Positions 1 through 5,000 of a stretch of DNA of 5,000 bases are shown here, piece by piece; the first letter of the stretch is position 1; every line of letters starts with the position of its first letter. Origin of the DNA: a virus; IMG/VR virus record IMGVR_UViG_3300045988_026353, positions 1-5,000 of that record, one strand, 5' to 3'. The position numbers were made by a program, and so were the translations under genes. The notes below the pieces were generated by a model. That model was not told the DNA's origin. It did not search any database and saw only the letters and a list, made by a program, of their open reading frames with translations.

Positions 1-113
1 ATTGAACGAATCAGAGACAACACCGAAGGCGGCCAAATTACCCTGCGGAGTAATGTCACTCGTAGCCGAAGTCTGCTGAACAGGATTGATCGAAATACGG
101 GCAGACGAACCGC
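1..113. repeat. Terminal redundancy: exact copy of 4888-5000, the wrap-around of a circular 4,887-nt genome
   Basis: I compared both ends base by base. ATTGAACGAATCAGAGACAACACCGAAGG...GCAGACGAACCGC is identical at 1-113 and 4888-5000. The VP1 reading frame is continuous across the junction because 4887 is a multiple of 3. Confidence 0.97.
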
Positions 114-1116
114 CGAGATACTCAGGACGCTGGAGACGAGCATCAGGCGAGATCACACCAAAGTGAGAACGCAAGATTTCTGTGTATCGCGTACCGCCGC
201 GGGCATCACGCTCATAGAGCTTCTGAATCTGGAAAGCTTGGCGAAGATCATTAATCGAGATAGGCGTAGCAGTTGAAAGATCGGCAATACCTTTGAGCGC
301 TGGATTTCGCCAAGACAACTGACCTGCAACATTACCAGTGCTGGCGGCAGTTCTATACGAGACGGGAGAAGAAATAGCGCTAGAAGGAGCATTAATTGCT
401 AAAAGAACTCCAGCAGGCTGAGCAATAACGTCTTCAGATCTTTCGAAATATGGCACTCCATTGCCAGTAATAGTGACATTAGCACTACCGCCAATCGAAA
501 TTTCTACGCCCGGTCCTTTTTGCGGCCAGGGCAAACATGACGTGAAGTAGTCATGACGCTTGCCACGACGAACTAAAACGTAGTCAGACAAATTGTCAGG
601 ACCATCACCCGTCGGAACCTTCAAAGACTCCTGAAGATTCTCGTCTCTAAACCACTCATTGAAAATCAAATTGTAAGCGCGGAAAGGAAGCGCGTTTACT
701 TTCAATGCTTTACTAACATTAGTCGGAAGACCAAAATAGTCCCACAGAGTTTGATTCTGAACATTCGTGCCAGAAACGGTAGGAATCAAAAAGTCTGTAG
801 AGTCAGACGGATTTTTCTGCTCACCATTGAACTTCTGCCAGTTGTCCCAAACAAGCCGGTTAGGAACAAAGAAGAAGAAAGTCTCCAGATAAAGATTGTC
901 CATAAAAGGAACAATCGGCGTAGCCAAACGGGCAAACAAAGTAGCCGTCAGCTTAAAGCTATCTCCAGGAAGTACTTCATCAACATAAAAAGGCACAAGA
1001 TAGCCAGAGTCAAAAGTTGTCTTATATCCATGAGAACGGTCAAAGACCGATCGAGGAATCTGAGTCGAAGGAACCTGCGAGAAAAGATGCTGTGTAGCAC
1101 GATTAACAGAAGACAT
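1..1116 (-). CDS. VP1: Major capsid protein VP1, N-terminal 372 codons. The gene continues across the circular junction into 4887..4399, for 534 aa in total.
   Basis: ATG at 1116..1114. Hand translation is open all the way to position 1: MSSVNRATQHLFSQVPSTQIPRSVFDRSHGYKTTFDSGYLVPFYVDEVLPGDSFKLTATLFARLATPIVPFMDNLYLETFFFFVPNRLVWDNWQKFNGEQ...RDARGGTRYTEILRSHFGVISPDARLQRPEYLGGS. The blocks KTTFDxGYLVP, DEVLPGD, FFVPNRLVWDNW and RGGTRYTE are hallmark Microviridae capsid blocks as I recall them. The ORF is absent from the supplied track because it has no stop inside the window. Roughly 250-550 (GPGVEISIGGSANVTITGNG...STGNVAGQLSW) looks like the variable surface loop. Confidence 0.95.
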   Translation of the reverse strand, partial: MSSVNRATQHLFSQVPSTQIPRSVFDRSHGYKTTFDSGYLVPFYVDEVLPGDSFKLTATLFARLATPIVPFMDNLYLETFFFFVPNRLVWDNWQKFNGEQKNPSDSTDFLIPTVSGTNVQNQTLWDYFGLPTNVSKALKVNALPFRAYNLIFNEWFRDENLQESLKVPTGDGPDNLSDYVLVRRGKRHDYFTSCLPWPQKGPGVEISIGGSANVTITGNGVPYFERSEDVIAQPAGVLLAINAPSSAISSPVSYRTAASTGNVAGQLSWRNPALKGIADLSTATPISINDLRQAFQIQKLYERDARGGTRYTEILRSHFGVISPDARLQRPEYLGGSSARISINPVQQTSATSDITPQGNLAAFGVVSDSFN

Positions 1117-1142
1117 GTACTTATCCAATAGCTATAGATAAC

Positions 1143-1188
1143 AAAAAAGGCGACCAGTTCAGAAAGCCCTCTCATCGAACCGATCGCC
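1143..1188 (-). terminator. Intrinsic-terminator-like hairpin plus T6, 26 nt upstream of the VP1 start (possible leaky terminator or leader structure)
   Basis: The - strand reads GGCGATCGGTTC-(16 nt loop)-GAACTGGTCGCC-TTTTTT. The stem is 12 bp with two mismatches. Both are G-U wobbles on the - strand transcript, and both would be A-C mismatches on the + strand. Confidence 0.5.
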
Positions 1189-1239
1189 TTACGGCTCTAA
1201 AACCCAAGACTTAAAAAGCTTTATCACCGTAGGGCAAAG

Positions 1240-1268
1240 CATATACCACAAGTCAAAGAGAAAGCAAA
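1240..1268 (-). promoter_or_regulatory. Candidate sigma70-type promoter with extended -10, upstream of VP1
   Basis: The - strand reads TTTGCT (1268..1263), a 17-nt spacer ending in TGg, then TATATG (1245..1240). The -35 match is weak (3/6), the -10 is 4/6, and there is a TGn extension. This is sequence pattern only. Confidence 0.25.
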
Positions 1269-1311
1269 CATTCGAGCAGCGCGTTGGGTACCCGCACGCT
1301 CATCGGGGTGT

Positions 1312-1352
1312 CACCGGAACCAGTTACATCAAGTAAGTAACTGGTTCCGGTG
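1312..1352 (-). promoter_or_regulatory. Perfect 16-bp inverted repeat with a 9-nt loop; candidate rolling-circle (plus-strand) origin hairpin
   Basis: The - strand reads CACCGGAACCAGTTAC TTACTTGAT GTAACTGGTTCCGGTG. No T-run follows it on either strand. The loop carries ACTTGAT (1334..1328). It is flanked by GTACCCGCACGC (1288-1299) and GTACCCGTGCGC (1354-1365). The structure itself is certain; the function is inferred. Confidence 0.45.
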
Positions 1353-1383
1353 TGTACCCGTGCGCAAATCGTTGAGATATCTG

Positions 1384-1412
1384 AAAAAAAAGATCGCCGC
1401 AAGCGGGCGATC
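1384..1412 (-). terminator. Rho-independent terminator downstream of VP3
   Basis: The - strand reads GATCGCC-CGCTTGC-GGCGATC followed directly by TTTTTTTT (1391..1384). This is a GC-rich 7-bp stem with a 7-nt loop and a T8 tail, 51 nt after the VP3 stop. Confidence 0.7.
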
Positions 1413-1424
1413 GAAGGGATTTTG

Positions 1425-1445
1425 AAGGGATGGAAACCATCCCTT
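1425..1445 (-). other. 9-bp hairpin immediately after the VP3 stop, overlapping a GAAGGGAT direct repeat
   Basis: The + strand reads AAGGGATGG-AAA-CCATCCCTT. The octamer GAAGGGAT occurs at 1413-1420 and 1424-1431, 11 nt apart. No T-run follows, so it is not a terminator on its own. Confidence 0.5.
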
Positions 1446-1462
1446 ATATGAGTTATTAGTAA

Positions 1463-1912
1463 TTACCCGTTGTTGTCAGAAACAGACGGTTTAACCTCAG
1501 TCGCTGGAGCAGGCTGAGGTTCTTTAGAAGACTCAGAAGACTTAACTTCTTCAGGAGCAACAAAGCCAAGATCTTCAAGCTTACTCCTTTGTTCAGGATC
1601 ATTGAGCGCCTGAAGGAACTCAGATGGAGAGTTATTGAAAGAGGCGCGAATATGGGACGGAAGGCTTTCAAAATATTCAGTTGTTCTAGCAACGGCATTC
1701 TGAGCAGTCTGAAAATCTGTTACGTCAGAAAAGTCACCGAACTGAATTGGACGCTTCGGCGAAAAAGGATCAGTCAAAAAACCGGTCTCAGCATACTTTT
1801 GCAAGATATTGTCGATCATGGTCTCATCTTTAAAGTGCTGTTGAGTCATCGACGGTTCAGTAAAGACAATGCCTTCAGCGGTAGCATTTGTGTGATTAAT
1901 TTTGAACTTCAT
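1463..1912 (-). CDS. VP3: Internal scaffolding protein VP3 (149 aa)
   Basis: ATG at 1912..1910, preceded by GGAG (1921..1918) with a 5-nt spacer. The track's longer version begins at a TTG at 1948 inside a hairpin and is unlikely. MKFKINHTNATAEGIVFTEPSMTQQHFKDETMIDNILQKYAETGFL...FGDFSDVTDFQTAQNAV...FESLPSHIRASFNNSPSEFLQALNDPEQ matches the gokushovirus VP3 pattern I recall (SxTQQxFKDE, ILxKYxxTG, LPxxIRxxFxNxPxEFL). Stop TAA at 1465..1463. Confidence 0.85.
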   Translation of the reverse strand: MKFKINHTNATAEGIVFTEPSMTQQHFKDETMIDNILQKYAETGFLTDPFSPKRPIQFGDFSDVTDFQTAQNAVARTTEYFESLPSHIRASFNNSPSEFLQALNDPEQRSKLEDLGFVAPEEVKSSESSKEPQPAPATEVKPSVSDNNG

Positions 1913-1925
1913 ATAAGCTCCATAT

Positions 1926-1953
1926 AAAAAAGTCCTCGCACTACGCAAGGACT
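1926..1953 (-). terminator. Hairpin plus T-run between VP5 and VP3 (leaky terminator or mRNA structure abutting the VP3 SD)
   Basis: The - strand reads AGTCCTTGC-GTAGT-GCGAGGACT followed by TTTTT, then ATATGGAGCTTATATG (the VP3 SD and start). The single internal mismatch is a G-U wobble on the - strand only. Confidence 0.45.
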
Positions 1954-1990
1954 AATTAGAAGAATCTCCGTATTGCGGCCGCGTCTGTAC

Positions 1991-2281
1991 TTAGACTTCG
2001 GCCTGAGCAGGCGCGGCCGCTTTGGCGTCCTCAATCACAGATACAAAAGCAGTCGCGGCGGCAATCTGTGTCGGAGCAGAGGCTACAAGCTCTCCAGTCT
2101 CATCAGAGTACTGACCGATCTCATAAAGAAAGAAATCGTCGGGATGCTGACCAACAGTAGTACGACTATCACGAACGAGATCAGAGAAAGACCGAGATGC
2201 ATCAGCTACAGAACGACTGAAGAACGGCGTATTAAAAACCTGAAGTTTAGAGTCGAAAACGGAAAAAACCTTAAGGATCAT
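1991..2281 (-). CDS. VP5: VP5, small non-structural protein of gokushoviruses (96 aa)
   Basis: The ATG at 2281..2279 overlaps the VP4 stop as ATGA. MILKVFSVFDSKLQVFNTPFFSRSVADASRSFSDLV...HPDDFFLYEIGQYSDETGEL matches the VP5 pattern I recall (VFSVxDxK, PFFxRxxxxAxRSF, HPxDFxLYxxGxxDxETGE). Stop TAA at 1993..1991. Confidence 0.85.
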   Translation of the reverse strand: MILKVFSVFDSKLQVFNTPFFSRSVADASRSFSDLVRDSRTTVGQHPDDFFLYEIGQYSDETGELVASAPTQIAAATAFVSVIEDAKAAAPAQAEV

Positions 2282-3195
2282 GATTGATTCTCTTCCATAA
2301 TGCGTCTGAGTTTAGCGGCTTTCAGTTCTTGGACGCGTTCACGAACTGAAAGCCGTTGCGGCGAAGTCTCGCCAGTATCTTCAAAATCGCGTCCTCGCTT
2401 TTCGCGAAGACGCTTAATCTCTTCATAACGAACAATATCAGAACGCTCCAACAACTTATCAAAATAAGCTGGAGGATTCATCATAATCTTCTCGCTAAGA
2501 ATAAGTCGATCATTAGTATAAATATCAGTCATGTACTTTTCACAAAAGTCATGACCAATGCCAGGTTTAAGCGAGCAATGACAAAATTCAGCAACCTTAC
2601 CATCATAATGATCAAACTTCAAAGGACCTGTAATTTTCTTCGTAACATAACGAGCGACATAAGCGGCAGTCTCAAAGTTGACTGAACCAATCGAACTAAA
2701 GCCATAAGGCCAAAGTTTTTCAAGCGTACGGCTACGATATAAGTTATTACCTCGACGAATCGACCAAAGCTGTTTATCAACAAAGGTCACACCAAAAATA
2801 ATTGCATGATAGTGAGGACGGCCAAGCTTATCGCCATATTCGCCACACATAAAAAAGCGAAGCTGTTGACCAAAACGACTCATGAAGTATTTACGCATAC
2901 GCTTCATGAACAGCTGAAAATGCTCGTAATGAAGTGAGCCATCAGCAGGCAAATGAGCATCATCATAAGTCAACGTAAGAAACATGTTGTTCTTATGTGA
3001 CTTAGCCTCAACAACGCATCGAGCAGCCCATTCACGAGACTTAGAAAGCCTGCAACCAATACATTGACCACAAGGAATTTTGAACTCAGAAAAAGGAATA
3101 GCTTTAGACTGATCAAACGTTATCGCATTACGTTGTCCATCTTTGGTCTTCTGACCAGCAAGACGATACGCCGTTATCGGGTGAAAGCAAGGCAT
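2278..3195 (-). CDS. VP4: Replication initiation protein VP4, HUH rolling-circle endonuclease (305 aa)
   Basis: ATG at 3195..3193, with an in-frame TGA two codons upstream that fixes the start. Motif I is FLTLTY (aa 72-77). The HUH motif is PHYHAIIFG (HYH = nt 2814..2806, checked by hand). The catalytic double tyrosine is AAYVARYVTKK (Y179/Y183, YxxxY as in phiX174 protein A). There is an N-terminal Cys cluster, PCGQCIGCR. Confidence 0.95.
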   Translation of the reverse strand: MPCFHPITAYRLAGQKTKDGQRNAITFDQSKAIPFSEFKIPCGQCIGCRLSKSREWAARCVVEAKSHKNNMFLTLTYDDAHLPADGSLHYEHFQLFMKRMRKYFMSRFGQQLRFFMCGEYGDKLGRPHYHAIIFGVTFVDKQLWSIRRGNNLYRSRTLEKLWPYGFSSIGSVNFETAAYVARYVTKKITGPLKFDHYDGKVAEFCHCSLKPGIGHDFCEKYMTDIYTNDRLILSEKIMMNPPAYFDKLLERSDIVRYEEIKRLREKRGRDFEDTGETSPQRLSVRERVQELKAAKLRRIMEENQS

Positions 3196-3404
3196 TTCTC
3201 AAGACACGCAATATGAAGCTCACGAAGAATCGTCTCACGAGAAGAGCGAGAACGAACCTGAAATGAACAAAGGGGAACCCAAGGGTAATCGCGATAAAGC
3301 GTCCAAGTCACCAACTTGCGACGACCAGCATACGTCGACTCGCCAGGAATAAGCCAGCAGACGCCAAAGTCTTTAAGAGTCAAACGAAAAGCCGCAGTAG
3401 CCAT
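3174..3404 (-). CDS. Hypothetical 76-aa basic protein, function unknown; its 3' end overlaps the VP4 start by 22 nt
   Basis: ATG at 3404..3402, TAA at 3176..3174. It fills most of the otherwise empty 284-nt gap between ORF8 and VP4. By my hand count 40 of 76 codons end in T (8 CTT, 5 CGT, 5 GCT), the same third-position T bias seen in VP1 and VP2. The SD is weak (GGA about 10 nt upstream). I recognise no motif. Confidence 0.5.
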   Translation of the reverse strand: MATAAFRLTLKDFGVCWLIPGESTYAGRRKLVTWTLYRDYPWVPLCSFQVRSRSSRETILRELHIACLEKCLAFTR

Positions 3405-3479
3405 AGCGCAATTCCAAATGAAATTGAGATGTTCAAAATGATAACTATGACGACCGCGGCAGGTAATAAGGGTTAACGA

Positions 3480-3599
3480 TTAGATTCGAAAACCACCGCG
3501 CATCGGCGTAGCACGAGTATTCAAAGTCTTCGTGCGTGATGCACCTTTACGAAAAATACGCTTAGATGCCTTACGAGAAAGCTTATGACGACGAGACAT
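3480..3599 (-). CDS. ORF8: Small basic DNA-binding/packaging protein (gokushovirus ORF8, phiX174 J-like), 39 aa
   Basis: Not in the ORF track because it is too short. GAGG SD, then ATG at 3599..3597: MSRRHKLSRKASKRIFRKGASRTKTLNTRATPMRGGFRI, TAA at 3482..3480. It is strongly basic, and the C-terminal ATPMRGGxRx ending is typical of ORF8 proteins as I recall them. Confidence 0.85.
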   Translation of the reverse strand: MSRRHKLSRKASKRIFRKGASRTKTLNTRATPMRGGFRI

Positions 3600-3606
3600 A
3601 TAAACC

Positions 3607-3705
3607 TCACTTTTTAAAAAGTTTCTTAACGGCCTTGAAGGCCTCCCAGATCGCTGAACCAGAGCTCAACAAAACATTAACGAACTTTAAGATCGTATCT
3701 ATCAT
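3607..3705 (-). CDS. Candidate 32-aa micro-ORF (hydrophobic N-terminus, amphipathic cationic C-terminus) filling the VP2/ORF8 junction
   Basis: The ATG at 3705..3703 overlaps the VP2 stop as ATGA. MIDTILKFVNVLLSSGSAIWEAFKAVKKLFKK. The TGA at 3609..3607 lies inside the ORF8 SD (GTGAGG). It has no SD of its own, so any translation would depend on coupling. The third-position T bias is weak. Confidence 0.35.
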   Translation of the reverse strand: MIDTILKFVNVLLSSGSAIWEAFKAVKKLFKK

Positions 3706-4325
3706 TTCGCGAGATGAGCGGCGCCAACAGCGGAATTGGTAAGTGGCGCAGTTGAATTAAAAGGATTAATCAAATTCATCCACTGTCCAAACTTCCAAGC
3801 GCTTGAATGCTCTTTCATATAATCAAAAGCTAACTTCTGCTTCTCAGAAGCAATAGCAGAATTCTGAGTCATAAATTTCGCTTGCTTCAAATTCTCTTCT
3901 TGAATCTTATTAGCAATCTCTTGACCTTTCGTTTGAGACCACATCAAATTTGAAGAAGAATCAGAAGCGACAGCCTGAGCGCGTTTCAAACCTGCATCTG
4001 CTTGAAGTGCAGAATTCTGAACGTAAGTCTGTTTCTCAAGAGCATCTTTCAGATTCTTCTCAGAACGCTGAGTTGACGCTTCAGCACCAGACTTAAAAGC
4101 GCCAGCAAGATCAGGAGCAACAATTGTAGGCGCGTTGCCAGGAGCGCCAGAACCGCCTGTAGCTGAAAGAATCGGATTAAGACCAGCTTTGCGCATATCA
4201 GCAACTTCCCATTGATGCCGATTTTGAATCACTTCTTTCTGATGCTTCCAGCCAAAATACGCAGATAATGCAGAACTACCTAAATTGGCAGCACCACCTA
4301 TCGCTTCTGCCCAAGGAAATCCCAT
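3702..4325 (-). CDS. VP2: Minor capsid / DNA pilot protein VP2 (207 aa)
   Basis: ATG at 4325..4323 with AGGA upstream. It has a Gly/Ala/Ser-rich N-terminus (AIGGAANLGSSALSAYFG), the motif ADMRKAGLNPILS typical of gokushovirus VP2 as I recall it, and a Q/K/E-rich predicted coiled central part. It sits directly after VP1. Confidence 0.85.
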   Translation of the reverse strand: MGFPWAEAIGGAANLGSSALSAYFGWKHQKEVIQNRHQWEVADMRKAGLNPILSATGGSGAPGNAPTIVAPDLAGAFKSGAEASTQRSEKNLKDALEKQTYVQNSALQADAGLKRAQAVASDSSSNLMWSQTKGQEIANKIQEENLKQAKFMTQNSAIASEKQKLAFDYMKEHSSAWKFGQWMNLINPFNSTAPLTNSAVGAAHLAK

Positions 4326-4326
4326 A

Positions 4327-4389
4327 TCACTGTCCTAAAGCAAAGATAACAACAGTGCCAACAACAGCAAGCCAAATAACTAAAGCCAT
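4327..4389 (-). CDS. Candidate 20-aa fully hydrophobic micro-ORF (single transmembrane-length peptide) between VP1 and VP2
   Basis: AAGGAG (4400..4395, overlapping the VP1 TAA), a 5-nt spacer, then ATG at 4389..4387: MALVIWLAVVGTVVIFALGQ. The TGA at 4329..4327 lies 1 nt before the VP2 ATG. 12 of 20 codons end in T, like the bona fide genes. It is too short for the ORF track. Confidence 0.5.
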   Translation of the reverse strand: MALVIWLAVVGTVVIFALGQ

Positions 4390-4398
4390 AACAACTCC

Positions 4399-5000
4399 TT
4401 AAAAATGATCAACCAAGCCAGGCACTGAATACACGGGCATCGGACGAGCGCACTTCAAACGAATATACGAGTCAAACAAGAATTGCGGCTCATTCTGAAC
4501 GGCAATTACACGCTCAACAGGCGGATTATCTTGAATGAATTGCGACGAAAGAGTTGGCAAAGAGCTGAACTTCTGCGCTAAATGCCAGCTATCAAGCGGC
4601 TGGGAATCAGTCGAACGGAACTTGCCAGTAATCTGACCAGGATAGTAGCGATACTCGGCATAACGCTCTTGATAACCAAAAACCTTATCGTCATCAGCAG
4701 TGCCTTGAGCATAGATCTCTTTGTTAAGAACAGCTTGTTCGCCAAGATGGGCAAGCACGGGCCAGTAAAAGTCAAAACGACCTTGACGCGACCACATGCG
4801 GTTCAAACCTTGCTGGTAAGTCAGGTCAGCGCGAACATTCACAAAGCCAAAGACGTAGCCGTGCTCGACAAAAGACTTAGAAAAGCCATTGAACGAATCA
4901 GAGACAACACCGAAGGCGGCCAAATTACCCTGCGGAGTAATGTCACTCGTAGCCGAAGTCTGCTGAACAGGATTGATCGAAATACGGGCAGACGAACCGC
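4399..5000 (-). CDS. VP1: Major capsid protein VP1, C-terminal part (same gene as 1..1116; the unique part is 4399..4887 and 4888-5000 duplicates 1-113)
   Basis: It is in the same frame as 1..1116 across the circular junction. ...GNLAAFGVVSDSFNGFSKSFVEHGYVFGFVNVRADLTYQQGLNRMWSRQGRFDFYWPVLAHLGEQAVLNKEIY...RYAEYRYYPGQITGKFRS...WHLAQKF...IRLKCARPMPVYSVPGLVDHF, TAA at 4401..4399. The M at 4923 in the track is an internal TTG (Leu), not a real start. Confidence 0.95.
   Translation of the reverse strand, partial: GSSARISINPVQQTSATSDITPQGNLAAFGVVSDSFNGFSKSFVEHGYVFGFVNVRADLTYQQGLNRMWSRQGRFDFYWPVLAHLGEQAVLNKEIYAQGTADDDKVFGYQERYAEYRYYPGQITGKFRSTDSQPLDSWHLAQKFSSLPTLSSQFIQDNPPVERVIAVQNEPQFLFDSYIRLKCARPMPVYSVPGLVDHF
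4888..5000. repeat. Terminal redundancy: exact copy of 1-113
   Basis: See feature 1-113. Confidence 0.97.

Follow-up and report, generated by a model that had tools for sequence, protein, structure and literature searches.

The window, which is the whole 5,000-nt stretch of DNA analysed here, was found to be a complete circular gokushovirus genome of 4,887 nt, with positions 1-113 repeated at 4888-5000, a point absent from an earlier note on this DNA. Every gene of the window lies on the minus strand: VP1 (from 1116, wrapping to about 4399), VP2 (4325-3702), VP4 (2278-3195), VP5 (2281-1991), and VP3 (1912-1463). Pfam matches were obtained for the capsid F protein, the Chlamydia-phage scaffold, ORF5, and Rep. 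Its close relatives in GenBank are six gokushoviruses from human samples, with 83-92% identity over most of the genome. VP4, 305 aa in length, was identified by Pfam and motifs as a HUH rolling-circle initiator. It carries the motifs FLTLTY, HYH (128-130), and YVARY (179-183), and matched PF23343 (2.6e-25) and, weakly, PF05840 (phage GPA). Its previous assignment to the HUH/YxxxY family together with phiX174 protein A is borne out by these motifs and matches. A sequence search of the PDB with VP4 returned nothing meaningful.

The VP3-VP1 intergenic region spans 1117-1462 (346 nt) and is unusually structured, with a fold z-score of -8.1. The earlier note called it the only long non-coding region, which is essentially right, except that a 506-nt unannotated stretch between VP2 and VP4 carries three conserved small ORFs. 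This stretch is also unannotated in the related GenBank records, and the changes in its ORFs are mostly at third positions. All three are on the minus strand. They encode 32 aa (3705-3607), 39 aa (3599-3480; very basic, beginning MSRRHKLSRKASKR and resembling a J/VP8-type DNA-binding protein), and 76 aa (3404-3174; overlapping the start of VP4).

Several hairpins were identified on the minus strand of the intergenic region. Directly after the VP3 stop lies AAGGGATGGTTTCCATCCCTT (1425-1445), which is nearly invariant in close relatives. An intrinsic terminator, GATCGCCCGCTTGCGGCGATC plus T8 (1384-1412; stem 1412-1392), comes after VP3 and upstream of the module described below. It is also nearly invariant, with one loop substitution in PV067908. 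The module, placed after this terminator, probably sits in an untranscribed stretch, and a promoter scan of 1000-1600 found no sigma-70-like site. Just upstream of the VP1 start, a long hairpin AGGCGATCGGTTCGATGAGAGGGCTTTCTGAACTGGTCGCCT is followed by a T-run (1141-1189; hairpin 1189-1148). This element resembles a terminator placed before the capsid gene, and could be an attenuator or a complementary-strand origin. In the two most divergent close relatives its sequence is different and the T-run is kept.

The most prominent structure is the hairpin at 1312-1352 on the minus strand, with its 5' arm at 1352-1337, the 9-nt loop TTACTTGAT at 1336-1328, and its 3' arm at 1327-1312. As previously described, the arms are perfectly complementary (16/16 paired, 100%), and the genome has no longer perfect hairpin than this one. 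The longest perfect stems in 60 Markov-1 simulated genomes reached only 6-10 bp, so that the observed 16 bp far exceeds chance. The loop contains ACTTGAT (1328-1334, minus strand), and our scan of the window gave this single site (1334 to 1328) on the coding strand and no copy inside VP4, in accordance with what had been seen by eye. By analogy with phiX174, VP4 is predicted to nick between G1330 and A1329. The caution that a given 7-mer is expected somewhere in such a genome proved justified (0.85 copies expected; at least one in 120 of 200 shuffles), and therefore only the position of ACTTGAT in the loop is informative. An intrinsic terminator combines a G+C-rich stem with a T-run; no T-run follows this hairpin on either strand, and it was rightly held not to be one. 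In the minimum-free-energy fold, a possible extension of the stem, CGGG/CCCG, is formed across a 4x4 internal loop (1304-1360, minus strand). This extension is specific to the close clade and invariant there, which leaves covariation no variation to act on.

A second conserved element accompanies the core. The earlier note gave the phiX174 origin correctly: in NC_001422, positions 4299-4328 read CAACTTGATATTAATAACACTATAGACCAC, and the viral-strand origin is annotated at 4306. A recent mutagenesis preprint places the cut at G4305/A4306 within the 30-nt ori(+), and reports synonymous-lethal codons Q107-D115, which correspond to nucleotides 4299-4325 by our conversion. The equivalent 30-nt stretch of the window is TTACTTGATGTAACTGGTTCCGGTGACACC (1307-1336, minus strand), and its alignment (1336 to 1307) with phiX174 4299-4328 gave 15/30 identities, mostly within two end boxes. 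At one end, TTACTTGATG (1336-1327) agrees with CAACTTG|ATA in 7 of 10 positions, ACTTGAT being exact. At the other end, the base of the stem, lies TGACACC (1307-1313, minus strand), which was absent from the earlier note and which we propose as a binding or 'key' element of VP4. From the G of CTTG to the G of this box the distance is 18 nt, and exactly the same distance separates G4305 of phiX174 from the GAC of its GACCAC. In the window, the two boxes are separated by GTAACTGGTTCCGG, which forms the 3' arm of the hairpin and, unlike the phiX174 spacer, is not rich in A and T.

The earlier note had proposed comparing the intergenic regions of related gokushoviruses; this comparison showed a conserved loop core and compensatory changes in the stem. 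Across seven genomes of the close clade, identity in the intergenic region is 93%, with hardly any change in the first 200 nt. ACTTGAT is unchanged in all of them, one stem pair has changed from C:G to A:T in two genomes, and the second base of the loop varies. A BLAST search of the intergenic region against 50,697 phage records matched 133 records. Leaving aside the six close relatives, the matches listed cover essentially the hairpin only (query 109-162), nearly all of them in unannotated DNA. The shared module consists of the stem, (T/C)ACTTGATGTAACTGG, about 5 variable bases, and (A/G)(G/C)TGACACC, in this order.

An exact 16-mer scan of IMG/VR yielded at least 120 loci, and 109 of the 120 listed had a VP1 homolog by tblastn. 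The other 11 had neither a VP1 homolog by tblastn nor a hairpin, and were treated as chance 16-mer matches. Loci selected in this way are biased toward the 16-mer, and fair frequencies come only from a second sample of 80 loci picked by VP1 homology alone, of which 73 contigs were searched. For this search a covariance model was built from 55 modules and used at a threshold of E<=0.01. In the window it matched 1304-1363 on the minus strand with 56.3 bits. Of the 73 capsid-selected contigs, 63 were matched, 61 of them on the VP1 strand and two on the opposite strand. There was one match per genome unit, doubles reflecting the terminal redundancy of contigs. The ten contigs without a match include three fragments of 2-2.8 kb, one contig apparently without an intergenic region, and two with variant hairpins, the variants among unmatched contigs being such as CTTGTC or CTCGAT. 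It may be that assemblies break preferentially at the hairpin. The contig apparently without an intergenic region is L136 (IMGVR_UViG_3300029090_000029), a close relative with 86% VP1 identity; its length falls about 250 nt below that of its relatives, no module was detected in it, and this part of the genome is apparently missing.

Our covariance model also matched Chp2 and phiMH2K on the coding strand. At E<=0.01 it matched neither SpV4 nor phiX174, and a coding-strand hairpin of SpV4, GGGGCATAT-ATTACTTGTTATA-ATATGCCCC-ATTGACGAC, was found by a looser pattern search only. Judging from its presence in the capsid-selected contigs, in Chp2 and phiMH2K, and, as a similar hairpin, in SpV4, the module belongs to Gokushovirinae in general. 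Its location is whichever intergenic region is the principal one, VP3-VP1 in the window and VP3-VP4, VP2-VP4, or VP5-next gene elsewhere. A second candidate module in L011 lies inside VP2 in antisense, and was judged a chance match.

The family consensus of the nick core is (T/C)ACTTG(A/T)TG. In the 55-module alignment, no variation was seen in CTTG or in the T that follows the A/T position, the modules having been selected for CTTG[AT]T. Variant nick cores (CTTGTT, CTTGTC, and CTCGAT) with box and spacing kept were seen in L154, L185, L193, L134 (phiMH2K), and L133 (SpV4). TGACACC was present in 46 of 54 modules of the capsid-selected sample. The distance from the G of CTTG to the G of TGAC in that sample was 18 nt (n=33), 19 nt (n=20), or 17 nt (n=1), and all 130 unique modules with the box include 102 at 18 nt and 21 at 19 nt. 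The spacing is nearly constant at 18-19 nt, whereas stem length varies between 6 and 20 bp and loop length between 8 and 23 nt. In 15 of 129 modules TGACACC forms the 5' arm of a second hairpin directly downstream (L009, L018, L090, L105, L080, and others; for example GGTGACACCTTTTAGGTGTC). The window has no such hairpin.

The stem is maintained by compensatory changes. In the model-fitted alignment, 82.4% of the cells were paired versus 59.9% after shuffling, and the covariation score of 0.516 (shuffled, 0.157) was reached by none of 500 shuffles. Slid controls gave covariation scores of 0.114 at most. Eleven of the 12 stem pairs change on both sides. An unfitted MAFFT alignment agreed with this result (covariation 0.325 versus 0.148). 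Sequence conservation in the hairpin extends over the loop and the 3' arm, whereas the 5' arm follows by complementarity only. Such one-sided conservation together with pairing fits a protein recognition site on a single strand plus a requirement for folding. As at CRESS-type origins, the loop that holds the core and its predicted nick position is closed by a conserved stem in which both sides change together.

The hairpin is flanked by GTACCCGCACGC (1288-1299) and GTACCCGTGCGC (1354-1365), both present as the earlier note described them. Its suggestion that they could act as iterons was not supported. Both copies, the upstream one reading GCGCACGGGTAC on the coding strand (1354-1365, minus), are conserved in the close clade only, in which the entire 5' half of the intergenic region hardly varies, and they are absent from distant module-bearing relatives. 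By our estimate, 12-mer pairs with two or fewer mismatches occur about twice by chance per 346 nt, and the observed pair has two mismatches. Moreover, the downstream copy (1299-1288) belongs to another structure, being the 5' arm and loop of a third hairpin in the fold, GAGCGTGCGGGTACCCAACGCGCTGCTC (1274-1301, minus). In KX513869 and L059 this downstream copy carries CGCACGGGTAC, like the upstream copy. The TG to CA change in KX513869 makes the two repeats identical and weakens the stem of the third hairpin. These two genomes give a weak hint on the iteron suggestion. It is TGACACC, where the stem begins, that forms the real second element of the module, rather than the flanking repeats.

We then considered the orientation of the module. 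In 14 of the 123 genomes with a canonical module, it is opposite to all recognisable genes. The opposite-strand loci are L011, L020, L026, L032, L036, L041, L043, L058, L068, L071, L081, L088, L094, L127, L173, and L207; L032 and L081 were left out of the skew set, in which 14 opposite genomes were scored. Skew was measured at four-fold sites of VP1-VP5 homologs (tblastn matches). Same-orientation genomes had a median T-versus-A skew of +0.61 on the coding strand (87/109 positive), whereas the median of the opposite-orientation genomes was -0.73 (13/14 negative), with T at only about 0.04-0.12 in 13 of them. The two groups differ with a Mann-Whitney p = 8e-8, kinship being ignored. The exception among the opposite genomes is L173, whose skew is not inverted. 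Average-linkage clustering of VP1 placed 11 of the opposite genomes; the nearest same-orientation VP1 relatives of these 11 all had skews of +0.45 to +0.85, and the opposite genomes fall in at least 3-4 lineages. Four same-orientation genomes (L074, L079, L080, and L177) are exceptions too, having strongly A-rich four-fold sites, with skews of -0.52 to -0.66.

The T-rich strand therefore tracks the module and not the genes, in a statistical rather than an absolute sense. Previous work has indicated that ssDNA phages favour T-ending codons, which was attributed to C-to-T pressure on the single strand (PMC3278643). A T-rich strand that follows the module would be expected if the module defines the strand that is displaced and packaged. 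Orientation and skew fit a viral-strand origin and other packaged-strand elements alike, and cannot separate them. It is quite possible, if somewhat short of probable, that the module fixes the packaged strand, that its orientation has been flipped several times, and that the opposite-orientation lineages are negative-sense microviruses. To our knowledge, no negative-sense microviruses are known for this family.

We consider it likely that the module is the viral-strand (rolling-circle) origin of gokushoviruses, a variant of the phiX174 ori(+) set in a hairpin. This is largely what the earlier note had proposed, namely a candidate viral-strand origin whose hairpin loop carries a phiX174-type nick heptamer. 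Conservation, covariation, the phiX174 spacing, the type of Rep, and the skew speak for that proposal; the iterons are the part that found no support. Chlamydia and Bdellovibrio phages, as well as gut and environmental contigs, carry the module along with the phage Rep, and the Spiroplasma phage SpV4 has a looser version. The occurrence of the module across the phages of these hosts and these contigs points to a site for a phage protein rather than for a host primase. Against this reading, the 30-mer shares only 15 of 30 positions with that of phiX174, and the 7-mer alone is weak evidence. The open-access papers and preprints searched contained neither mapped nicks nor binding data for any gokushovirus.

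On the proposed mechanism, VP4, as a two-tyrosine HUH endonuclease, would recognise CTTG|AT and TGACACC, 18 nt apart, on the strand to be displaced, and would bind the TGACACC box at the base of the stem. The inverted repeat may extrude the core as a single-stranded loop from the supercoiled replicative form; alternatively, the hairpin may fold on the displaced strand at termination. VP4 would then cut at the predicted position between G1330 and A1329 and become attached to the 5' A, and the 3'-OH of G1330 would prime synthesis. After one round, the regenerated site would be cut and religated, and a circle would be released for packaging. The hairpin would thus take the place of the AT-rich spacer of phiX174. 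HUH enzymes cut single-stranded DNA. Since the spacer here is the 3' arm of the hairpin, either extrusion or folding of the displaced strand would expose the nick site.

The same hairpin might instead be a complementary-strand (minus) origin, a structure on the packaged strand that is read by the host RNA polymerase, primase, or PriA, on the model of the phiX174 n' site, the G4 oric, or the M13 minus origin. The stability of the hairpin and its place on the presumed viral strand, within the main intergenic region, are what one would expect of such an origin, and the association of strand and skew fits it equally well. In addition, intergenic hairpins of other microvirus clades have been discussed in that role (PMC9865509). 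However, a complementary-strand origin depends on host enzymes, yet the same loop and box are kept across unrelated hosts, and it is with the nick core and +18 box of phiX174, not with its n' site, that the conserved letters agree. Other hairpins of the intergenic region (1445-1425, 1301-1274, and 1189-1148) are also free for that role. We therefore regard a complementary-strand origin as unlikely to be what the module is, while the hairpin could have a dual role, serving complementary-strand synthesis in addition to carrying the nick site.

It is very unlikely that the module is a duplex binding site for a regulator or recombinase, such as a dif-like XerCD site or an operator, that is palindromic by coincidence. 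Its inverted-repeat layout with a central spacer would suit a site of this kind, as would its occurrence in either orientation relative to the genes, and some gokushoviruses do integrate via dif motifs in non-coding DNA (PMC7062461). But such motifs are rare in gokushoviruses (PMC7062461) and the module is nearly universal, and the best match in the window to the 28-bp dif-like motif with its XerC/XerD arms was 16/28, against a shuffled median of 17. Because the arms vary in concert and hold no constant sequence, base pairing is favoured over contacts of a dimer with both arms; neither the loop nor the downstream box is symmetric; and the orientation of the module tracks base skew, which is unexpected for a duplex site. 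A transcript-level element between VP3 and VP1, that is, a terminator, an mRNA-stabilising hairpin, or an attenuator, might be suspected from the strong hairpin between two genes on the coding strand of this genome. This hairpin lacks a T-run, though, and a real terminator stands just upstream of it, so that few transcripts should extend into it. The module runs antisense to every recognisable gene in 14 genomes, its position varies (VP3-VP1, VP3-VP4, VP2-VP4, or VP5-next gene), and an Rfam search of the whole window at E<=1 gave no match. A function in the transcript is thus extremely improbable.

The viral-strand origin proposed here would be a phiX174-type origin rebuilt around a hairpin, a combination that we did not find described before. 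No description of a gokushovirus origin was found in a corpus of 8 million open-access papers and preprints; an earlier mention in the Chp1, Chp2, SpV4, or phiMH2K papers is possible. Gokushoviruses are among the most abundant ssDNA phages of gut and environmental viromes. A two-box hairpin origin would supply a natural zero coordinate and strand for their annotation, as well as a target for VP4 biochemistry and for origin-plus-Rep vectors. If the module fixes the packaged strand, polarity and start coordinate could be assigned for thousands of metagenomic microvirus genomes. If the inverted lineages do package the antisense strand, Microviridae could no longer be assumed to be positive-sense throughout.

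In comparison with known systems, the module is most readily set beside the ori(+) of phiX174, G4, and alpha3 (Bullavirinae), with which it shares the ACTTG|AT core, the GAC box at +18, and the 30-nt extent. As in phiX174, it is present in a single copy per genome and goes with a two-tyrosine HUH initiator from the same virus family. However, the phiX174 origin is inside gene A, whereas the module of the window is intergenic (VP3-VP1). The phiX174 spacer is AT-rich and without a hairpin; here it is the G+C-containing 3' arm of a covarying hairpin. The second box is TGACACC rather than GACCAC. The initiators also differ in size, VP4 having 305 aa and protein A of phiX174 having 513 aa. Protein A, whose tyrosines are Tyr343 and Tyr347, is thought to melt the AT-rich spacer. 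One family of HUH initiators may have arrived at two solutions for exposing the nick site: in phiX174 the large protein A would melt an AT-rich spacer, and in gokushoviruses the small VP4 would make use of a hairpin.

The double-strand origins of pC194-family rolling-circle plasmids, with the nick site CTTGATA and a Rep_1 (PF01446) initiator, resemble the module in the CTTGAT core, the rolling-circle logic, and the HUH type of initiator (PMC10378824). In this comparison by core and Rep type, CTTGATG agrees with CTTGATA in 6/7 positions and VP4 is not a Rep_1 protein. Complementary-strand origins (phiX174 n'/PAS, G4 oric, and the M13 minus origin) are likewise intergenic hairpins on the viral strand, but host enzymes read them, their conservation does not extend across host phyla, and they have neither CTTGAT nor the +18 box.

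The origins of CRESS-DNA viruses (geminiviruses and circoviruses) are similar in form to the module. They have their nick site in the loop of an intergenic hairpin that is conserved and covaries, with a Rep-recognition element next to it, and they define the packaged strand, as is proposed for the module. Unlike them, the module has the loop TTACTTGAT instead of the nonanucleotide NANTATTAC, and no iterons are demonstrable. The CRESS Rep is a single-tyrosine HUH protein fused to an SF3 helicase, and VP4 differs from it in this respect. A hairpin origin in gokushoviruses would thus link microvirus origins in form to those of eukaryotic CRESS-DNA viruses.

What the first reader, a model, noticed from the sequence alone, without database searches (positions are those of the whole stretch)
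4327..4400. 20-aa all-hydrophobic micro-ORF behind the strongest Shine-Dalgarno in the genome, wedged exactly between VP1 and VP2
The VP1 stop is embedded in TAAGGAG. Five nt later an ATG opens MALVIWLAVVGTVVIFALGQ, which ends in a TGA 1 nt before the VP2 ATG. An AAGGAG with ideal spacing has no other obvious purpose here, because the VP2 start is about 70 nt away and has its own AGGA. 12 of the 20 codons end in T, like the real genes. The peptide is one membrane-spanning length with no charged residue. As far as I know, gokushoviruses have no identified counterpart of the phiX174 lysis protein E. A small membrane peptide is therefore a plausible candidate for lysis, membrane targeting or superinfection exclusion. 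The ORF is also in frame with VP1 (TAA GGA GTT GTT ATG...). Rare readthrough of the stop would thus give VP1 a hydrophobic C-terminal tail.
Basis: partly seen in the sequence, partly recalled or inferred. Interest (0 to 1): 0.7.

Follow-up and report, generated by a model that had tools for sequence, protein, structure and literature searches.

The report
Unannotated 20-codon membrane-peptide gene in gokushovirus
A 20-codon gene for a wholly hydrophobic, membrane-length peptide sits between the capsid and pilot-protein genes of a human-gut gokushovirus; it is conserved as a coding sequence in about 60 relatives yet annotated nowhere, which makes it a testable but unproven candidate for membrane or lysis functions in a phage group with no known lysis gene.

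Summary
The features lie on the window's minus strand: VP1 stop in TAAGGAG (4401-4395), a 5-nt spacer, ATG 4389, MALVIWLAVVGTVVIFALGQ, TGA 4329-4327, 1 nt, VP2 ATG 4325.

The ORF is a real coding unit. It is kept in 61 of 63 clade genomes and in 25 further gut-metagenome contigs. It has no indels, an omega-like ratio of 0.25-0.31 (controls 1.0-2.3), changes by codon position of 35/12/67, and no charged or polar replacement in codons 2-19.

- The SD is ancestrally VP2's. Every outgroup has TAAGGAG followed directly by the VP2 ATG, so the ORF is a roughly 64-nt clade-specific insertion that now takes that SD and hands ribosomes on to VP2.
- It has been cleanly lost twice in intact genomes, so it is dispensable.
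- VP1 readthrough is not supported. Five genomes have the ORF out of frame with VP1, some with tandem stops.

Other gokushovirus lineages carry unrelated small hydrophobic ORFs in the same slot.

The most likely reading is a late-expressed, translationally coupled accessory membrane peptide. A lysis role is possible but untested. No database or GenBank record calls it.

The parts
4399..5000 (-). 3' part of the VP1 (major capsid) gene, including its TAA stop at 4401-4399. The full gene runs 1116..1 and then continues 4887..4399 on the circular 4887-nt genome (534 aa).
   Evidence: Pfam Phage_F E=1e-77; VP1 start and length; the window is a 4887-nt circle plus a 113-nt overlap.
4395..4400 (-). 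Shine-Dalgarno AAGGAG overlapping the VP1 stop. It was ancestrally VP2's ribosome-binding site and now lies 5 nt upstream of the micro-ORF ATG.
   Evidence: Sequence. Anti-SD duplex -8.7 kcal/mol, the strongest start-associated SD in the genome. The same motif directly precedes VP2 in outgroups and in L016 and L038.
4327..4389 (-). Micro-ORF 'm20': ATG plus 19 codons plus TGA, encoding MALVIWLAVVGTVVIFALGQ.
   Evidence: ORF list. Kept in 61 of 63 clade genomes with no indels. Omega-like 0.31 (61 sequences) and 0.25, against 1.0-2.3 in control frames. Changes by codon position 35/12/67, p=2e-9. No D/E/K/R/N/Q/H/P in codons 2-19. GRAVY 2.28, the most hydrophobic of the 48 ORFs of 15-30 aa in the window.
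4333..4336 (-). Weak SD (AGGA) for VP2, embedded in micro-ORF codons 18-19. Codons 17-18 (GCT TTA) are invariant in 61/61 genomes, third positions included; codon 19 is GGA in 55/61 (GGG or GGT in 6).
   Evidence: Per-codon table; SD energy -3.9 kcal/mol.
3702..4325 (-). VP2 (DNA pilot protein) gene. Its ATG lies 1 nt after the micro-ORF stop (1-5 nt across the clade), an arrangement that fits termination-reinitiation coupling.
   Evidence: PHROG pilot / minor tail protein E=2.5e-64; distribution of the stop-to-start gap.

Best explanation
m20 is a real, independently translated 20-codon gene that arose as a roughly 64-nt insertion between VP2's ancestral Shine-Dalgarno sequence (embedded in the VP1 stop) and the VP2 start codon. 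It is found in one clade of ~4.9-kb human-gut gokushoviruses.

Shown:
- Its start, stop, length and hydrophobic character are under purifying selection.
- It now owns the strongest start-associated SD in the genome.
- Its stop lies 1-5 nt before the VP2 ATG.
- Its last codons double as VP2's weak SD.

Inferred:
- Ribosomes finishing VP1, or loading at AAGGAG, translate m20 and then reinitiate on VP2. The peptide would therefore be made late, in amounts tied to capsid and pilot-protein synthesis.
- The peptide is 18 consecutive apolar residues with an invariant Trp6 and a small-residue face (A8, G/S/A/C11, T/S/A/V12, G19). It probably inserts as a single helix into the host cytoplasmic membrane.
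- There it acts as a dispensable accessory factor.

My committed guess at the function is membrane perturbation or depolarisation that helps or times release of progeny, in the manner of 19-26-aa type I toxins such as IbsC and ShoB. I give that specific role about 0.35. I give 'real gene for a membrane peptide, translationally chained VP1 to m20 to VP2' about 0.8.
For: Coding signal:
- 61 of 63 clade genomes keep the ORF: 60 with an ATG start and 1 with GTG; 60 with 20 codons and 1 with 19.
- 25 more gut-metagenome contigs keep it.
- There are no indels inside the ORF, while both flanking spacers vary in length.
- Omega-like ratio 0.31 (61 sequences) or 0.25, against 1.0-2.3 for the other sense frames.
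- The method recovers the known VP1 and VP3 frames and rejects overprinted ORFs as controls.
- Changes by codon position are 35/12/67.
- None of the roughly 16 kinds of replacement in codons 2-19 is charged or polar, although 27% of single-nucleotide options would be.
- One disabling change was seen against about 9.5 expected.
- The antisense ORF that shares wobble positions is not conserved.

Ancestral SD and insertion.

SD strength.

Hydropathy.

Analogous slot-filling genes elsewhere:
- A 26-aa family in 18 haplotypes, omega-like 0.16.
- L122 carries two ORFs in tandem at this junction.
- L423 and L399 share a 56-aa ORF, and L421 has a 45-aa ORF. All use stop-in-SD or TAATG coupling.

Precedent that peptides of this size are membrane-active: IbsC (19 aa) and ShoB (26 aa) depolarise cells within minutes (PMC8309996); IbsA (19 aa) targets the FoF1 ATPase (bioRxiv 10.1101/2025.05.26.656083).

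No endolysin or peptidase domain was found in the genome.
Against: - There is no direct evidence of translation or of membrane insertion.
- The ORF is absent from all outgroups and from the cultured gokushoviruses phiMH2K and Chp2.
- It has been lost at least twice, in otherwise intact genomes L016 and L038 nested inside the clade. Whatever it does is not essential.
- Synonymous diversity (0.18) is lower than in the VP1 tail (0.32), so some nucleotide-level constraint, VP2's RBS at least, also acts.
- Out-of-frame ORFs on this T-rich strand are often hydrophobic, so hydrophobicity alone is weak evidence.
- The host is unknown, so the envelope type cannot be used to judge a lysis mechanism.
- A more widely conserved amphipathic 32-aa ORF after VP2 is a competing candidate for membrane or lysis activity.
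Confidence: 0.55

Rival explanations
1. Pure translational-coupling spacer (a leader or upstream ORF). The insertion matters only because it moves VP2 away from the strong SD and makes VP2 synthesis depend on termination-reinitiation, which tunes the VP1:VP2 ratio. The peptide itself would be a functionless by-product.
For: - The stop is always 1-5 nt from the VP2 ATG.
- The ORF's 3' end is invariant at the nucleotide level and forms VP2's weak SD.
- The SD was ancestrally VP2's.
- Precise loss restores the ancestral arrangement in viable-looking genomes.
Against: - A by-product peptide should drift freely. Instead omega-like is 0.25-0.31, replacements are only conservative, and Trp6 is invariant.
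- Length is fixed at 20 codons with no indels.
- Unrelated lineages fill the same slot with other hydrophobic peptides that are also under purifying selection.
Confidence: 0.15
2. m20 is the clade's lysis effector: a minimal single-gene lysis protein or pinholin-like depolarizer, and so the missing functional counterpart of phiX174 E.
For: - No lysis gene or peptidase was found in the genome.
- Gokushovirus lysis is unexplained (PMC7062461).
- It has an SD and a transmembrane-length segment, two of the three screening criteria used for sgl genes (PMC7693330).
- Expression is tied to capsid-gene termination, as for the MS2 lysis gene (my own knowledge).
- Peptides of 19-26 aa can collapse the membrane potential (PMC8309996).
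Against: - Two independent natural deletions occur in otherwise intact genomes.
- The closest outgroup and most gokushoviruses lack it, so another release mechanism must exist in near relatives.
- It is shorter than any characterised Sgl.
- It has no similarity to E.
Confidence: 0.2
3. A VP2-linked membrane partner. The peptide would bind the hydrophobic N-terminus of the pilot protein VP2. It could act as a chaperone or assembly aid for the phage's own VP2, or as a superinfection-exclusion factor that blocks the DNA conduit of incoming related phages.
For: - Small hydrophobic ORFs in several lineages always flank VP2, before or after it, and are translationally chained to it.
- A patchy distribution with frequent loss is typical of accessory or exclusion genes.
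- Position 11 accepts only small residues and position 12 only T/S/A/V, which suggests a helix-helix packing face.
Against: - There is no test of interaction.
- Exclusion genes often diversify, whereas m20 is strongly conserved.
- m20 shows no significant sequence relationship to the VP2 N-terminus.
Confidence: 0.15
4. C-terminal extension of VP1 by stop-codon readthrough, giving some capsid subunits a hydrophobic tail.
For: The ORF is in frame with VP1 in the window and in 56 of 61 relatives.
Against: - It is out of frame in 5 of 61 genomes (L031, L036, L041, L042, L051), some with tandem stops TAATGA or TAATTAA.
- Its own conserved start codon and SD spacing are unnecessary for readthrough.
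- No readthrough-promoting structure was found: fold z-score +0.61 and no covariation.
Confidence: 0.03

Closest known systems
Type I toxin peptides IbsC/IbsA (19 aa) and ShoB (26 aa) of enterobacteria
   Same: Same size class, almost entirely hydrophobic, a single predicted transmembrane helix, and (like IbsC) no positively charged C-terminus. These peptides show that a peptide of this size can depolarise the membrane or hit a specific membrane complex (PMC8309996; bioRxiv 10.1101/2025.05.26.656083).
   Different: Those are chromosomal genes repressed by antisense sRNAs. m20 sits in a phage late operon behind a strong SD, with no evidence of an antisense regulator, no sequence similarity, and untested toxicity.
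phiX174 protein E and other single-gene lysis (Sgl) proteins
   Same: A small membrane-anchored product of a tiny phage genome that lacks an endolysin. m20 meets the SD and TMD criteria used to nominate sgl genes (PMC7693330).
   Different: E is 91 aa, overprinted in gene D, and has a soluble C-terminal part. Sgl screens considered only ORFs longer than 25 aa. m20 is a 20-aa stand-alone intergenic insertion, is dispensable in nature, and has no Pfam or PHROG match.
Translationally coupled small ORFs (termination-reinitiation, stop-in-SD or TAATG/ATGA overlaps), e.g. MS2 coat to lysis coupling (my own knowledge)
   Same: The VP1 stop lies inside the SD of m20, and the m20 stop lies 1-5 nt before VP2. 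The same pattern continues with VP2 to ORF32 (ATGA) and ORF32 to ORF39 (TGA inside GTGAGGT).
   Different: In m20 the peptide sequence itself is under purifying selection, unlike a pure coupling device.
phiX174 protein K (small, hydrophobic, non-essential; my own knowledge) and phiMH2K orfN
   Same: Small hydrophobic accessory products of Microviridae that are not required for viability. orfN is annotated as E/K-like.
   Different: K (56 aa) and orfN (109 aa) are overprinted in other genes. m20 is intergenic and far shorter, with no sequence similarity.
Other gokushovirus junction micro-ORFs found here: the 26-aa MNDLQISTIAIVSLCIIVVLRTFGLI family, the L423/L399 56-aa ORF, and the L421 45-aa ORF
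   Same: Same slot between VP1 and VP2, same coupling architecture, a transmembrane-length hydrophobic core, and a coding substitution pattern (omega-like 0.16 for the 26-aa family).
   Different: No detectable sequence similarity to m20, longer, and with polar or charged termini. They probably have independent origins.

Membership tests
Protein-coding gene under purifying selection | Conserved start, stop and length; no frame-breaking indels | tested here: met
   60 ATG and 1 GTG start; 60 of 61 have 20 codons; no indels, while the flanking spacers vary in length. One disabling change seen against about 9.5 expected.
Protein-coding gene under purifying selection | Excess of synonymous over non-synonymous change, specific to this frame | tested here: met
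   Omega-like 0.31 (61 sequences) or 0.25, against 1.0-2.3 in the other sense frames and 0.40-1.7 in antisense frames. Changes by codon position 35/12/67, p=2e-9. Counts are based on a minimum spanning tree, not a full codon model.
phiX174 E-type lysis protein (Microvir_lysis) | Sequence or profile similarity to protein E | tested here: not met
   No Pfam family at E<=1. Only a non-significant PHROG hit of unknown function, E=0.15.
phiX174 E-type lysis protein (Microvir_lysis) | Overprinted in another gene; N-terminal TMD plus a C-terminal soluble segment (~91 aa) | tested here: not met
   Stand-alone intergenic ORF of 20 aa with no soluble segment.
phiX174 E-type lysis protein (Microvir_lysis) | Causes lysis by inhibiting MraY | not testable with these tools
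   Needs expression and genetics in a host.
Sgl candidate by the operational criteria of PMC7693330 | ORF longer than 25 aa | tested here: not met
   20 aa.
Sgl candidate by the operational criteria of PMC7693330 | Putative SD and a predicted transmembrane domain | tested here: met
   AAGGAG 5 nt upstream, -8.7 kcal/mol. GRAVY 2.28. The best 19-mer sums to -2.2 kcal/mol on the Hessa scale, with scale values taken from memory. No dedicated TM predictor was available.
Holin | One or more TMDs with a charged hydrophilic C-terminus, encoded next to an endolysin | tested here: not met
   No charged residue in the peptide (a minority of relatives have a C-terminal Arg). No endolysin or peptidase domain in the genome.
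Type I toxin (Ibs/ShoB-like) | Hydrophobic peptide shorter than 60 aa with one TM helix | tested here: met
   comparison with IbsC and ShoB in PMC8309996.
Type I toxin (Ibs/ShoB-like) | Antisense RNA antitoxin; toxicity on overexpression | not tested
   No conserved structure or antisense ORF was found at the locus. Antisense transcription and toxicity need experiments.
Pure translational-coupling leader ORF | Stop codon within a few nucleotides of the downstream start | tested here: met
   Gap of 1-5 nt in all 61 genomes.
Pure translational-coupling leader ORF | Peptide sequence unconstrained | tested here: not met
   Conservative replacements only, Trp6 invariant, omega-like 0.25-0.31.

The most novel reading that the evidence does not exclude
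m20, together with the unrelated hydrophobic micro-ORFs that other gokushovirus lineages carry in the same VP1-VP2 slot, is the missing gokushovirus release system. These would be the smallest phage lysis or lysis-timing effectors known (20-56 aa). They would have been invented repeatedly at a translationally privileged site behind the capsid gene, and missed so far because gene callers ignore ORFs under 30 codons.
Probability: 0.15. Interest if true: 0.85.

Novelty: new variant of a known kind. Interest (0 to 1): 0.6.

Why it matters
Gokushoviruses are among the commonest ssDNA phages in the human gut, and how they exit the cell is unknown. This work identifies a conserved gene that no annotation contains. 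It is absent from a collection of 15 billion predicted proteins and from six GenBank records. Tiny membrane-peptide genes also recur next to the pilot-protein gene in several lineages.

That gives a concrete, cheap experiment: express a 20-aa peptide, or knock out one ATG in a synthetic 4.9-kb genome. The experiment bears on lysis, superinfection exclusion and VP2 biology.

The locus also shows how a new gene can be born by capturing a neighbour's ribosome-binding site. It is a reminder that gene-caller length cut-offs hide a class of genes in the smallest genomes.

Tried and rejected
- VP1 readthrough fusion: rejected. The ORF is out of frame in 5 of 61 genomes, some with tandem stops.
- Fusion with VP2 by readthrough or frameshift: rejected. 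The offset between the m20 stop and the VP2 ATG varies (1, 2 or 5 nt), so the frame relation is not conserved.
- Structured RNA or DNA element instead of a gene: the fold is no better than shuffles (z=+0.61). The alifold consensus is weak (-5.8 kcal/mol) with no compensatory pairs. No Rfam hit.
- Antisense ORF 4268..4402 (+ strand), which shares wobble positions with m20: it has no conserved start and its frame is broken by spacer indels.
- Origin by duplication of the VP2 5' end: no similarity. The nucleotide score ranks 3452 of 4760 windows, and the protein score is reached by 22% of shuffles.
- A 14-nt exact repeat between the m20 start and VP4 (2707-2694) does not extend and is probably chance.
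- Homologues of the peptide elsewhere: a degenerate DNA pattern hits only this clade in IMG/VR (56 contigs) and human-gut contigs in metagenomes. The one exception is a chance hit in a GC-rich contig.
- Family and exact-sequence look-ups: Pfam and PHROGs give nothing significant. The exact peptide is not in the protein collection.
- Host identification from bacterial genomes: only two distant hits (63% and 52% VP1 identity), neither in the clade.
- Literature: no report of this ORF or of a gokushovirus membrane micro-protein.
- Overprinted ORFs as alternative lysis candidates (ORF75, ORF79, ORF80, ORF65): they are not intact across relatives or carry no coding signal of their own.
Full report
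**What the window is.**

The 5000-base window is one complete circular gokushovirus genome of 4887 nt plus a 113-nt assembly overlap. All genes are on the minus strand:
- VP1: 1116..1, continuing 4887..4399 (534 aa)
- the micro-ORF: 4389..4327
- VP2: 4325..3702
- VP4: 3195..2278
- VP5: 2281..1991
- VP3: 1948..1463

The nearest GenBank genomes are human-associated gokushoviruses, led by PV067910 at 91.7% identity. The others are PV067909, PV067908, MG945560, KT264829 and KX513869. None annotates anything between VP1 and VP2.

**Checking the observation.**

Reading the minus strand confirms every sequence statement. The stretch reads ...CAT TTT TAA GGAG TTGTT ATG GCT TTA GTT ATT TGG CTT GCT GTT GTT GGC ACT GTT GTT ATC TTT GCT TTA GGA CAG TGA T ATG GGA....
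- The VP1 stop is inside TAAGGAG, and the spacer to the ATG is 5 nt.
- The peptide is MALVIWLAVVGTVVIFALGQ.
- The TGA lies 1 nt before the VP2 ATG.
- VP2 has its own AGGA inside codons 18-19.
- Twelve codons end in T. Real genes here have 45-54% T at the third position.
- The ORF is in frame with VP1.

By anti-SD duplex energy the site scores -8.7 kcal/mol. The other gene starts score -3.9 (VP2), -2.7 (VP4), -3.3 (VP5) and -6.6 (VP3). The only stronger SD-like site, GGGAGG near 3649, is followed by no start codon. 'Strongest SD' therefore holds for start-associated sites.

**Is it more than chance?**

A scan of IMG/VR with the VP1 C-terminus returned 80 loci, and their junctions were read directly. 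Counting the window and the six GenBank records, 63 clade genomes (VP1 C-terminus at least 91% identical) have a readable junction.
- 61 of the 63 keep the ORF: 60 start with ATG and 1 with GTG; 60 have 20 codons and 1 has 19.
- The peptide variants are listed.
- A separate metagenome scan added 25 human-gut contigs, all with the ORF. Some of these are the same assemblies as IMG/VR contigs.

Substitutions were counted along a minimum spanning tree of the 48 nucleotide haplotypes.
- There were 60 synonymous and 54 non-synonymous changes over 15.3 and 44.7 sites, an omega-like ratio of 0.31. The two other sense frames gave 1.10 and 1.74.
- A second extraction gave 0.25.
- Changes fall 35/12/67 on codon positions 1/2/3 (chi-square p=2e-9).
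- The same method gives 0.05 for the VP1 frame and 0.28 for the VP3 frame. It gives no signal for ORFs overprinted on those genes, so it discriminates real frames from false ones.
- Replacements in codons 2-19 are only V/I, I/F, L/V, A/V/T/I, G/S/A/C and T/S/A/V. None is D/E/K/R/N/Q/H/P or a stop, although 27% of possible single-nucleotide non-synonymous changes would be.
- Trp6 is invariant.
- With about 114 substitution events, about 9.5 start-loss or nonsense changes are expected if the ORF were neutral. One was seen, CAG to TAG at the last codon (P about 6e-4).
- No indel occurs in the 60 nt, while the SD-ATG spacer and the stop-ATG gap both vary in length.
- The antisense ORF that shares wobble positions has a higher ratio (0.40), no conserved start and a shifting frame.

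I conclude that the micro-ORF, called m20 here, is a coding sequence under purifying selection for a hydrophobic peptide.

**What the surroundings show.**

First, the SD is not orphaned. In every more distant relative (VP1 C-terminus 85% identical or less), the VP1 stop embedded in TAAGGAG, TAAGGTG or TGAGG is followed after 6-16 nt by the VP2 ATG itself. m20 is therefore an insertion of about 64 nt between VP2's ancestral SD and VP2's start. It has taken over that SD. VP2 is left with a weak AGGA formed by m20 codons 18-19. Codons 17-18 (GCT TTA) are invariant even at third positions, and codon 19 is GGA in 55 of 61 genomes.

Second, two clade members, L016 and L038, lack the ORF precisely: TAATGAGGTTGAT-ATG-VP2 and TAAGGAGTTGATT-ATG-VP2. 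They sit at two different places inside the clade in a neighbour-joining tree, and their other genes are intact. An 8-nt direct repeat, TGATATGG, at the m20 start and the VP2 start in many genomes would allow such excision (inference). m20 is therefore dispensable and has been lost at least twice.

Third, 5 of 61 genomes have m20 out of frame with VP1, some behind tandem stops. This rules out a conserved VP1 readthrough tail. The variable 1, 2 or 5-nt offset to VP2 likewise rules out a conserved fusion with VP2.

**Not an RNA element, and origin unknown.**
- The junction folds no better than shuffled sequence (z=+0.61).
- The alignment consensus is weak and shows no compensatory changes.
- Rfam finds nothing.
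- m20 is not a recognisable duplicate of the VP2 5' end.
- A 14-nt identity with VP4 does not extend.
- A degenerate back-translated pattern finds the sequence only in this clade.

**A wider pattern.**

Other gokushovirus lineages fill the same slot with different small hydrophobic ORFs.
- The L083 clade (VP1 C-terminus about 70% identical) encodes MNDLQISTIAIVSLCIIVVLRTFGLI (26 aa) behind GGAGGTG. Its stop lies inside VP2's SD (TGAGGTG) or overlaps the VP2 start (TAATG). Its 18 haplotypes give omega-like 0.16 and position counts of 26/4/52.
- L122 carries a homologue, (GTG)EKITDIVFIVVGVLVVLKTFMLI, plus a second ORF, MNKWWTAFFQALAAFAGSVLGTFTGFLS, in tandem before VP2.
- A weak relative of that second ORF (48% identity over 23 residues, E=0.33) lies after VP2 in the L083 clade.
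- L423 and L399 share a 56-aa ORF with a hydrophobic core (56% identity), with TAGGTGA over the VP1 stop and TAATG on the VP2 start. L421 has a 45-aa one.
- In a broader sample of 213 junctions, which is heavily enriched for the m20 and L083 clades, 58 were direct (gap of 20 nt or less). Others carry hairpins instead of ORFs.
- The cultured phages phiMH2K and Chp2 have hairpin-containing gaps and no such ORF.

In the window itself the coupling chain continues. A 32-aa amphipathic ORF starts in ATGA with the VP2 stop. Its TGA lies inside the SD of a 39-aa basic J/VP8-like ORF.

**How it most likely works.**

Shown: a conserved 20-codon gene with the best start-associated ribosome-binding site in the genome, placed immediately after the capsid gene and immediately before the pilot-protein gene.

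Inferred:
- Ribosomes that terminate on VP1, or load at AAGGAG, translate m20, terminate 1-5 nt before the VP2 ATG and reinitiate there. m20 would be made late and at least as abundantly as VP2.
- The peptide has GRAVY 2.28, and its best 19-residue stretch sums to about -2.2 kcal/mol on the Hessa scale (scale values from memory). It is the most hydrophobic of the 48 ORFs of 15-30 aa in the window, although out-of-frame ORFs on this T-rich strand reach 1.9-2.0.
- A helix of 20 residues is about 30 A long, just enough to span a bilayer core.
- Position 11 accepts only small residues and position 12 only T/S/A/V, which suggests a helix-packing face (inference).
- IbsC (19 aa) and ShoB (26 aa) depolarise E. 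coli within minutes, and IbsC keeps its toxicity when cut to 15 residues (PMC8309996). IbsA (19 aa) is reported to inhibit the FoF1 ATPase (bioRxiv 10.1101/2025.05.26.656083). So a peptide of this size can have a specific membrane activity.

My preferred reading is a dispensable, late-expressed membrane peptide that perturbs the host membrane and thereby helps or times release. I give that function about 0.35. I give the underlying claim, a real membrane-peptide gene chained between VP1 and VP2, about 0.8.

Rivals:
- A VP2 partner or superinfection-exclusion factor. The consistent placement next to VP2 argues for this.
- A pure coupling spacer. The selection on the peptide argues against this.
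- The clade's sole lysis effector. The natural deletions and the absence from close outgroups argue against this.
- VP1 readthrough. This is rejected.

**Comparison with what is known.**

m20 is not a member of the phiX174 E family. It shows no profile similarity, it is not overprinted, and it has no soluble domain. It fails the length criterion used in sgl screens (ORFs longer than 25 aa, PMC7693330) while meeting the SD and TMD criteria. It lacks holin hallmarks. Physically it is closest to Ibs/ShoB-type toxins, but it has a different genetic context and no known antisense partner.

**Novelty.**

The peptide and two variants are absent from a collection of 15 billion predicted proteins. Six GenBank genomes contain the ORF without annotating it. 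The literature searches found no description of it. Reviews and primary papers still state that gokushoviruses lack an identified E-like lysis gene (PMC7062461, PMC3394797).

**Verdict.**

This is a previously unannotated, clade-specific micro-gene for a membrane-length peptide. It was born by capture of VP2's ribosome-binding site, it is dispensable, and it is one instance of a recurring class of tiny hydrophobic genes flanking VP2. Its function is open. A lysis role is possible but not favoured as an essential one. Interest is 0.6.

Noticed in passing
window 3607-3705 (- strand): A 32-aa ORF, MIDTILKFVNVLLSSGSAIWEAFKAVKKLFKK, amphipathic with a Lys-rich C-terminus. Its ATG overlaps the VP2 stop (ATGA), and its TGA lies inside the SD (GTGAGGT) of the next ORF. 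It is intact in 41 of 41 relatives, omega-like 0.12, and is present in L016, L038 and outgroup L064. The six GenBank relatives do not annotate it, but other sources call it 'hypothetical protein'. It is a competing candidate for membrane or lysis activity.
   Followed up: partly
window 3480-3599 (- strand): A 39-aa strongly basic ORF, MSRRHKLSRKASKRIFRKGASRTKTLNTRATPMRGGFRI (phrog_10695, E=7e-13). It resembles the J/VP8-type DNA-binding protein. The ...PMRGGFRI C-terminus is conserved across most sampled gokushoviruses. The six closest GenBank records do not annotate it.
   Followed up: partly
window 3174-3404 (- strand): A 76-aa ORF that overlaps the VP4 start by 22 nt. It is intact in 45 of 45 relatives, omega-like 0.16, and is clade-specific (no hit in outgroups). 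It has no Pfam or PHROG family. Its protein cluster has 492 members, all 'hypothetical'.
   Followed up: partly
window 1-113 and 4888-5000: The window is a circular 4887-nt genome with a 113-nt terminal overlap. VP1 therefore runs off position 1 and resumes at 4887.
   Followed up: yes
L083 and L087-L104 (e.g. L087 about 1873-1980); L122; L273 2970-3050: A second micro-gene family, 26 aa (MNDLQISTIAIVSLCIIVVLRTFGLI), lies between VP1 and VP2 in another gut gokushovirus clade (omega-like 0.16). L122 has a homologue plus a second hydrophobic ORF (MNKWW...) in tandem. A weak relative of that second ORF (48% identity over 23 residues, E=0.33) sits after VP2 in the L083 clade, followed by the J-like gene. 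All are chained by TGAGGTG or TAATG coupling.
   Followed up: partly
L423 277-447 (- strand of the locus), L399 4084-4254, L421 3340-3477: Further junction ORFs with hydrophobic cores. L423 and L399 share a 56-aa ORF (56% identity, E=1e-19), and L421 has a 45-aa singleton. Each starts at or in the VP1 stop and ends on or 1 nt before the VP2 ATG.
   Followed up: partly
L108, L112, L113 (also L109, L333, L336, L339): VP1-VP2 gap of 103-118 nt: Instead of an ORF, these genomes carry an ~80-nt nested hairpin. An example is GGGTTATTCTGTTTTTACCGAG...CGATGGTAAACACGGAAATAACCC. There are apparent compensatory differences between L113 and L108. No Rfam family matches.
   Followed up: partly
L154, VP1-VP2 gap (70 nt): A 21-aa Cys- and Arg-rich ORF, MCTCNFCKECAVRRYNRRRRK, whose TGA overlaps the VP2 ATG. 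This is a quite different kind of junction peptide.
   Followed up: no
L222 (CAPRTS010000002.1, Eubacteriales MAG) 2313-6363: Gokushovirus-like genes (VP1 52% identical in the C-terminal part, plus VP2 and VP4) lie inside a 137-kb bacterial contig next to an aminoacyl-tRNA-synthetase-like gene. This looks like a prophage in a Firmicutes genome and is a lead on host range for this wider group.
   Followed up: no
window 3641-3649 (- strand): The strongest anti-SD match in the genome, CUGGGAGGC (-10.2 kcal/mol), lies inside the 32-aa ORF and is not followed by a start codon.
   Followed up: no
window 4378-4391 and 2694-2707 (- strand): A 14-nt exact repeat, TTATGGCTTTAGTT, is shared by the start of the micro-ORF and a site inside VP4 (codons YGFS). 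Similarity does not extend beyond it, so it is probably chance.
   Followed up: yes
L312 (phiMH2K, AF306496) 3997-4326: orfN (109 aa, with a central hydrophobic stretch) is annotated 'similar to bacteriophage phiX174 E and K proteins'. This is the only prior lysis-type suggestion for a gokushovirus that I met, and it is overprinted in Vp4.
   Followed up: no
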